A DNA stretch of 64,000 nt from Acidobacteriota bacterium. GTDB taxonomy: Bacteria > Acidobacteriota > Thermoanaerobaculia > Multivoradales > Multivoraceae. The notes under the pieces are model-generated. The model saw nothing but the letters and a program-made list of their open reading frames with translations. It searched no databases and was not told the DNA's origin. The DNA lies in assembly GCA_029263415.1 (NCBI GenBank), contig JAJCXN010000048.1:75169-139168 (forward strand), read 5' to 3'. Both the position numbers and the translations under genes were made by a program. This document shows, piece by piece, positions 1 through 64,000 of this stretch; positions within the stretch are counted from its first letter, which is position 1; every line of letters starts with the position of its first letter.

Positions 1-2114
1 AAGCGAACACCTCGCGGCGCTGGCGCAGACAGTGGACAAGACACACCGAAGGTTCGCTTCTGCGACACTTCGCGCTGCTACTAGCGGCAACAGTGCTATT
101 AGCGGTGGCGGCAGCGGGACCGTACTCGATCGGCAGTGTGACGGCTCAGCTTGAAGACCGCTCGATCGTGCTGTTGATCGATGCGTCGCTGAGCATGGCG
201 GCGAAGGATGTACCTCGGAGGGTGGTGGCTGATACTCAGCGACAGGCGGGCATGGATGTCGCCCACGAAGCGGCAACTGCTGACGGCGACACCGAAGACG
301 AATACATCTCGCGCCTGGACGCCGCCAAAGAGACTGCGCTGGCGCTGCTGCACGCCGAGCCCAAAGCACGCTTCGCCCTGGTGACCTTCAGCGGCGCGGC
401 GGTGATCCACAGTCCACCTACTTACGATCACCTCGGACTTGCCTCGCTGCTTCGCACACTGCGCCTGCACATCGACGTACCGACATCAGGCACGCGGTTC
501 AGCACTGCATTCGAGGCGGCGGCTCGGCTGGTGGCCTCACGCGAGGAGTCGGTGGAAGTGGTGCTGTTGAGCGATGGCGAACTGCCGGAGGTCGACGCAG
601 TGGACGAGGGTCTGCGTCTGCTTGAGCTGCGCGGCACGTTGGTCCATGCGATTGGTATCGGCGGGACTGACCCGGTGAACCTTCAGGCCTATCGCCTCGA
701 CGACATGCTGTGGAACGAGGATGAGAACCGTATTGCTACGTCGTTTCAAACCAGCCGCGTCGACGCAGAACTGCAGCGCATTGCCCAGCGCACCCGAGCG
801 GCATTCGTGGTACCTCAAGAGGGCGACGAGCTCGCACCGCTGCTCACAGCGCTCGAGAGCAACGTGCGAGCACGCGGACCGCAGATGCAAGGCGAGCGGG
901 ATTTGGCCTGGATACCGTTGCTGTTGTTCGCACTTCTCTTTCTACATGAGACGCTGTGGCTGGCGAAACTCGGCAAGACGCGGTGGATCGACGGTGTGCG
1001 TGAAGGCTCCGGGCCGCCAGGAGCTTCTGGGTGGCCGCTCGAGGCCGGTAACGGTTCTTTGACTACTGGGCCTCGAATTGGCGTCGGTGCCAGAGGGGGC
1101 ACGAGGCGCGGCGGCGGGAAAGCAGCGCTCGCGTTCGCACCGTTCCTGCTACTTGCCGAGTGCCCCGAACCCCTCGGCACCTCGTTCCGAGTGATCGGCG
1201 CAACCAGCCTCAACGAGGTCGGTCGCGAGTACGCCAAAGAAGAAGAATGGGTGGCAGCTCAGCTCGCGCTCCGTCACGCGGCAACGCTGGGTTGGCGGCA
1301 AGAAGTAAGCCGCACGAATCTGGCAACGGTACAGCTGAACGCGACACCTGATACCGAGCCACCATGGAAAACCGAAGAACCAACTCTAGACCCGCGAGTG
1401 GGCGCGAGGGTGGCGCACGAAACCTTCGAGCGGGTGTTGGAAGTGCATCCTCGGTATCGCCCCGCACAACACGGTGATGGCGTGGCCCTCTACCGCTGGG
1501 GCACGGAAGAACTCGATGTCGAAGCGTGCGAGAGAGAACGCACGCGTGTGCTCTGGGAGCAGGCGACGGATCGCTTCAAGGACGCCGGTCGATTGGCGCT
1601 CTGGTTCACCAAAGGGCGGCAAGTGGCGCTCTTGGCCCGCGGCAACGAAGCCGCAATGTTCGATCGGCTGGCGGAGCTCGACGCAATCGACAAGCGGTGC
1701 GAAGCGCCACCACCGCCAGAACCGGCGCAGCAACCACCGCTCGAACCTCCTCCGCCGGAAGACTCGGAAAGCCAGCCAGAGCCGGGAGACAGCGACGTAG
1801 ATGAGGGCGGAGAAGGCGGCGCGAACGGCGAGAGCGGCGAGAGCGGCGAGAGCGGCGAGAGCGGCGAGAGCGGCGAGAGCGGCGAGAGCGGCGAGAGCGG
1901 CGAGAGAAAATCTGACGACCAGCGGCAAGGGGGTGGCGGCGGGGGTGGAGGCGCTGAGGGAGGCCTTAGCGACGAGGAGAAGGAACAAGTCGCCGCAGCC
2001 TTGGAGCGGGTTCTCGGGGAGTCGCAACAGGCGCGGGGCTATCACCAACTGGGGCGATCGCAGCTGAACCCGGACAATGCGCGGGCGGGTCAAGGTCAGG
2101 TGCGGAAGTGGTGA
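1..2114 (+). CDS. von Willebrand factor A (vWA) domain protein, BatB-like; 5' end lies outside the window
   Basis: Track ORF 93..2114 has no in-frame stop back to base 1 (codons start at 3), so the N-terminus is upstream. MIDAS-like motif IVLLIDASLSM near the visible N-terminus. One TM helix (WIPLLLFALLFLHETLWL). C-terminal acidic low-complexity tail with (GES)x9 followed by poly-Gly. Confidence 0.75.
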   Translation, partial: ANTSRRWRRQWTRHTEGSLLRHFALLLAATVLLAVAAAGPYSIGSVTAQLEDRSIVLLIDASLSMAAKDVPRRVVADTQRQAGMDVAHEAATADGDTEDEYISRLDAAKETALALLHAEPKARFALVTFSGAAVIHSPPTYDHLGLASLLRTLRLHIDVPTSGTRFSTAFEAAARLVASREESVEVVLLSDGELPEVDAVDEGLRLLELRGTLVHAIGIGGTDPVNLQAYRLDDMLWNEDENRIATSFQTSRVDAELQRIAQRTRAAFVVPQEGDELAPLLTALESNVRARGPQMQGERDLAWIPLLLFALLFLHETLWLAKLGKTRWIDGVREGSGPPGASGWPLEAGNGSLTTGPRIGVGARGGTRRGGGKAALAFAPFLLLAECPEPLGTSFRVIGATSLNEVGREYAKEEEWVAAQLALRHAATLGWRQEVSRTNLATVQLNATPDTEPPWKTEEPTLDPRVGARVAHETFERVLEVHPRYRPAQHGDGVALYRWGTEELDVEACERERTRVLWEQATDRFKDAGRLALWFTKGRQVALLARGNEAAMFDRLAELDAIDKRCEAPPPPEPAQQPPLEPPPPEDSESQPEPGDSDVDEGGEGGANGESGESGESGESGESGESGESGESGERKSDDQRQGGGGGGGGAEGGLSDEEKEQVAAALERVLGESQQARGYHQLGRSQLNPDNARAGQGQVRKW
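1827..1908. repeat. 9-bp tandem repeat (ggcgagagc)x9 inside the vWA gene, encoding (Gly-Glu-Ser)9
   Basis: Perfect 9-nt tandem copies visible in the sequence at 1827-1908. It translates as GESGESGES... in the + frame and as AALAALAAL in the antisense artefact ORF 1386..2150. Confidence 0.8.
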
Positions 2115-2224
2115 GCGCACCCTGTGCGGCGCTGGAGCTTCGAGAGCCACCTTGACCAGGGGGCTCTCAGTTCTTCATCACACCAGCCCCAGTCCGGTGA
2201 GCGATTGTTTGCTCATTCGCAAAG

Positions 2225-3184
2225 CTAGTCCACGACTAGCTCCACAGCACAGGCCGGGTCGATGACGTAGGCACTCGAATCACCAGAAGTTAGGCTGACC
2301 GTGTAAGACCCTGCGGCGGTATAGCTCCGGTTTCTGAGGTTGTGCCACCAGTAGCCATCAGCATCGAACCGAAACTGATTGCCGTGGGAGGCTCGGCCGG
2401 GCGCCAAGGCTTGGCTGGTCACATCGATAGGTTGGTCCCCTGAGCCGTCGTTGTAGGTCACCTGGAGGACTGGCCGGGCGACGAGGGTGGTGTCGGTCAA
2501 GTCCGTGCCGGAGTCATCCTGAAGGATGACTCTCAAAGGCAGGGATCGGCGGTGGCGCACAACAACCGGTCCGGTAGCTGCAGGCGGGCCGAATCCGTTG
2601 CAAGTGACCTGCGTTGGACGCTCGCCAGCAAAGCCAACGTTGTCTACGGTGAAACCGTCATTGCACTCAATCTCGACCAAGGCGATCTCTGCCGCAAAGA
2701 GCGCATGGAAGGCGACGCCGGTAAGACTGGTCTGCGTTTCGATCAAGGTGCCACTAGCATCGTAGGCGCGCACTTCAACCTGCTCAACCCCTTGACCTGC
2801 CCCATCTCCTGGCTGGCCTTGATGAACCTCGAAGCTGACCTCGTCCGGCAAGTAGGGCAACTCGAATTCCAGCGAGAGCACTCCGTTTCTGTTTGCCTGT
2901 GAAGGGTCGACGATGAAGGCACCGAAGCGATCGGCGCAATCGGTGGCGGAGCCGTTCGAAGTCACGCCCCTGCCGTCAGCAGGGGCGACGATGTCTCGAC
3001 AGTCGTTGGTCGGATTCCCCGGGCCTTGAGGGGAGCCGAAGATTTCGACTCCGTCAAAGCTACCGTTGTTGGGGCCGAGCGGGGCCGACTCAAAATCGAT
3101 CACCTTTTGAAACCGTTCGGCCGTTGCAATTGAGGTCTGTAGGACGACAATGAGAAGCATCGAGGCGGGTCTTGTTACAAGCAT
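2225..3184 (-). CDS. secreted hypothetical protein
   Basis: Track ORF 2225..3370. I chose the start at MLVTRPASMLLIVVLQTSIATA (a signal peptide) with AAGGA about 10 nt upstream. The N-terminal 62 codons of the track ORF lack a signal. No recognisable catalytic motif. Confidence 0.55.
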   Translation of the reverse strand: MLVTRPASMLLIVVLQTSIATAERFQKVIDFESAPLGPNNGSFDGVEIFGSPQGPGNPTNDCRDIVAPADGRGVTSNGSATDCADRFGAFIVDPSQANRNGVLSLEFELPYLPDEVSFEVHQGQPGDGAGQGVEQVEVRAYDASGTLIETQTSLTGVAFHALFAAEIALVEIECNDGFTVDNVGFAGERPTQVTCNGFGPPAATGPVVVRHRRSLPLRVILQDDSGTDLTDTTLVARPVLQVTYNDGSGDQPIDVTSQALAPGRASHGNQFRFDADGYWWHNLRNRSYTAAGSYTVSLTSGDSSAYVIDPACAVELVVD

Positions 3185-3483
3185 TGAACGTGCATCCTTC
3201 TTCTGTAGAAGAGTTGGCCAGAAATCAAGTTTTCGGGCGTGTTTGGCTTTGTCTCGCCCGCCTTCCAGCGGGGTCCGAGAGGAGACATTGACGAAGGCCT
3301 GTGCCTTGTCGAAGGGGTTGATAGCACTGGCCCGGGAGCCCTCGCAACGAGAATGGTGGGAGATGATCATCGCTGATCATTTCTGTACCTAGGGCCCGCT
3401 GTGACCCATGGGCGAACCTGGAATTTTCAATCCCGTCACGGCCGATTCTCTGGGCGTCGAGCAGGGGCTCCCTACTCACTCAA

Positions 3484-5547
3484 CTACCGGAACTGCGAGT
3501 TCTCAAGTCTCTGGCTGCGCACATCGATCAGTTCAAGGTGCGATCGAACAACTGGATTGAAACGGGACTCTCGTTGGGCGGCTGCTAGCGCCTCAAGAGC
3601 GACCAGCCGCGCCTTCCCGGACTCACCGGTTCGCGCCAACAACTCGGCCTCGAGCGACCGGAGCATAGGCCGAGCCTCGGAATTGGAGCCTTGTTCCTGT
3701 CGCACCATCTCCAGAAGGTCCGTCGCCAAGATCAGTCCGTTGGCTTGCAGCAGCTCCAAGCCCCAGTACCTAATGTAGTCGGGACCACCGCTTGCCAGTT
3801 GGCGCGCGACTTCGTCGCTTTGATTGATGCCCGCTCGCCAAAGCACGTACGCCCTCAGTGCGACTTCGTATTGACCTATGCCAATCTGCCGGCTGGCCGA
3901 TGCGATATCGCTTAGAGCCTGGTCGAAATGGCCGAGATCGACGCGCGTCAGCGCCAACCCGCGGAGCAATTCCCAAGCGGGCCGGCTCTTGGTGCTTTCC
4001 GTGCTGTCGCTCATGAGGCCGCGTTGGTACCAGGTGGCCGCTTCTTCGAAGTTGCCGGCAACGTGAAAAGCGGCAGCGATCTCGAAGGCGTGTCGGTACT
4101 TTCCGAGATTGTCGCTTCTAATTGCGGCAGCGTGTTCTCGTGCTTCGGAGGTTCTGCCGGCTAAGGCCAACATCCGCACTTCTAAGTGCCTCAACCAATC
4201 CAGAAGATTCGGAAAGCCCGCTGCAACAACCAGCTCGATTGCCTGCTGGATCGGTGCCACGCAGAGAGCGAAGGCTCCCCGTTCGGCGTAGCGATTCGCG
4301 TCGCGTGCCAACTCATAGGCGCTGTTCCTAGCCGCGAGCCTTTGTTCTCGCGGGAGATCGGACGCCTGTGACATGTCGAGTCCATCGAAGTCGATGACCT
4401 TGCCAGTATCGTTTCCAGCGATGATGGTGATGGTCCGCGCTTGCTCGTCTATCGACAGGCACCGCCCGCCCGCTCGGCAACCGATCGGCTGACCAAGGGC
4501 ATACCAGGCAAGACCACCGGATGCGGCAGGGCCGAAGTCGTAGTTGGGCGAACCGGCTCCTCCAGCAGACAGACCCAGCTCATGCAAGCGAGGCTTGAGC
4601 CAAGTGGCAGCGAGTCCTGACCGCCAACCCATCAGATTGTTCTGGCCCTCGAACAGCAGCAAGTCTGGACTGCCATCCCGGTCCAGATCAAGAGAGCCGA
4701 CGAAATCGTGGTGCCCGGTGGATGCGTAGAGCATGCTGACTCGGTTGCGAAGGGGCTCGTAGAGAACCGAATAGGCGGGCCAGTTGGGAGTGTGCCGAAA
4801 CGTCGCGAGCAGCTCGTGCACTCCATCAGTGTCGAAGTCGATGGCCTGGAGCCGGCCCGTATACTGGTTGGAATAGCTGCGGAAGAGTTTGTCGGCTTCG
4901 AATAGCAGCCTGGCTGGCTGCATTGGCGCGCCTGTGTTTGGCTCGAAGAAGACTAGTTCAGGCGTCGCAACGTGGCTTCTAGCCGACGTGAGTAGCCCGA
5001 CCGCCGCTAACTTCCCCTTGGAGGTGATGGTTGCCAACACCATTCTCTCCGGATCGAGTTCATGATCGCTCCAGAGCCACGGTCGATCCCTCGACACGGA
5101 GATTGAACCGTCTGCAGATTGCTTGGAATTCGAGGACCCATCTTCTGTGCTGTCGGTTCTGAGTGCGATGACGCCAATGGCAGTGACCAGGACGATCGCA
5201 GACAACGCGACGAGTAACTTCCACCGGGTTAGTGCCCTAGACCAGCCAGAGTGAAGCGCCTCTGGTTTCGATGGGAGCTGGAGCTTAGAGCTGTGAGGGC
5301 AGTCGGACTTTGAACTCGGAGCAAGTATTGAGGATCGACCTTCGTCTTGGGCCTGCATCCAGGCGTCCAGTTCGTCAGGCCAAGCGTAGTACCTCGGTTT
5401 GATCTTCGAGCCGATGGTGTGAAGCGGCAGCCCTCCCTCACGGAGGTACTTCTTGACTGTGGTTCTTGAGTCCCACCCGCAGTAGCGAGCGATCTGCTTC
5501 AACCCCTCGATCCGAGCACGACTGTTCAATTCAGGAGGGCTCATCAC
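3484..5547 (-). CDS. membrane-anchored HTH regulator (excisionase/MerR-like HTH) with FG-GAP β-propeller repeats and C-terminal TPR repeats
   Basis: N-terminus IARYCGWDSRTTVKKYLREGGLPLHTIGSKIKPRYYAWPDELDAWM resembles AlpA/excisionase-type HTH. Single TM helix (LLVALSAIVLVTAIGVIAL). FG-GAP-like repeats (FDTDGVHELLATF, DLDRDGSPDLLLFEG). C-terminal 300 aa are TPR-like (AxxYxxxGxxxEA periodicity). Confidence 0.65.
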   Translation of the reverse strand: MMSPPELNSRARIEGLKQIARYCGWDSRTTVKKYLREGGLPLHTIGSKIKPRYYAWPDELDAWMQAQDEGRSSILAPSSKSDCPHSSKLQLPSKPEALHSGWSRALTRWKLLVALSAIVLVTAIGVIALRTDSTEDGSSNSKQSADGSISVSRDRPWLWSDHELDPERMVLATITSKGKLAAVGLLTSARSHVATPELVFFEPNTGAPMQPARLLFEADKLFRSYSNQYTGRLQAIDFDTDGVHELLATFRHTPNWPAYSVLYEPLRNRVSMLYASTGHHDFVGSLDLDRDGSPDLLLFEGQNNLMGWRSGLAATWLKPRLHELGLSAGGAGSPNYDFGPAASGGLAWYALGQPIGCRAGGRCLSIDEQARTITIIAGNDTGKVIDFDGLDMSQASDLPREQRLAARNSAYELARDANRYAERGAFALCVAPIQQAIELVVAAGFPNLLDWLRHLEVRMLALAGRTSEAREHAAAIRSDNLGKYRHAFEIAAAFHVAGNFEEAATWYQRGLMSDSTESTKSRPAWELLRGLALTRVDLGHFDQALSDIASASRQIGIGQYEVALRAYVLWRAGINQSDEVARQLASGGPDYIRYWGLELLQANGLILATDLLEMVRQEQGSNSEARPMLRSLEAELLARTGESGKARLVALEALAAAQRESRFNPVVRSHLELIDVRSQRLENSQFR

Positions 5548-6046
5548 CGTGGTCTAGCCCAGCAGCGCTCTGATCTGTGAGGGTGCCGACGCTTTCGAAA
5601 GCGGCAGGAAACTCCTCTTGTGGAGGCCGCGCGAACACCCCGCCAAGCTAACGCCAGGGGGCCTGTTTTCAGACTCGCTGCTCCTGCCAAATGATTCTGT
5701 TCCCTGTGCACACGCTTTCCAGTCAGCTACGCCGCGAGTTCTTTGCAGATGCCTCAAACCGCCGACGGCAGCAGACTGCAGGAATCCCTCAAATGAAACC
5801 TATCGTAGAGTAAATCGCGCATTTTAGAGAGTGTTCGAATCGACGGAATCTCTCCGATTCGAGCCCCCCACCTGCCTCATCTGGCCGTGGTGCGTCAATC
5901 AGCGTCGCCGGCAAGCTGCTGCGGAGTTATCCGCCGGCTACTACTCCGACTGCATCTAGTACCACGACAAACCTCGACCCTCAGCGGCGCAAGTTCGCAC
6001 CACACTCAGCTGTCGAAGGCGCCGTCCCCTTATTCCTTCTCGACTG

Positions 6047-6919
6047 CTATTCCGCCAGACTCGCTTTCAGGAACCGCGCCAGCTTCCAGTGCAGCGACAA
6101 ACCGCCCTGACGGTGTACGTCCAGGTGACCTGCCCGAGGCACGCTGGCCCACTGCTTAGGTTCGGCGGCCGCCTGGTACAAGGCGTCCCCCATCGCGTAC
6201 GGAATAGTTCCGTCTTCGCTGCCGTGAATGAAGAACTTCGGCACGGTGATCTTCGGCACCTTGTCGATAGAACGAAACTTGGTACTGGCGAGCCAATGCA
6301 TTGGAACCGTGCGGAAGCGTTCCCGAGCGACGTCTCTGGTATTGGTGAAGGTCGCCTGCACCACGAGTGCCGCCACTTCGCAGTCGAGCGCCGCGTCGAT
6401 CGCCACGGCTCCGCCGAGCGAGTGGCCGTACAGCACGATCCGTGTCGGCGGCTCGCCGCGCTCCTCGGTCAAGTATCGATACGCCGCTCTGACGTCTGCA
6501 AACAATCCGCGTTCGCTCGGCGTGCCTGAACTGCGTCCATAACCACGGTAGTCAAGGGCAAAGACATTCAGCTTGAATCGGCGCAGTGCCTGGTAGGCGC
6601 CGATCTGGCTTGACAGGTTGCCTGCGTTGCCATGGCAGTAGAGCAAGGTCCCCTTCGCGCGCGGGTGCTGAATCCACCAACCATGAAGGCGCACTCCGTC
6701 GGTCGATTCGAACCAGACATCCTCAGCCTGGAGTCCGAACGGTGCCGGATCCCAGATGCCGTTGGGGTAGACCTCGGGCAGAAACATCTGCGAATGCTCG
6801 AACCGATTGCGTAGTTGACCAAGGGCGCCGACCGCGCCGGCGGTCAGGAGGCCCGGCATCGCTCGGCGCACGAGCGAAGGGGTCGGTTTTTCTTGTGTGC
6901 TTGTAGTTTCGTTACTCAT
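6047..6919 (-). CDS. alpha/beta-fold hydrolase (putative esterase or thioesterase)
   Basis: GHSLGG nucleophile elbow, HGNAGN oxyanion region, and a C-terminal His within GHLDVH. Start chosen at MSNETTST; the track start at 6961 is TTG. Confidence 0.8.
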   Translation of the reverse strand: MSNETTSTQEKPTPSLVRRAMPGLLTAGAVGALGQLRNRFEHSQMFLPEVYPNGIWDPAPFGLQAEDVWFESTDGVRLHGWWIQHPRAKGTLLYCHGNAGNLSSQIGAYQALRRFKLNVFALDYRGYGRSSGTPSERGLFADVRAAYRYLTEERGEPPTRIVLYGHSLGGAVAIDAALDCEVAALVVQATFTNTRDVARERFRTVPMHWLASTKFRSIDKVPKITVPKFFIHGSEDGTIPYAMGDALYQAAAEPKQWASVPRAGHLDVHRQGGLSLHWKLARFLKASLAE

Positions 6920-7496
6920 GGTTCCACCGGGGCCTGTGAGGCCGACGATCTCAGAGTTCAAGACAACAGCTTTTGCAGCGATTTTGTTTCGAAGAAGAGA
7001 GTATTTTGCGACGACTTACCTTTGCCAGAATCCCTGTCCTCTTTGCCTCACTCTCTTCTGAGAGTGCCCGCAATCTGCTACTCGACGCGTAGAACTCTCC
7101 GGCCCTCTGCCTACTCGAGCCTCTCAGCCCACTGGACAATCACCGGCCGGCGGGAAGCCCGACTTCAGTACCGAGTGCTCCCCTTGCCTTCGAGTTCCGC
7201 CGATTGCCTTCAGTTCCGCTGATGAAGGAGGAGTCCGAGCGCGTCCGCGTATCCCGCCATACCCACTAGGAGGCGACTTTCCCGGGGGCCGTTTGGCCCC
7301 AATTGGGACCATTGACGCATGCATCTAGGGAAGGGGGGCACTGGGGTGTTCCCACACGTGACCTTTCGGGATCTATGCACAGGGTTCCTGTGCCTATCAA
7401 AGCGGGCCACAAGTACCACGCTTTCTTCAGCCGCTCAGCCGGTCGACCACGAGTGGTTCGGTCGGTCTTTGGAAATCAAAACGAGGAATACTCCTG

Positions 7497-7886
7497 ATGA
7501 ATCACCCTTGGCATGGGAAATCGCCGACTTCTTCGGCTCGACCCAAACGCAGTCGGTGGGCTGCCGGTCGCTTCCAGTGGTTGGTCTCGATCGCTGTTGC
7601 TTGTCTGCTCTTCAGCGCGGGAGGCCTTCTCAGCGAGACAGTTGGAGAGGACTTTTCTGCGCGTGCACGAGCGCTAAGGCCAGGTGAAGGCCGCTCTGCT
7701 TCAGGGTCTTTTGTCCTGGATCAGCGGAGGTCATCGGCCGCTAGCTCTTCACAGGGCGATGCATTTGTGCTCAACAGGGTGTCTTCGATGGACCCTGAGG
7801 AGCAGCCAGCCGAATCCGACTGTCTGTGTTCCGCTTCACTCTTTCAAGACGGCTTTGAATCAGGAGATATCAGCTCATGGAATTGA
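7497..7886 (+). CDS. small secreted or membrane-anchored protein ending in the C-terminal FESGDISSW motif
   Basis: GAGGA 9 nt upstream of ATG. N-terminal basic region plus hydrophobic helix FQWLVSIAVACLLFSAGGLL. Ser-rich low-complexity middle. The last residues DGFESGDISSWN match the C-terminus of the 45857..47215 protein. Confidence 0.45.
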   Translation: MNHPWHGKSPTSSARPKRSRWAAGRFQWLVSIAVACLLFSAGGLLSETVGEDFSARARALRPGEGRSASGSFVLDQRRSSAASSSQGDAFVLNRVSSMDPEEQPAESDCLCSASLFQDGFESGDISSWN

Positions 7887-9175
7887 TGAACGGCTCAAGA
7901 ACACGTGGCAGGTGCAGCGGACCCGTACTGTTGACCGTATTGTTGGCGGCAGTGATGGTCGCGTGCGGTGCGATGGCTAGTGAGTTCGAAATAGGAACAG
8001 AGTTTACGTATCAGGGCGATCTGCAGTTTGGAGGTGCTCCCGCAGAGGGCTCCTACGACTTCGAGTTTCATCTCTACGATCAAGCCGAGGGCGGCACCTA
8101 TCTTGGTCTCGTCGCTCGTGACCAACTGCCCGTGGTCGGGGGTTCGTTCGCAACAAGGCTCGACTATGGCGTAGACATGTTCTCTCGAAGCGAGGGGTGG
8201 GTGGAGATCCACGTGCGCTCGGTCGGAGTTGGCAACTACACTGAACTTTCGCCACGTCAACGGGTCTCAGGTTCGAGGGGCTCTGCTTGCACAGTCAACG
8301 GAGATCTAGTGGTCGAGGGCAACCTTGGGGTTCAGAGACCGTTACCCAACACCCCGCTCCACGTCGCCGGCGGATCGGACGCCTCCCCAGGTGGTGGCGG
8401 CGTGGTGATGATCGGCGAACCGAACACCCAGAACATTGTCATGGACACCAACGAGATCATGGCCCGCAACAATCTTCAGGCTTCAACGCTCTATCTGAAT
8501 CACGATGGTGGCGACATCAGTTTGGGTGGCTTTCTGGGCGCCGGTGGGGTTACGGTGCCAACCGCACCAATTGACACAGTGGACCAAGAAGCGACTGTGA
8601 ATGGAGGTGGGGCGATCCGAATCCGGGGTGGGCTGCAAAGCCTGCTCATTGATCGAGACGAGATCCAGGTCGGAGGGCTGGGCGCCCCAGGTGTCCTAAA
8701 ACTCAACGAACAAGGAGGCAATGTCGGCATTGCTTCGACCGCTCCGGCGGCACCCTTGCATGTCGGGGTGGGAGGCCCTGACGCGTCGCCAAGCGGCGGT
8801 GGGGTTCTGGTGTTAGGCCCCATCAGCGGCGGCAACCTGGCCTTTGACAACAACGAGATCATGGCCCGTGCCGACGGTGCGCCGAGTGCCCTTTACTTAA
8901 ACCGCGAAGGCGGCAATGTGCACGTCGGCGGTGACCTCCACATCGGCTTGGAGATCGTCAAGAAGAGTGCGTCCGAAATCGTCTATGTGAGCGTCGCCTG
9001 TTCTGCGGGCAAGCAGATACTGGGCGGTGGTTGTTTTAACAACCAGGATTCGAACCTGGAATACTCCTACCCGGCAGGTAACGGTTGGAGCTGCGGTTTC
9101 GAAGATGAGGTACACACGATCACGGTCTGGGCTATCTGCGCCGATGTAGGAGCAGCCCAGTTGATCAACTTGTAA
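7877..9175 (+). CDS. secreted repeat protein with tail-fibre-like repeats (…APLHV-G…GGG-V…NEIMAR…) and a Cys-containing C-terminal knob
   Basis: Signal peptide VLLTVLLAAVMVACGAMA. Two long internal repeats (PLHVAGGSDASPGGGGVVMIGEP…DTNEIMARNN and APLHVGVGGPDASPSGGGVLVLGP…DNNEIMARAD). C-terminal 70 aa contain 4 Cys. Overlaps the preceding ORF by 10 nt. Confidence 0.6.
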   Translation: MELMNGSRTRGRCSGPVLLTVLLAAVMVACGAMASEFEIGTEFTYQGDLQFGGAPAEGSYDFEFHLYDQAEGGTYLGLVARDQLPVVGGSFATRLDYGVDMFSRSEGWVEIHVRSVGVGNYTELSPRQRVSGSRGSACTVNGDLVVEGNLGVQRPLPNTPLHVAGGSDASPGGGGVVMIGEPNTQNIVMDTNEIMARNNLQASTLYLNHDGGDISLGGFLGAGGVTVPTAPIDTVDQEATVNGGGAIRIRGGLQSLLIDRDEIQVGGLGAPGVLKLNEQGGNVGIASTAPAAPLHVGVGGPDASPSGGGVLVLGPISGGNLAFDNNEIMARADGAPSALYLNREGGNVHVGGDLHIGLEIVKKSASEIVYVSVACSAGKQILGGGCFNNQDSNLEYSYPAGNGWSCGFEDEVHTITVWAICADVGAAQLINL

Positions 9176-9256
9176 CCCTAGACTCTCTTTGACCGGCAAA
9201 CTTGAGCCAGCCAGTGCAAGTGCGTTTTCCAAGTCCGGCCGCAGACAGGCCTTAAG

Positions 9257-9349
9257 CCCAGCGGTGTCAACGCGGGCTGCATTGCTGATCGTCAACGGCA
9301 GGCGTAGCTCAAACGAACCGTGATGAACTTGGAAGGACGCTCCGGCACC
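9257..9349. repeat. 93-nt partial duplicate of the 3' part of the redoxin/DsbD-alpha-like gene (second copy at 17053..17144)
   Basis: About 91% nucleotide identity between 9257-9349 and 17053-17144. On the minus strand the intergenic copy still translates to GAGASFQVHHGSFELRLPLTISNAARVDTAG, against GTGESFQVHHGSFELRLPLTINNAARIDTAG in the gene. Confidence 0.75.
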
Positions 9350-9383
9350 TCTGCGAAAGGTGGCAGCCGCTAACCATCAACAG

Positions 9384-11111
9384 TTAGCTCTCGCCGGCAA
9401 GCCCAAGCTCCTTCATGCGACGATACAAAGTCGATCGACCGATCTCGAGCTCGCGAGCGACGGCGGACAGGTTGTTCTCGTTGCTGCGAATGGCAACTTC
9501 GATCTCGAAACGCTCCCAACGATCGACGCGTTGTTTGAGGCTGCCGTTAGCAGGCTCTCGCAGCACTGGGACCGCCTCTCGAATGGCGGGCTGCAAATGC
9601 GAACTTTGCAGCAGTTGATCGCGCTCAACGAACAGTGCCGCCCGCGCCATCTCCCGCTCCAACTGGCGGATATTGCCCGGCCATGCATAGTCCATCAATA
9701 CCTGCATCGCGGCTTTCGAGATGCCCAGCACGCGGTTGCCGGATTTGCTCGCCTCACGCTTTAGAAAGTAAGCAGCAAGGTTGGCGATGTCGGCGCGTCG
9801 CTCGCTCAGCGTCGGCAACTCAACCCGCCAGTCAGCGATGCGGTGGTACAAATCGCGACGAAATTGGTCGGCCGCAAGCAACGCGTCGAGGTCCTGATTG
9901 GTGGCTGCGACCACCCTCACCCGCGCTGGTTTCGGTTCCTGTCCGCCCAGGCGATACACCTCTCCATCTTGGAGGACCCGAAGAATCTTCGCTTGGGTAT
10001 CCAGAGCCATGTCGCCAATCTCGTCGAGGAACAAGGTGCCGCCATCCGCGAGTTCGAACTTGCCTGCACGCGGACTGACCCCGGTGGCAACGCCCTGTTC
10101 GATACCGAAGAGTTCGGACTCCAAGAGATCGCTCGGCAACGCCGCACAATTGAGGGCAACGAACGCTCGCGTGCTGCGCGGTGACGCCCGGTGAATGTAA
10201 CTGGCCAGCAGTTCCTTGCCGGTGCCCGAGCCACCAGTAATCATCACGCTGATTTCGCCTCTTGCCACCCGAGCAGCGTCTTCGTATATCTGCTGCACTC
10301 GAGGCACCACCGTTGCGGGCGAAGGCCCCTTCGGCGGCGCCGCTTCGTTTCGCTCCGCCAGTGGGACCTGTTGGCCGTCAACCAGCGCCATGAACCGACT
10401 GGCGGACTCGACCAGCGTCAGATTGCGCTTCGCCAAAGACGCCGCCAACAACTCCACTTCTACTCGCGCACTGGGCCCTTTGATCTCAACCGGGTAACCA
10501 GACGCTGGCGGGCCCAACTCGCGCTCTGCCTGGTACAAGAGACCGCCCAGCGCGCTCGAGATTCGAACGCTACGACACGGCAGGGTCTCGAACAGGCAGG
10601 CTCCGGCGACTTGGGCAGCTTCGGCCAAAGGAGCGCCGGTTTCCAAGCACGAGAGCCAGGACGGAAGGTGGTCTAGCGGAACCCGCTCCAGTGAACCAGT
10701 GAATGCCGTGGTCGGCGCGTACGCCGTCGCCCGCGACTCCTTTGCAGGTGGCTCAAACCTGACAGCCGGCACGGAGTCATCATCGCCCACCGCCTCGAGT
10801 CGCCCTTCGACGGTGCCGACGGTAACCGCCGCACCGACTTCGACCGTGGTCGGCGCGTCAATCCTCCTACCGCTCACCATGGTGCCGTTGCGCGACCCCA
10901 AGTCCTCTATCTCGACAGACCCAGCTATCTCGGGGGACTCAGCTATCTCGGGGGACTCAGCCAGAACTCGCACTAGCGCGTGACGTCTGGAAACGGTCGG
11001 GTCTGTGAGTAGCAGGTCGCTGGACGCTTCTGAGCCGAGCGTCGATTCCCCGACTTGCAAAGAGAAAGCCTGCAGCGTTCCGCCCGATTCGAACACCAGT
11101 CGAAAACTCAT
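9384..11111 (-). CDS. sigma-54-dependent Fis-family transcriptional activator with N-terminal FHA domain
   Basis: FHA-like N-terminus (FRLVFESGG…TLGS…LLTDPTVSRRHALV). AAA+ sigma-54 activator motifs GGSGTGKE (Walker A) and ESELFG. C-terminal Fis-type HTH (LSAVARELEIGRSTLYRRMKELGL). Start at ATG 11111 overlaps the kinase stop (ATGA). The track start at 11267 would add 52 aa with no similarity to anything. Confidence 0.85.
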   Translation of the reverse strand: MSFRLVFESGGTLQAFSLQVGESTLGSEASSDLLLTDPTVSRRHALVRVLAESPEIAESPEIAGSVEIEDLGSRNGTMVSGRRIDAPTTVEVGAAVTVGTVEGRLEAVGDDDSVPAVRFEPPAKESRATAYAPTTAFTGSLERVPLDHLPSWLSCLETGAPLAEAAQVAGACLFETLPCRSVRISSALGGLLYQAERELGPPASGYPVEIKGPSARVEVELLAASLAKRNLTLVESASRFMALVDGQQVPLAERNEAAPPKGPSPATVVPRVQQIYEDAARVARGEISVMITGGSGTGKELLASYIHRASPRSTRAFVALNCAALPSDLLESELFGIEQGVATGVSPRAGKFELADGGTLFLDEIGDMALDTQAKILRVLQDGEVYRLGGQEPKPARVRVVAATNQDLDALLAADQFRRDLYHRIADWRVELPTLSERRADIANLAAYFLKREASKSGNRVLGISKAAMQVLMDYAWPGNIRQLEREMARAALFVERDQLLQSSHLQPAIREAVPVLREPANGSLKQRVDRWERFEIEVAIRSNENNLSAVARELEIGRSTLYRRMKELGLAGES

Positions 11112-14100
11112 TGCCCATCCCTCGTGATCAAACTCAGATCCAAATGTGGTGACAATTCCTGCAATTGCGCCAGAGACGCCGCCCTTGCTGCGCCCCACTT
11201 GGCTCGGGCGCTCGCACTCGGCGACAATTCGGCAAGCAGACCTTCGAGCGCGACCCGCGCCGCCCATGCTGCCGTCAGCGTAGGCTCGCGCTCGAGGATG
11301 CTACCAACGGTGGCCTCGCCCACAGTGGCGGCGCGCAGAGCCTCCGCAGCATCGACTGTGGCCAAGTACTCGGCGCGCCGACGCAAAGTCCGTGCGAGCG
11401 CCTCGGCATAGTAGGAATAGAACTCATCGGTCCGGCTCGCGCGCGCCTTGGTCAACGCCACTTCGAACGACGCCTTCGCATCGCCTTGCAACCGTGCCAC
11501 CTCACGTGCGCTCAAGAGCGCCATGCGCGCCTCGAGCACGGGAAACTCCGCGGGGTAGGTCTCGCGTAGCGGAGGTAGAAGCTCGGCCGCCTTCCTCAGC
11601 AAGGAGCCCACTGGCTGCCCGCGGTCAAGCCGCGTCCTCGCCTGATCCAGTCGAGAACTTGTCAGATTGAGCTGAGTCGTTGTTCGGTGCGGCGCTTCTT
11701 CGAGAATCTGTTCGAAGCCAGCAGCGGCTTCAGCGAAGCGTGGCTCGGCGTCGCCACCGCTGTCCGCCTCCCACAATGCTCGACTCCAAAGCATTAACGC
11801 AAGGTTGCCTCGCGCACTTCGATCCGCAGGGTCCGCACTCAGCGCGCGGCGGCAAGCGCTCTCGCTCCAGTGGTAGTACTCGGTCGGATCACTGCCGCGC
11901 AGCGACAGGTGGTACCCCCAGTGACTGCCCACGTTGCAGAGTTCGGCGGCGAGCTCTACTTCAACCAAGCCCGCGTTCAAAAGCCCGGTGGCGAAGGCGC
12001 CCTGGGCGCGCTGCCAAGCAGGCACCGGGTCCTCTCCACGGAGGCTAAGGAAGAGTCCATAGCGAGTCAGCGTTTGCCCGAGCTTGAGGTGTGAGTACGG
12101 ATCGCCGGGTCGCAAGTCAACAGCTTCCTCAAGTGCCTTCAAGGACTCCGCATACTGGCGATCCGGAGGGTCCCCTTGATCGCCAAGAAAATTACCCCAC
12201 ACCCAATGCAGACTCCCCAGGTGACTAAGCAATCCCGCATCACGGCGGACTCGCAGTCCCTTTCGTGCCAAGCCTTCCGTTGCCCGCAAGGTTGCTATCG
12301 GATCATCGCCACGGCCAGCCAAGGCGTTGGCCATTCGCCAACCCGCTTCACCAATGAGTGAATAGGCCGGAAGGTAGTCAGGGTTGCTTTCGAGCGCTCG
12401 GCCGCAAGCCGCCTGCGCGCTCGCAAAGGCGTCATCAGGCGGCAGCGCTTGCGCCACTCTAACTTCCATCGCTCGGATGTGGCCTCGACACTCCTGACTG
12501 AGAGCAGCCGGATCGCTACGACCAGCACCCACCGCGATCGCTATCGCCTCCAGGCCCTTTGCCAATGCGATCTGCGCTCCGGCGATGTGTCCCTTCGAAA
12601 GCTCAACCACGACCTCCCGCAGCCGAGCTTCTGCACGCAGCATTTCACCCTCATAAAACAGCGGGTTCGCCGCCGTCGCCGAGCTGCCGCGTTCTGCCGC
12701 CTCGTCGAATCGACCCTCGATCAAGGCCAACAAACCCGCGATGAACTGGGCCTCGTACACCCGCAGTCCCTCGGCAGTTTCCCGCGCTCCCTCGAGAATG
12801 CGAACTGCCCGGTCGGCTGTGCTTAGGCGCGCCTCCGCGACCGCGCTGGTGCGCGAGTCCGCCGACTCAAGACCTTGGGCTCGCTCAATCTCCTGACGAA
12901 ACCGCTCGGCCAGGGTGCGGCCCAATGCCAACTGGACCCCAGGACCATTCGCAGTCGATGATGCGGCCCCCTCTAAGGCTACCTCTGCCTCTTGCCAGTG
13001 ACCCAGCGCCATGAATCCGCGGCCTCGCGCGTAGTCTGCCGCCCCCCGCAGTCGAGCCGACATCGCTTGGGCACGGGCCTCGAGCGCAGCGATCTCCTCG
13101 AGCACGCGCCGCTCCTCTCCTCGAACATCATGGCGCGGGGCAAGATGAGCAAGCCGCAACGACGCTTCGAGACGCTCCACCGTCTGGCCCACTTCCTGGG
13201 CGAACGCTGCTTCGCGCGTTGAGCGGTTCTGGTTCCACACCGACCAAAGACCGAAGCCAAGCGTCACCAGCAGAGCGCTCGCAACCGCAACCGCCGCCAC
13301 TGGATTGCGCTGTGCCCTCCGCCACCAGCGCCGTGCCGCGCTGAGCGGTCGCGCGGTGACCGGCCGGCCGTCGAGCCACCGCTCGAGATCTTCACTGAGG
13401 GCCTGAGCGGTGGCATATCGCCGCTGGGGGACTTTCTCCAAACACTGTTCGGTGATCGCTCGCAGATCCATGGGTAGGTCAGGCGCCACCCGCGAAAGGG
13501 TCGGCGGATCCTCCTGCAACACCTTCACCAGTGAGCCCAGTTGTGAATCTGAAGCGAACGGTTGAACGCCGGCCAGCAGCTCGTACAAGAGAATCCCTAA
13601 GCCGAACACGTCGCTACGTCGATCCAGTCGCCGCAGATCACCTGCCGCCTGCTCCGGCGACATGTACCCTGGCGTGCCCAGGGCTTGGCCAGTCACGGTA
13701 AGGCCACGCGCAGCCGCAACAGTCTCACCTTCTGAAGGCTGCAAGCCGCGAGCGATGCCGAAGTCCAAGACGAAAGGCACTAATGCGCCGTCGTCGTGCT
13801 GCTCCACTAAGATGTTCGACGGTTTAATGTCGCGGTGAATCAGCCCCACCTCATGCGCGGCGTGCAGCGCGTCCGCGATGGTGTGCATGACCTGCACCTT
13901 GAGCTTCAGAGACCGGCCCTCGAGCGCTTCGTCCAGCGGCTTGCCGTCGATCAGTTGCATGCTGATAAACGGCCGCTCGTCCTGGTAGCCGACCTGGTAC
14001 ACCTTGGCTACGTTGGGGTGTTCGACCTTCGCTTGAGCGCGGGCCTCGCGCAGGAAGCGCTCCACCGCCTGCCGGTCATCGGAAAGGAGGTACTTGAGCG

Positions 14101-14188
14101 CAACCTCTCTGCCCAGATCCTCATCGAATGCACGGAGGACACGGCCCATGGCGCCTTCGCCAAGAGGGACTGCGGTGCCTAGCCGCAT
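11108..14188 (-). CDS. Ser/Thr protein kinase with one TM helix and a long TPR-like C-terminal region
   Basis: Hanks kinase motifs: LGEGAMGRV (Gly loop), VALK, HRDIKPSNIL, DFGIA, GTPGYMSPE. TM segment VAAVAVASALLVTLGFGLWSVW. About 650 aa of Ala/Leu/Arg-rich helical repeats follow. Confidence 0.85.
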   Translation of the reverse strand: MRLGTAVPLGEGAMGRVLRAFDEDLGREVALKYLLSDDRQAVERFLREARAQAKVEHPNVAKVYQVGYQDERPFISMQLIDGKPLDEALEGRSLKLKVQVMHTIADALHAAHEVGLIHRDIKPSNILVEQHDDGALVPFVLDFGIARGLQPSEGETVAAARGLTVTGQALGTPGYMSPEQAAGDLRRLDRRSDVFGLGILLYELLAGVQPFASDSQLGSLVKVLQEDPPTLSRVAPDLPMDLRAITEQCLEKVPQRRYATAQALSEDLERWLDGRPVTARPLSAARRWWRRAQRNPVAAVAVASALLVTLGFGLWSVWNQNRSTREAAFAQEVGQTVERLEASLRLAHLAPRHDVRGEERRVLEEIAALEARAQAMSARLRGAADYARGRGFMALGHWQEAEVALEGAASSTANGPGVQLALGRTLAERFRQEIERAQGLESADSRTSAVAEARLSTADRAVRILEGARETAEGLRVYEAQFIAGLLALIEGRFDEAAERGSSATAANPLFYEGEMLRAEARLREVVVELSKGHIAGAQIALAKGLEAIAIAVGAGRSDPAALSQECRGHIRAMEVRVAQALPPDDAFASAQAACGRALESNPDYLPAYSLIGEAGWRMANALAGRGDDPIATLRATEGLARKGLRVRRDAGLLSHLGSLHWVWGNFLGDQGDPPDRQYAESLKALEEAVDLRPGDPYSHLKLGQTLTRYGLFLSLRGEDPVPAWQRAQGAFATGLLNAGLVEVELAAELCNVGSHWGYHLSLRGSDPTEYYHWSESACRRALSADPADRSARGNLALMLWSRALWEADSGGDAEPRFAEAAAGFEQILEEAPHRTTTQLNLTSSRLDQARTRLDRGQPVGSLLRKAAELLPPLRETYPAEFPVLEARMALLSAREVARLQGDAKASFEVALTKARASRTDEFYSYYAEALARTLRRRAEYLATVDAAEALRAATVGEATVGSILEREPTLTAAWAARVALEGLLAELSPSASARAKWGAARAASLAQLQELSPHLDLSLITRDGQ

Positions 14189-14603
14189 GGCCAGCGACCG
14201 CGATCACGGGAATCGATCAAGAGCATTGCGCCAAGTGTTTCAGAACCGCGACACATGATCCGCATCTGAAACGAGAAACTCCGACCCAGGGCTAGAACTC
14301 GCGAGCCGAGCCTCGATCACGCGCCATGAGATCCCTGCCCGTAGGCTGCCCGTTCCACCTGCCTAGATCCCACCGGACCTTGAGAGATGGCGGCGCCTCG
14401 GTGGCGCCGCCCCTATTCATGTCTGAGGCAACCGCTCGGCAGCCCCGCCAACTCGCAGGCCCCCCTTGCGAAGCGCACGTGCGCTGAGTTCGGGCAGCGT
14501 GGCCTTCGATGAAGTCTCAGGGAGGCTACGCACTTCCACCCTAGCGAGGCGTTTCGAACACGGAAAGGTCGTGGCACTGGATCCTCACGAATGGGTACTA
14601 CTC

Positions 14604-14635
14604 GGGCGAGGGCGTTGCAAAGCACTCCCTCGCCC
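14604..14635 (-). terminator. GC-rich stem-loop (GGGCGAGGG … CCCTCGCCC) about 27 nt downstream of the lipoprotein gene stop; weak terminator candidate
   Basis: 9-bp perfect stem with a 14-nt loop seen in the sequence. No U-tract follows, so intrinsic terminator function is uncertain. Confidence 0.2.
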
Positions 14636-14661
14636 GCTATCTAGTCGATGTAGCCCCGATA

Positions 14662-15090
14662 TCAGCTTGAGCAGATCTCGCTCCCGCCGACGCTGAACCC
14701 AGTCACGTCCCAGCGCACGTTACCGGTTTTCTTGACGTTGACGGCCAATGCTACGGCCTCCTCGTTCACCGTTAGGGTTGCCTGTACTGTCGCGGTCTTG
14801 CCCTCACCTTGAGCGAGCTCTCCCATCGCGTAGGCGGAGGGTTTTCCTCGCACGCCGGACTTCGCCTTTTGCTCCAGTGCGCCCATGTCACCGCCGCACG
14901 CCGATTGTGCCTCCGGAGTTAGGCCGCCAAACGCCAGATCCCACATGCCCATTTGCATCGACTGAGTAAAGGCATCGGCCGCGAACTTGGCTTGCTTCGT
15001 CTCCGTTTCGTCGAGACCTCCTCCGCCGCCGCACGCTGCTACACCCACGACTACACCGAGTATCAACAACATCATTCGTTGGGTTCTCAT
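14662..15090 (-). CDS. small lipoprotein, hypothetical
   Basis: GGAGAAG 8 nt upstream of ATG. Signal peptide with lipobox LLILGVVVGVAAC followed by a Gly-rich linker. Confidence 0.6.
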   Translation of the reverse strand: MRTQRMMLLILGVVVGVAACGGGGGLDETETKQAKFAADAFTQSMQMGMWDLAFGGLTPEAQSACGGDMGALEQKAKSGVRGKPSAYAMGELAQGEGKTATVQATLTVNEEAVALAVNVKKTGNVRWDVTGFSVGGSEICSS

Positions 15091-15563
15091 CTTTCAACTT
15101 CTCCTGCGCCGAGAACGGCTACGAAGGAACTGCGGGAGTGCAATCCAAAATCGATCCTGGCCGTCCTATTGAATGGTGACGGCACACTCCTTCGCAATGT
15201 CGGTGCCAAGATGCGATCAGACTAAGCCTCACTAGACAGAGCGGCGATTGAGCGATGCCGGCTCGAGCTTCAGGCAGTCCCGACTCGTGTCACTGGCGGG
15301 ACGCCTGTTCCGTTTTCGGAACAGCTCGACGCATCGTCAACCAATCACAGGCGCCCAACAAAAAGCCTCGGACGACCCAACTGCGCCGGGCACTGGACGG
15401 AAACTCGACCGTCCGGAGACTTGGGATTGCCTCAGCGAGCGCCCCTTCCGGCCGCAACCTCGCCCCAACGCTCGAAGGTTGCGCGGCAGTCACGGCAGCG
15501 TTAGGCACGCTCCTTGCTCTTGATGTCTCCCGGCACGGGTTCTTACCCTTACAGGAGATCGAG

Positions 15564-16073
15564 ATGCGACGGATCGAATTCAAGGCTCCTCACTTTCAGC
15601 AAGGATCCCAACAACGATGCCTCGCGCTGCTCACTCTCATGATCGCGATCGCAGCCGGTGGGTGCGAGCGGGACGACCAGCTCGACCCAGCCCAGGAAGC
15701 CGAACGGGCCGCGATGTTCTATGTGGCGCTGATGGAGCACACGGAAGAACTGCTGGAGCACAACGCGGCCGACCTGCCTGAACAGATTGAGGCCGCGCGT
15801 CAGCGATCTCAGGAGCTGCTAGAGCAGGTTTCAGTTGCTTGCAAGAACCTCACAAACGAGCAGTACGGCCAGTACAGCGGGCGCCAATTCCAGCTCGAAG
15901 GCACGGTGAAATATCAAAACGCGGAGCTCGTGCAAGACCGACTGATGGCCATCTCCGGTGCCAGGCCTGAGCTCGGTCCAGTGGCGCAGCGTTTTCGCAG
16001 CATCCGCGCCTACGGAGACGTCGTCGAACTCCGGAGTCAGTTTCCCGAAGACGCCGCCCGTTTGGGCCTCTGA
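15564..16073 (+). CDS. lipoprotein, hypothetical
   Basis: Internal start MRRIEFKAPHF… with GGAG 7 nt upstream. Signal plus lipobox LLTLMIAIAAGGC. The upstream 103 codons of track ORF 15255..16073 have no signal and low complexity. Confidence 0.55.
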   Translation: MRRIEFKAPHFQQGSQQRCLALLTLMIAIAAGGCERDDQLDPAQEAERAAMFYVALMEHTEELLEHNAADLPEQIEAARQRSQELLEQVSVACKNLTNEQYGQYSGRQFQLEGTVKYQNAELVQDRLMAISGARPELGPVAQRFRSIRAYGDVVELRSQFPEDAARLGL

Positions 16074-16121
16074 TCGCATTGTTATCGCTATCCGAACAAC
16101 ACACACCTTGGAGGCCACCAA

Positions 16122-16451
16122 ATGAATAGACGTCAGCGAAATCCGTATGCACAGCACCGTTCGGCCGCGAAAATGTTGATGACGGCCAGCTGCATTAGCC
16201 TGGCCCTCTTGGGCGCATGCTCTTCGTCCCTGCCCTCCGACCCAACGGAAGCCGGCAAGCAAATCGCCGAACAACGTTGCGACTGCACCAAAGCCGAAGC
16301 GCCCTACGTCGCGAGTTGCGTCAACACAGCCTCGAGAACTCTGCAAACCGGCACCGAAAAGTACGACGCGAAGGGCCGCATAGCAATGGTCAAATCATAC
16401 GAATCAGAGTTCGAGCGGTGTCCATGGGACAAGCCCGAGTTCTATGAATAG
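16122..16451 (+). CDS. small Cys-containing lipoprotein, hypothetical
   Basis: GGAGG 7 nt upstream of ATG. Lipobox ISLALLGACSS. 5 Cys in the mature part. Confidence 0.55.
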   Translation: MNRRQRNPYAQHRSAAKMLMTASCISLALLGACSSSLPSDPTEAGKQIAEQRCDCTKAEAPYVASCVNTASRTLQTGTEKYDAKGRIAMVKSYESEFERCPWDKPEFYE

Positions 16452-16806
16452 GAAACTCGAGTTGCGAACTACCAGAGACTTCTTCGTGCCGTTACAGCCG
16501 ATCCAGTCGAGCAAGCCGAGCAAGCCGAGCAAGCTTGTCGAGAGCCTCAACGCTACGGGACGGCTTTGATCCGGACAGCTTTGATCCGGACTGCGCTTAC
16601 CGTAGCCGCCGTCCCATCGACCAACCTCGAACAACTCTCACTCCGAAGAGGAAAGCCAATGCGCTCCACACTCGTCGCTGCGGTTCGCTCTTTTCCTCAT
16701 CGCATTGCTGCAAACTTGCCTGCCAGCTACTGCAGTTGTCAGAACATCACTCTTCCGATTGACACATTTATCGGTACAGCCCTTGCCCGTCTGGCGGTGG
16801 CACAGA

Positions 16807-18033
16807 CTAGCCAGTAGGCTCGCCGTTTGGAGGTGAAGATGTGGTTTTTCCAGTCGGACCGCGCAGCCGCCGCTCAGACATTCTTTGAAAGTGTCTCCCG
16901 GCGTTGGGTTCCAGGGCGAGGCCCTGGTTGCCCCGCAGAGCAACTGGGGGTGATTCTGCAACCGGCAGTGTCCGCTCGAAGCGCTGGCCCATCGGCAGAT
17001 CGCACATTTCGTCATCGCAGGATTGCCAACGGATCTCACCAGAAATCGTCACCCCAGCGGTGTCAATCCGGGCTGCATTGTTGATCGTCAATGGCAGGCG
17101 CAGCTCGAACGAACCGTGATGAACTTGGAAGGACTCTCCGGTACCGGCAAGCGTATGAAGCTCGCTCGGCGGTCGCACCAGCGGGCGCTCTACGACGCTC
17201 TCATTCTCAGCGAGCACCACGTCCACCGCGATGGTCCCTTGTGGTGCAGGTTGCGCGTAAACGTGCCGGCCTGCAGGAACGCGGAATTGCACAACAAGAT
17301 CCCTCTGCACCGTAGCGGCGAGTGAGTCGCCGTCGAGGACGATGCTCACCTCTACCGCTTCGGGTGCTGCTGCGTCGACTCTTGCTTCAAGCATGGGCTC
17401 ACCTAGGACTGCACGTAGTAACTGCTCGGGACCCGGGCGGACGGCAAGGTTGTTTTCGAAGAACTTGTGGGTGATCGCGCCGTCCGCGCCAACCACGTAG
17501 CTGCCGGGGTAGGGAATGCCAAACCAGGGATGATCGTCCGGATCGATCAGCGTGTTTAGGATGCCGAACGATCGGATGACCGCTGAGTCTGGATCCGAGA
17601 GCAAGGGATAGCTGATGCCGTGCGCTTCGCCGAAGTCACTCAGCGCATCCGCCTCGTCATAGCTCAGCGCGTACAGCGCGACGCCCGCGGCATCGAAGTC
17701 CTTCAGCCCTTTTTGCAGCTCGACCAGCAGCGAACGGCAAGGAGGTCACCAGACCGCGGAACGGTAGAAGACAAACACCGCTGGTCTTCCTGCGCGATCG
17801 GCATGCAGATCGAAGGGCCTCGCGTCCGACGTGCTGCACTGCACGTCTGGCATGGGTTCGCCAACCTCGGGCCCAGTAGGGAAGGAACCCCGGGGATCGC
17901 TTCTCGGTCCGTTGCCAGGCTGAAAGGGCCCGATGAAGCCGTCGTGGTCCTGCCAGCCTCTGTCGGTCTGAATCGCGCGTGTCTCAAGCTCCAACTTCAC
18001 TACGTGTACTACCTCTCGTAATGGCGTGGTCAT
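16807..18033 (-). CDS. candidate selenoprotein: AhpC/TSA (Bcp/redoxin)-fold thiol peroxidase or oxidoreductase with a U-x-x-C motif, fused to a DsbD-alpha-like C-terminal domain; in-frame TGA at 17746..17748
   Basis: Track ORFs 17746..18033 and 16807..17604 share one frame (17746-16807=939). Exactly 47 sense codons and a single TGA lie between them. Read-through gives …DARPFDLHADRAGRPAVFVFYRSAVW-[TGA]-PPCRSLLVELQKGLKDFDAAGVALYALSYDEADALSDFGEAHGISYPLLSDPDSAVIRSFGIL…. The TGA replaces the first Cys of the W-C-x-x-C motif. The C-terminal 200 aa (…PAGRHVYAQP… CDDEMCDLP) resemble the DsbD N-terminal alpha domain. N-terminal start is uncertain (18033 ATG, or 17853 ATG at MPDVQCS). Confidence 0.6.
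17715..17731 (-). promoter_or_regulatory. bacterial SECIS-like hairpin 15 nt downstream of the in-frame UGA (mRNA 5'-GCUGCU-GGUCG-AGCUGC-3')
   Basis: Minus-strand RNA: a 6-position stem (G-C, C-G, U·U mismatch, G-C, C-G, U-A) closes a GGUCG loop. The loop GGUC falls at +24..+27 from the U of UGA; in E. coli fdhF, G23/U24 lie in GGUC at +22..+25. The U·U mismatch parallels the bulged U17 of fdhF. Confidence 0.4.
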
Positions 18034-18393
18034 CCGGCTGGCAAAGTGTAGCCGAAGGTCCTCGGCCTAAGACAGATTTCGTGTTTGGGTAGGACGGTCT
18101 GCCGAGACGAGCTACCCAACCACACTTCCACCTCTCTACTCCGACCTCCGCTCTTCTACTCTCTTTGTACTTCCCTACTCTTTCTGGACGCTTCCCAGTT
18201 CTTGGTCTGGTTCGATCTTCAGTCCGCGGCCCTTTGGTTACTGCTGCTCCGCCGCTCTACCCCTCTGCCGCTCTGCCGGTGCCGATCCGCCCCATTCACA
18301 AGTTGCCTGCCGGTTACCCACTGGTTGCCCACTGATTGCCTGACAAGAGAGCTATCCGTTGCGTCTCCAGGGGGCCTCTACAACCGAGTCTCG

Positions 18394-19548
18394 CTACTCG
18401 GGGATCGGACCTAGTTCTGGCAAGAACGTATGCAGCACCGCGACTTTCAACCGATGCCCACTGACTCGATAGCGATTTAGGAAAACAATCACGGAGATCT
18501 CTCGTTCGGGAAAGCGAGAGAAGCTTGTGACGAAGCCTGCAACCTGACCACTGTGACTCTGCGAGCGCAGCCCTTGGTAGTCGCGGACAACCCACCCAAA
18601 TCCGTAACCAACGGCCTCACCATCCGGCAGCAGCGTCGAAGTCCACATCGCCTTCTTGGATTCGGCACTCAGTAAAACGTCACCGCCCAGTGCGTGATCC
18701 CACTTCGCCAAGTCTCGGGCTGAGGAGAGTAGCCCGCCAGCTCCTAGCGTCGACGAGGTTTCGGTGGGCATCCGGTTGATCAGCTCGCCGGCCTTGTTCA
18801 CCCAATAGCCCGATGCGCGATTAGGGATGATCGCTTCTGGGTCCGCCAAGCGGGTCTGGGTCATTGCAAGGGGCCCAAAGATACGAGACTGCAAAACCTT
18901 CCCGAGGGGACGGCCCTCGATGCGCTCGACAAGCATGCTCAACAAGAAGTAGCCGGTGTTGCTGTAGTACCAACCGGTCCCGGGCGCAAAATCCATCGGC
19001 CGTGAATGCGCTATCCGAATGACTTCTTCGGGTGTCATCCGAAAGCGATAGACGTCATAGCTTCTGATTTCCTCGTAGTCGGGAATGCCTGATGTGTGGG
19101 TCAATAGTTGGCGCACCGTGACGCCAAGCCACTCGCTGGGCAACGTCGGGAGATAGGTGTGGATAGCATCGTCCAGGTTGAGCTGACCGTCCTGAACGAG
19201 CAACATCGCCGCTGCTGAAACAAACTGCTTGCTGACTGAGCCAATCTCAAAAACGGCGTCTTCGGAAACCGGAACCGAAAGTTCAACGTTGGCCATGCCA
19301 TACGTCCTGAGATGCACCATCTCCCCTTTCGACGCAACAGCCACCAAAGCTCCGGGAATGTTGTTCTCCTTGAGATGAGCATAAATGCGGGCGTCTAACT
19401 TCGCGAATGCCTCAGCACTAGGTTGGGCGATCTGTGCAGACAGCGAGAGGCTGCAGAACAAAGTCACACTCGCTAGCAACACGCCGACTCGAACGATCGC
19501 AGAGAAGCCTGATGGGGGCGAGTCAAAGAGTCGTTTACGGGCAGCCAT
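18394..19548 (-). CDS. serine hydrolase of the beta-lactamase / penicillin-binding (class C-like) family, secreted
   Basis: S-x-x-K motif SVSKQF, YSN-like motif YYSNTGY. Signal peptide VGVLLASVTLFCSLSLSA. GGAGA 8 nt upstream of ATG. Confidence 0.85.
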   Translation of the reverse strand: MAARKRLFDSPPSGFSAIVRVGVLLASVTLFCSLSLSAQIAQPSAEAFAKLDARIYAHLKENNIPGALVAVASKGEMVHLRTYGMANVELSVPVSEDAVFEIGSVSKQFVSAAAMLLVQDGQLNLDDAIHTYLPTLPSEWLGVTVRQLLTHTSGIPDYEEIRSYDVYRFRMTPEEVIRIAHSRPMDFAPGTGWYYSNTGYFLLSMLVERIEGRPLGKVLQSRIFGPLAMTQTRLADPEAIIPNRASGYWVNKAGELINRMPTETSSTLGAGGLLSSARDLAKWDHALGGDVLLSAESKKAMWTSTLLPDGEAVGYGFGWVVRDYQGLRSQSHSGQVAGFVTSFSRFPEREISVIVFLNRYRVSGHRLKVAVLHTFLPELGPIPE

Positions 19549-20004
19549 GAGCAGATCTCCAGTTTCGGTTGTTCAAGAGGACTCACTCCTACTTGTGGTC
19601 CACAAAGTCTTGTTCCATACAAACAGAGGCCGTATCCACTTCATCGGCCACTACAGCAAGGACGATTCGCACGGTCGAGAGTTTGCGTACAGAACGCTTG
19701 ACTCTACGCCCGACGACAACTTCGCCCAAGCAACACCCACCTGGTAACCGGGACAAACCCTTGCAGAACGCTCTTCGACCCGCTCTGCGATCCGACACTG
19801 ACCTCGTCAGCACTGAGTCAGCAGCATTACAGCCCGAGCCTTGCCGTCGCCAAGGCCAGCGGGCTCTGAGTGCACCCCACGCTCATTCTTGAAGCCCCCG
19901 TGGCCTTGGTAGTGTGTCAGCGGTTCTTCGCCCATTACCCCTAAACGGGCCCTAGCAGAACGCCGCAAGGGCGTCAGCAGTCACCCAAATCTCAGGAGAG
20001 GTTG

Positions 20005-20526
20005 ATGCAACTGCACACCTGGACAGGCATCCTCATCGTCGTCGCGATCGCTATGGCATCTTCAATCAGCCAGACGACGAACACACCGGCGCCTTCCGCT
20101 CGGCTGAGCGCAGCCACACCCTCGAGTGAGCACGCAGCGGAACCTGGCGCGAGCGGCACTCCGACCAACAGCGAGGAGCAGCTGTATCCGGCGGAGGAAC
20201 TTCAGTGGCGCGGCGGCGCAAACGGCGTCTCGACGGCCATCGCAGAGGGCGATCCCAGCCAGGCCGGAACGTTCACGATGATGCTCAAGCTCGCCGACGG
20301 TGCGTGGATACCACCGCACTTTCACAACGTAAACAAGCGCCTGATCGTGCTCAAAGGAACTCTACTCATGGGCACCGGGCAGGTGCTTCGCGAAGACGCG
20401 GTCAAAGCACTCCCAACAGGTGGCGTGGCAGTGGTACCGAAGACGAACTGGCACTACGAAGGGGGAAGGGGCGAAACCATAGTGGCTTTGATCGCTGAAG
20501 GACCCTTCGAAACGACCTTCGCCTAA
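20005..20526 (+). CDS. secreted cupin-domain protein
   Basis: GGAGAG 5 nt upstream of ATG 20005 (the track start 20002 is TTG). Signal peptide ILIVVAIAMASS. Cupin-like motif region PPHFHNVNKRLIVLKG…GG…HYEGG. Confidence 0.6.
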   Translation: MQLHTWTGILIVVAIAMASSISQTTNTPAPSARLSAATPSSEHAAEPGASGTPTNSEEQLYPAEELQWRGGANGVSTAIAEGDPSQAGTFTMMLKLADGAWIPPHFHNVNKRLIVLKGTLLMGTGQVLREDAVKALPTGGVAVVPKTNWHYEGGRGETIVALIAEGPFETTFA

Positions 20527-20795
20527 GCCGGCATGACTTTCAAGATCAAGTCAAGTAGGTAGAAGAGCCAGACTCTTCTGCAAAGAATCTTCTACAAGAC
20601 CAGAAGATGACAACCCGAGCCGGGTCGACAATGAGCTCTTGTCGTCGAACGCGACCGCCTACTCCCCCACTACATCGCTCGGCCACCAGCCGGAAGCACG
20701 GACGACACCTCAGCCGAGGTTGCTTTCATGCCGCTGCCCGGCGTTGAGTGCAGCTGCGCTCATATTGCATTTCTTCAAGGGCCCACCGTCAGTCC

Positions 20796-20869
20796 TCCCT
20801 GTCCTCTATTCGCCCCTGTCCTCCGTGTCCTCCGTGTCCTCCCTGTGCGCCCTGTGCGCCCTGTGCGCC
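20796..20869. repeat. non-coding short tandem repeats (…tgtcctccg x3 then ctgtgcgcc x3)
   Basis: Visible 9-nt tandem units in the 640-bp intergenic region between the cupin gene and the lipoprotein gene. No spacers, so not CRISPR. Confidence 0.6.
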
Positions 20870-21218
20870 ATAAGAGCTACGGAACCCGCGCTTCTACATG
20901 CGTATTCAACGGTCACGAGCAACAGTGAATATTGTGTTGAAGTCCGTCTAACGCTCTAGATCGCGTTGAAGCAGTTAGGACCACTTCTGAAACCTTCCAT
21001 CGCGGCGATGGGAGCTACCACGCAGAGCACAATATGTCGGTGCCCCCGTCACTGCCAGAACTCTGCCACCACTGAGTACAGGAGCAAAGACCATTTACGC
21101 CGAGGACAGCAACGGCAACACCAACTCGATCCCCCGCTCCTCACCGAAGACGCGTTCACCAACGGATGTGAGTCTCCGGGTTGAATGCGGTGACTGGATC
21201 GAGCCGGCGCGACGTCGG

Positions 21219-21662
21219 ATGTCCAACCATAGAAGCGTCTTGGTTCTGCTCGGCCTACTCGTCATTTCTACCCTGGCCTGCGCGGTTGAGGAGTCACCAC
21301 CTGTTGAAGAGTCACCATCTGATGAGGCGGGCAACCTCGAACAGATGGGCTTCGCTGTCTCCGCATTGTCCAGGGGAAAGGGAGTGCCGCCCGAGGCCAT
21401 GAACTCTCTCAGAGAAATCCAAGAACTCCTGGCCAAGGACAGCGCAGCAGGCAAGCTGCTTCAGTTGGAAACGATACGTCTCGGCATTGAAGGGGAACGT
21501 AGGGTTTGCGTCGTTTACAAGGACAAGTCCGTCGGCGCGGCCGCCAAAAAGAAGATCGAACGCATCGTTCAGGGAGTCGACCTAATGCAGTTCGAACAAA
21601 GCGGATGTACTACTGACGAAGCAGATCCGCTTCGATCAGGCAATGGAGGACAACCAAAATGA
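21219..21662 (+). CDS. small lipoprotein translationally coupled to the downstream astacin gene
   Basis: Signal plus lipobox VLVLLGLLVISTLAC. An 18-nt repeat encodes VEESPPVEESPS. The stop overlaps the astacin ATG (ATGA at 21659-21662). The track ORF begins at GTG 21168. Confidence 0.5.
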   Translation: MSNHRSVLVLLGLLVISTLACAVEESPPVEESPSDEAGNLEQMGFAVSALSRGKGVPPEAMNSLREIQELLAKDSAAGKLLQLETIRLGIEGERRVCVVYKDKSVGAAAKKKIERIVQGVDLMQFEQSGCTTDEADPLRSGNGGQPK

Positions 21663-22990
21663 AGAATTCAAGAACCTCGCTTCTTATCCTGATACTGACC
21701 ATGGCGTGCCTTGCCTTCACCGCATGTGATCCACCGGCTTCCGAAACTGCGACCACAACGCCATCAGATGTACCAAGAGTGACCCCCGAAGTGGGCCAAG
21801 CACGAGCGGAAACGAACGCTAGAGAAGCCCGCGCAGCGGTGGCGACCAAGACCTTCGAGGAGTTCAAGACCAGTGTCTACAAAGAGCCCGGCGAGAACGG
21901 CAAGTACGTTGTCAACGGCGACACGCCAATCGTTGACGAAAAGCACCTGCGTGAGTTCTTCGACAAACTGCAGGCTCCGGAGGAAGACGAAGATGAGGGC
22001 GGTCGATCAACCGACGCACAGGCACTCATCGTGCACACGGTAGGAGACGTGACGGCGCTTTGGAACGATGCCACAAAGGACAACCTCACCTACTGCGTGA
22101 GTGATGACTTCGGAGCTCGGCACTCCGACGTTGTTGCAGCCATGTCAGCCGCAGCTGGTGCATGGCACGATGCCGCGGATGTACGCATGTCGTATGACGC
22201 AGCAGACGATGCGGGTTGCACGGCAGGCAACGACAACGTCATCTTTGATGTTCGACCGGTCCAGGTGCACGGTCAATACCTAGCGCGCGCGTTCTTCCCC
22301 AATGAACCTCGTTTTGCGCGCAACGTGCTCATCGACGAATCCTCCTTTGACCTCGGCACCGGCAACCTCAGCCTTGTTGGGATTCTTCGACACGAACTCG
22401 GCCACGCTCTAGGCTTTCGGCACGAGCATACGAGGCCCGAGTCGGGCGCCTGCTTCGAGGACTCGAACTGGGAGCCACTAACCGACTACGACCCGTTCTC
22501 GGTAATGCACTATCCTCACTGCAACGGTCAGGGCGACTGGACCTTGACCCTCACCGAAGACGACCGCCAAGGTGCTGCTTGCCTATATGGGCCAGCACCT
22601 GGACTGGTGCTGGATCCAACAATTGTCGACCCCAGTGGATGCCGTCCAGGACTGGACGTTGGCCCCGGAACCGACCCGGTAACAGTTACCGAAAGCGACC
22701 AGTCGGTCGGGAGCGGAGAGGAAAATCAATACGGCCCGTACTCGGTAACCTCTGGATCCGTCTTCGAAGCGTCGATCGGCGGGGCCAACGCTCAGGGCGA
22801 TCCCGACCTCTATGTCCGCTTTCGTCGAGAGCCGACTAGTGAAAGATTTAACTGTCGACCGTTTCTCTGGGGCCCAGAAGAGACCTGTTCACTCGACGTT
22901 CCGGACACCGAAACCCAAGCGTTCGTGATGGTTCGTGGGTTCGCTTCCGGTGTCTACGACCTCACGGTCACACACATGCCACAGCAATGA
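21659..22990 (+). CDS. astacin-family (M12A) zinc metallopeptidase lipoprotein with C-terminal PPC (pre-peptidase) domain
   Basis: Astacin signature HELGHALGFRHEHTRPE (HExxHxxGxxHE) and Met-turn SVMHY. Lipoprotein-type signal LLILILTMACLAFTAC. C-terminal GDPDLYVRF PPC-like domain. GGAGGA 9 nt upstream of ATG. Confidence 0.85.
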   Translation: MKNSRTSLLILILTMACLAFTACDPPASETATTTPSDVPRVTPEVGQARAETNAREARAAVATKTFEEFKTSVYKEPGENGKYVVNGDTPIVDEKHLREFFDKLQAPEEDEDEGGRSTDAQALIVHTVGDVTALWNDATKDNLTYCVSDDFGARHSDVVAAMSAAAGAWHDAADVRMSYDAADDAGCTAGNDNVIFDVRPVQVHGQYLARAFFPNEPRFARNVLIDESSFDLGTGNLSLVGILRHELGHALGFRHEHTRPESGACFEDSNWEPLTDYDPFSVMHYPHCNGQGDWTLTLTEDDRQGAACLYGPAPGLVLDPTIVDPSGCRPGLDVGPGTDPVTVTESDQSVGSGEENQYGPYSVTSGSVFEASIGGANAQGDPDLYVRFRREPTSERFNCRPFLWGPEETCSLDVPDTETQAFVMVRGFASGVYDLTVTHMPQQ

Positions 22991-23110
22991 CTAGAACAAC
23001 TTCTGGGTACCGGCTGGCCGGAGGCGGTGCAATCAAAACTGCGGCAGTACGCAGGTTGATCGACACAAGGCCAATGGCTAGCCAGCTCTAGCTTCTTTGA
23101 AGGGACTCCC

Positions 23111-24922
23111 TTGACTATGCGCGCCGTCGTCCTATTCGTCTTGATCGCCGCCATGGCAGTGATCTGTTGTTCAAACGAACCCGGTCCTGAACACAACGCT
23201 TCCTCGGAGAGGGCTACGGTCGCCGTCGAGCGCCCACTCGCGGTGGATCGAGCCGAGCCTGTCAGTCGGGTAGTTTTGGAAATCGATCGCATGGCTGGCA
23301 CTCCGGAACTCTTTGTCAGCCAACAGATCGCCGGAGCCGAAGTCTCGCTCGCTGGGATTTTCAGAGAGGCCGGCATCCAGTTGGAGGCCGTGTTTGATCA
23401 GGATGACATCCCCCGACAAGACGAAGTTTCGCTGGCCCTTCTGCATCGGCTGATGGTCGAGAACAGGCGAGATGACTTGGACGCTGACGCCATCCATCTT
23501 TATGCCCTGGTGACGACTCTGGACCGGGATGACGACGAAACGCTTGGCATCATGTTCGATTTCGGAGACCAGGACGAAAACGACATTCCGCGAGAATCGT
23601 TCGCTATCTTTGCGGACGCTCATGAAGGACTAGGGCTTTCGGTCGTCGAGGGCATGCTGTTGACCGCTGCGCACGAAACGGGGCACTGTTTCAACCTGCA
23701 CCACGCAGATTGGGAAGGCACATTGTTTCAGCGAGACTCGACGATCGAAGGCTACAGCCTTGCCGACACCGTGCGCTGGAGACTCTCGAGTCGCAGCATC
23801 GATCACTTGCTGAACCATGACGCGAGGATGGTCTTTCCTGGCCAGAATAGTCTGCCTTTCGGTGTCATCGCTCAGGCTCATCTCGCAGAGCACAGCGACT
23901 GGCCCAAAGAGCAGTTCCAACTGCTCGACGCTGGGGGCACGACTGCGCTGACAGCTTCGATCAGCCGCAGCGCGGTCGCTCGTCAACACCGCGCTCCTTA
24001 CCGTGAACAGCCGTCGTCGAATGTCCGCGCTCCGCTCAACCTGAGCTTGGTCGGCTACAAACAGGCGTACCAAGTTGGTGAGCCGATCGATCTGACGGTC
24101 GAACTGTTCAACCAGAGTTCTTCTGCGGTTTCCGTACGTCCGATGCTCGACCCGGAGTACGGCTTTCTGAACATCGGCTATCGGCGACAAGGTCAACGCG
24201 AGTGGATTCCATTCCAACCCATCGTTCGTCGAGAAGCCCGCAGTACGGCACCCTCAACGATGGCGCCCAACACCGCTCTATACGGGATCGCGAGGGTCTT
24301 CTTTGGCGCGGGCGGATGGGTCTTCGATCAGCCTGGCAACTACGAGGTCATCGCTGACCTCTCATTCGACTACGAGCGTGGACGGGTTCACCTGCAAAGC
24401 GAACCCATCGTGCTCCAGCTCGCTGCCCCGGCGTCTGTCGAACAGCGTCTCGCAGTGCAAACATTGGTGCCAAGGGATTCGCAGCAGTCTGGCCGCGAGC
24501 CTGGTCTCTACCTGCTTTTACAGGGCGGCGATCACCTCGACCAAGGCGCAGCAGCGCTGAGAACGCTCGCCGAAACCGCTCCCGGTACACCACAGGCGGC
24601 TGCAGCCAACCTGGCTTTCGCGCGCAACGCTCTTGACCCGGCGACAATCGCCGGTTTGTCGCAAACAGCGCCGGACCGAACCGACGCTGCCATGATTTAC
24701 CTTAGGCAGGTGAACCCGGAGCAGGTTAGCCCATGGGCGCTAGCAACTGTTCAAGACGCCGTTGGCGATCGGCTTGAGAAGAGCGGCAACATGGAAGCCG
24801 CAGCCGAATACCGCGACTCAGCGGGAAGAACGCAAGACCGAATTCGCGTTCGTGACGTCGAGGGGTACAAGGTGCAACTGCAACAACGCTACAATCAACG
24901 ATTGGAGCGCGACGGATTCTGA
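23111..24922 (+). CDS. secreted/lipoprotein putative zincin-like metallopeptidase (HExxH), otherwise hypothetical
   Basis: Signal AVVLFVLIAAMAVICCS. HETGHCFNLHH motif (HExxH plus a third His). No family assignment possible by eye. Confidence 0.55.
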   Translation: MTMRAVVLFVLIAAMAVICCSNEPGPEHNASSERATVAVERPLAVDRAEPVSRVVLEIDRMAGTPELFVSQQIAGAEVSLAGIFREAGIQLEAVFDQDDIPRQDEVSLALLHRLMVENRRDDLDADAIHLYALVTTLDRDDDETLGIMFDFGDQDENDIPRESFAIFADAHEGLGLSVVEGMLLTAAHETGHCFNLHHADWEGTLFQRDSTIEGYSLADTVRWRLSSRSIDHLLNHDARMVFPGQNSLPFGVIAQAHLAEHSDWPKEQFQLLDAGGTTALTASISRSAVARQHRAPYREQPSSNVRAPLNLSLVGYKQAYQVGEPIDLTVELFNQSSSAVSVRPMLDPEYGFLNIGYRRQGQREWIPFQPIVRREARSTAPSTMAPNTALYGIARVFFGAGGWVFDQPGNYEVIADLSFDYERGRVHLQSEPIVLQLAAPASVEQRLAVQTLVPRDSQQSGREPGLYLLLQGGDHLDQGAAALRTLAETAPGTPQAAAANLAFARNALDPATIAGLSQTAPDRTDAAMIYLRQVNPEQVSPWALATVQDAVGDRLEKSGNMEAAAEYRDSAGRTQDRIRVRDVEGYKVQLQQRYNQRLERDGF

Positions 24923-25008
24923 CCACGTCCGCACGAGCCCCCAAGTTGGTTTAGGACTTCTCACAGGGCGGCGTCTCAACGGTTTACGGAGCCGCCAGCA
25001 AGACAGGC

Positions 25009-25893
25009 ATGCCCCACTCTCTCCCATTCACAGTGAAGCTTCTTTCGATAGCTCGGCGCGAGCTGACTGTGATGGTGCCGGTGTTATGCCTCGCGTGCAG
25101 CCCGGCTAGTTCCTCGCAACTCAACGAGCCGATCGAGCAGGCTTCGACTGCAGACCAGGCATGCCTTCGCCTGGAACCGTCAAGAGCGGACCCGGTCCTG
25201 GGAGAACCCGTACTGCTCATCGTAGGGCTTGAGAACTGCTCGTCCAATTCGTTGGTGGTGCGCAAGCTTCTCGCGCCCGAAAAAGGCCTCCTCCAGATCA
25301 AGGCCACGGCACCGGACGGCGAGCAGCTTATCTACCGCCCTCCCCTCTATAGAGACGGTCGAGGCGCACGATCAGTCCAACTTGCACCTGGAGAGACGCA
25401 CATTGATGGTGTCGCGATCTACTACGGCAGCGAGGGTTGGTTTCTGAATCGCTCCGGGAGGTGGCGTTTCACCGCGCAGTACTCCAGCGAGTGGGGCCTT
25501 CTGTCATCCGAGCCGGTCGAACTCTGGGTGAAGGAACCGACGAGTCCAGAGCAGCTACTGACCGCTCGCATCTTCATGAAGGATGAAGTCGCTCGCTTCT
25601 TCTACATGGGCGGCGACGATCAGAAAGCGGCGCAGGCAATTCAGGACTCGCTGCCAGAAAGCACTTGGAGAAAGTTCGCCGACCTAGCCGTTCAGTCGAA
25701 CAACCCCGACGCAACGCAGTTCGACCTGGAGATCCTCGCTTCGTTGCCTGATGCCGCCATCGCGGCGGCTGTCGCTGGCGATCTGAGAGATCGCACAGTT
25801 CCGCACTCAATCAAGCAGCAATTGCTGGACAAGAGTTCGAAGGGATCGCTGGTTGCAAAGTGGATCGAACAACGGTTGCCTCCTGAGTTCTAG
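25009..25893 (+). CDS. secreted hypothetical protein
   Basis: N-terminal hydrophobic signal …LTVMVPVLCLACSPASS. Same strand and tight spacing with the flanking secreted hydrolase genes. No recognisable motif. Confidence 0.5.
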   Translation: MPHSLPFTVKLLSIARRELTVMVPVLCLACSPASSSQLNEPIEQASTADQACLRLEPSRADPVLGEPVLLIVGLENCSSNSLVVRKLLAPEKGLLQIKATAPDGEQLIYRPPLYRDGRGARSVQLAPGETHIDGVAIYYGSEGWFLNRSGRWRFTAQYSSEWGLLSSEPVELWVKEPTSPEQLLTARIFMKDEVARFFYMGGDDQKAAQAIQDSLPESTWRKFADLAVQSNNPDATQFDLEILASLPDAAIAAAVAGDLRDRTVPHSIKQQLLDKSSKGSLVAKWIEQRLPPEF

Positions 25894-25971
25894 AAACGCT
25901 CCTAAGCAACACTAGCCACAAGTCGTCGGCCGAGCTACCTATCTCACCCACCGAAAGCCGGGAGGCCCACC

Positions 25972-27600
25972 ATGATTCGCATGCACCGCTGCAGTTGCAG
26001 ACTAGTCGCCCTACTGGTGGTGTGCTGTACCGCCGCTTGTAGCGCTCCGGCGGAGGACGACCCACAGGTGTCTCCCGTTGACCTGGTCGACAGTGGCCGA
26101 GTTGATTTCCACACTCATGTCTTTAACACTCACTACCTTCCAATCGAGGGCATTCTGCGACAAAGAGGGCTCTCGCAAGGAGTGGCCCGGGCCGTACATC
26201 GCTGGCTCAGCAAGCGCACTTGCCAGAACGAAGCCCTGTCGACGATGCTTCAGATCGGCCCGGAGAGCTTAGAGGTCGAGCTTTCAGCGGAAGGTGCAAC
26301 GAAGGAGACATTCGCAGCCGAGGTCCGCGCGATCATCGGTCAAGACAGCGCCTCACTGGTGGCCCCTGCAGAGAACGACGAAAGAGAAATGATGGAACTC
26401 GTCGAGCTCCTCTTGCAAACCAGTTTTGAGCCCGACGCAGCGGTTGAAGCAAGCGACGAAGAACTCGACGCAGAGGATGTGGCGGCGCTCGGCATTCCCG
26501 GGGCCTTCCGGTTTCTCAACACCATCCGGCGTTGCGAGCAACAACAGTTCGAACAACTTGTTAAGGACTATCCAGCATCGTTGTATGTGCTGCACATGAT
26601 GGATCTCGAGCACATTTTCCAATATCAGGATTCCGTCGCGCCCACCTACCCTCTAGCTGAGCAGTGGACGCGCATGGCAGATCTGGTCAACAACTTGAAT
26701 TCGCAGTCGCAACAAGCTGTCCTCCTCGCTGCATTCGATCCTTTCCGGTTCTCCCACCAAGGAAGCCTCGATGCACTCAAGGATCTGCCAGAAGCGGCCA
26801 TCGGTCTCAAGTTCTACCCTCCGTCTGGTTATCGACCCACCGGAACGACCCTGCCGCCAGACGCCCTGGATCCGCCGGCTACATCTCGCTACTCGCACCT
26901 CGCGCTTGAAAGCACCGTGCTCAAATGGCAACAGACGTTCACCGACAAGATCGGGCTCACCCAAGACGAGATCGATGCACTCGTAGGGGACGCTCCCGCC
27001 GTTCTCGACAGCATCAACAAGGTCTTCTTCCAGTGGGCCGCAGAGCAGAACAAACTCATCTTCTCGCACCAGACACCCGGTGGCTTCGAAGCAGGACCGG
27101 GCTACGGAAAGCTATTCGCCGACCCACGCTGGTGGTACCCAATTCTCCAGAAGAACCCAAGCCTGCGCCTGGTCCTCGCCCATTCGGGCAGGGACGGATG
27201 GTTTGACGATGAGGCCGAATGGTCAAACTCGTTTGGCTACAACGCTTATCGGTTGTGTGTGCTGTTCGAGAACGTGCACTGTGACTTCGGCTACTTCGAC
27301 CAGGTTCGTTCGAAGAGCAAGAGGGCTCGTTTTGAGCAACGCCTTGCCGATTTGCTGTCTCGCGAAAGCGTCAATAGTGCAGAGCTCCTGCCACAGACGT
27401 TCGAGAACACCCACGACCTGCATCCTCGATATGACTTCTCCAAGAAGATCCTGTTCGGCACTGACTGGTTTATGGTGAAGAAACGGCGACGCTTCAAGAA
27501 GATCCCGGGGGACTTGGAGAAGGTGTTCAGTTCCCCTGAACTCGCGCCCTACAAGGACGACTTCTTCGGTCGTAACGCCCGACGCGCGCTGCAACTCTAG
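25972..27600 (+). CDS. lipoprotein of the metal-dependent amidohydrolase (TIM-barrel, DxHxH) superfamily
   Basis: Lipobox LLVVCCTAAC. N-terminal metal-binding motif VDFHTHVF. Later LVLAHSGRDGW and GTDWF resemble amidohydrolase-2 metal ligands. Confidence 0.65.
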   Translation: MIRMHRCSCRLVALLVVCCTAACSAPAEDDPQVSPVDLVDSGRVDFHTHVFNTHYLPIEGILRQRGLSQGVARAVHRWLSKRTCQNEALSTMLQIGPESLEVELSAEGATKETFAAEVRAIIGQDSASLVAPAENDEREMMELVELLLQTSFEPDAAVEASDEELDAEDVAALGIPGAFRFLNTIRRCEQQQFEQLVKDYPASLYVLHMMDLEHIFQYQDSVAPTYPLAEQWTRMADLVNNLNSQSQQAVLLAAFDPFRFSHQGSLDALKDLPEAAIGLKFYPPSGYRPTGTTLPPDALDPPATSRYSHLALESTVLKWQQTFTDKIGLTQDEIDALVGDAPAVLDSINKVFFQWAAEQNKLIFSHQTPGGFEAGPGYGKLFADPRWWYPILQKNPSLRLVLAHSGRDGWFDDEAEWSNSFGYNAYRLCVLFENVHCDFGYFDQVRSKSKRARFEQRLADLLSRESVNSAELLPQTFENTHDLHPRYDFSKKILFGTDWFMVKKRRRFKKIPGDLEKVFSSPELAPYKDDFFGRNARRALQL

Positions 27601-27864
27601 CGACGCGCTCGAGCCGGTCCCCAAAACCTCTGTAGTCGATCTGCAGGCCGCTGGCGGCATCCACGCCAACTACAGAAAGACGTCGGCATGGGCGCCGAGC
27701 CACAAAGGCTCCACGCGCGCAGTTCGGAACGGTCTGATGTCTTCGAGTGGCCGTGCGCGGCCAAGTTCGGGACCGTTCGCTGGAGCTTTTAGAGCTTTCA
27801 AACTACATGTGGGCCCTGCTGTTGACTTGCCTGGCGACTAGCCCTACAACACGCTCGGCCGCCT

Positions 27865-29961
27865 TCACTCCAGGCCGTGATGCAAAATGACTCGCCGCGC
27901 CTCCTGCTCTCGACCTAGGGCTGCTAGCACTGCCACAAGTGGCCTGGCTCCTTCGTCGGCGTTCGGATCGAGACTGAGGGATTTTTCAAGAGCTTTTGCC
28001 GCGGCAGGATAGTCGCGCGTAGAGATGTGGCAGCGGCCAACTTGAAACCAAGCCCGGGCCAGGAACTCGTTGCTCGAAACAGCACGCTCGAAGTCCTTGC
28101 ATGCTTCGGCCGGTTGCCCCATCCAGCTCCTTAGTCTGCCTCGGTGGTTGTACAACCAAGCGAAGTCCCGAACAGCCACTTGAGACTCTTGCATCTCGAT
28201 AGCCTGGTTGATGACTGCGAGAGCATCGCCGGGGCGATTCTGCCTGGCGGCAACCATCGAGAGCCAGATCCTGGTTTGTTGTGCAGCGTTGAACTCTAGG
28301 GAGCCTAGGTCGGCGAGTAGGGTTTCTAGCAGCTCTTTGGTTTTCTCCAGATCGCCCCGCAGCAAATGAGCTTGGGCAAGCCGTAGTCTTGGTTCGCTGA
28401 GATCTGCGTTGGAGAACAGCTCGCTCGCGTCACTCAGCATTCGAGGCAGCTCTTTAGCGGGGTCCAAAAAGCCCATGCGGATGCTTCCAGAGGCTAGGGC
28501 TAGGCTGTCCGAGATAGCTTGTTGCGGACCAGCGGATGCAGTCAGCGGAGTTACGCTGACTGGAAACGTCGTGCGATCAGCTTGAGGTGCCAAACGCTCT
28601 TCTTCAGGCAGCGGCCGCGATTGAATCCGATGGTCCGTCATGACCACGTGCACCACATCCTGTGTGCGCCTCTTCGGCATGTGACAACTCACGCAGTCTT
28701 CGCGCTCGAAATGTTGAGCTCGATCCTCGCCTGCCAGGTTCAAGGGAGCTTGCGTCTTGCCGTCTTCGGTGTGGCACGCCAAGCACTGAGAACGAGTACG
28801 ACGGAGCGTCTCTATGCGCGCTGGTTTGTTGTGCGGGTCATGACAAGACGTACACTCCAGATCGCCTGGTTTGCTTTCAACAAAACAGGAGCTTTGCTCC
28901 AGCCGATACCCGTGATGGTTGATCTCGAACCGCTGTTGCTTGCCGTGCGCTTTGCCGTCACGGTCGCGTTCTTGCACCTCGAGTTTTAGCAAGAAGTCCT
29001 GGAGGTTCTGACCAGCTGTGAACTGATAGTCGCCCCGGTCCAGCCTTCGTTGCCCGAACACAGAGACGGATGGTTGGTGATGGCATTGGGCACAAACGTC
29101 TCGCCGCCGTTCCGCAGAGAGGTCCTTCGGATCAACGATGGTGCTGCGGACAGCGTCCCGCAGGCTGCGACGTTGCTCGGAAGTTAGCTTCGGGCCGGTG
29201 GACGAACCCTGCAGTGCCTTGGCTTCGAGCGCCTTGGCAACGTGACTTTGACCAGGACCGTGACAGCGCTGGCAGCCGATACCTTCTGGCATCTTCGCCG
29301 GGAATACTGGTGGCGCAAAGCGTTCATCCTGAAACGATGGATCCGTCGGAACGGCGTTGTGACAGAACATGCAGCCACGCTGAACGACACGCAAACCGGC
29401 CTCGTCGTTGCCACGCTCGCCTCCAGGTTTGGTGCCCCACGACGCCTCCTGGGTGTACCAGGCGAGAGGCAGCTCGAACAGCAATCCCTCGGCGCTTTGC
29501 AAGAAATACACCCGAGAAGCAGAGCCAGATCCCAGCACCCAATCTACGGGGCGCTGCCAGAGATGAATCGGTTCTCCGTCTGGGGCTGTCTGCCACTGAG
29601 AGAAAACGATCTTCTCGCCCTCGAGAGACAGGCGGTAGGTTAGGCGCCCATCTTTGATACCAGAAGAAGAAAAGTCTTCGATCCGCGAGGCGTTCTCTGG
29701 CCGGGCGAATGATCGAGCCATGCCGAGCGTTTGAAAGGACTCAGCGATCGAGGAATGGCATTCGGCACAAACCTCGTCAGCCACGAAACCGTGCCAGTTA
29801 TCTTCGCTCGCCGAGGCCTCGGCAGTGTAGGGGTTCGCGAAAGCCACGCTCCTCACTGGGAGCCGGTCGATGCCGCCGAAATCGCTTAGCTGAAACAGCA
29901 ACAAACACAAGATGGCCAGGCAGCAAGCGACTAGCAGCGGAAGTTTCGATGTCTTGGACAT
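27865..29961 (-). CDS. multihaem cytochrome c (7 CxxCH sites) with C-terminal TPR repeats, secreted
   Basis: Signal or anchor LPLLVACCLAILCLLLF. CxxCH motifs: CAECHS, CMFCHN, CQRCHG, CAQCHH, CTSCHD, CLACHT, CVSCHM. The last 200 aa are TPR-like. Confidence 0.8.
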   Translation of the reverse strand: MSKTSKLPLLVACCLAILCLLLFQLSDFGGIDRLPVRSVAFANPYTAEASASEDNWHGFVADEVCAECHSSIAESFQTLGMARSFARPENASRIEDFSSSGIKDGRLTYRLSLEGEKIVFSQWQTAPDGEPIHLWQRPVDWVLGSGSASRVYFLQSAEGLLFELPLAWYTQEASWGTKPGGERGNDEAGLRVVQRGCMFCHNAVPTDPSFQDERFAPPVFPAKMPEGIGCQRCHGPGQSHVAKALEAKALQGSSTGPKLTSEQRRSLRDAVRSTIVDPKDLSAERRRDVCAQCHHQPSVSVFGQRRLDRGDYQFTAGQNLQDFLLKLEVQERDRDGKAHGKQQRFEINHHGYRLEQSSCFVESKPGDLECTSCHDPHNKPARIETLRRTRSQCLACHTEDGKTQAPLNLAGEDRAQHFEREDCVSCHMPKRRTQDVVHVVMTDHRIQSRPLPEEERLAPQADRTTFPVSVTPLTASAGPQQAISDSLALASGSIRMGFLDPAKELPRMLSDASELFSNADLSEPRLRLAQAHLLRGDLEKTKELLETLLADLGSLEFNAAQQTRIWLSMVAARQNRPGDALAVINQAIEMQESQVAVRDFAWLYNHRGRLRSWMGQPAEACKDFERAVSSNEFLARAWFQVGRCHISTRDYPAAAKALEKSLSLDPNADEGARPLVAVLAALGREQEARRVILHHGLE

Positions 29962-30317
29962 AGTGCGGCAACTCTAAAGGACCCACTCAACAACGTGGAG
30001 AGATTTGGAACTGCAGTCCGCCTTGCTGAGGTCATCGGAACGTTGGCTGGATCTACTCAGTCCACATGGGATCGAGCTCGGAAACTGGTTGGCGCGAAGC
30101 GAGGGGATCGCTTCTAAAAGAGAGAGGTCGCAAACAGAAGAACAAACTGGGCGGGCGGAGTCGCCTACCAGTCCAATCAGTGGTCGGACCGACTCATTCC
30201 TCGACAACTTGATACCAATCACCGCCGTTTGGAAATCGGGGCCCGGCTCCGGCACAACGCTCCCACCCTGATTCACCTTCTGACCCGGCTCCACTGTTCT
30301 AGTGATCCACTGCTCCA

Positions 30318-32018
30318 GTGAGTCTCGCGTATCATCGGCGGACCTTGCGCGCCCTTGTGTCCATCTTCATCTCGCTGCTCGCCCTCACTATGGGGGCGTG
30401 CGCTACGCGGATGCCCCTCGACCCTCGCACCGCCAATACCGGCGGACTCCTGACCGCCAGCGAACGGGCGACCGACGTCATCAGCTACGACTTGACCTTG
30501 GAGTTGTTCCCGAAGAAGCGGTCCATCCGCGGCAGCGGAACCGCTCAGCTGCGGGCCATCGAACCAACGACCATCGTCGAGCTGCAACTCGACTCGCGAT
30601 TCACGATATCCGAGGTCAGGGTCGACGGCTTGGCGATGAAATTCCAACGGGACGGTGGCTCGATCATGGTCGAGTTGCGACAGCCTCTGGACGCTGGTGA
30701 AGAGTCCAGCGTTACGGTCGACTACTCCGGCAAACCATGGGTCGCTAAGCGGGCGCCCTGGGACGGCGGCTTCGTCTGGAGCAAGACTCCGGACGGACAA
30801 CCCTGGATTGCCACCGCCGTGCAGTCCGAGGGTTGCGACCTGTGGTGGCCCTGCAAGGACCATTTTGCCGACAAGCCAGAGCGCATGACGATGCATGTCA
30901 CCGTGCCGGCGGGGCTGAGCGCCGCGCTCAACGGCGTGCTCGAGTCGACGGACAAGTTGGCCGATGGCCGCCGGACCTTTCACTGGGTCGTCACCCGGCC
31001 GATCAGCGACTACAACGTCTCCTTGAATGTCGGACCGTTCGAGCGCATTGAGACGAGCTTTGAGTCGGTCAACGGCACCAAGGTACCTATTGAGTTCTGG
31101 ACCCTCAAGAGCAGCCTGGAGAAGGCTCGTAAGCTGATCGACGAGGACCTGCGTCAGCAGATCGAGTGGTTCGAGCGCACCCTTGGTCCTTATCCCTGGG
31201 GAGACGAGAAGCTGGGCTTGGTCGAGACCCCTCACCTGGGAATGGAGCACCAAACCTTGAACGCCTATGGCAACAAGTTCAAGCGCGACAACCACGGCTT
31301 CGACTGGCTGCTGCAACACGAGCTATCCCACGAGTGGTTCGGCAACCTGATGACCCACAAGAGGTCCAACGACGCCTGGCTCCACGAAGGATTCGGCAAC
31401 TACATGCAGCCGGCCTATTCGCTACACCGCTTCGGGAAGGCAGCGTACCTTCACCGGATGTACCAGGGCTATCTGCGGCTCGAAAACTGTGACCCGGTGG
31501 TGCCCGAAGGCGATCCCACAAGCGACGAGGCGTTCACCGGGGACATCTACACCAAGGGGATGTGGGTCCTGCATACTCTGCGCCGACAGATCGGCGACGA
31601 CGCGTTCTGGCGCGCCACTCGGCGCTTACTCTACGACACGGCTACGCCCTGGGAGCTGTCCTATCCGATCGAGCCGGTGTACCGGTCGACTGAGGACTTC
31701 GTGCGATTCGTCAACGAGGAAGCCGGACGCGATCTGACATGGATGTTCGATGTTTACCTCCGCGAGGCCGACCTCCCTGCTCTCGAAATCTCCCGCGCCG
31801 ACGACAACCTGAAATTGGTCTGGAACGTGCCCGGCGGCCACGAGTTTCCAATGCCGGTTCTGGTGGAGGTCGACGGCACACTGCACCAGGTCTCGATGGA
31901 GGACGGCAGCGGTTGGTTGCCGGTGGCCCAGGATGCCCACGTCGTCATCGACCCGGACATGGCAGTCCTGCGCCGGCTGCCGATTATCGGCAGCTGCGAA
32001 GAGATCAAAGCCCAGTAG
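30318..32018 (+). CDS. M1-family (aminopeptidase N-like) zinc metallopeptidase lipoprotein
   Basis: Gluzincin motif HELSHEWFGN … WLHEGFGNY (HExxH-x18-E). Lipobox LLALTMGAC. Confidence 0.85.
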   Translation: MSLAYHRRTLRALVSIFISLLALTMGACATRMPLDPRTANTGGLLTASERATDVISYDLTLELFPKKRSIRGSGTAQLRAIEPTTIVELQLDSRFTISEVRVDGLAMKFQRDGGSIMVELRQPLDAGEESSVTVDYSGKPWVAKRAPWDGGFVWSKTPDGQPWIATAVQSEGCDLWWPCKDHFADKPERMTMHVTVPAGLSAALNGVLESTDKLADGRRTFHWVVTRPISDYNVSLNVGPFERIETSFESVNGTKVPIEFWTLKSSLEKARKLIDEDLRQQIEWFERTLGPYPWGDEKLGLVETPHLGMEHQTLNAYGNKFKRDNHGFDWLLQHELSHEWFGNLMTHKRSNDAWLHEGFGNYMQPAYSLHRFGKAAYLHRMYQGYLRLENCDPVVPEGDPTSDEAFTGDIYTKGMWVLHTLRRQIGDDAFWRATRRLLYDTATPWELSYPIEPVYRSTEDFVRFVNEEAGRDLTWMFDVYLREADLPALEISRADDNLKLVWNVPGGHEFPMPVLVEVDGTLHQVSMEDGSGWLPVAQDAHVVIDPDMAVLRRLPIIGSCEEIKAQ

Positions 32019-32255
32019 GGAGCCAGTTCCTGAGGCCTCGGGCATAGGCAGCAGGCGGACTGAGCTCACCACTGCTTAGTCGGCTCAAAGAGCTTCGGCA
32101 ACGCCTGGCCAGCTGGCCAAGCAGCTCACTTGACCACGGGTATCACCTGACGCTCGTTAGCCCAGTAGCTGCACGTCCGTACACCCGGTTCAAAGAACCA
32201 TGACGATGCTCACGAGCCGGGTGGACCGCTCGCATGAGGCGCCTAGGGAGTTCGG

Positions 32256-33770
32256 CTAGAGCGATGGAAGATCGATTCGGCGGGTATCAGCATCGCCGGT
32301 ACGAAAGTAGCGGGCCATGGCTTCAGCGATTTCCTTGCTCGAAATGAGTAGATCGTCACCGTGCCCCGCGCCATGAATCAAAAGATGGTCACCGTTCGAG
32401 AATCCGGCCAGAACTTCCTCTGCATTCGAAGGTGGTGTACGGGTGTCTAGGGTGCCGCTCACCGCTAGAACGGGAACCTTCGAAACGAGATCGCTTCGAT
32501 AGGTCTCTCCAAGGTCCTGGACCGGCCAGAATGGGCAGAACGTAATCAAGTCAAGATTGAGCGCCTCTCTGATCAGCGACGTGGGTTCCTCCTCGGCGAG
32601 ACGCTCGAGTCGTTCCGGGGACGCCCCGGACGCGCAATCCATTGAGAGAGCCATGATCCCGGGCCTCCCGCCTACCCTCATGGTTACCGCGAACTTGGCG
32701 AGCAGCTCGTCGTCACCTTCAGCGATGCGCCGAATACGTTTTGCTGCTCTGAGGTAGTTCTCTCTTTCGTCGAAACCATAAAGAGCGGCCAAGCGCAGTT
32801 CCAGCGAGGTGAGGGCAACCTCCGCTTCTTCGCCCGTGGTTGGATGTTCAATCAACACTCGAGGAGCTTCTCTATCGAGACGTTCGATCCCTCTTTGCAG
32901 GTCGCTAACAAGCCCTTTCCATCCGGCCTCGGTCTCGAGCGTCTCGTCAATCGTGCGCAGGACATCATCAAAAACGGACGGCAACTTGTATGTGTGGTCG
33001 GGCCCTTCAACGCCTGCGAGAACAGCACGCTCCACGCGCTCTGGATAGTTGCGAATGTACGCAAGTGCTAGGTGGGTGCCGTAGCTGATACCAACCAGAT
33101 TGAGCTTTTCCACTCCAAGCGCCACACGCAGAGATTCGAGGTCCTCAGCGCTCTCCTCGGTTGTAAAGGCGTCCGGATGCAGCCGTCCTTGCCACTCGGC
33201 CCAACAATCACGAAGCACATGCTCGTTGATCGACATCATCGAACCCGCGTCAGCCGTCTGGTTGAGTGGGTAGCTATAGGAGCTGTCGCAGTATGGAAAG
33301 GGGTCCGTATGCCTAGTACCCCGCTGGTCAAACGCAATCACGTCGCCCGCCTCTCGCAACTTCATAAAGAAGGGGAAGCGATCGCCGGATGCGGTGTCGA
33401 CCCCTGAACCTCCTGGGCCACCCGCGAGGTAGACAATCGGCGCGGCCTCCGCTTCAGGATTGTAGGCAGGAAAGCGCACGTATCGAACCTCCACGTTGGG
33501 CTCGTTGGGGACGCCTCGTCGGGCTGGGACGGCGAGGTGGCCTAGTTCCGCTTGCACCTTGCGTGGGTAGAACCAGAAGTCCTTCTGCACGAACTGGATC
33601 GGTTCTCGAGTTAGCGGTCCCTCGACAACCGCTTCTCCGGTCACGGTGATCATCGGCATCCGGTCGCCGAGCCACACCAATCCGCGTAACACCATTAGCG
33701 AACAGAACAAGAACGCTGCTACTCGGACACCCCACCTCAGGAGGCGTCTTCGCCAACTCACGCCGCTCAT
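32256..33770 (-). CDS. alpha/beta hydrolase (S33 prolyl/tripeptidyl aminopeptidase-like), membrane-anchored
   Basis: Nucleophile elbow GISYGT, HGxxG-like YLAGGPGGSG, C-terminal HGAGHG. N-terminal anchor VRVAAFLFCSLMVLRGLVWL. Start chosen at MSGVSW (track start 33827). Confidence 0.75.
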   Translation of the reverse strand: MSGVSWRRRLLRWGVRVAAFLFCSLMVLRGLVWLGDRMPMITVTGEAVVEGPLTREPIQFVQKDFWFYPRKVQAELGHLAVPARRGVPNEPNVEVRYVRFPAYNPEAEAAPIVYLAGGPGGSGVDTASGDRFPFFMKLREAGDVIAFDQRGTRHTDPFPYCDSSYSYPLNQTADAGSMMSINEHVLRDCWAEWQGRLHPDAFTTEESAEDLESLRVALGVEKLNLVGISYGTHLALAYIRNYPERVERAVLAGVEGPDHTYKLPSVFDDVLRTIDETLETEAGWKGLVSDLQRGIERLDREAPRVLIEHPTTGEEAEVALTSLELRLAALYGFDERENYLRAAKRIRRIAEGDDELLAKFAVTMRVGGRPGIMALSMDCASGASPERLERLAEEEPTSLIREALNLDLITFCPFWPVQDLGETYRSDLVSKVPVLAVSGTLDTRTPPSNAEEVLAGFSNGDHLLIHGAGHGDDLLISSKEIAEAMARYFRTGDADTRRIDLPSL

Positions 33771-33959
33771 CGCGCACTCTTCGTAAAGTGTGCTTGCCAA
33801 TGTGACAGCAGTGCACCGGCAGTACACCTGTGGGCCGAAGCGTTGCCAGAGGAAGCGCGCGAGGGGACGCGGCGCGGGAATCGGGAAGTACGAGTTCGTT
33901 TGTGTCTCATGGTCGCAGTGTGGCCGAACGATGACCGCTGGTCTTGAACGATTCGAACC

Positions 33960-34739
33960 TTAGCGCTCGTCGTGCATCCGGCTGAGACGCTGAGCCTGCT
34001 GCCTGAAGGCTCCAGGCGACCAACCTGTTTCGAGTTTGAACTCTCGACTCAGATGACTCTGGTCGGCGTAGCCCAGATGGTCGGCCACATGTGCAAGCGG
34101 AGTTGTTCCTGCAAGCTGTTCCAGCGCCGCCCGCACTCTCGTCGCGCGCCGCACATCTCCAATAGAACAGCCAAAGTGGGTGCGGAAGACCCTTGCGAGA
34201 TAGACCGGATGTACGAGGAACTGGCGAGCAAGCGGGGTCAAGGATGGCGGATGAGGTGTGGCGTTGACAGTCTCCCAGACCTCGGTCATCCAGCTTGGTG
34301 TCTCGGCTTGCGGTTGGCGCCTCCTGTGAGCTTCGCTCACGCAACGCAGGACGCTCTCGATTGCTCCATGGGGAAAGCCATCCCGCCACTTAGAAAGTTT
34401 GAGAAGAAGTTCCAGGAGGCGCGCAGATCCCGCCCCAGAGTTGAACGCCTGTGGCTCGCGAAACCCAGCCTGACCCGTCTGTTGAAGCTTCTCTCTGTCG
34501 AACGCGACAAGCAGCATTCTCACACCCTCTGGTCCCGTTCCAGTCTCGTGCGGCTCACCTTTGGGCTTGTAGTGAATCGACCAGCGGGTGCAGCGCTGCT
34601 CGCCTACCTTGAACGATTCTCGCAACTCGCCTCGGACTACCAAGGTCACAATGTCGTAGTCGTGCACCGAAAGAGAATGGCCGCCGCCGCGATCAACGAT
34701 CCGGTCCCCAAAGTACCAACCCTGTGCAAGATTGCTCAC
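33960..34739 (-). CDS. AraC/XylS-family transcriptional regulator
   Basis: C-terminal AraC-type double HTH (…LARVFRTHFGCSIGDVRRATRVRAALEQL… HLGYADQSHLSREFKLETGWSPGAFRQ). N-terminal cupin-like effector domain. Confidence 0.85.
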   Translation of the reverse strand: MSNLAQGWYFGDRIVDRGGGHSLSVHDYDIVTLVVRGELRESFKVGEQRCTRWSIHYKPKGEPHETGTGPEGVRMLLVAFDREKLQQTGQAGFREPQAFNSGAGSARLLELLLKLSKWRDGFPHGAIESVLRCVSEAHRRRQPQAETPSWMTEVWETVNATPHPPSLTPLARQFLVHPVYLARVFRTHFGCSIGDVRRATRVRAALEQLAGTTPLAHVADHLGYADQSHLSREFKLETGWSPGAFRQQAQRLSRMHDER

Positions 34740-34923
34740 GCTGGAGTCCTACGCAGAAGACGCTCAATCGGTTGCGGGTGTTTGCCGATCGGTCATGAGA
34801 TTCAGGAAGGATCCATGCTGTGAGCAGGTGCCTGGTCTGGAGAGTGGCGAGGTGGCCGGTGGAGTGGAGAAGGTCAGTGGAGAGGGGTTGGAGATTGGTG
34901 ACTGTTTGGTCAGGGGGCAGACT

Positions 34924-34955
34924 CTTCTACAACTTCCTTCTACAACTTCTACAAC
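34924..34955. promoter_or_regulatory. three direct repeats of TTCTACAAC in the divergent region upstream of the AraC gene
   Basis: The sequence actcTTCTACAACttcCTTCTACAACTTCTACAACccc lies about 185 bp upstream of the AraC start codon. AraC/XylS proteins typically bind direct repeats. Confidence 0.25.
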
Positions 34956-35275
34956 CCCTGCCGAAGATCAGGCAAGTGCGCTTACTCTGAGCGGCGCCAA
35001 TGGCGATACACCGACGACGCGCTCGCCGAGCGTCACAACCGGAATCAGTTTGTGTACCCGCAGCCTAGCGGCCGACGTATGCCATCTGGGAAGTAGCGAG
35101 TTTGATCGCCATTCTTGAGGGAACCCAGACCAAAGGAACGCCGTGGCACCGCAACCCAAGAAATGACGCAGGTACTCAGTAGGAGCGTTCAACACAAGCC
35201 GCAAACCTTCAATGCGCCTCAGGCAGCCCATGGTTGTCGCGACGCTCGTCCTAACCTCACTCCCCTACAACTTCC

Positions 35276-35959
35276 ATGGATGGTTCTCTCTTGAAACCTG
35301 CAATCGTCCTCACTTGTATCGTCGCTATCAGTGCAGTCTCTATTCGCCCCGTGGGGGCTCAGACCGTCACCACCGGCCCTCAACAGATCGTCGACGGGAC
35401 CGGGCTCGTGGTGGGCCCGGTGCTCGACTATCGGACCACAGAAAACATCGTAATCGACTTTGCAAGGACGTCCTTCCTGATCGATGGTCAGCCAGTCACG
35501 CTGGAACTGCAAGCAGGGGTCGACGAACGTTTGTTGCAGCAAGGTGCGCCCTTCATCGTCGCCTTTCAGCTGCCAGGATGTGCTGGACAGGCGTTCTTCA
35601 CGCACGCCGATACCGGCTCATCCCTTCCTATTGACGCCTTCGCCCGCGTCGCAATGGTCAACGAGCAGCAACCTTCGCCCACTCTGCGTGGCTATCGCCC
35701 GGAGCCTGGGGCAGTCACCCAAGTAGGGTTGACCTACATGTCATTCCTTCTGTACGAAAACGGGCAGTGTGGGGCGATCTCCCTGGTGCAAGACGGAACT
35801 CCTGCGATCGCGTTCGATACCCCATTCGCGCCTCCCTACAGCATCGAAGCAGGAGCAACCGGCACCAACGTGGTAGCGGTACCCGCCGTGTCGCCACTGG
35901 GCCTTTGCTTGCTGGCGGTCTGTCTCCTGATCGCCGCTATCAAGATCCAGAGAGGTTGA
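35276..35959 (+). CDS. secreted protein with a PEP-CTERM-like C-terminal sorting-signal variant (VPAVSP–hydrophobic–KIQRG)
   Basis: N-terminal signal IVLTCIVAISAVSIRPVGAQT. C-terminus VPAVSPLGLCLLAVCLLIAAIKIQRG has the layout short Pro motif, TM helix, basic tail. Confidence 0.55.
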   Translation: MDGSLLKPAIVLTCIVAISAVSIRPVGAQTVTTGPQQIVDGTGLVVGPVLDYRTTENIVIDFARTSFLIDGQPVTLELQAGVDERLLQQGAPFIVAFQLPGCAGQAFFTHADTGSSLPIDAFARVAMVNEQQPSPTLRGYRPEPGAVTQVGLTYMSFLLYENGQCGAISLVQDGTPAIAFDTPFAPPYSIEAGATGTNVVAVPAVSPLGLCLLAVCLLIAAIKIQRG

Positions 35960-35980
35960 CGTAGCTTCGGTTCCGTCGAG

Positions 35981-36412
35981 CTACGACTCCCCGCTCACGT
36001 GAACCACCACCTTGCGCGAGCGCCCGCGCGTTCTGTGCTCCCAAACATAGATGCCCTGCCACGTCCCCAAGAGAAGCCGGCCCTCCGCGATTGGGATCGA
36101 CAGCGTGTTCGCTGTCAGCGCGGCCTTCACGTGAGCAGGCATGTCATCCGGACCTTCGCAAGTGTGCCGGTAGAGCCGATCACCTTCAGGCACGAGGCGC
36201 GAGAAGAACGCCTGTAAATCAGTTTGCACATCGGGATCAGCGTTCTCTTGGATCACCAGAGATGCAGAGGTATGGCGCAGAAAGACAACGGCCATACCGA
36301 CATGGACGCGCGACTGCCCCACCACCCTTTCGACTTCTCGGGAGATCTCCAGCAGCCCAGGCCCAACGGTCTCGACCTGCAGTTGCTCTTGGTGGTGGGC
36401 GATGTTGGTCAT
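35981..36412 (-). CDS. YjbQ/UPF0047-family protein (secondary thiamine-phosphate synthase-like)
   Basis: Conserved YjbQ stretches TSASLVIQENADPDV, DDMPAHVKAAL, LLLGTWQGIYVWEHR. Start chosen at MTNIAHH to give the family-typical 143 aa; the track ORF extends to 36604. Confidence 0.75.
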   Translation of the reverse strand: MTNIAHHQEQLQVETVGPGLLEISREVERVVGQSRVHVGMAVVFLRHTSASLVIQENADPDVQTDLQAFFSRLVPEGDRLYRHTCEGPDDMPAHVKAALTANTLSIPIAEGRLLLGTWQGIYVWEHRTRGRSRKVVVHVSGES

Positions 36413-36570
36413 TATGGCGATCGTATCGTTCGGCTTGCGGAGACCTAGCCGTGTGGCGCCTCTCCTCTCGGCCGCCGCCCAAGGACTCTGCGTGGGAACC
36501 AGCACACCCTCGCAACGGTCTTGGTCGACTGGAAGAAGCGCCTCGCAGCAGCACCTCATGTCTTGGTGAA

Positions 36571-39500
36571 CTACGGCTCGGGGAGCTTCCGTCCAGGCGT
36601 CCATGGAGCGCCCGCTGCCTCTGCTGCGGCCTCGAATGCCGGTAGCGTCGCGTCGATCATCGTCGACAGGTTGGCGAGCACCAAGGCGAACTCACGTTCC
36701 GCGATCTCGAGGCTCTCTTTGTGGGTGGTCGTCGGTCCTTGCCGGGTGTCCCACTGACTGGCGAGACGACCGGCACGGCCCAGCACCGAAGGCACGGACG
36801 CCTCGTTGAATCGGCCGAGCGTACCGTCGCCCGCGAGGCGAAGCCGCAGCGCCGCGAGTTCGGCCTCGATCTCGGAGAATCGGGTGAAGAGCCGCGACTC
36901 GATTCCTGGCGTGTCGAGGAGCGCCTGTCTCAGGTGCCTTAAGCGGTCGGCGGCGCGACCGATCTCACGAGCCGAGCCTCTCGCCTTGCGCAGCAGTTCG
37001 GCCGTGCGCAGCTGAAACGCAGAGATGGTGGTGGGGTCCCCGGAAGGCAGAGCACCCTCAGCCATCGCCTGCACCTCGAAGGTCTGTGACTCACCGAGCG
37101 GATCGAGACCGTTCGTGGTGAGTACCCCCAACTCCACGCTGTAGCGACCAGGAGCTATCGGCGGCCCCTCTCCAGGAGTGGCCCAGGGCGGAGTGAAACC
37201 GGGGGTCGACAGATCCACGGGATTGGGCGGCGCGCGCCGCAGGTTCCACGCCACTCGGTGCAGTCCCGCCTTAGCTGGACCCTCGAGCGTGCGAACCGCT
37301 TCACCCTGAGAGTCGCGCACGGTCAGGAGAACAAGTGGGGCACGCTCCAGAGCCTCTTCGCGCAGGCGCTGCCACCCCGGAAACGGCACATCAGCACCGT
37401 CTTCGCGCAGCTCCTTCTCGGACTCACGACGCTCTTCTGCGGAGGTCTTGGGTGTCTCAAAGAGGTGGTAGGTCAACAACGCGCCGTGCGGTGGGTTGGC
37501 CGCACTGTAGTCAGTGCTGCCCAGAGACGGGGCGCCCTTCGCCTGGTTCTGCTGGTAGGGCACGAACTGCCAGGCGCTGCGCACTGAGAACAGCGAAGCC
37601 TCTTCATCGAGGGCTCCTTTGGCCATCTCGCGCAGCGGCGTGTAGTCATCGAGCACATACATGCCGCGCCCGAACGTGGCACCAACAAGATCGTTCTCGC
37701 GCCGCTGCAAAGCGATATCGCGAAACGAGATCGTCGGTGCACCGCTCAATCGGTGCCAGGTTGCACCGCCGTCAAGTGAAGTGTGCACACCGTATTCGGC
37801 GCCAAGAAAGAGCAGGTTCTTCTCAACGTGATCCTGCTCGATAGCCCACGCGATCTCTCCTTGGGGCAGGTCGCCCGCGATCGAAGACCACGTGCGCCCG
37901 CGGTCGTGGCTGACAAAAACGTACGGCGTGTAGTCACCGATCTTGTGGGCATCAAGCACTGCAAACACAGTGTCCGGCTCGAGCTGCGAGGCTTCCAGGT
38001 CGTTAACGAATGAGAGTTTGGGAACCCCCTCGATCTCCACCCCGATCTCAACAACGCGCCAGGCAGCACCGCCGTTCTCACTCACTTGGATTCGGCCATC
38101 GTCGGTGCCCGCGTAGAGCAGCCCTTCGACCAGCGGCGACTCCGATATCGCGGTCAGCGTGCCATAAAGCGACATCGCGCCGTTGTCATAGAGGCTGTCG
38201 ACGCTCCATACCCGATCGGCCATCTCAAGCTCGTAGCGATTGCGGTTGCGGGTCAGATCGCCGCTCACCGCTGTCCAGGAGTCACCCCGATCCTCGCTGC
38301 GCCAAAGCCTCTGCGATCCGAAGTAGATCCGGCTTGAGGCATGCGGGGAGATCTGAAGCGGAGCGTCCCAGTTGAAGCGCTCCGGCGGATCGCCGAGCGC
38401 CGGCATAGGCTTGATGTCGACGATTTCGTTGCTACGCCGGTCGTAGCGCACCAGCTCGCCACCCTGGATCTCCATGTAGGCGATGTCAGGGTTGTCCGGG
38501 TCGAACGCGCAGGAGTAGCCGTCGGCTCCCAAGGGCACCGACCAGTCGCGGTTGCGAATGCCTTCGGTGTGGCCAGTGCGCGCTGGGCCGATCAGGGTGC
38601 CGAGATCCTGGGCTCCGCCGAGCACGTTGTAGAACGGCTGCGCGTTGTCGAGGGCGAGCTTGTAGAACTGGCTGATCGGGAGATTGGGAATCTGCCGCCA
38701 CTTGTCGCCGTCGTCGTAGCTCTCGTAGAGCGACGCATCAGTGCCAGCGATCAGATGGTCGGGATCGGACGGGTCGATCCACAGGGCATGGTTGTCGCTG
38801 TGTTTCTCGCGCCCAGTGCCGAGCACGTCGAAGTTGGCACCGCCGTCGCGCGTCACGTTTATGAAGACGTCCATCTGGTAGACGGTGTCAACGTCGTGGG
38901 GCGAGGCTTCGATCTCTTGATAGTAGTGCGGGCCTGTGCCGTTCGAAATGTAGGAGTTACGCTTGGTCCAGCTCTCGCCACGATCGAGCGAGCGGTAGAA
39001 GCCACGTTCCTTTTGGCCAGCTTCGATGGTGGCGTAGACAACATCGGGATCAGCCGGGGATACCGCGAGTCCGATCTTGCCCATATCCCCTCGAGGAAGG
39101 CCGGTCTTTAGATGTCGCCAGCTCTCGCCGCCGTCGGTGGACTTGTGAATGCCCGAGCCCGGCCCGCCGGCGAGCAGCGACCAGACGCTGCGGCGACGTT
39201 GATAGGAGGCGGCGAAAAGAGTGTCGGGGTCGCGTGGGTCGAACTCGACATCGGTCACTCCGGTGTCTGCGTCGATCTCGAGCACCAGCTGCCAGCTCGT
39301 GCCGCCGTTATTGGTCTTGTAAAGCCCGCGTTCTCCGCCCGCCGACCATAGCGGCCCTTCGGCCGCTACGTAGACCACGTCACTGTCGCGCGGATCGACC
39401 AGAATACGGCCGATGTGCTCCGACCCCTCGAGCCCGCGTAACTCCCAGGTAGCGCCACCGTCACGGCTGAGGTATATCCCGGTGCCCCAGGCCACGTGGC

Positions 39501-39891
39501 GGCCACTGACGTTCTCCCCAGTTCCGACCCACACGACATCCGGGTTGGTTGGATCCAGCGCAAGAGTGCCGATCGAGTAGGAGGGCTGATCGTCGAAAAT
39601 CGGAGCCCACGTGATGCCAGCATTGACGGTCTTCCAAACGCCGCCAGAACCCGCTGCTACATACCAAACACTACGATTGTGAGGATGGACCACAATGTCG
39701 GCAATGCGCCCACCCATCAGCGCCGGGCCGATCTCCCGCAGTTCGAGTCCCAGAAGGGCCCGGTCGATCGGAGATGCCTCCTTGCTCGCGGCTGCAGTAG
39801 CGCTTGCTTGCGCGGTCGTGCTTGAGGGCAGCAACGCAAGAATTGCGAGCGAGAGTGCACAGGCCGCACTGGTCCTGGGTTGGCTAGTCAT
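36571..39891 (-). CDS. large secreted BNR/Asp-box β-propeller protein (sortilin/VPS10- or GH74-like)
   Basis: Signal LSLAILALLPSSTTAQA. Many S-x-D-x-G-x-T-W repeats (SRDGGATWE, TNNGGTSWQ, STDGGESW, SLDRGESWT, TRDGGANF, SEDRGDSWT, SENGGAAW, SHDRGRTW, SLDGGATWH). Confidence 0.8.
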   Translation of the reverse strand: MTSQPRTSAACALSLAILALLPSSTTAQASATAAASKEASPIDRALLGLELREIGPALMGGRIADIVVHPHNRSVWYVAAGSGGVWKTVNAGITWAPIFDDQPSYSIGTLALDPTNPDVVWVGTGENVSGRHVAWGTGIYLSRDGGATWELRGLEGSEHIGRILVDPRDSDVVYVAAEGPLWSAGGERGLYKTNNGGTSWQLVLEIDADTGVTDVEFDPRDPDTLFAASYQRRRSVWSLLAGGPGSGIHKSTDGGESWRHLKTGLPRGDMGKIGLAVSPADPDVVYATIEAGQKERGFYRSLDRGESWTKRNSYISNGTGPHYYQEIEASPHDVDTVYQMDVFINVTRDGGANFDVLGTGREKHSDNHALWIDPSDPDHLIAGTDASLYESYDDGDKWRQIPNLPISQFYKLALDNAQPFYNVLGGAQDLGTLIGPARTGHTEGIRNRDWSVPLGADGYSCAFDPDNPDIAYMEIQGGELVRYDRRSNEIVDIKPMPALGDPPERFNWDAPLQISPHASSRIYFGSQRLWRSEDRGDSWTAVSGDLTRNRNRYELEMADRVWSVDSLYDNGAMSLYGTLTAISESPLVEGLLYAGTDDGRIQVSENGGAAWRVVEIGVEIEGVPKLSFVNDLEASQLEPDTVFAVLDAHKIGDYTPYVFVSHDRGRTWSSIAGDLPQGEIAWAIEQDHVEKNLLFLGAEYGVHTSLDGGATWHRLSGAPTISFRDIALQRRENDLVGATFGRGMYVLDDYTPLREMAKGALDEEASLFSVRSAWQFVPYQQNQAKGAPSLGSTDYSAANPPHGALLTYHLFETPKTSAEERRESEKELREDGADVPFPGWQRLREEALERAPLVLLTVRDSQGEAVRTLEGPAKAGLHRVAWNLRRAPPNPVDLSTPGFTPPWATPGEGPPIAPGRYSVELGVLTTNGLDPLGESQTFEVQAMAEGALPSGDPTTISAFQLRTAELLRKARGSAREIGRAADRLRHLRQALLDTPGIESRLFTRFSEIEAELAALRLRLAGDGTLGRFNEASVPSVLGRAGRLASQWDTRQGPTTTHKESLEIAEREFALVLANLSTMIDATLPAFEAAAEAAGAPWTPGRKLPEP

Positions 39892-40119
39892 CGAAAGCCT
39901 CCATCTGTGGTCTTTGTGGCGCTACCGATGCTAGCAAGCCAGTCTGACCGCTCCCGTTCCCGGCGAGCATTTGCGTCGGCCGATGGCAATACCTCGAGGA
40001 TCCAGAGTCGCTGTTCGCCGACAGACAGCGCCGCGACCTCTCGTGCCCTCCCAGCTAGGGTGCCACCCTCCTGCAAGACATCGCTCACCACCTTCAGCGG
40101 ACCCTCTCTGCATCTTTGC

Positions 40120-40584
40120 CTACTCGCAGCAGGTCCGAATCGGCCTCGCGCACATCTCGCCGACGTACAAAACCGAGAGCCGGGCGGAAGCCTTCGTCGA
40201 CACTTCGGAGTTCGGCGTCGAAGTTGAAGTGTCGTCCCGAGCGCTCGATTCGTCGTTGGTCACCAAGGCGCCGATCGAGTACCTCCCAAGCTTGCCAGTC
40301 AGGCGGGTACCCACACTCGGATCGAGAATGCGGCGGGTGAAGACGAGGTTGATCGGCGTGTGAAAGAAGTCCGCGTTCTCGAGGAAGAATGGACGGCGCT
40401 CAGGGAAGAAGACCTTGAAACGTTGATTGGCTGTAACCTGAGGTTCGCCGGACTCGATCTGGCTAAAGTCTGGATTGATCGTCGCGTCGAGTACGAAGCG
40501 GTCGTTGAACACCGCCCTTAAATCAGCGCCCCCGTCCCTGGCACCCATATCCTCACCAGTTGCCAGCCGACGACAACACGTCAT
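40120..40584 (-). pseudogene. isolated fragment resembling the central part of DUF5916/CBM9-associated outer-membrane family proteins; likely gene remnant
   Basis: Only 154 aa. DATINPDFSQIESGEPQVTANQRFKVFFPERRPFFLENADFF looks like an internal conserved block of a much longer family. No matching N- or C-terminal parts in adjacent frames. Confidence 0.35.
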
Positions 40585-40866
40585 CGCGAAGTCGAAGGCT
40601 ACCTTCCGTGCCTGGATCTTGCCCGATGTGAAACGAGAACCTGGTTCCTCAAGGATCTCTCCTCTAGGTCACGCGACGAGAGACCACGCCTTCGCCAGTC
40701 GTGGAAGCCACATCGGGGAAACACGGAGCAAACGACACACACTAGAAACAGCTCCCTTGGCCTGCTCCGACTCGATGAGCGCCGATCTCATGAGCTTTCC
40801 TTCGCAAAGAAGGCCGCCGTTCCCACTAGGTACACGACATCCCTTTCAAGCCTCGATTCTCACGAC

Positions 40867-41595
40867 TCAGTTGACCGAGAACGAGAGGAGTTCAACCGGG
40901 GTGTTGGTTCCGCTCTCGGGATCGATGATCAAGGAATTGCCGACATCGGCGATGCAGTCAAAGGTGGCGGAATTCGGTACTGAAGACGTCGAGGTGCAAC
41001 CCATGAGGAGGGACACCACACCCGACGTCCAGCCGAGGTCGGCGAGGCTGATCGAGCACTCCACCGCGGTGTCCGGGCCGGCGCACACCGGAAACAGATC
41101 CAGGCCGGCGGTGCTGCTGTTCGCGGCACAGACAACGGAGCTCGCGACTGGCATGTCCATGGCGCAGGCGCTTGCGGACGAGTCGCCGCAAGTGAAGAGC
41201 TGCCCTGATATGAGGTCGACCGGCGAACCCCCGAGAGAGAAACACAGGGCACGATCGACGAACCCGTTCTGGTTCACGTCGACGAGCCAGCAGCCGTCAA
41301 GCGTGTTGGCTCCGGGAACGGTAGCGTCGTCCATGTCGAACCGCAGGTAGGCGGTCGTAGCTGGTTGGCTGGTGTCGAAGTCGCTGGCGATGCAGGCGCC
41401 GGTCGCGTCCTGCTGGTTCGGGAAGTCGTCACAGGCATCGTCGGCGAAGCACGTCTCGTCCAGCCAGTCGGTGAGGTCGGCAGTCGGCGATCCGCCGGCA
41501 TCTATGGTGACGTTGTTGGATTGGCCCCGGCCCGGCGCCACCGCGACACAGAGGATGAGCGACGTTGTGATCAGCGAGGCCATGGTCCGTGACAT
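40867..41595 (-). CDS. secreted Cys-rich (13 Cys) hypothetical protein
   Basis: GGGAGA 7 nt upstream of ATG (MSRTMASL…). Signal LITTSLILCVAVAPGRG. The upstream 118 codons of the track ORF lack a signal. Confidence 0.55.
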   Translation of the reverse strand: MSRTMASLITTSLILCVAVAPGRGQSNNVTIDAGGSPTADLTDWLDETCFADDACDDFPNQQDATGACIASDFDTSQPATTAYLRFDMDDATVPGANTLDGCWLVDVNQNGFVDRALCFSLGGSPVDLISGQLFTCGDSSASACAMDMPVASSVVCAANSSTAGLDLFPVCAGPDTAVECSISLADLGWTSGVVSLLMGCTSTSSVPNSATFDCIADVGNSLIIDPESGTNTPVELLSFSVN

Positions 41596-41881
41596 TTGAC
41601 TTCTCCCTTTCGTGAAGTTTCCCGTTCCGACGATCCAGCCTCCCCGAGGCTGGCTAGGAGCGCTGGGCGCTCCTGCAGATGCTGAAATAGCCGGAACCGG
41701 AGCACCTTCAAAGCTGAATTGGGGTTTGCCCTTCGCCGGCTCCTTGCAACTACGCAATCGCCGTACGGCCCGCCGCTCGACGACAGTGTCGAATTGAGAA
41801 ATTTCCTGTTTAATAATTTTCGCAGAAGTGCACGATATTACAGTTGTCCAAGTTTTACAACTTTTTTGGCTCTCGTGACCT

Positions 41882-42562
41882 ATGCGCGTCGAATTTGCCA
41901 AGTCAAGTAAAAGGGCGCCCGCCGACGTGATCGGTGTCGTCGCAACCATGCGCGACTCCTTGTTCGACCAGCAACGCGGACACGTGTACCTCCCGGCAAG
42001 CCGCTACGACATGTTCAATGCTCAAGTTCATGTAGCCACTCACCAGCTGCCAGACCAAGCGCTATTGACAGCGATTCGGGACGCCGCGCACGCGGTCGAT
42101 TCTGCGCTGCCTCTGCTCACGCTCACGACGTTCACAAGCTTCGTCGATCAGAGTGTCGAGGTCTGGACGCTGCGCACAGGCGGCAGGCTCTTTGCCACCT
42201 TTGCCGTTGTTGCGCTCTTGCTGGTGATGGCAGGGGTCTACGGCGTCCAGGCATTCCGGATTGCGCAACGCACGCGCGAAATCGGTCTACGTATGGCCCT
42301 CGGCGCCAATCTTCGAGACACTGTCCGTTTGGTCTTAGTCGACGGACCTCGTGTAGCCGCGGTGGGTACCACGGTGGGAGTAGCTCTCGCAGGGATCGTT
42401 GCCACCCTGCTACGCGCCGTACTGGTGGACGTCAGCCCTCTCGACCCTGTGGTGATCGGGGGTGCGTGGACGACTCACATGCTGGTTGCGTTCGGGGCTT
42501 GCCTGGTACCTGCACAGCGAGCGGGGCGACTGGACCCCTTGATGGCGTTGCGCGACGAGTAA
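41882..42562 (+). pseudogene. C-terminal fragment of an FtsX-like/ADOP duplicated permease (truncated paralogue of the adjacent full-length gene)
   Basis: Contains only the last 4 TM helices and the FtsX C-terminal signature (QRTREIGLRMALGA…). No N-terminal half and no upstream partner in frame. Confidence 0.5.
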
Positions 42563-42661
42563 AGCTCACTCTCGTGAGTTGAGCCGAGTTGCAACGACTC
42601 CTGGCGTCGCGTACTCATCGGAAGTGCAAGCGAGTCTGCTAAGTGCGACCTTGCTCCGAAC

Positions 42662-45424
42662 TCACTCGGCCCGCAAGTTCTCTGCCGGGTCGGTGAGTGC
42701 GGCTCGACGTGCGGGTAAGAGAGTCGCCGTCATGGACGCGAGCGCAAGCGCCCCTACGCCGATGGCCAAGGCCTCAGGACTCATGGACTCGACTCCAAAC
42801 AGGTAGGCGCTGAGTAGACGAGTGGTGACCCAGGAGCCAAGGAGTCCTAGAACCAGTCCGGCGCCGGTCAGAAGGGCGCCGCGTGACGCCACCAATGTCA
42901 TGACGCCACGAGTGTGTGCGCCGAGAGCGATACGGATGCCGATCTCCTTGCGACGTCGACTGACGAGGTGGGACAGAGTGCCGTACAGGCCGAGCACGGC
43001 GAGGATGGTTGCGACCAAGGAGAAGGACACGAGTAGGGTCGTTCGAAACAGCGGTTCTGCGCGAGTCCGCTGAATGCGTGAATTGAGTGGTGCTAGATCG
43101 GCGGCCGGAGCGATGGGGCTGATGGTGGCCGCTGCCTCACGCACTGCATCGGTTGTGGCCGTTGAGAGCGAGAGGCCTTGGGTCGCCATGCCCATGCCCG
43201 CCCCGTCTTCGTCGCGCCGGAAGGTGATCCAAGCGCGCGGCCAATCTTCCTGAGTGTACGGACGGTAGATCGCCGGCTGGTAGCCGTCTTCTACGCGGTT
43301 GTGCACCACATTACCGAGCACACCGACAATCTCGACAGTGTCGAGTCGGTCATCGTCTCGGCTTAGCCGCAAGCGTTCGCCAACAACGTCGATGTTGCCG
43401 AAATGCTGGGTTGCAAACGTCTCGTTGACCAGCGCGACCTGGGCCGAGCCGGAGCTGTCTGCAGCGCTGAGTCCACGACCTCTGAGTAGTGGAATGCGCG
43501 CTACTTCTGGAAAGTTGGGCGTGATTACGTAGCCGGCAGTGCCTGTTGTCATTTCTTCGAATGACTGCCCCTCGAGCAGAATGGCCGGTGCCCAGTTGGG
43601 ATCCTGAAACGGGAGGTTGGAGCTGGCGGCGACCTGTGTGACTCCAGCCGCTGGGACTGACCCGACCGCCTCGAGCATGGCGTCCCAGCGTCGCCACAGA
43701 TTGCCGACGTCTTGTGGTCCACTCTTGAGAGGCGCTGAAAAGGTCCAGAGCCCTTTCGGTTCGAAGCCAGGGTCGAAGCTGGCGACGTTGAGGAACGACA
43801 CCATCAGGAGGCTGGCACCAACGAGCAACATCACTGCGATCGCGAGCTGGCAGACAACAAGTCCGCTGCGCAGCTGCGACGGGGCCGCCACAGCTTGTGC
43901 CCGGCTCCGCAGCCCTTCGAGGGAGAGGCCCGTTCCGAGTCCCCATGAAGCGAGCACTCCTACCAATAGACCAAGAAGGCTCGACATCAGCAGCGCGAGA
44001 CTCACCACCCGAACATCGAGGGCAACCTCGGCAAGACGCGGCATGCTTTGCGGGCTCAGCCGAACGAAGGCACCGACGCCTAGCCGAGCGAGGCCAACGC
44101 CGATCAGGCCGCCGCATAGGGCTAGGGTCACAGACTCTGTGATCAACAGTAGGCTGAGCCGAGCCCGACCCGCGCCAAGGGCTTGCCGAACCTCGAACTC
44201 CCGGCGACGAGCGAGAGCTCGCACCAACATCAGGTTGGTTGAGTTGAGTAGAGCGACTAGCATCAGCAATCCGGCGGCACCGAAGAACAGGCCGAGCAGA
44301 CGCGCTGCTCCGCCGATGGTTTGGGCTTTCAGGCCGTTGACGCCGACGCCGAAGGCTCGGCCATCGTGGATAACGTTTCCGTCGGGAAACTCTTCTGCGA
44401 GTTCTACGGCGAGTACGTCCATCTCTTCGCGCGCGGTCTCGAGAGTGGCGTGGGGCGCTAGGCGCCCGAGTACGAAGAGCGAACGCATGCCTCGGTTGAG
44501 GTAACGAGGGCTGCCCTCTTTGAGCGGCCACCAGATGTCTGGAGTTTCGTTGCGGATGGCCTCGGGGAGCTTGAAGTCAGGCGCCAACACACCGACGACC
44601 ACTTCCGCCGCCCCGGCCTGACCGGGCTCACCGAGGATCGATGAGTCAGCGCCGTAGCGGTCCCGCCAAATTGAGTAGCTGAGCAGTCGCACCGGAGGGG
44701 CGTTCGCCTCGAAGTCTTCCGCTAGGAATGAGCGGCCAAGATGCATCTTGACGCTCAAGAGTTCTAAGAACCCAGCCGTCACGCTGGCGGCTGAACCGAT
44801 CTCCAAACCGCGGCCAACGTCGGGCAGGAGGGCGCCGCGAGATTCGAGAGCGGCAAGGTGGTCGAAGGACGTGGCTCTTTCTCGCCAGTCGGCGAAGTTC
44901 CGTACAGAGACCCCTGCCAAGCGTCGTAGCCCGGCGGCATCCTTGCGCCAAGGTTGATCCGGAAAAGTGGTACCCAGAGCCATCAGCCGGTCGGCCGCGG
45001 CATAGGGAAGGGGGCGCAGCAGGACGGTGTCGACGACACTAAAAATGGTGGTGGTTGCTCCGATACCTAGACCGAGGGTGAGCAGAACGGCCGACTTGAA
45101 GCCGCGGCGTCGGAAGAGAATGCGTAGGCCTGAGTGGACGTCTTCGAGTGCGTTGTACATAGCGGATTCCCGTGGTTTGATGGGAGCAGCCGCGCGGCCT
45201 CGCGCTGCTCGTGTGGCCGGCCGCCACCAGTAGATCGTGGTGGAGAGGGTGTCGCGGAGGTGGGCTAATGAGGCTCGCAAGGTAGCGTTGGTGGACCTGT
45301 CGATGCTTTCGTCGAGATCACCTCTTAGGCTCTCAGCGCCTTTGCTCTCGCCCAGAGTCCGAGCTAGCCATTGGCAAAGGCGTAAAATCAGTCGCGCTAG
45401 ATACTGTGTGAACCCAGTGTTCAT
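42662..45424 (-). CDS. ADOP-family duplicated permease (FtsX-like, MacB-type, two permease modules)
   Basis: 920 aa with two FtsX-type 4-TM modules and large periplasmic domains. N-terminal ADOP-type region. The start ATG overlaps the PadR stop (ATGA at 45421-45424). Confidence 0.85.
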   Translation of the reverse strand: MNTGFTQYLARLILRLCQWLARTLGESKGAESLRGDLDESIDRSTNATLRASLAHLRDTLSTTIYWWRPATRAARGRAAAPIKPRESAMYNALEDVHSGLRILFRRRGFKSAVLLTLGLGIGATTTIFSVVDTVLLRPLPYAAADRLMALGTTFPDQPWRKDAAGLRRLAGVSVRNFADWRERATSFDHLAALESRGALLPDVGRGLEIGSAASVTAGFLELLSVKMHLGRSFLAEDFEANAPPVRLLSYSIWRDRYGADSSILGEPGQAGAAEVVVGVLAPDFKLPEAIRNETPDIWWPLKEGSPRYLNRGMRSLFVLGRLAPHATLETAREEMDVLAVELAEEFPDGNVIHDGRAFGVGVNGLKAQTIGGAARLLGLFFGAAGLLMLVALLNSTNLMLVRALARRREFEVRQALGAGRARLSLLLITESVTLALCGGLIGVGLARLGVGAFVRLSPQSMPRLAEVALDVRVVSLALLMSSLLGLLVGVLASWGLGTGLSLEGLRSRAQAVAAPSQLRSGLVVCQLAIAVMLLVGASLLMVSFLNVASFDPGFEPKGLWTFSAPLKSGPQDVGNLWRRWDAMLEAVGSVPAAGVTQVAASSNLPFQDPNWAPAILLEGQSFEEMTTGTAGYVITPNFPEVARIPLLRGRGLSAADSSGSAQVALVNETFATQHFGNIDVVGERLRLSRDDDRLDTVEIVGVLGNVVHNRVEDGYQPAIYRPYTQEDWPRAWITFRRDEDGAGMGMATQGLSLSTATTDAVREAAATISPIAPAADLAPLNSRIQRTRAEPLFRTTLLVSFSLVATILAVLGLYGTLSHLVSRRRKEIGIRIALGAHTRGVMTLVASRGALLTGAGLVLGLLGSWVTTRLLSAYLFGVESMSPEALAIGVGALALASMTATLLPARRAALTDPAENLRAE

Positions 45425-45831
45425 CTTGCTTCTCCTCCGGACTCACTCGTCTCGAGCCGAGAATCCAGTGTACGGAGAGTGTTGAGCAGACCGTTTGACA
45501 TCCGCTGGAAGCGGTCCGCTGCTTGCGCCAGAGCCTGCACTCCACTCGGTTCCAGGCGGATCAGTTTTTTGCGACGGCCACCCCTCTGGGGAGTTGCTTC
45601 GCCAAACCTTGAAGCCACGAGGCCGTGGACCTCGAGACGGTCGAGGACTGTGTACAGCGCGCCCGGAGCAACTCGGCGCCCGGTGCGACTCTCGATCTCG
45701 TCTCGAATTCCCTTGCTGTAGCAGGCGTCGGGACGTTCATTCTGCAGATGAAGAAGAGCAAACAGAACTACCTGCTCGAGTTCACCTAGGGTCTTGATAG
45801 TCGAAGCAGAGGAAGGGTCGGAGTTCGCCAT
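45421..45831 (-). CDS. PadR-family transcriptional regulator
   Basis: Winged-helix PadR signature LGELEQVVLFALLHL…YSKGIRDEIESRTGRRVAPGALYTVLDRLEVHGLV. Translationally coupled to the ADOP permease. Confidence 0.8.
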   Translation of the reverse strand: MANSDPSSASTIKTLGELEQVVLFALLHLQNERPDACYSKGIRDEIESRTGRRVAPGALYTVLDRLEVHGLVASRFGEATPQRGGRRKKLIRLEPSGVQALAQAADRFQRMSNGLLNTLRTLDSRLETSESGGEAR

Positions 45832-45856
45832 TTAACCTACAACGTAGGAATCGACT

Positions 45857-47215
45857 GTGGGTTGCACGAACCATCCTTTCTGGTTGCTTCCTTGTTGCTT
45901 CGCGAGCGTAGCTCCCAGCGCGCTCACTCTAGTAGCCCCACTGCCAACGATTACCGAGTCGTTGCGAATTGTCGGGCCCGGACTCGGCTTTAGCATCCTC
46001 GGTCGGGATGACGTCCGTATCTTCACAATCGAGATTCCAACCCTGGGTATCGACGATGATGTGGAAATCGAGAACCTCATCATGGGCTTAGGAAACGCGA
46101 GCAGCATGGGCGGCGCCATCTCTGCTCACAACGCAGATCTGGCGTTGCGTGATCTCGAGATTTCCTTTTGCACCGTGGATTCTGGACCGGGAGGCGCGGT
46201 CCACCTCGAAGACGGCAATCTACAGATCTATGACAGTACGTTCTTCTTAAACGCAGCCTCGGGACCGGGTATCTCCGAAGGCTTGGGCGGTGCGGTCTTC
46301 GTCAGGGACGGCGGGATAGTGCGCATCCATGGCTCGCTATTCTCCACCAACGAATCGCAGCGAGAAGGTGGTGCCATTTATGTGACTTCCGCCGACCTGA
46401 TCGAGATCGACAGGACGACCTTCACCAATAATGAGTCGCAAAGTAATCGAGGAGGCGCCGTCGCCGCCAGTGCGACGATGATGGAGGTTCGGCGTAGCCA
46501 CTTCGCGATCAACAAGGCTCAGGGGAGCCAAGCGGCCGGAGGCGGGCTCGGGGTCACCAGCACCCCGGATCTCCTTCTCGAGGACTCCACATTCGAGGGG
46601 AATCGAGCAATCTTCGACGGAGGTTTGTCCATCAATGACACGGCTGCCGTTGGCCGCAACCTAACCTTCGATGGCAACCTGCTGCTGAGTGTCAATGGGG
46701 TCGGGCAAGCCATCTCGGTGCTTTTCAGCTCGCTCGAGTTCGAGCGCGCAACGATCACGACTCATCTGGCGGACCAGCCTGTCATCAACATCACCAGCGG
46801 CGGATCTTCGGTGAACTTCGCCAACAGCATCCTCTACAATCCTTCGGCGAGCGAAGAGTGCCTGGGCTCCGGTTTCAGTACGACCGGATTCAACATCTTC
46901 GAGGATACAACCTGCGGGAATGCGCCCGACGACATGATCGGCACCGACCCTTTGCTCGAGGCTCTGAACGACAACGGCGGGCCCGTGCCGACACGTTTCC
47001 CCACCTCTAACAGTCCCGCGATCGACACCGGCAGCGATCATGATGGCGGGGGTTCAGGACCTTTGTGCCTGCCGACCGACGCACGTGGAATTTCCCGACC
47101 TCGAGATGGAGACGGCAACGGTTCTGCGATCTGCGACCGAGGTGCTGCCGAGGCCTATCCGAGCGAAATCTTCGCCGATGATTTCGAGAGCGGCTCGATC
47201 AGCAACTGGATCTGA
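45857..47215 (+). CDS. right-handed parallel β-helix (PbH1) repeat protein ending in the C-terminal FESGSISNW motif
   Basis: Repeated GGA[IV]… blocks (GGAISAHNADL, GGAVHLEDGNL, GGAVFVRDGG, GGAIYVTSADL, GGAVAASAT…). C-terminal DARGISRPRDGDGNGSAICDRGAAEA, then …FADDFESGSISNWI. The start codon is uncertain (track start is GTG). Confidence 0.65.
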   Translation: MGCTNHPFWLLPCCFASVAPSALTLVAPLPTITESLRIVGPGLGFSILGRDDVRIFTIEIPTLGIDDDVEIENLIMGLGNASSMGGAISAHNADLALRDLEISFCTVDSGPGGAVHLEDGNLQIYDSTFFLNAASGPGISEGLGGAVFVRDGGIVRIHGSLFSTNESQREGGAIYVTSADLIEIDRTTFTNNESQSNRGGAVAASATMMEVRRSHFAINKAQGSQAAGGGLGVTSTPDLLLEDSTFEGNRAIFDGGLSINDTAAVGRNLTFDGNLLLSVNGVGQAISVLFSSLEFERATITTHLADQPVINITSGGSSVNFANSILYNPSASEECLGSGFSTTGFNIFEDTTCGNAPDDMIGTDPLLEALNDNGGPVPTRFPTSNSPAIDTGSDHDGGGSGPLCLPTDARGISRPRDGDGNGSAICDRGAAEAYPSEIFADDFESGSISNWI

Positions 47216-47406
47216 GGCGCATCGCTTGCCGAGCCGCAAGGTCTAAGCTCGCGGCGCCGAACCCAGCGCGCCGAGACACGGCGCCGCTGCAGAAGCGGGC
47301 CACGCCGAAAGACAGGTAATCTCAAAGCCGGGCTCTTCCGGTTCGGCCGAAAGCGCCCGTGTGTAGCCGAAGCAAACACCAGAATGTCGCGGGGCCGGGT
47401 GAGCTG

Positions 47407-48126
47407 ATGAGCGAACAAGTACAAGCCTCCACCGGGAGACTTCAGCGGGCAGCACGCCGGATCATCTTCAGCTTGCTCGTCGTCTCATCAAGTGGCGCTG
47501 CCCTGGTGTGGTGGTCTTACCCCGATGTCCGTTCCTTAGCCACAGCACAGCCAACATCGACGGCTTTCATCGAGTTCGCGGTGGCGAGAGGCGGAAATGT
47601 TCGCTGGACATGGGTACCGGATGCGCGCATCGCTCCTTCGTTGCGCAAGGCGGTGGTCACCGCCGAAGACCTATCCTTCTTCTCGCACAACGGATTCGAC
47701 CGGCACGAGGTGCAAGCCGCGATCGAAGAAGCCTTGGCTGGTGGACGAGTGCGCGGGGCATCGACGATCACCCAGCAACTCGCCAAGAACCTGTGGCTGA
47801 GTCCGTCGCGCAACCCGATTCGTAAGCTGCGCGAGCTGCTGCTAACGCGATCGTTGGAGAAACACCTGAGCAAGCGCCGGATTCTCGAGCTCTATCTGAA
47901 CGTTGCGGAGTTCGGCCCCGCAACGTTCGGAGCTGAGGCTGCTTCGCAGCGGTACTTCGGCAAATCGGCGAGTGACCTCACACAAGAAGAAGCTGCGCAA
48001 CTTGCTGCGAGTCTTCCCGCGTCGTCCTGGCATCCTGGAGTTACCAGTCAGCGCTACCAGGCGCATCTCGGCCGCCTGCGAACGCGGATGCAGCAGCTCG
48101 ATTGGCTCGACCAGTTGGTTCGGTAG
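47407..48126 (+). CDS. mtgA: monofunctional biosynthetic peptidoglycan transglycosylase (GT51)
   Basis: GT51 signatures: EDLSFFSHNGFD, RGASTITQQLAKN, LELYLNVAEFG. N-terminal anchor IIFSLLVVSSSGAALVWW. Confidence 0.85.
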   Translation: MSEQVQASTGRLQRAARRIIFSLLVVSSSGAALVWWSYPDVRSLATAQPTSTAFIEFAVARGGNVRWTWVPDARIAPSLRKAVVTAEDLSFFSHNGFDRHEVQAAIEEALAGGRVRGASTITQQLAKNLWLSPSRNPIRKLRELLLTRSLEKHLSKRRILELYLNVAEFGPATFGAEAASQRYFGKSASDLTQEEAAQLAASLPASSWHPGVTSQRYQAHLGRLRTRMQQLDWLDQLVR

Positions 48127-48426
48127 ACACGTCTGCTTCGCCCCCGCTTTGGCGCTGCAACACAACCCCCAAGACAACGATGCCCGGCACTTCGGAAAGA
48201 CCCTAGTACCGAGACTCACACGCAGTCTCCAGAGAAAAGCGGGTCGCACGCTTCTGCAAGACCAAGCCGCAACTCTCGGTCGAGGCCCCGCAAACCGGTA
48301 CTCCGACCTCGCGGGCGGGCTCTCTTGGGGAACCCGCATTTCTTCGGAAACTTGCCCCGCGCCCGGGAACATCCGCGCTCTGCTCCGTATTCAGATGAGT
48401 CAGAACCTAGAAACCTCGCGAAAACC

Positions 48427-49020
48427 ATGTCGATCACCTCACACCCCTCTATCTCTCGGCTCCTCAGCGCATGGGGTGCTAGTCACCCCTCTGCTCTCAA
48501 CCAACTGCTCGGTCGAGTCCAGAGCCATCTACGCAAACAGGCAAGGGTCCTTCTCGCACGCGAACGCCAGGGCCATACCCTGCAGCCCACCGCGCTCGTC
48601 AATGAAGCGTTCCTACGCCTGTTTCGACAGCGCAATGTTAGGTGGAACGACCGTGAACATTTCTTCGCCGTTGTCGCCATGACCATGCGGCGTGTATTGG
48701 TCGATGCGGCCCGTCGACGGACGGCAGTCCGAAGGGGAGCAAGACCGCTCAAGATCTCGCTCAGCGACGTCGAGCCCGCACACGAGACCGATCTCGAAGT
48801 CCTAGACCTGAATCGCGCGCTCGAAGATCTCGCTGAACTGCACGAGCGTCAGGCTCAAATTGTGACCCTCCGCTACTTCGGGGGCTTGGCAGCTCCGGCT
48901 GTGGCTGAAGCTCTCGACATCTCGGTTTCGACGGTGGAATCGGACTGGCGGATGGCTCGTGCGTGGCTACGGCATCGTTTGACCAACCAGTCCGCCGAGA
49001 AACTGGAACCAAGGCCTTGA
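48427..49020 (+). CDS. ECF (group IV) sigma-70 family sigma factor of the Ser/Thr-kinase-associated type
   Basis: N-terminus SRLLSAWGASHPSALNQLL…ERQGHTLQPTALVNEAFLRL is typical of kinase-partnered ECF sigmas. Region 4 HTH …IVTLRYFGGLAAPAVAEALDISVSTVESDW. Confidence 0.8.
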   Translation: MSITSHPSISRLLSAWGASHPSALNQLLGRVQSHLRKQARVLLARERQGHTLQPTALVNEAFLRLFRQRNVRWNDREHFFAVVAMTMRRVLVDAARRRTAVRRGARPLKISLSDVEPAHETDLEVLDLNRALEDLAELHERQAQIVTLRYFGGLAAPAVAEALDISVSTVESDWRMARAWLRHRLTNQSAEKLEPRP

Positions 49021-51887
49021 GCTCCGAGCGGCATCGCCGATTAACTGAACTCTTTGCTGCTGTCGCTGATGCGCCGTCCGCTGAACGGCACCATATCCTT
49101 CAGTCAATTGAACATGACAAGAGTCTGATTGCCGATTGTCTAGAGCTGCTCGCGGCGGACGATGCGTCACCGGGAGACTTCTTGGCCCCTGGCAGCTTGA
49201 GGTTCGAGGAGTCCACCAGCGACGTGTCTGAACCGCCATTCCAAATTGGAGACCAGCTCGATAACTATCGAATCGTTGAACTGCTGGGGCGTGGTGGCAT
49301 GGGCTGCGTGTACCGCGCAGAAGACCCCTCGCTGCGCCGAGACGTCGCCATCAAAACGTTGGCCAAGGCTAGTGCCGACGAACGGCAACACAGTCGATTC
49401 CTGGAAGAGGGCCGGAGTCTCGCTGCGCTTGATCACCCGAACGTGGTCACGGTGCACGCGGTTGGCGAGGCTCCAACCACCGGCGGCTCGACGGCGCCAT
49501 ACCTAGTCATGGAGTTAGTACACGGCCAACGTCTCGACCAAGTTGCTGGTACCGATGGGCTAAGTCTCCAGAAGTTCTGCAACGTGGCCCGAGATCTTCT
49601 CAGCGGGGTGGCGGCCGCTCATCGTTGCGGGATTGTGCACCGCGATCTCAAGCCATCCAACGTCATGATCACGGAGTTGGGCCAGACCAAGGTGCTCGAT
49701 TTCGGTTTGGCACGAACAGAATCGCCTCGGCCAAGCCGCTCGTACGCCGACGAAGCCACCAAAGACGGCGCGCTGATCGGAACCATTCCGTTCATGTCAC
49801 CGGAACAAGTCTCTGGCCAGCCCGCAGATCGACGCTCGGACGTCTTTTCACTGGGCAGTGTTCTCTACTTCGCAGCAACGGGGCGATCCCCTTTTGCGGG
49901 CTCAGACGATCTTGCGACGCTGAGCAACATCCTGACTAAAGACCCACCCGCTTTGAGGACCATCCGGCCCGACCTATCGCGGAGTCTCGAATCGCTCATC
50001 GAACGAGCTCTTTCGAAGGCTCCGGAGGAGCGCTACTCGAGCGCCGACGACATGAGATCGGCACTGGATCAACTGGCATCAAGAGCCAACCGCCCTTGGA
50101 AGCGAGGCTGGGTTCAAGCAGCTGCAGCAGCAATGCTGTTTGGCGTGCTCGGCTTGACTTGGATTTTCGCTACAGCTGCCGACGACTCGCCGCTCACAGC
50201 CATCGAAGGGCGCGCCAATCTCAACATGCAGCCTCTGACCACCAGCGGCACGGTGATCTCAGCGGCCCTCTCGCCCGACGGTCAGCGATTTAGTTATGTG
50301 GAGTCTGTCGACGGGCTCCAGGGCCTCTACGTCCGCAACGTAGCCGGTGGTCCCAGCCTCGAACTAGTCCCTCCCCGTCCCATCGCATTTTGGGGTCATT
50401 CCTTCTCGAGTGACGGCACACAGGTCTTCTACGGGCTACGAGGTGATCCTGATCGACCAGGGGGAGCGTACTTCCAGATCTCAACCCTTGGCGGTTCGCC
50501 GCAACACCTCGTTGATGGCATTGACAGCACGCCTGCAGTCTCACCGGACGGCTCACAAATAGCTTGGTACCGACTTCACCCGGACGGCGAAGATGAGTTG
50601 CTGATTGCGGATCTCGCCAGCGGCGAAGAGCGGCGCGTCGCGAGCCCACAGGGGCCCTATCGCTATGGCCCTACCTTCTTTGGTGGTGTGGCATTTTCGC
50701 CCAACGGAAAGCGCATCGCAGTTGCAGAGATCCACCCCGCAGGCGAGCCCGGTCGCATTGCGCTGATCGATATTGCCACTGGAACTGAACGCTGGAGCGT
50801 CACTGACCCCCGATGGACGATGATGGGACAGGTGGCTTGGGCGCCGGATCATCAGGCACTGCTGGTGGTGGCTGGCGGCAAAGCAACCTCAAAGGACATC
50901 TGGCGAATCCCGCTGTGGAGCGGCGATCCGGTTCGGCTCACAGTTGATCTCAACAGCTACCGAACCGTCAGTCTCTCTCGCAACGGAGACCGCCTGGTCA
51001 CCGTACCTTCACGACTCGAGTCTGGTCTATGGAGCGGCGAATGGCCTCCACGCGGCGAAGCAGAACGGGTGACGCGCGAGCGCCCCGGTGCCTATGCGGG
51101 GATCGACTACAGCTCAGACGGTGCCTTGGTCTTCACCCAGGGTGGAAGCCTTCAGCTAGTCAAGAAGAACCAACAGCGTCCCACCTTCGTCATCGACGAG
51201 CCTGGCACCATCTCAACGCCTCACATCACTGAGCAAGGCTCCGCCCTCTACGCAAAATCGCGCACTGCCGGCAATGCTCCGATCATTCGCGAGGTTGACC
51301 TGCAAACCCGCATCGCTCGTGACGTTGTACAACTTCCGCAAGATGCCTACCCGCTTCGTTTGTCGTATACGCAGAACGCGGTCTATTCCTCGAACACGGC
51401 GGGCAATCGCATGTATAGGACTCCGCTAGACGGCGGTCCCACGACCCAACTCGGTGAGTCCGGCTACCTACCATTCGTTTCCCCGGATGGTGACCAGTTG
51501 GCTTACTACCAATTCGTCTCAACGGCAACAGTGGGGCCAAGCCGGATCGTGGTGCGCTCGCTGACCAACAGTGGAGGCATCGATGACGCGGTCCCACCCA
51601 TTCTGATCGAGCATCTCGCTGCCACGTTTCCCCGCTCCTTTCTTCGCTGGACTCCAAATGGTGATGCCCTGCTAGTCAACACCGCGGCGGGCGACCGGGC
51701 CAACCTCTGGCGCTTACCGCTCGACGGAAACGCAGCCGAACGGCTGACGGATTTCACCGAACAAGACCTGCTCGCGGCGGACTTCTCTCCGGACGAATCT
51801 CGTTGGACCTTCTTGAGAGGTGGCAGCCTGCGCGACGCAGTCTTGATTGAAGGAGCCCTCGGACCACCAAGCGAACCTTCCCAGTAG
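48963..51887 (+). CDS. Ser/Thr protein kinase with C-terminal TolB/PD40-like β-propeller
   Basis: Kinase motifs LGRGGMGCVY, VAIK, HRDLKPSNVM, DFGLA, GTIPFMSPE. TM helix AAAAMLFGVLGLTWIFA. Six or more PD40-like repeats. Start is either ATG 48963 (57-nt overlap with the sigma gene) or TTG 49016 overlapping the sigma stop. Confidence 0.85.
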   Translation: MATASFDQPVRRETGTKALSSERHRRLTELFAAVADAPSAERHHILQSIEHDKSLIADCLELLAADDASPGDFLAPGSLRFEESTSDVSEPPFQIGDQLDNYRIVELLGRGGMGCVYRAEDPSLRRDVAIKTLAKASADERQHSRFLEEGRSLAALDHPNVVTVHAVGEAPTTGGSTAPYLVMELVHGQRLDQVAGTDGLSLQKFCNVARDLLSGVAAAHRCGIVHRDLKPSNVMITELGQTKVLDFGLARTESPRPSRSYADEATKDGALIGTIPFMSPEQVSGQPADRRSDVFSLGSVLYFAATGRSPFAGSDDLATLSNILTKDPPALRTIRPDLSRSLESLIERALSKAPEERYSSADDMRSALDQLASRANRPWKRGWVQAAAAAMLFGVLGLTWIFATAADDSPLTAIEGRANLNMQPLTTSGTVISAALSPDGQRFSYVESVDGLQGLYVRNVAGGPSLELVPPRPIAFWGHSFSSDGTQVFYGLRGDPDRPGGAYFQISTLGGSPQHLVDGIDSTPAVSPDGSQIAWYRLHPDGEDELLIADLASGEERRVASPQGPYRYGPTFFGGVAFSPNGKRIAVAEIHPAGEPGRIALIDIATGTERWSVTDPRWTMMGQVAWAPDHQALLVVAGGKATSKDIWRIPLWSGDPVRLTVDLNSYRTVSLSRNGDRLVTVPSRLESGLWSGEWPPRGEAERVTRERPGAYAGIDYSSDGALVFTQGGSLQLVKKNQQRPTFVIDEPGTISTPHITEQGSALYAKSRTAGNAPIIREVDLQTRIARDVVQLPQDAYPLRLSYTQNAVYSSNTAGNRMYRTPLDGGPTTQLGESGYLPFVSPDGDQLAYYQFVSTATVGPSRIVVRSLTNSGGIDDAVPPILIEHLAATFPRSFLRWTPNGDALLVNTAAGDRANLWRLPLDGNAAERLTDFTEQDLLAADFSPDESRWTFLRGGSLRDAVLIEGALGPPSEPSQ

Positions 51888-51964
51888 GGCCGCTGCAGAA
51901 AAACCAAGGGGTTTAAGAGCGCCTTGCGCGTGACTGGTTAGGAACCATCACGCGGGAGTCGCTC

Positions 51965-52495
51965 ATGCCATCCAGTAGCCATCGTCACCATCGCTCCGTC
52001 GCAGCCACTCTCGTGATTCTTGCGTTGATCGCGGCAAGTCAAACGGAACCCGCCAACGCCGAGCCAGGCGTCGGCGCTAAGGTCCCTCACCGCAAACGAC
52101 CACCTCTACAAGCCAAAGGTCTAGACCCTCGCCAGCTCGTAAAAGTCCGAGCCGCCCAACGGCTCGCCGATCGGCGACTCGAAACCAGAACAGAGTGTTC
52201 AACACTGTTTGATGACCTCGACCAAACCGGTCCCGCTGCCCTGAACGCAATGGTGGTTGATCTGAACGCTGACCCCAGTGTTTGCCAACGAGGTGTTGCG
52301 GCTACCACCCAAGTGCATGGCAATTCAGTGAGTTTGTGTCGGCAGTGGTTGCCACGGCTCGATCGGCATCAGCTGGCGATGTTGCTGATCCACGAAGCCC
52401 TACACCATGCGGGACTTGGCGAGGCACCAACCGACCCTGAAGCTCCGACCTCTCGAGCCATCAATCGCATGGTGTCTAAGCGGTGTGGGCTTTAA
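51965..52495 (+). CDS. small secreted protein with HExxH motif (LLIHEALHH), hypothetical
   Basis: Signal VAATLVILALIAASQTEPANA. HEALHH is the only motif. 4 Cys. Confidence 0.45.
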   Translation: MPSSSHRHHRSVAATLVILALIAASQTEPANAEPGVGAKVPHRKRPPLQAKGLDPRQLVKVRAAQRLADRRLETRTECSTLFDDLDQTGPAALNAMVVDLNADPSVCQRGVAATTQVHGNSVSLCRQWLPRLDRHQLAMLLIHEALHHAGLGEAPTDPEAPTSRAINRMVSKRCGL

Positions 52496-52695
52496 CCCCC
52501 TCGGGTTAGGGCATCTCGGACAAACGTGGCGTGTCTCAGAAGGTGGCGTCCCAGAAATAGGTGCGGGGCAAGTCTGCAGATCAACATTCATTTCATGGTC
52601 TCGCTCTCCTCGGAGGACTGAAGAACCGAGACTCCATGTCTCCGCGATCGAGAGCCCCGCATATGCGACCACAGGGGGCCAGGCCAAAGCCCGAC

Positions 52696-53196
52696 TCAGC
52701 CAGACTTTCTGAGCACCACGTTCGCTTGTGACGCGGCCTCAACGAACTTCATCGGATCCAGATGAAAGTCAGCGTACACGACCACCCCTTCGGGATCGAT
52801 CACGGTGAACCAAGGAGTCCCGGAGGTGCGATAGTCGCCCATCAGTGTTGAATAGGTCTCACCTGCTTGCCGAACATCGTGGCCAAACGGAATTTCGAGA
52901 CCGTACTTGTCCTGGTTCAAACGAAGCTTGTCGACCGTGTTGATCTCGGCACCTTCGAACACTGTTTGCACCGCGGCAAATCCGAATCCCCGATCAGGCA
53001 GTTCTTCTACCAAGCGTTTCAGCGTTGGGAAGCCGCTGGAATGACAACCCGGACACCAGTGTTGAAAGCAGTAGAGGATCTTGAAGCCATCCCCAAGATC
53101 AGCCAACACCAATGGCTCGACCTCGTTGCCAGTTCCGTCAATCCAGTGAGTCACGCGTAGCTCCGGTGCCTCTTTGTGCAGCAAACCCATCTGCAT
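52696..53196 (-). CDS. thioredoxin-fold thiol:disulfide oxidoreductase (TlpA/redoxin-like), third gene of the msrB-msrA operon
   Basis: WCPGC active site in YCFQHWCPGCHSSGF. Start ATG overlaps the msrA stop (TGATG). The track ORF extends to 53307 across the msrA 3' end. Confidence 0.75.
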   Translation of the reverse strand: MQMGLLHKEAPELRVTHWIDGTGNEVEPLVLADLGDGFKILYCFQHWCPGCHSSGFPTLKRLVEELPDRGFGFAAVQTVFEGAEINTVDKLRLNQDKYGLEIPFGHDVRQAGETYSTLMGDYRTSGTPWFTVIDPEGVVVYADFHLDPMKFVEAASQANVVLRKSG

Positions 53197-53768
53197 CAGG
53201 ATCTCCCCTTCGAACCAAAGCCCGTACCTTGTGATCCAGCTGGGCTCTGCAGAGCGCTGCTTGCATCGAGCGTAGGCAGCACCCAATCGGGCCTCGGAAA
53301 GTGACACGTATAGCCATCCGGATACCGCTGCAAGTAGTCCTGGTGTTCAGGCTCGGCTTCCCAGAAATCGCCGACCGGCTCCACCTCAGTGATCACCTCG
53401 CCTGGCCAGAGACCAGAGGCCTCCACCTCGAGAATGGTCCGCTCCGCAATCTCTCGTTGCTCATCGGTGACGGTGTATATCCCCGAACGATACGAAGACC
53501 CTCGATCATTGCCTTGTTGGTCGATCGTCGTCGGATCATGGATTTGAAAGAAGAGTTCCAGGAGATTTCGATAAGAAGTCTCTTCCGAATCGAAGAGGAT
53601 CTCGATCCCTTCGGCGTGAGACCCGTGATCGCGGTAGGTAGCGTTCGGCACGTCGCCACCGGTGTAACCGACTCGGGTCTCAATGACCCCGGGAAGCTCT
53701 CGAATCAGATCCTGCATTCCCCAGAAACATCCGCCCGCCAGAACTGCGCGTTCGGTGGTCATGCTCAA
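53196..53768 (-). CDS. msrA: peptide-methionine (S)-S-oxide reductase MsrA
   Basis: GCFWG active-site motif in [11 protein letters not shown]. Conserved YHQ-like region ([11 protein letters not shown]…HAEGI). Start overlaps the msrB stop (ATGA). Confidence 0.9.
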
Positions 53769-54211
53769 ACCTCCTCCACTTGGTTCAGATACTCGCCGTA
53801 GCCCTCGTCTTGCATGTCCTCGCGGGCGATGAACCGGAGAGAGGCTGAATTGATGCAGTAGCGAAGGCCGCCTTGGTTCGCTGGACCGTCGGTGAAGACG
53901 TGACCAAGATGGCTATCGCCATGCACACTGCGCACTTCAGTGCGGCTCATCCCATAGGACGTGTCTCGCAATTCGTTGACGAAGGCTTCAACAATTGGCT
54001 TGGTAAAACTCGGCCAACCGCAGCCTGAGTCGAACTTGTCGGAGGAGGCGAAGAGGGGTTCGCCAGACACGATATCGACGTAGATACCAGCCTCCCGATT
54101 CTCAAGGTATTCGCCGGACCCAGGAGCCTCTGTTCCACTCTCTTGCGTCACTCGACGCTGCTCGTGGGTCAGCCCTGCGAGCGCTTCCTTCGTTCGGGTG
54201 TATTCCTTCAT
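53765..54211 (-). CDS. msrB: peptide-methionine (R)-S-oxide reductase MsrB
   Basis: SelR signatures GCGWPSF, HLGHVF, RYCINS (catalytic Cys, not Sec). Confidence 0.9.
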
Positions 54212-54823
54212 AGTTCCTCCTTAGCCGATCTCAGCATCAGCGTAGCTCATTGCAACAGTCGTCTGACTTCGCGCGGTCCTCTAGGAAACCAGCGAAAGAA
54301 CAGACCGGATAGGACGCCGCACATGAACAAGAACGCGTGGCGTCAATCGACGCTCAAACACGGTCCCAGCGGTGGGCGCCCTTTTGGGTAAGAAGCGGTG
54401 GCCTGGCAAATCCTGCCAAGGGTTCATAGACGCATGAAGCCGCCGGAGGCCTCCGGCTTCAGCCTTGGCTTGAGTCCAGCATGTCTTCATGTCTTACGCG
54501 TTTCCATGAATACGTTGCGCGTGAGAACTTAGATCTACCACAGTCCTAGTCAAAGCCGGCAGTGTGTCACCCGCGCGAAGCCACCGGGGGACGGAGGCGA
54601 CAGCTTGACCACCTAACGAGGAGTTGTGCGAGCCGGCCACTTCTACAAACCTCCAAGGCCTAAGCTGCTGAAGAACGCTCTGACCCTCTCGCTCTCGCTC
54701 TCAGCGCTGATCCTCTCGCTCTCTCGACTCCCCGCACTCGGATACACTGATCCTCGTTCGAGAGCTGTTGCCGGCCGACGGAAGCATCCTTCCTTCGCAA
54801 GCCGATTCCGAAGTAGGTACAAG

Positions 54824-55552
54824 ATGTCTGATCAAGCTGCCGTTTCAAGTTCTGTGTCCGCTGGCGAACGGAGATTGGGTGGAATAGCAGGAGTGGGTGC
54901 AGCGCTGTGCATCCTGACTTTCGTTGTGATCAACGCAAAGATCGGTGGCCTATTCTCGCCTGAAGTCCTCAGCGGAGCGCCGATTGACCCGTGGGTTGCG
55001 AGGGTGCAAGCTCGACCCCTCTTGGCAGGTCTCGGCATGCTCGCGCCGGCGGTGGGATTCTTTTTGCTGTTTGTCTTCGGGTTGAGCTTGTCTCGACAAG
55101 TTCCGCGCGATGACTGGCGCAGGACGGTCGCCTTGTCTGGCTACGCCTTGGCCACCCCAATAGCTGTCATGGGCTTCTTGTCGGCCGGCAGCCTCGTGAA
55201 ATTGATCGCGGCCCCGGCAGGCGCTACCCTCTCGGAGGCGACGCTCGCTGCAGTCGAGTTGGAAATGAACCAATTCATGCGCGGAAGCTTCGGCGTTGGT
55301 CCGTTGCTTGGCATTGTCCTGGGACATGGGGGGATCGCCTGGAGTGCCCTTCGTTCTCGTGCGCTGCCGAGTTGGCTTTGTTATTGGGCGTTGTTCAACG
55401 CCGGCTTGATGTCGATTGGGACGCTCGGTCTAGTGTGGCCAGCCCTTCTAGTCGCTCAGAGCGCAGCACCGCTCAGCATGTTGTGGATGGGCACAACCGG
55501 AATGTATCTGTTGCTGTCATCCCATTCAGCGGTCCGCACTCTCAACGGCTGA
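54824..55552 (+). CDS. polytopic membrane protein (DUF4386-like), hypothetical
   Basis: Start chosen at MSDQAAV. Six predicted TM helices. The upstream 66 codons of the track ORF are CT-repeat-derived low complexity (LSLSLSALILSLS). Confidence 0.5.
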   Translation: MSDQAAVSSSVSAGERRLGGIAGVGAALCILTFVVINAKIGGLFSPEVLSGAPIDPWVARVQARPLLAGLGMLAPAVGFFLLFVFGLSLSRQVPRDDWRRTVALSGYALATPIAVMGFLSAGSLVKLIAAPAGATLSEATLAAVELEMNQFMRGSFGVGPLLGIVLGHGGIAWSALRSRALPSWLCYWALFNAGLMSIGTLGLVWPALLVAQSAAPLSMLWMGTTGMYLLLSSHSAVRTLNG

Positions 55553-55789
55553 ACATGGCGGCGAGGGCTTGCACACCGTAGCGCCCTTGCCATTAGCGAT
55601 CGCTCTACTCGCCTTCCTTGCCCGCCGACCACTGCACCGACACACACTCCCGACCATCCATGCGGAGCTACAGCCCGCACCTTGTCAGCACGGTTCTTCT
55701 TCGTCGCCCTGCAACCGCCCCGATGAACTTGTGGTTCCGCTCTCAGCACATACCGGACGCTCCGAGTTCTCGGAGCACCGTGCAAGGCA

Positions 55790-56509
55790 TTGTCTCTTGG
55801 CATCTGGCATCATCTATCCGTGATCCCAACCGCGCTGACTAGCACCCTCACCAACGAACACCCGACGGCTCGCCTGACCGGCTCGCCGTCGCCGTGGGCG
55901 GCCTGGAATCTTCGGTTCAATCCGTTCGGAGAGCCCTCCTCGGAGGACGTACCTGGGTTAATCGTCGAGAACGTGGATGACCTACAAGCCTGGGTCGAAA
56001 CACCAGGGCATGCGCTTCAATTGCTGGGCGACAAAGGGCGCGGCAAGACTGCCCGACTCAGAGCGCTCGAGCCACGGCTTCAGATTCCATACGTCTACCT
56101 AGGAGAGGGTGAGCCGATTCCCTACCTGCCGCGCTGCGGTGGTCTGTTGCTTGACGAAGCGCAGCGGCTACCGCGAGGCCAGCGCCGTCGACTGTTCAAC
56201 GAGATCGATCAGCTCGCCCTTTCCTCCCATGAAAATCTGGAGAGGGACTTGAGTGCTGCCGGCTGGGAGGTGCGCACCGTGCACGTGGGCGGCTTTGAGA
56301 CCTCCCAACTCGACGTGATCCTCACGCGGCGTTTGGAGTGGGCGCGCCGAGGGCCGGGTCCGCTGCCTCAGATCCGCACGCAGACCCGGGACACGCTGAC
56401 ACGGCACCACGGTGACGACCTTCGTGCCATTCTTGACGATCTCTATGAGCGCTTTCAGAAAGCAATCGCGCTCGCTGAACACAACCAGGAGCGCCATGTC
56501 AAAGTGTGA
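55790..56509 (+). CDS. small P-loop NTPase (ExeA/AAA-like), hypothetical
   Basis: Walker A GDKGRGKT and Walker B LLLDEAQ. About 200 aa core with no additional domains. Start codon non-ATG (TTG) per the track. Confidence 0.55.
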   Translation: MSLGIWHHLSVIPTALTSTLTNEHPTARLTGSPSPWAAWNLRFNPFGEPSSEDVPGLIVENVDDLQAWVETPGHALQLLGDKGRGKTARLRALEPRLQIPYVYLGEGEPIPYLPRCGGLLLDEAQRLPRGQRRRLFNEIDQLALSSHENLERDLSAAGWEVRTVHVGGFETSQLDVILTRRLEWARRGPGPLPQIRTQTRDTLTRHHGDDLRAILDDLYERFQKAIALAEHNQERHVKV

Positions 56510-57656
56510 CCTCACCATCGAACTGGATCAGTCAACTGATGTGTTTCACCCTGGGGACGAGATTTCGGGACACGTCGTGGTTCGAACCGACCAAGACGTT
56601 CGGTGTGATGGGCTAGATGTCGAGTTGAACTGGCGTACCCATGGCCGCGGCAGCGTGGCAAGCGGTGACGCACAGACCATCCGCTTGTTCGAGGGCGAGT
56701 GGGCCGACCTCACCAACCTTCGATATTCGTTTCAGTTCACAGTCCCTGGTGGCCCAGTGACTTACCACGGCCACTACCTCAACGTGGCCTGGACGGTGCG
56801 GGCGCACGCGGACATCCCGTGGAAGTTCGATCCAAAGGCGGAAGTCGAATTCGCGCTCACATCTGGGCCTGAGACCGAACAGAGAGCAAACTGGGAGAGC
56901 CAGTTCGCAGGGGGATACCAACCAGACCTTTCCGAGCTCATTGCGGATGCTCAGCGCATGGGAGAGTCGGACTCAAGCGCAACGGGTGGTGCGAGCAGTC
57001 GCCAATCATGGAGCGAGATCAAGAGCAAGACCTTTGCTAGTCCCGCGAGCACGGCAATTGGCCTTGGCTGTGTTGGCATTGGCTTGCTTTTGCTGCTCGG
57101 CTTCGTCGGCCTGTTTGGTGCTTGGGCGTGGGACGGCGTCCACAAAGCCAGCGCGGGCGACTGGGGTGGTGCGATTCCGGGACTGATCGTTGCGGTGGTG
57201 ATGGTGCTCATAGTGCTCGGATTGACCTGGGCGATCGTTTCGCAGCGCATGCTGAAGTCGCGCTTCGGAACGATCGATCACGGCATTGAACCTGACCGAG
57301 CAGAGCCCGGCGAGGGTGTCTCTGTCCGGGTGTCCTTCACTCCCGAGAAGGACACCTTGATCAATCGGTCGACCGTACAACTCGTAGCATTCGAAGAGGT
57401 GGTCAGCGGCTCAGGGACGAACCGGAAGACCCGCCGACATTCAATCCACGATCAAGAGTTCGAACTCAGCGCGGAGCGCAGGCTCATGGCTAGGCAGCCA
57501 GTCATCTTGGAAACCGAGGTGGTCATCCCGGCAACCGCCCCGCCCTCGTTCAAGGCTCACAGGAACGAGCTGACGTGGAAGATCATTACCCACGTTGACA
57601 TCGCCCGCTTCCCAGACTGGGGCGAAACGAAGACCGTTGTGGTGATGCCTCATTAG
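56496..57656 (+). CDS. membrane protein with an arrestin/Spo0M-like N-terminal β-sandwich, a two-helix TM hairpin and a second β-rich domain
   Basis: AGGAG 4-5 nt upstream of ATG (MSKCDLTIELDQ…). CDLTIELDQSTDVFHPGDEISGHVVVRTDQDV…LDVELNWRTHG pattern resembles arrestin-N/Spo0M. TM hairpin IGLGCVGIGLLLLLGFVGLF / IPGLIVAVVMVLIVLGLTWAI. Overlaps the upstream NTPase gene by 14 nt. Confidence 0.5.
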   Translation: MSKCDLTIELDQSTDVFHPGDEISGHVVVRTDQDVRCDGLDVELNWRTHGRGSVASGDAQTIRLFEGEWADLTNLRYSFQFTVPGGPVTYHGHYLNVAWTVRAHADIPWKFDPKAEVEFALTSGPETEQRANWESQFAGGYQPDLSELIADAQRMGESDSSATGGASSRQSWSEIKSKTFASPASTAIGLGCVGIGLLLLLGFVGLFGAWAWDGVHKASAGDWGGAIPGLIVAVVMVLIVLGLTWAIVSQRMLKSRFGTIDHGIEPDRAEPGEGVSVRVSFTPEKDTLINRSTVQLVAFEEVVSGSGTNRKTRRHSIHDQEFELSAERRLMARQPVILETEVVIPATAPPSFKAHRNELTWKIITHVDIARFPDWGETKTVVVMPH

Positions 57657-57854
57657 CAGGTCATAACAGTGCGTCAACCACACTATTTCTCCCAAGCTCT
57701 CAAGGCCGCTAAACGCAGCCTTCCTTCAAAACAGCACGCATCTCGCGCACACTTGGCTTGCTACGCCAACGCCGGCCCGTCGCTGCGGAGTCCTGCTGCG
57801 GAGATCTCCGCGGACGACTGCTCGACCACGAGATCACTTTCTCCAATGACTGTC

Positions 57855-58862
57855 TCATTGAGCGATCGCGGTGGGATGAATCCCCTCTCCAACCACGAAG
57901 CGCGAACCCACAGCACCAACGACCGCTGACGACCGGTTCAATCCTAAGCCGGTCCTTAGGCGCATCAGCGGCTCGATCCCCGTGCAATGTCCCGCCATCA
58001 GGTGGTCGAGGCCGATCTGTCGAAGCCGGTCGGCCGTCCAACCCAGGGTCTCTTCATCTGCATTGAAGAGGTGCATTCCGCCCATCAAGGCGTGAATTCG
58101 CTGGTTGGAGTTCCTTTCTCGAACCTGCTCAAGCAGGTTCACCGCACCGGAATGCCCGCAGCCCAACAAGACCACCGGCCCGTTCTCGGAAACGATTGTG
58201 AGACCTTGACTCTCTGGGACGAAATCGACCTTCCACTCGCCGTCGATCTCTACCTCGATCGACAACGGGAAGTTCCGCTCGTCGTGTTTTCGTTCGACTG
58301 GGCCGGTCAACCAAACTCCAGGCTGCACTTCGGCTGCTGCGTCGTACTCAAGGACCTCGATACCCATCTCGATCAGACTGACGCGTACAGCGCTCATCTG
58401 ATTGATCTTGCTCGCCATGGCTTGTTCCGCGTTCCCTCCCACCCTACGACGAGGAAGAAAGATGCCCGCAGCGACGTGCACACGCTGTAGCGTACCCGCT
58501 TCTTTCAGCTTGCTCGCCAGTGGAACGAGACCACTGGTGTGATCGGAGTGAAAGTGGCTAAGAACAATGTCTGAGACGCAAGTCAGATCTACATTCAAGA
58601 CCTCGGCGTTCCGGATCACAGTGTCGGGATAGCGGCCGGTATCGAACAGAAGGCAATGATCGTCGGCCTTCACCAGCGCTGCGAAGCCCCACTCCCCCAC
58701 CGTAGCGCCATCGGCAAGATTGGAAGACAGGATCGTCACCTCAACCGACTTCGCCACGTGCCGCGCTGACTCCTCGAGAGAACGCTCTGTCGGATTCAAA
58801 AACGCGGCGACCGCCAAAAGGAAGAAGGGAACGAACGATGAAACGATGGGCTGAGCAGTCAT
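57855..58862 (-). CDS. secreted MBL-fold metallo-hydrolase
   Basis: HxHxDH motif LSHFHSDHTSG, downstream His/Asp ligands (GCGHSG). Signal FVPFFLLAVAAFLNP. Start chosen at MTAQPIV (track start 59042). Confidence 0.75.
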   Translation of the reverse strand: MTAQPIVSSFVPFFLLAVAAFLNPTERSLEESARHVAKSVEVTILSSNLADGATVGEWGFAALVKADDHCLLFDTGRYPDTVIRNAEVLNVDLTCVSDIVLSHFHSDHTSGLVPLASKLKEAGTLQRVHVAAGIFLPRRRVGGNAEQAMASKINQMSAVRVSLIEMGIEVLEYDAAAEVQPGVWLTGPVERKHDERNFPLSIEVEIDGEWKVDFVPESQGLTIVSENGPVVLLGCGHSGAVNLLEQVRERNSNQRIHALMGGMHLFNADEETLGWTADRLRQIGLDHLMAGHCTGIEPLMRLRTGLGLNRSSAVVGAVGSRFVVGEGIHPTAIAQ

Positions 58863-59119
58863 GGGCTCTCCAGAGGCAGCAATCGACGGACTCCCGACAA
58901 TGTCGTTCGCAACAGCATCCAAAACATTACAGGGCACCTGACTCCGCATCGCGACTCCCTCAACGAACCACGGAAAGGGTCCCAATTCGAACGGCAGTCG
59001 CACCGGAGTCGGACTCCAACATAGCAAACCACTCGTTTCCAACCCCCGAAGTCACGGGGCCACAAGAGCGGGCAGCCCCGAGTGTTCGCGCGCCAATCGT
59101 CACAGGCAGACCCCGAGTC

Positions 59120-60466
59120 CTAGTAGGTCAGCGCCTGACGGTCGACAACGCGTCCTCGATGGACCACAGCGACAATCCTCTGGGTGTTCCGGATGTCTGC
59201 CAACGGGGAACGGTCGAGTACAACAAATGATGCAGTGTCGCCAACAACGAACCCCGCCGAGCGACCGAGAAAGTCGCCTGCCAGAGTGGTGGCGGCAGCG
59301 AGAGCCTTCCAACGGGTGAGCCCTGCTCGCTCCAACCAGAGCATCTCGCGGTGCACAGAGTAGCCCTGAAAGACGCCAAACCCTCCAGCATCTGTCCCAG
59401 TCAGCAAGAGCACTCCCGCCGCGTCGAGCTGGCGTACGCTACCGAGCCGAGCACTCTTGTCCTGCTCGAAGGAGGCGAGTTCGGCAGCCACCTTGTGGCG
59501 GTAGGCCGGGTCTCGGTACTTTGCCAGCAGACTAGGGCTCGCGACCGTACGCAGTAAGTCATTCTCGAGAAGCTCTGGTTCCGCTACAAGCGCTGGTCGA
59601 TCCAAGTAGACACTCAGGGTCGGAACGACCACCGTCCCGCTCTTCTTGATCGCCTCGATGACGTCCCTAGGAACAAGCTCGGCAGCGCCATCTGGGCCAT
59701 GAGTGATCGCAGTTGCGCCAGCCTCCGCAGCGTGGCGGGCGAACTCCCAGCTGCCGACATGAACCATGGTTTTGAGCTCTAGGGCAGTGGCTGTCTGGAT
59801 CGCAGCCTCCAGTGTTGCCCGGTCGATTGTCGGCATCGATCCCTCGTGGTAAACGATCTTGACAACGTCAGGTCGTTTCAAGGCGAGCTGCGTTATTTCT
59901 CGTATTGCATCTTCTGGGGTGTCAATGACCCGGGTCGGAATGGGGTACTCAGTGCAGTGCCCGTCGCTTGCCGTCAAACAGGGACCCGCGGCAAAGAGAT
60001 CAGCGCCAGCCACCGCCCTAGGGTCGCTGCGCTGGCGGTCACGCTGCGCCAGGATCACGGCCTCTAGACCAAACAGGTCCAGCACACCCACCACTCCGAC
60101 TGCAAGCGCACGCTTCAACGAGCCGCCGGTACCGAAGAACTCGCCCCGCCCGGAGGGACTACCGTTACCGTACGTATGACTATGCAGGTCGTGGAGGCCA
60201 GGAATCACAAACAGTCCGGAAGCATCCAGTGTTTCACCGTCAAAGCCAGACGGCCTCTGTGGTCCGAGTGCTGCCACCTTGCCGTCGAGAATCCAGACGT
60301 CTGCGCGCCGGACCGTCTCCGTCCGCGGGTCAACCAGAGCGGCGCCTGCGATATGCAAGTCGCCCTGCGCCTGCGCTGGCGCCGCTAGCGGGAAAGAGAC
60401 GAGCAGAGAGATCCACATCGGCAGGGTGTAGAAGCTGCCCCACAAGTATGCAGAGGCTTGTCGCAT
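59120..60466 (-). CDS. secreted amidohydrolase-family protein
   Basis: AAGGA 7 nt upstream of ATG (MRQASAYLW). Signal ISLLVSFPLAAPAQA. Metal-binding HDLHSH near the N-terminus and amidohydrolase-like C-terminus (…GTDAG…). Confidence 0.75.
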   Translation of the reverse strand: MRQASAYLWGSFYTLPMWISLLVSFPLAAPAQAQGDLHIAGAALVDPRTETVRRADVWILDGKVAALGPQRPSGFDGETLDASGLFVIPGLHDLHSHTYGNGSPSGRGEFFGTGGSLKRALAVGVVGVLDLFGLEAVILAQRDRQRSDPRAVAGADLFAAGPCLTASDGHCTEYPIPTRVIDTPEDAIREITQLALKRPDVVKIVYHEGSMPTIDRATLEAAIQTATALELKTMVHVGSWEFARHAAEAGATAITHGPDGAAELVPRDVIEAIKKSGTVVVPTLSVYLDRPALVAEPELLENDLLRTVASPSLLAKYRDPAYRHKVAAELASFEQDKSARLGSVRQLDAAGVLLLTGTDAGGFGVFQGYSVHREMLWLERAGLTRWKALAAATTLAGDFLGRSAGFVVGDTASFVVLDRSPLADIRNTQRIVAVVHRGRVVDRQALTY

Positions 60467-60669
60467 GATGGATCCTTGAGAGTTCACAGCTACCAACCAG
60501 GACGGAGGAACCTTCTAGAAAGTTCACTCGCCCCCTGGGTTCTCAAGGTTCGTACGCTTCGCTAGAAGGCGCCGGTGGAAACTCTTCTTCAAGTCACTTG
60601 CTGACCTCTTGGCTAGTTCAGGTGCCCTCTAGCACTTGTTGGTGCACTCAGAACTCTCTCGGATGCTGC

Positions 60670-61482
60670 TTAGCGCGTAGCTGTCACCACATATCCACGA
60701 ATCTTGCCGTTGACCGCACCGGTGCCGAATCGACATTGAATGGCCGCAGTGGCTGCCTCCACAGCTTCTCCGAGCCTTGAGGAAGCACGGGACCGAATCT
60801 CTTCGTAAAGTGGCGTTCCGTGGCAGTAGGCGATCGCCACGTCAACAGCCCGCGGCGCCAGGCTTCGCGCCTCGACCGCTTCGGTCTCGATGTTGTCGAA
60901 CCCCCCTTGAACGAGGTGCCGGCGAATCTCGTCTTCGTCGTGGTAACCGTGGGGAGTGCGGGCGAGAAACAGCGGCGGGTCCTCGGGAAAGAGCATGCCG
61001 ATGGCTTCGGTGACGACATCCGCGAACTCATTCGCCTTGATCTGGTCCCAGACGTTGAAGATGAATCTCCCCTCTGGACGAAGAACGCGATGCGCTTGTG
61101 TGTAGGCACGGACCTTGTCGGGAAAGAACATCACTCCGAACTGGCACAGGACCGCGTCGAAAGAACCGTCCTCGAAGGGCAACTCGAGGGCATCGATCTG
61201 GCGCCACGAAACTGCTCGGCTTGTCTCAATGGCGGTGGCTCGATCCAGCATCGCCTCATTCAGATCAGAACCCACGATTTCCACAGACGGTGGCAGATTG
61301 CGAGCAAGTGCTCGCGTGACCACCCCGGTGCCCGCAGCGAGTTCCAGCACACGACCTTCCGTCAAGTCGCGAAGGCGTTCAACCAGATCGGCGGCGTACG
61401 ACTCAAAGATCAACGGCACCAGGTAGCGATCGTAGATCTCGGGTACCGAGCCTTCAAAAACGGCGTCCGTGGGAGAAGTCAC
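60670..61482 (-). CDS. class I SAM-dependent methyltransferase
   Basis: Motif I VLELAAGTG. Motif post-I/II (DLNEAML, FDAVLCQFGVMFF). Confidence 0.85.
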   Translation of the reverse strand: MTSPTDAVFEGSVPEIYDRYLVPLIFESYAADLVERLRDLTEGRVLELAAGTGVVTRALARNLPPSVEIVGSDLNEAMLDRATAIETSRAVSWRQIDALELPFEDGSFDAVLCQFGVMFFPDKVRAYTQAHRVLRPEGRFIFNVWDQIKANEFADVVTEAIGMLFPEDPPLFLARTPHGYHDEDEIRRHLVQGGFDNIETEAVEARSLAPRAVDVAIAYCHGTPLYEEIRSRASSRLGEAVEAATAAIQCRFGTGAVNGKIRGYVVTATR

Positions 61483-62011
61483 AACAACACCTTCGTTCTC
61501 TCTTTTTAGGAGTATCTTGGGCTTCCGCCGTCACTGAGTTTTCATTCTTGGACTGACTGTCTTCACGACTTGCTCCTGCGCCGGCAGGCTGACGGTTCGC
61601 AACCGCATCAACTGATCACCCAACATGACCTAAGGCCCCTACGAGCCGTCCCTAGCGGCCCCTGGTCGTCTTGCCGCTTGGACAAGGAGACGGGGAAACA
61701 GCCGACTCATGGCGCCAAGACCTCTTCACACGACGCCCAGACCCGGCCCGGAGTTCCGCCGATCGAGAAAGCGTACCCCAAGACAATGGCCGGAAGCACA
61801 CCACGGCGACGACCAACATCCCGAAGGCCGTAGAGACGGTTCGGATCGTTCGATCGCGAGCCTGCAGGGTCATGTCTGTGGCAGGCCGTTTAGACGGAGC
61901 ACTTCCGTCAACCCGACCGAGCCCCGAACGAGGACCGGGACCGTCGCTGACTAGCGCACGTTGTCAACAGTTCTATTCGTGCGCGGTCTCCCTCACGAAT
62001 CGAGATACCCG

Positions 62012-62575
62012 CTAGCTCAGAAAGCTCGCTGCAAAACGGACCCAGAGGAAGATCAACGTGATGCAGCCTGTCATCCAACAGGCAAAGCGCCACTTGACGT
62101 TGTTGAAGGCAATATAGACAGTGGCGTGTACTAACCTGGTCAAAACAAAGAGCCACGCCAAGCCGAGCTGCGCGTCATCGCGCCAACCGGTTGCGATCAT
62201 GAGTAGACAAACCACATAGAACAGCGTTGGCACTTGCATCAGGTTGTTGAACGTACGGGCCGGGCGTTCAATCCACTCGATGGGAACGTCTGATGTGTAG
62301 TCTTCGTAGTACTTTGCCGAGACAAGCCCGCGGAGAACGCCGCCGTTGCGGGCCACAACCATGAGCAACCAGACGACCCCGGTAAGACCGACCATCGCGA
62401 GGATGGGACCAACTAGATCATCCACGGCGCGCAGGCCTTGGGCAGATCGAACGACTGAGAACGAGACCGCTGCAGTGAACAGCGTAAGCACAGTAGCTAC
62501 TCGGAGGTAGTCGTTGAGCGTTGGCGACGGGTATTTCTGAGGCCCCGGCGGGCGGCTGCCATCAGAGTTAGTCAT
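62012..62575 (-). CDS. MAPEG-family membrane protein (putative)
   Basis: 187 aa, 4 predicted TM helices, R/Y-containing loops typical of MAPEG. Assignment by overall pattern only. Confidence 0.5.
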   Translation of the reverse strand: MTNSDGSRPPGPQKYPSPTLNDYLRVATVLTLFTAAVSFSVVRSAQGLRAVDDLVGPILAMVGLTGVVWLLMVVARNGGVLRGLVSAKYYEDYTSDVPIEWIERPARTFNNLMQVPTLFYVVCLLMIATGWRDDAQLGLAWLFVLTRLVHATVYIAFNNVKWRFACWMTGCITLIFLWVRFAASFLS

Positions 62576-63002
62576 AAGGGCTACTTTCCACTTCTCGCAC
62601 GGGAGATCCCCACTCTTGAGTTAACACTGTCACTGAATCGTCGACAGCTATCCTGTTCCTGCAACCGCATCCTTGGCACTGGAGCAGAATCAACTCTAGC
62701 TGACCAGCCGGCTGACCGACGACCAGTCTCGAGTGGAGCTGTGGTCGAGAGGAGAGCGTGGTTCGGGCCAGGGCCCCAGCGACTGAATAGCGAAGGCAGC
62801 ATCCCATCAACGGGGGCAGCTGGCTGAGGCGCGAACGCGGAGCGGTGGCGTCGATGAACGAGCTGGTAGTGCAAGCCGGCGCCCACTAGGAACGCGCCGA
62901 TCGCGCCGCGGACGCCGAGGTTTCGGTAGCGGTGGCGTCGTTGCTGGCCTAGCCAGCGAGAAGGAAACGACCCTCACTCGGTGCGCTAAGCTGGGTCCCA
63001 GA

Positions 63003-63422
63003 ATGCAACAGGAAGAGGAACAGCGGCAGGTACGGCAAGCGATGCTCGACTGCCGTTACCACTTGCAGCTGCGCATCAGCGACCGGGCGTTTCCCTCGGT
63101 CAGCGACCTCGAAGAGGGCGATCATGTCGCTCGATTCAGGGGGGCCGTAGTTGCCCTGTTTCGTCAGCAAGTCGCGGATCTCGAGGTTGGTAGCCCTCTC
63201 GCCCTCACAATCGAACACTGCGTCCGGCAAGAGCATTTCGGCCGGTTCGCCATGATTGGAGGTTTCACGGTTATGTCCGACCCCCTCGAAGAGATCGAGG
63301 TCTTGGAAGTCGTGCTCAACTCGAGGCTGCAAGTCCCATGCGGCCTAGTGCTACCGCTTCAGGCTCCAACCGATCACCCCCAGATCCAGGGGCCAGGGCT
63401 CGATTGGATGGCGCACAGCTGA
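63003..63422 (+). CDS. hypothetical protein (weakly supported; antisense alternative 62949..63332 not excluded)
   Basis: 139-aa ORF with high third-position GC, immediately upstream of the monooxygenase gene on the same strand. No motif recognised. Confidence 0.3.
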   Translation: MQQEEEQRQVRQAMLDCRYHLQLRISDRAFPSVSDLEEGDHVARFRGAVVALFRQQVADLEVGSPLALTIEHCVRQEHFGRFAMIGGFTVMSDPLEEIEVLEVVLNSRLQVPCGLVLPLQAPTDHPQIQGPGLDWMAHS

Positions 63423-63561
63423 TGGATCTGCTTGAGCACCGAACGGCGCGCACGGCCGTCAGAGCCCTGGCTGGCAAGTCGTGGAAGCATAGACGCCGCG
63501 CGACGATCCGGTCGTGGAAGAATGCAACGCCGCAACCAAAGCCCCCGAAGGAGTAGCTTCC

Positions 63562-64000
63562 ATGAGATCCGACGAGACCGAGACCCAGGCACAAGTAGAC
63601 ATCGACGTGGTCGTTGTGGGCGCGGGAATGGCTGGGCTCTACATGCTGCATCGGCTCCGGGGCGAGGGCATTTCTGCCATCGCACTCGAATCTGCGGACG
63701 ACGTGGGCGGCACCTGGTACTGGAATCGTTACCCGGGCGCCCGCTGCGACATTCAGAGCCTCGACTACCAGTACTCGTTCGACCCGGAGCTGGCCAAAGA
63801 GTGGCAATGGAGCGAGAAGTACGCCACCCAGCCTGAGATCCTCCGCTACTTGCAGCACGTCGCCGAGCGCTACGACCTGAGGCGCGACATCCGCTTCGAG
63901 ACGCGGGTCAAGGGTGCGACTTGGGACGAAGAAGCAGGGCTCTGGCGTATCCGCACACAGGGCGCTGGATCAGAGGCCGACGGCGAGATCTCCTGTCGGT
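63562..64000 (+). CDS. Baeyer-Villiger (flavin-containing) monooxygenase, 3' end outside the window
   Basis: GGAG 9 nt upstream of ATG. FAD-binding GAGMAGL. BVMO fingerprint GGTWYWNRYPGARCD. Open to the window end. Confidence 0.8.
   Translation, partial: MRSDETETQAQVDIDVVVVGAGMAGLYMLHRLRGEGISAIALESADDVGGTWYWNRYPGARCDIQSLDYQYSFDPELAKEWQWSEKYATQPEILRYLQHVAERYDLRRDIRFETRVKGATWDEEAGLWRIRTQGAGSEADGEISCR

What the first reader, a model, noticed from the sequence alone, without database searches (positions are those of the whole stretch)
16807..17500. Unusual fusion of the redoxin (UxxC) domain to a DsbD-alpha-like domain with a CxxxxC pair, and no signal peptide
The C-terminal 200 aa (…SIVLDGDSLAATVQRDLVVQFRVPAGRHVYAQP…TISGEIRWQSCDDEMCDLPMGQRFERTLP) resemble the N-terminal alpha domain of DsbD (HxYW-like block; paired Cys CDDEMC, versus C-x5-C in E. 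coli nDsbD). The DsbD alpha domain is normally periplasmic and receives electrons from a thioredoxin-like partner. Here it is covalently fused downstream of a Sec-containing redoxin, and no signal peptide is seen at either candidate start. This could be a self-contained Sec/Cys electron relay, an architecture I cannot place in a described family from sequence alone.
Basis: inference. Interest (0 to 1): 0.55.

Follow-up and report, generated by a model that had tools for sequence, protein, structure and literature searches.

The report
Split-annotated selenoprotein: redoxin fused to DsbD-alpha
This is one real selenocysteine-containing gene that fuses a peroxiredoxin-fold redox domain to a DsbD-alpha-like domain without an export signal, but the fusion family was already reported from ocean metagenomes, so it is an uncharacterised known kind.

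Summary
On the minus strand, one ORF (GTG 18000 or ATG 18033 to stop 16807) reads through an in-frame TGA at 17748-17746. It encodes an AhpC/TSA redoxin domain with W-U-P-P-C, a linker, and a C-terminal PF11412 (DsbD_N) domain with an invariant C-x4-C. There is no signal peptide.

All 62 homologous genome loci, from at least four phyla, keep the TGA, followed by a covarying SECIS-like hairpin. Databases split the gene into an 84-aa "hypothetical" and a roughly 284-aa "redoxin" ORF. No Cys form of this clade was found.

The modelled C-domain matches solved nDsbD and ScsB alpha domains, and its two Cys align with DsbD C103 and C109. The N-domain has a peroxiredoxin fold. However, Sec sits at the thioredoxin-type nucleophile position, and the Prx catalytic Pro, Thr and Arg are replaced.

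The architecture is not undescribed. Members appear in the 2008 GOS selenoproteome as "Prx-like 1". A 2021 GOS re-analysis reports [quoted passage not shown].

Sec and Cys relatives with signal peptides also exist. Interest is low to moderate.

The parts
16807..18000 (-). Complete selenoprotein CDS: 397 codons from GTG 18000, including Sec at codon 85, with the stop at 16809-16807. An alternative ATG at 18033 would add 11 residues.
   Evidence: Single frame with one internal TGA. N-terminal fragments of homologs are about 84 aa and end at the Trp before the TGA, matching a GTG 18000 start. tblastn matches in 62 loci run across the TGA.
17866..18000 (-). Conserved hydrophilic N-terminal extension of about 45 residues (...GW.D.DGF.GP..PG.GPRSDP.G.FPTGP.VG). 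It is not a signal peptide or a transmembrane segment.
   Evidence: Conserved in the loci (invariant G, P, R and F columns). Maximum hydropathy is 0.8.
17467..17865 (-). Peroxiredoxin-fold redoxin domain (Pfam AhpC-TSA / Redoxin).
   Evidence: Pfam E 1e-24 and 1e-15. A PDB profile search hits BCP, ResA and AhpE. A full-length Cys homolog model has Bcp4, BcpB and AhpE as best structural matches (target-normalised TM about 0.8).
17746..17748 (-). In-frame TGA read as selenocysteine (U85 counted from GTG 18000; U96 counted from ATG 18033), in the motif W-U-P-P-C.
   Evidence: TGA at this codon in 62 of 62 homologous loci. It aligns with the first Cys of ResA WCxPC and of the Cys-form homologs WCPYC.
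17737..17739 (-). Cys88, the partner of Sec in U-x-x-C. It aligns with the peroxidatic Cys of BCP and AhpE and with the second Cys of ResA.
   Evidence: HMMER alignments. Invariant column.
17715..17731 (-). SECIS-like hairpin GCUGCU-GGUCG-AGCUGC, starting 15 nt after the UGA. The window copy has a U.U mismatch (17729 opposite 17717) where other loci have A-U.
   Evidence: 99.2% of cells paired in 40 sequences. Two pairs show compensatory changes (G-C to C-G, and G-C to A-U). 0 of 500 shuffles reach the observed covariation score, and slid controls give 0-39% pairing. Hairpin energy is -5.8 kcal/mol, against -6.6 to -10.4 in relatives.
17311..17466 (-). Inter-domain segment. Its N-terminal part is conserved; it is followed by a linker that varies in sequence and length.
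   Evidence: Variable, gapped columns. Part of the segment (fragment residues 122-127) has pLDDT below 50 in the window model.
16975..17310 (-). nDsbD-like immunoglobulin-fold domain (Pfam PF11412 DsbD_N).
   Evidence: Pfam 31.9-34.2 bits against a cut-off of 25. pLDDT above 90 over most of this domain in the model. The top 12 Foldseek PDB hits are E. coli and Neisseria nDsbD and ScsB alpha.
17002..17019 (-). Invariant Cys pair C328-x4-C333 (CDDEMC), aligned with the nDsbD active-site residues C103 and C109.
   Evidence: Invariant in alignments A1, A4, A5 and A6. hhalign places WQSCDD-EMCDLP against YQGCADAGFCYPP.
16867..16911 (-). Conserved C-terminal helical tail EPNA..HF..M..RR.
   Evidence: Invariant E, P, H, F, M and R columns. 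Predicted helices at residues 272-294 of the fragment model.
16810..16866 (-). C-terminal extension (LRGPTGKTTSSPPNGEPTG) that has no aligned counterpart in the homologs compared; most of them end here.
   Evidence: No aligned counterpart in the relatives compared, most of which end here. pLDDT below 50.

Best explanation
Identity. The locus encodes one cytoplasmic selenoprotein of about 397 aa. It belongs to the 'Prx-like (U/CxxC) + Pfam11412' fusion family known from ocean metagenomes.

Shown here:
- The UGA at 17748 is decoded as Sec, judged by a conserved in-frame TGA and a covarying hairpin 15 nt downstream.
- The N-domain has a peroxiredoxin scaffold but a thioredoxin-type active site. 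Sec85 occupies the position of the attacking Cys in W-C-x-x-C, and Cys88 is its partner. A Pro aligns with the Prx catalytic Arg.
- The C-domain is an nDsbD-like Ig fold. It keeps a Cys pair at the positions of the DsbD alpha-domain redox pair.

Inferred mechanism:
- The protein is a two-centre thiol/selenol-disulfide oxidoreductase.
- The Sec85-Cys88 selenosulfide and the Cys328-Cys333 disulfide exchange with each other, within one chain or across a dimer. This would resemble the way Trx-fold partners (cDsbD, DsbC, CcmG) exchange with nDsbD.
- Reducing equivalents would pass from a cytoplasmic reductant, probably thioredoxin or a low-molecular-weight thiol, to an unknown client.
- The direction of flow between the two centres is not determined.
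For: One gene, with Sec:
- TGA at the same codon in 62 of 62 loci from Gammaproteobacteria, Acidimicrobiia, Thermoanaerobaculia, Limisphaerales and others.
- The Pfam AhpC-TSA match spans the TGA.
- The hairpin shows 99.2% pairing and two compensatory pairs.
- All 73 N-terminal hits are short fragments (56-162 aa, mostly about 84 aa). All of the top 120 C-terminal hits start just after the TGA. No Cys form of this clade was found.
- Cys forms in more distant clades carry WCPYC at the same site.

Cytoplasmic: an upstream in-frame stop and low N-terminal hydropathy.

Trx-type chemistry:
- U aligns with the first Cys of ResA, and with the Thr or Ser of the T/SxxC motif in AhpE and BCP.
- C88 aligns with the peroxidatic Cys.
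- The Prx Arg116 of AhpE aligns with the second Pro of the conserved GIPYPG motif. The Prx Pro aligns with the family's invariant Arg (R80).

nDsbD-like second centre: PF11412 is found in 39 of 39 members. Foldseek's top 12 hits are nDsbD and ScsB alpha. The Cys pair aligns with C103 and C109.

Compact two-domain unit: a full-length Cys homolog models with pLDDT 93.7 and pTM 0.89.

Prior description of the family: PMC2398784 and PMC9402790.
Against: - No coordinates were available, so the distance and orientation between the two redox centres were not measured.
- The window protein itself could only be modelled without its first 85 residues (pTM 0.51).
- No gene neighbour is conserved across lineages, so nothing points to a donor or a client.
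- No Sec-insertion genes or tRNA-Sec lie in this 64-kb window. The rest of the genome was not visible.
- The window's hairpin has a U.U mismatch not seen in the 39 other aligned sequences.
- The N-domain's closest structures are peroxiredoxins, not TlpA or ResA, so peroxide chemistry is not excluded.
- No biochemical data exist for any member, as far as the searched library shows.
Confidence: 0.55

Rival explanations
1. Self-recycling Sec peroxidase. The Prx-fold domain reduces hydroperoxides using Sec85 (selenenic acid resolved by Cys88). The nDsbD-like Cys pair then acts as a built-in recycling dithiol, comparable to AhpF-AhpC or Prx-Grx hybrids.
For: The best Pfam hit is AhpC-TSA. The best sequence match to a solved structure is a BCP thiol peroxidase. 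The structural neighbours of the homolog model are Bcp4, BcpB, AhpE and Prx6 (TM about 0.8, rmsd about 2 A). Cys88 aligns with the peroxidatic Cys. From general knowledge, selenols react fast with peroxides.
Against: Three of the four Prx catalytic residues are not kept. The Prx Pro aligns with the family's invariant Arg (R80), Thr is replaced by Sec, and Arg by Pro. The W-U-x-x-C motif and the Pro at the Arg position match thioredoxin-type oxidoreductases such as ResA. The literature files such UxxC proteins as Prx-like thiol:disulfide oxidoreductases, separately from TxxU Prx.
Confidence: 0.2
2. The C-terminal Ig-fold domain is not a redox relay. It would be a client-binding or adaptor module, or a soft-metal (Cu, Hg, Cd) site formed by C-x4-C and neighbouring Asp/Glu residues. 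In that case only the UxxC centre does redox chemistry.
For: The Cys spacing differs from nDsbD (x4 against x5). The motif CDDE.CD is strongly acidic. ScsB, whose alpha domain is among the structural hits, is linked to copper tolerance (from general knowledge). Ig-fold hits beyond nDsbD are adhesins and chaperones.
Against: Both Cys are invariant across clades down to about 30% identity, including exported and Cys-type relatives. They align with the catalytic pair of nDsbD. Only nDsbD and ScsB domains give Foldseek E<1e-4.
Confidence: 0.15
3. The TGA is a genuine stop. The locus would then hold two separate genes, or a pseudogene: an 84-aa peptide and a 265-284-aa DsbD_N protein, as current annotations show.
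For: Public gene calls split it this way: P0001 (265 aa), the 284-aa 'redoxin domain-containing protein' entries, and the 84-aa 'hypothetical protein' entries. No Sec machinery is seen in the window.
Against: One Pfam domain spans the TGA. The TGA is fixed in 62 of 62 loci across phyla, with protein-level conservation on both sides. It sits exactly where Cys homologs have the active-site Cys. A covarying hairpin follows it. The family is already listed as a selenoprotein.
Confidence: 0.02
4. The protein is exported and the nDsbD-like domain works in the periplasm as usual. The true start or export signal would have been missed.
For: Relatives with clear signal peptides exist, both Cys forms (P0251, P0257, P0282 and others) and a Sec form (L065). 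From general knowledge, nDsbD domains are normally periplasmic.
Against: An in-frame stop lies 11 codons upstream of the ATG. There is no hydrophobic stretch anywhere (maximum 19-residue hydropathy 1.09). Orthologs start at the same place, giving 84-aa N-fragments with the same hydrophilic, conserved extension. No twin-arginine motif was seen on reading the N-terminus.
Confidence: 0.03

Closest known systems
GOS 'Prx-like protein (U/CxxC) fused with DsbC domain (Pfam11412)' (PMC9402790, 2021), listed earlier within 'Prx-like 1' selenoproteins (PMC2398784, 2008)
   Same: Same Pfam domains (PF00578 + PF11412) and the same U-x-x-C motif. It occurs in marine bacteria. Sequences in GOS Dataset S1 carry the same ...FTRSAVWUPPCRTQLVELEKG... 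and N-terminal extension.
   Different: Nothing essential differs; the window gene is another member. The papers give no mechanism, localisation, SECIS analysis or fold assignment to nDsbD, and call the domain 'DsbC' after what I take to be the former Pfam name of PF11412.
DsbD alpha domain (nDsbD; PDB 1L6P, 3PFU, 1VRS, 1JZD) and ScsB alpha domain (6C29)
   Same: Ig-like fold (Foldseek E 5e-7 to 3e-5, target-normalised TM 0.6-0.7). It meets the Pfam DsbD_N threshold. The redox Cys pair sits at the aligned positions. From general knowledge, its natural partners are Trx-fold proteins.
   Different: No signal peptide and no membrane beta domain. The domain is fused C-terminally to a Prx-fold domain rather than placed N-terminal to a transporter. 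Cys spacing is C-x4-C rather than C-x5-C. Sequence identity is only about 17%, and a profile search of PDB sequences did not recover nDsbD.
TlpA / ResA / CcmG-type thiol-disulfide oxidoreductases
   Same: W-C-x-P-C-[RK] type active site. U85 and C88 align with the two ResA Cys. A Pro aligns with the Prx catalytic Arg. From general knowledge, these proteins are physiological partners of DsbD or CcdA.
   Different: Sec replaces the nucleophilic Cys. The protein is cytoplasmic and not membrane-anchored. The overall fold is closer to BCP and AhpE peroxiredoxins than to ResA. It carries an extra N-terminal extension and the C-terminal domain.
Peroxiredoxins of the BCP/PrxQ and AhpE types
   Same: Best Pfam, PDB-sequence and structural matches for the N-domain. 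Cys88 aligns with the peroxidatic Cys.
   Different: The catalytic Pro, Thr and Arg are replaced by Arg, Sec and Pro. The Sec position is that of UxxC proteins, not of the TxxU Sec-peroxiredoxins.
SelL-related redox proteins (NCBIfam NF040769)
   Same: Prx-like fold with a Sec-containing x-x motif. It is the best NCBIfam hit.
   Different: The score of 36.9 bits is far below the 120-bit cut-off, so this is not a member. No NCBIfam model reaches its cut-off for this protein.

Membership tests
Bacterial selenoprotein (Sec decoded at UGA) | In-frame UGA conserved among orthologs, aligned with Cys in homologs | tested here: met
   TGA in 62 of 62 loci. Cys forms have WCPYC, WCSFC or WCPFC at the same site.
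Bacterial selenoprotein (Sec decoded at UGA) | SECIS stem-loop shortly downstream of the UGA, with a G/U-containing apical loop | tested here: met
   A 6-bp stem with a GGUCG loop starts 15 nt after the UGA. 99.2% paired, with 2 compensatory pairs. The window copy has one U.U mismatch (-5.8 kcal/mol). No Rfam family matched at gathering threshold.
Bacterial selenoprotein (Sec decoded at UGA) | Host genome encodes selA, selB, selC and selD | not testable with these tools
   None were seen in the 64-kb window. The rest of the 400-kb contig and the genome were not available.
Bacterial selenoprotein (Sec decoded at UGA) | Selenium present in the protein | not testable with these tools
   Needs 75Se labelling or mass spectrometry.
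Prx-like (U/CxxC) + Pfam11412 fusion selenoprotein (GOS family) | PF00578 or PF08534 domain with U/CxxC, followed by PF11412 in one chain | tested here: met
   39 of 39 relatives carry PF11412. The family is described.
DsbD alpha-domain family (Pfam DsbD_N, PF11412) | Pfam model score above the gathering threshold | tested here: met
   31.9 bits (whole protein) and 34.2 bits (C-half) against a cut-off of 25.
DsbD alpha-domain family (Pfam DsbD_N, PF11412) | Ig-like fold superposable on nDsbD | tested here: met
   The top 12 Foldseek PDB hits are nDsbD or ScsB alpha, with target-normalised TM 0.36-0.69 (0.51-0.69 for the nDsbD chains; 0.36 for the 247-residue ScsB chain) and probability 1.0. 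pLDDT is above 90 over most of the domain.
DsbD alpha-domain family (Pfam DsbD_N, PF11412) | Redox-active Cys pair at the positions of C103 and C109 | tested here: met
   hhalign aligns C328 and C333 with the two nDsbD Cys, with a 1-residue deletion. The pair is invariant in the family.
DsbD system (alpha-beta-gamma electron transporter) | Periplasmic location, with a membrane beta domain or CcdA partner | tested here: not met
   No signal peptide or transmembrane segment. No gene neighbour is conserved across lineages, and the window neighbours scanned against Pfam show no DsbD- or CcdA-type domain.
Peroxiredoxin (functional peroxidase) | Catalytic tetrad Pro-x3-Thr-x2-Cys plus a distal Arg | tested here: not met
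   Aligned to AhpE and BCP: the Prx Pro aligns with R80, the Thr/Ser position with U85, Cp with C88 (kept), and the Arg with Pro.
Peroxiredoxin (functional peroxidase) | Prx/AhpC-TSA fold | tested here: met
   Pfam E 1e-24. The homolog model matches Bcp4, BcpB and AhpE at TM about 0.8.
Thioredoxin-type thiol-disulfide oxidoreductase (TlpA/ResA-like) | W-C-x-x-C active site with the nucleophile at the first position, plus a cis-Pro loop | tested here: inconclusive
   U85 and C88 align with the ResA Cys pair. A Pro aligns with the Prx catalytic Arg. The cis conformation was not verifiable, and the NCBIfam ResA and DsbE scores are far below their cut-offs.
SelL-related redox protein (NF040769) | NCBIfam score above cut-off | tested here: not met
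   36.9 bits against a 120-bit cut-off.

The most novel reading that the evidence does not exclude
The nDsbD-like domain, otherwise known only as a periplasmic electron shuttle, here works in the cytoplasm. It would be rigidly packed against a selenocysteine redox centre, forming a soluble, membrane-independent counterpart of the DsbD gamma/alpha pair. The wider superfamily (exported and cytoplasmic, mostly Sec-dependent, and systematically split by gene callers) would then be an unrecognised class of two-centre disulfide or peroxide reductases, abundant in marine bacteria. The exported members might act as a 'gamma-alpha' module for CcdA-type transporters.
Probability: 0.35. Interest if true: 0.5.

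Novelty: already known. Interest (0 to 1): 0.3.

Why it matters
Practically, this is an annotation problem. In every database entry seen here, the gene is split at the Sec codon into an 84-aa 'hypothetical protein' and a 265-284-aa 'redoxin domain-containing protein'. No NCBIfam model reaches its cut-off for the protein. Marine selenoproteomes and redox inventories therefore undercount it.

Biologically, the family is abundant in marine Gammaproteobacteria and Acidimicrobiia. In this clade no Cys form was found. It pairs a selenosulfide centre with a DsbD-alpha-type dithiol outside the periplasm.

If the two centres do exchange electrons, this would be a compact soluble model for studying nDsbD/Trx-fold recognition and Sec versus Cys catalysis. 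No function has been tested for any member, so the biochemical question is open. The architecture itself is not a discovery.

Tried and rejected
1. Full-length structure of the window protein. Structure prediction refuses any sequence that is not an exact window translation, so U-to-C editing was rejected. A DNA reference containing the TGA was also rejected. Only the 312 residues after Sec could be modelled. A full-length Cys homolog (P0221) was modelled instead.

2. Measuring Cys/Sec distances.

3. Mixing N- and C-fragments in one MAFFT alignment. The fragments were overlaid wrongly, so alignment A3 was discarded.

4. Sequence-profile search of the PDB with the C-domain. No nDsbD hit; only a chance EF-G match at E=1. 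The relationship shows up only through Pfam, hhalign and fold comparison.

5. Conserved gene neighbourhood. None was found across the 62 loci. An LLM-type oxidoreductase recurs in 21 loci. The contexts of a Cys form and of two more distant Sec-form relatives were uninformative.

6. Search for a Cys-containing ortholog of this clade. None was found among the 73 N-terminal hits.

7. Sec machinery, tRNA-Sec, Rfam families and other candidate selenoproteins in the window. None were found.

8. Promoter and terminator scans around the gene. No sites were found.

9. Literature search for 'PF11412', 'DsbD_N' or 'nDsbD-like'. Nothing relevant turned up. The relevant paper was found through 'Prx-like'.
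Full report
**What is there**

The feature lies on the minus strand. Translating 16807-18159(-) gives a single frame with one internal stop, a TGA at 17748-17746, inside the motif FYRSAVW-U-PPCRS. Mechanical ORF listing shows only the 265-aa piece downstream of it (16807-17604). This is also the only form in which the gene appears in the public protein collection (P0001).

With U written as C, Pfam gives three matches above their gathering thresholds:
- AhpC-TSA, residues 57-189, E 1e-24.
- Redoxin, E 1e-15.
- DsbD_N (PF11412), residues 242-353, E 1.5e-7, 31.9 bits against a cut-off of 25.

**One gene, read through a Sec codon**

A scan of one genome per species returned 62 loci from five groups: marine Gammaproteobacteria (Pseudomonadales, Ca. 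Azotimanducaceae, K189A clade), Acidimicrobiia, Thermoanaerobaculia, Limisphaerales, and MAGs labelled Alpha- or Deltaproteobacteria. The tblastn matches run across the stop. All 62 loci carry TGA at the same codon, in W-U-P-P-C.

Downstream of the TGA is a 6-bp hairpin, GCAGCU-GGUCG-AGCUGC, starting 15 nt after the UGA. Its properties in 40 sequences:
- 99.2% of cells are paired.
- Two pairs show compensatory changes (G-C to C-G in Acidimicrobiia, G-C to A-U in several Gammaproteobacteria).
- 0 of 500 shuffles reach the observed covariation score.
- Slid controls give 0-39% pairing.

The window's own copy has a U.U mismatch (A to T at 17729, giving Gln to Leu). This lowers the hairpin from about -10.4 to -5.8 kcal/mol. 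That is still close to the range of other family variants, -6.6 and -7.9 kcal/mol.

**Start codon and localisation**

A search with the N-terminal 99 residues returned 73 proteins. All are short fragments (56-162 aa, mostly about 84 aa) that stop at the Trp before the TGA. None is a Cys-containing full-length form. The 120 best hits to the longer query are all 261-313 aa, and the sampled ones begin just after the TGA.

The 84-aa fragment length places the start at GTG 18000. This gives a 397-aa protein with U85, C88, C328 and C333. ATG 18033 would add 11 residues.

An in-frame stop lies 11 codons upstream of that ATG. The N-terminus is hydrophilic: the maximum 12-residue Kyte-Doolittle score is 0.8, and the 19-residue maximum over the whole protein is 1.09. 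It is a conserved Gly/Pro-rich extension, GW.D.DGF.GP..PG.GPRSDP.G.FPTGP.VG. The absence of a signal peptide is therefore confirmed for this clade.

**The C-terminal domain**

- All 39 homologous C-domains tested match PF11412 (best E 2e-11).
- The window protein could only be modelled from the residue after Sec, for the reason given under "Limits". In that model most of the C-domain has pLDDT above 90.
- Foldseek against the PDB returns E. coli nDsbD (1L6P, 3PFU, 1VRS, 1JZD, 5NHI), Neisseria nDsbD (6DNV, 6DPS) and the ScsB alpha domain (6C29) as its top 12 hits. E-values run from 5e-7 to 3e-5 and target-normalised TM reaches 0.69.
- hhalign of the family profile against the E. coli nDsbD sequence aligns WQSCDD-EMCDLP with YQGCADAGFCYPP. 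C328 and C333 therefore fall on C103 and C109, with one residue fewer between them.
- Both Cys are invariant in every alignment made, including distant clades.
- A plain profile search of PDB sequences did not recover nDsbD. The relationship is remote in sequence.

**The N-terminal domain**

By sequence it is closest to BCP/PrxQ, ResA and AhpE. A full-length Cys homolog (P0221) models at pLDDT 93.7 and pTM 0.89. Its best structural neighbours are Bcp4, BcpB and AhpE, at TM about 0.8 and rmsd about 2 A. The scaffold is therefore a peroxiredoxin fold.

The active site is not a peroxiredoxin one. In the HMMER alignments:
- U85 aligns with the Thr or Ser of the Prx T/SxxC motif, and with the first Cys of ResA WCxPC.
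- C88 aligns with the peroxidatic Cys and with the second ResA Cys.
- The Prx Pro aligns with the family's invariant Arg (R80).
- AhpE Arg116 (GIANRGTFVVD) aligns with the second Pro of the conserved GIPYPGTYVVD motif.

Three of the four Prx catalytic residues are thus replaced. Sec sits where thioredoxin-type enzymes place their attacking thiolate.

**The wider family**

A profile search of 1.84 billion representatives found 2459 proteins at E<=1e-3 and 118 at E<=1e-30. Most of the top 150 begin at M[TE]QLVELQ or MELQ, immediately after the U-x-x-C position. For two of them the upstream DNA was read. It shows an in-frame TGA in ...W*PFC...: one with a clear signal peptide (L065) and one without (L067).

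Fourteen representatives are full-length forms carrying Cys or another residue at the Sec position. Three have no signal peptide (WCPYC, WCSFC, WCPFC). Eleven have one.

So the fusion is widespread and apparently mostly Sec-dependent, judging from the truncated gene calls. It occurs in both exported and cytoplasmic versions, and the window gene belongs to a cytoplasmic clade in which only Sec forms were found. No gene neighbour is conserved across lineages. In the window the neighbours are unrelated: a beta-lactamase-family hydrolase, small lipoprotein-like ORFs, a cupin, a sigma-54 activator and a Ser/Thr kinase.

**Comparison with what is known**

- The GOS selenoproteome paper (PMC2398784) lists family members in Dataset S1 under 'Prx-like 1'. 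One example is JCVI_READ_1095516003056...FTRSAVWUPPCRTQLVELEKG... A paralog read extends into the C-domain. Its section on fusions does not mention this one.
[quoted passage not shown] I take PF11412 to be the family now named DsbD_N.
- A 2026 review still lists Prx-like UxxC proteins as predicted thiol:disulfide oxidoreductases without a tested function.
- No NCBIfam model reaches its cut-off. The best is SelL-related, at 36.9 bits against 120.

The architecture is therefore already described bioinformatically. The points I did not find in those papers are the following:
- the fold assignment to nDsbD, with the Cys pair on C103 and C109;
- the Trx-type rather than Prx-type active site;
- the covarying SECIS-like hairpin;
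- the apparent absence of Cys forms in this clade;
- the cytoplasmic versus exported split;
- the systematic mis-annotation.

**Mechanism**

Shown: this is a selenoprotein with two conserved redox-type centres, on a Prx-fold domain and an nDsbD-fold domain, without an export signal. In a close-architecture homolog, AlphaFold predicts a compact and confidently oriented two-domain unit (pTM 0.89).

Inferred: the Sec85-Cys88 selenosulfide and the Cys328-Cys333 disulfide exchange, as Trx-fold proteins do with nDsbD. This would make a two-centre cytoplasmic reductase. The direction of flow, the donor and the client are unknown.

The main rival is a self-recycling Sec peroxidase. The fold favours it; the active-site residues disfavour it.

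**Limits**

- The structure tool rejected any edited sequence, so the window protein was modelled without its first 85 residues (pTM 0.51).
- No coordinates are exposed, so the inter-centre distance could not be measured.
- No Sec-insertion genes or tRNA-Sec are present in the 64-kb window. The rest of the genome was not visible.

**Verdict**

Novelty: already known as a metagenomic selenoprotein fusion family, and uncharacterised biochemically. Interest: 0.3.

Noticed in passing
window 17715-17731 (-): The window's SECIS-like hairpin carries a U.U mismatch (T at 17729, giving Gln to Leu) that none of the 39 other aligned sequences has. It weakens the stem from about -10.4 to -5.8 kcal/mol. 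It is unclear whether Sec insertion efficiency is affected.
   Followed up: partly
window 16496-16635 (intergenic, just downstream of the gene's stop): Three short tandem arrays lie between the small ORF 16122-16451(+) and the selenoprotein stop: AGCCGAGCA x4.3 (16496-16534), GGACAGCTTTGATCC x2.3 (16558-16591) and TCGAACAACC x1.9 (16617-16635). No terminator-like site was found there.
   Followed up: partly
window 16810-16866 (-): The window protein has a roughly 19-residue Pro/Ser/Thr/Gly-rich C-terminal extension with no aligned counterpart in the homologs compared. Most of them end right after the conserved ...MSERR tail.
   Followed up: no
window 9384-14188 (-): An FHA + sigma-54 activator (AAA+) + HTH_8 regulator is followed by a 1026-aa Ser/Thr protein kinase with TPR repeats, and the two ORFs overlap by 160 bp. 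From general knowledge this resembles Myxococcota- or Acidobacteria-style signalling. It has no evident link to the selenoprotein.
   Followed up: partly
window 18394-19548 (-): A secreted beta-lactamase-family serine hydrolase (Pfam E 2e-73) lies immediately upstream on the same strand. It is not conserved next to the selenoprotein in other loci.
   Followed up: partly
P0251, P0267, P0282 and similar proteins: Distant Cys-form homologs keep the amino-acid motif C-K-x-Q-L-V-E-L-Q. In the Sec forms this stretch encodes the SECIS hairpin. It could be a structural helix motif, or a fossil of a Sec ancestor (Sec-to-Cys conversion).
   Followed up: no
P0272 and P0267: Two full-length representatives show Trp (FRSASWWPFC) or Ser (FRSADWSPYC) at the Sec position. 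The Trp case may be a gene call made with genetic code 4 (TGA = Trp) on a Sec gene. The Ser case may be a real substitution.
   Followed up: no
P0205 (616 aa): One representative holds two tandem copies of the redoxin + DsbD_N unit in one chain. The first copy is truncated at its N-terminus, probably at a Sec codon. The second has SADWSSYC.
   Followed up: no
L008/L010 (OY761542.1), L009/L027 (PBRP01), L053/L054 (PBMG01): Several MAGs carry two copies of the gene at different places in the genome. The copies are about 60-70% identical to the window protein in the first two MAGs. In PBMG01 they appear identical over the region read upstream of the Sec codon.
   Followed up: no
L039-L060 (Acidimicrobiia loci): An LLM-class (luciferase-like) oxidoreductase ORF recurs within a few kb of the selenoprotein in 21 loci. 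It does not recur in the Gammaproteobacteria or in the window.
   Followed up: partly
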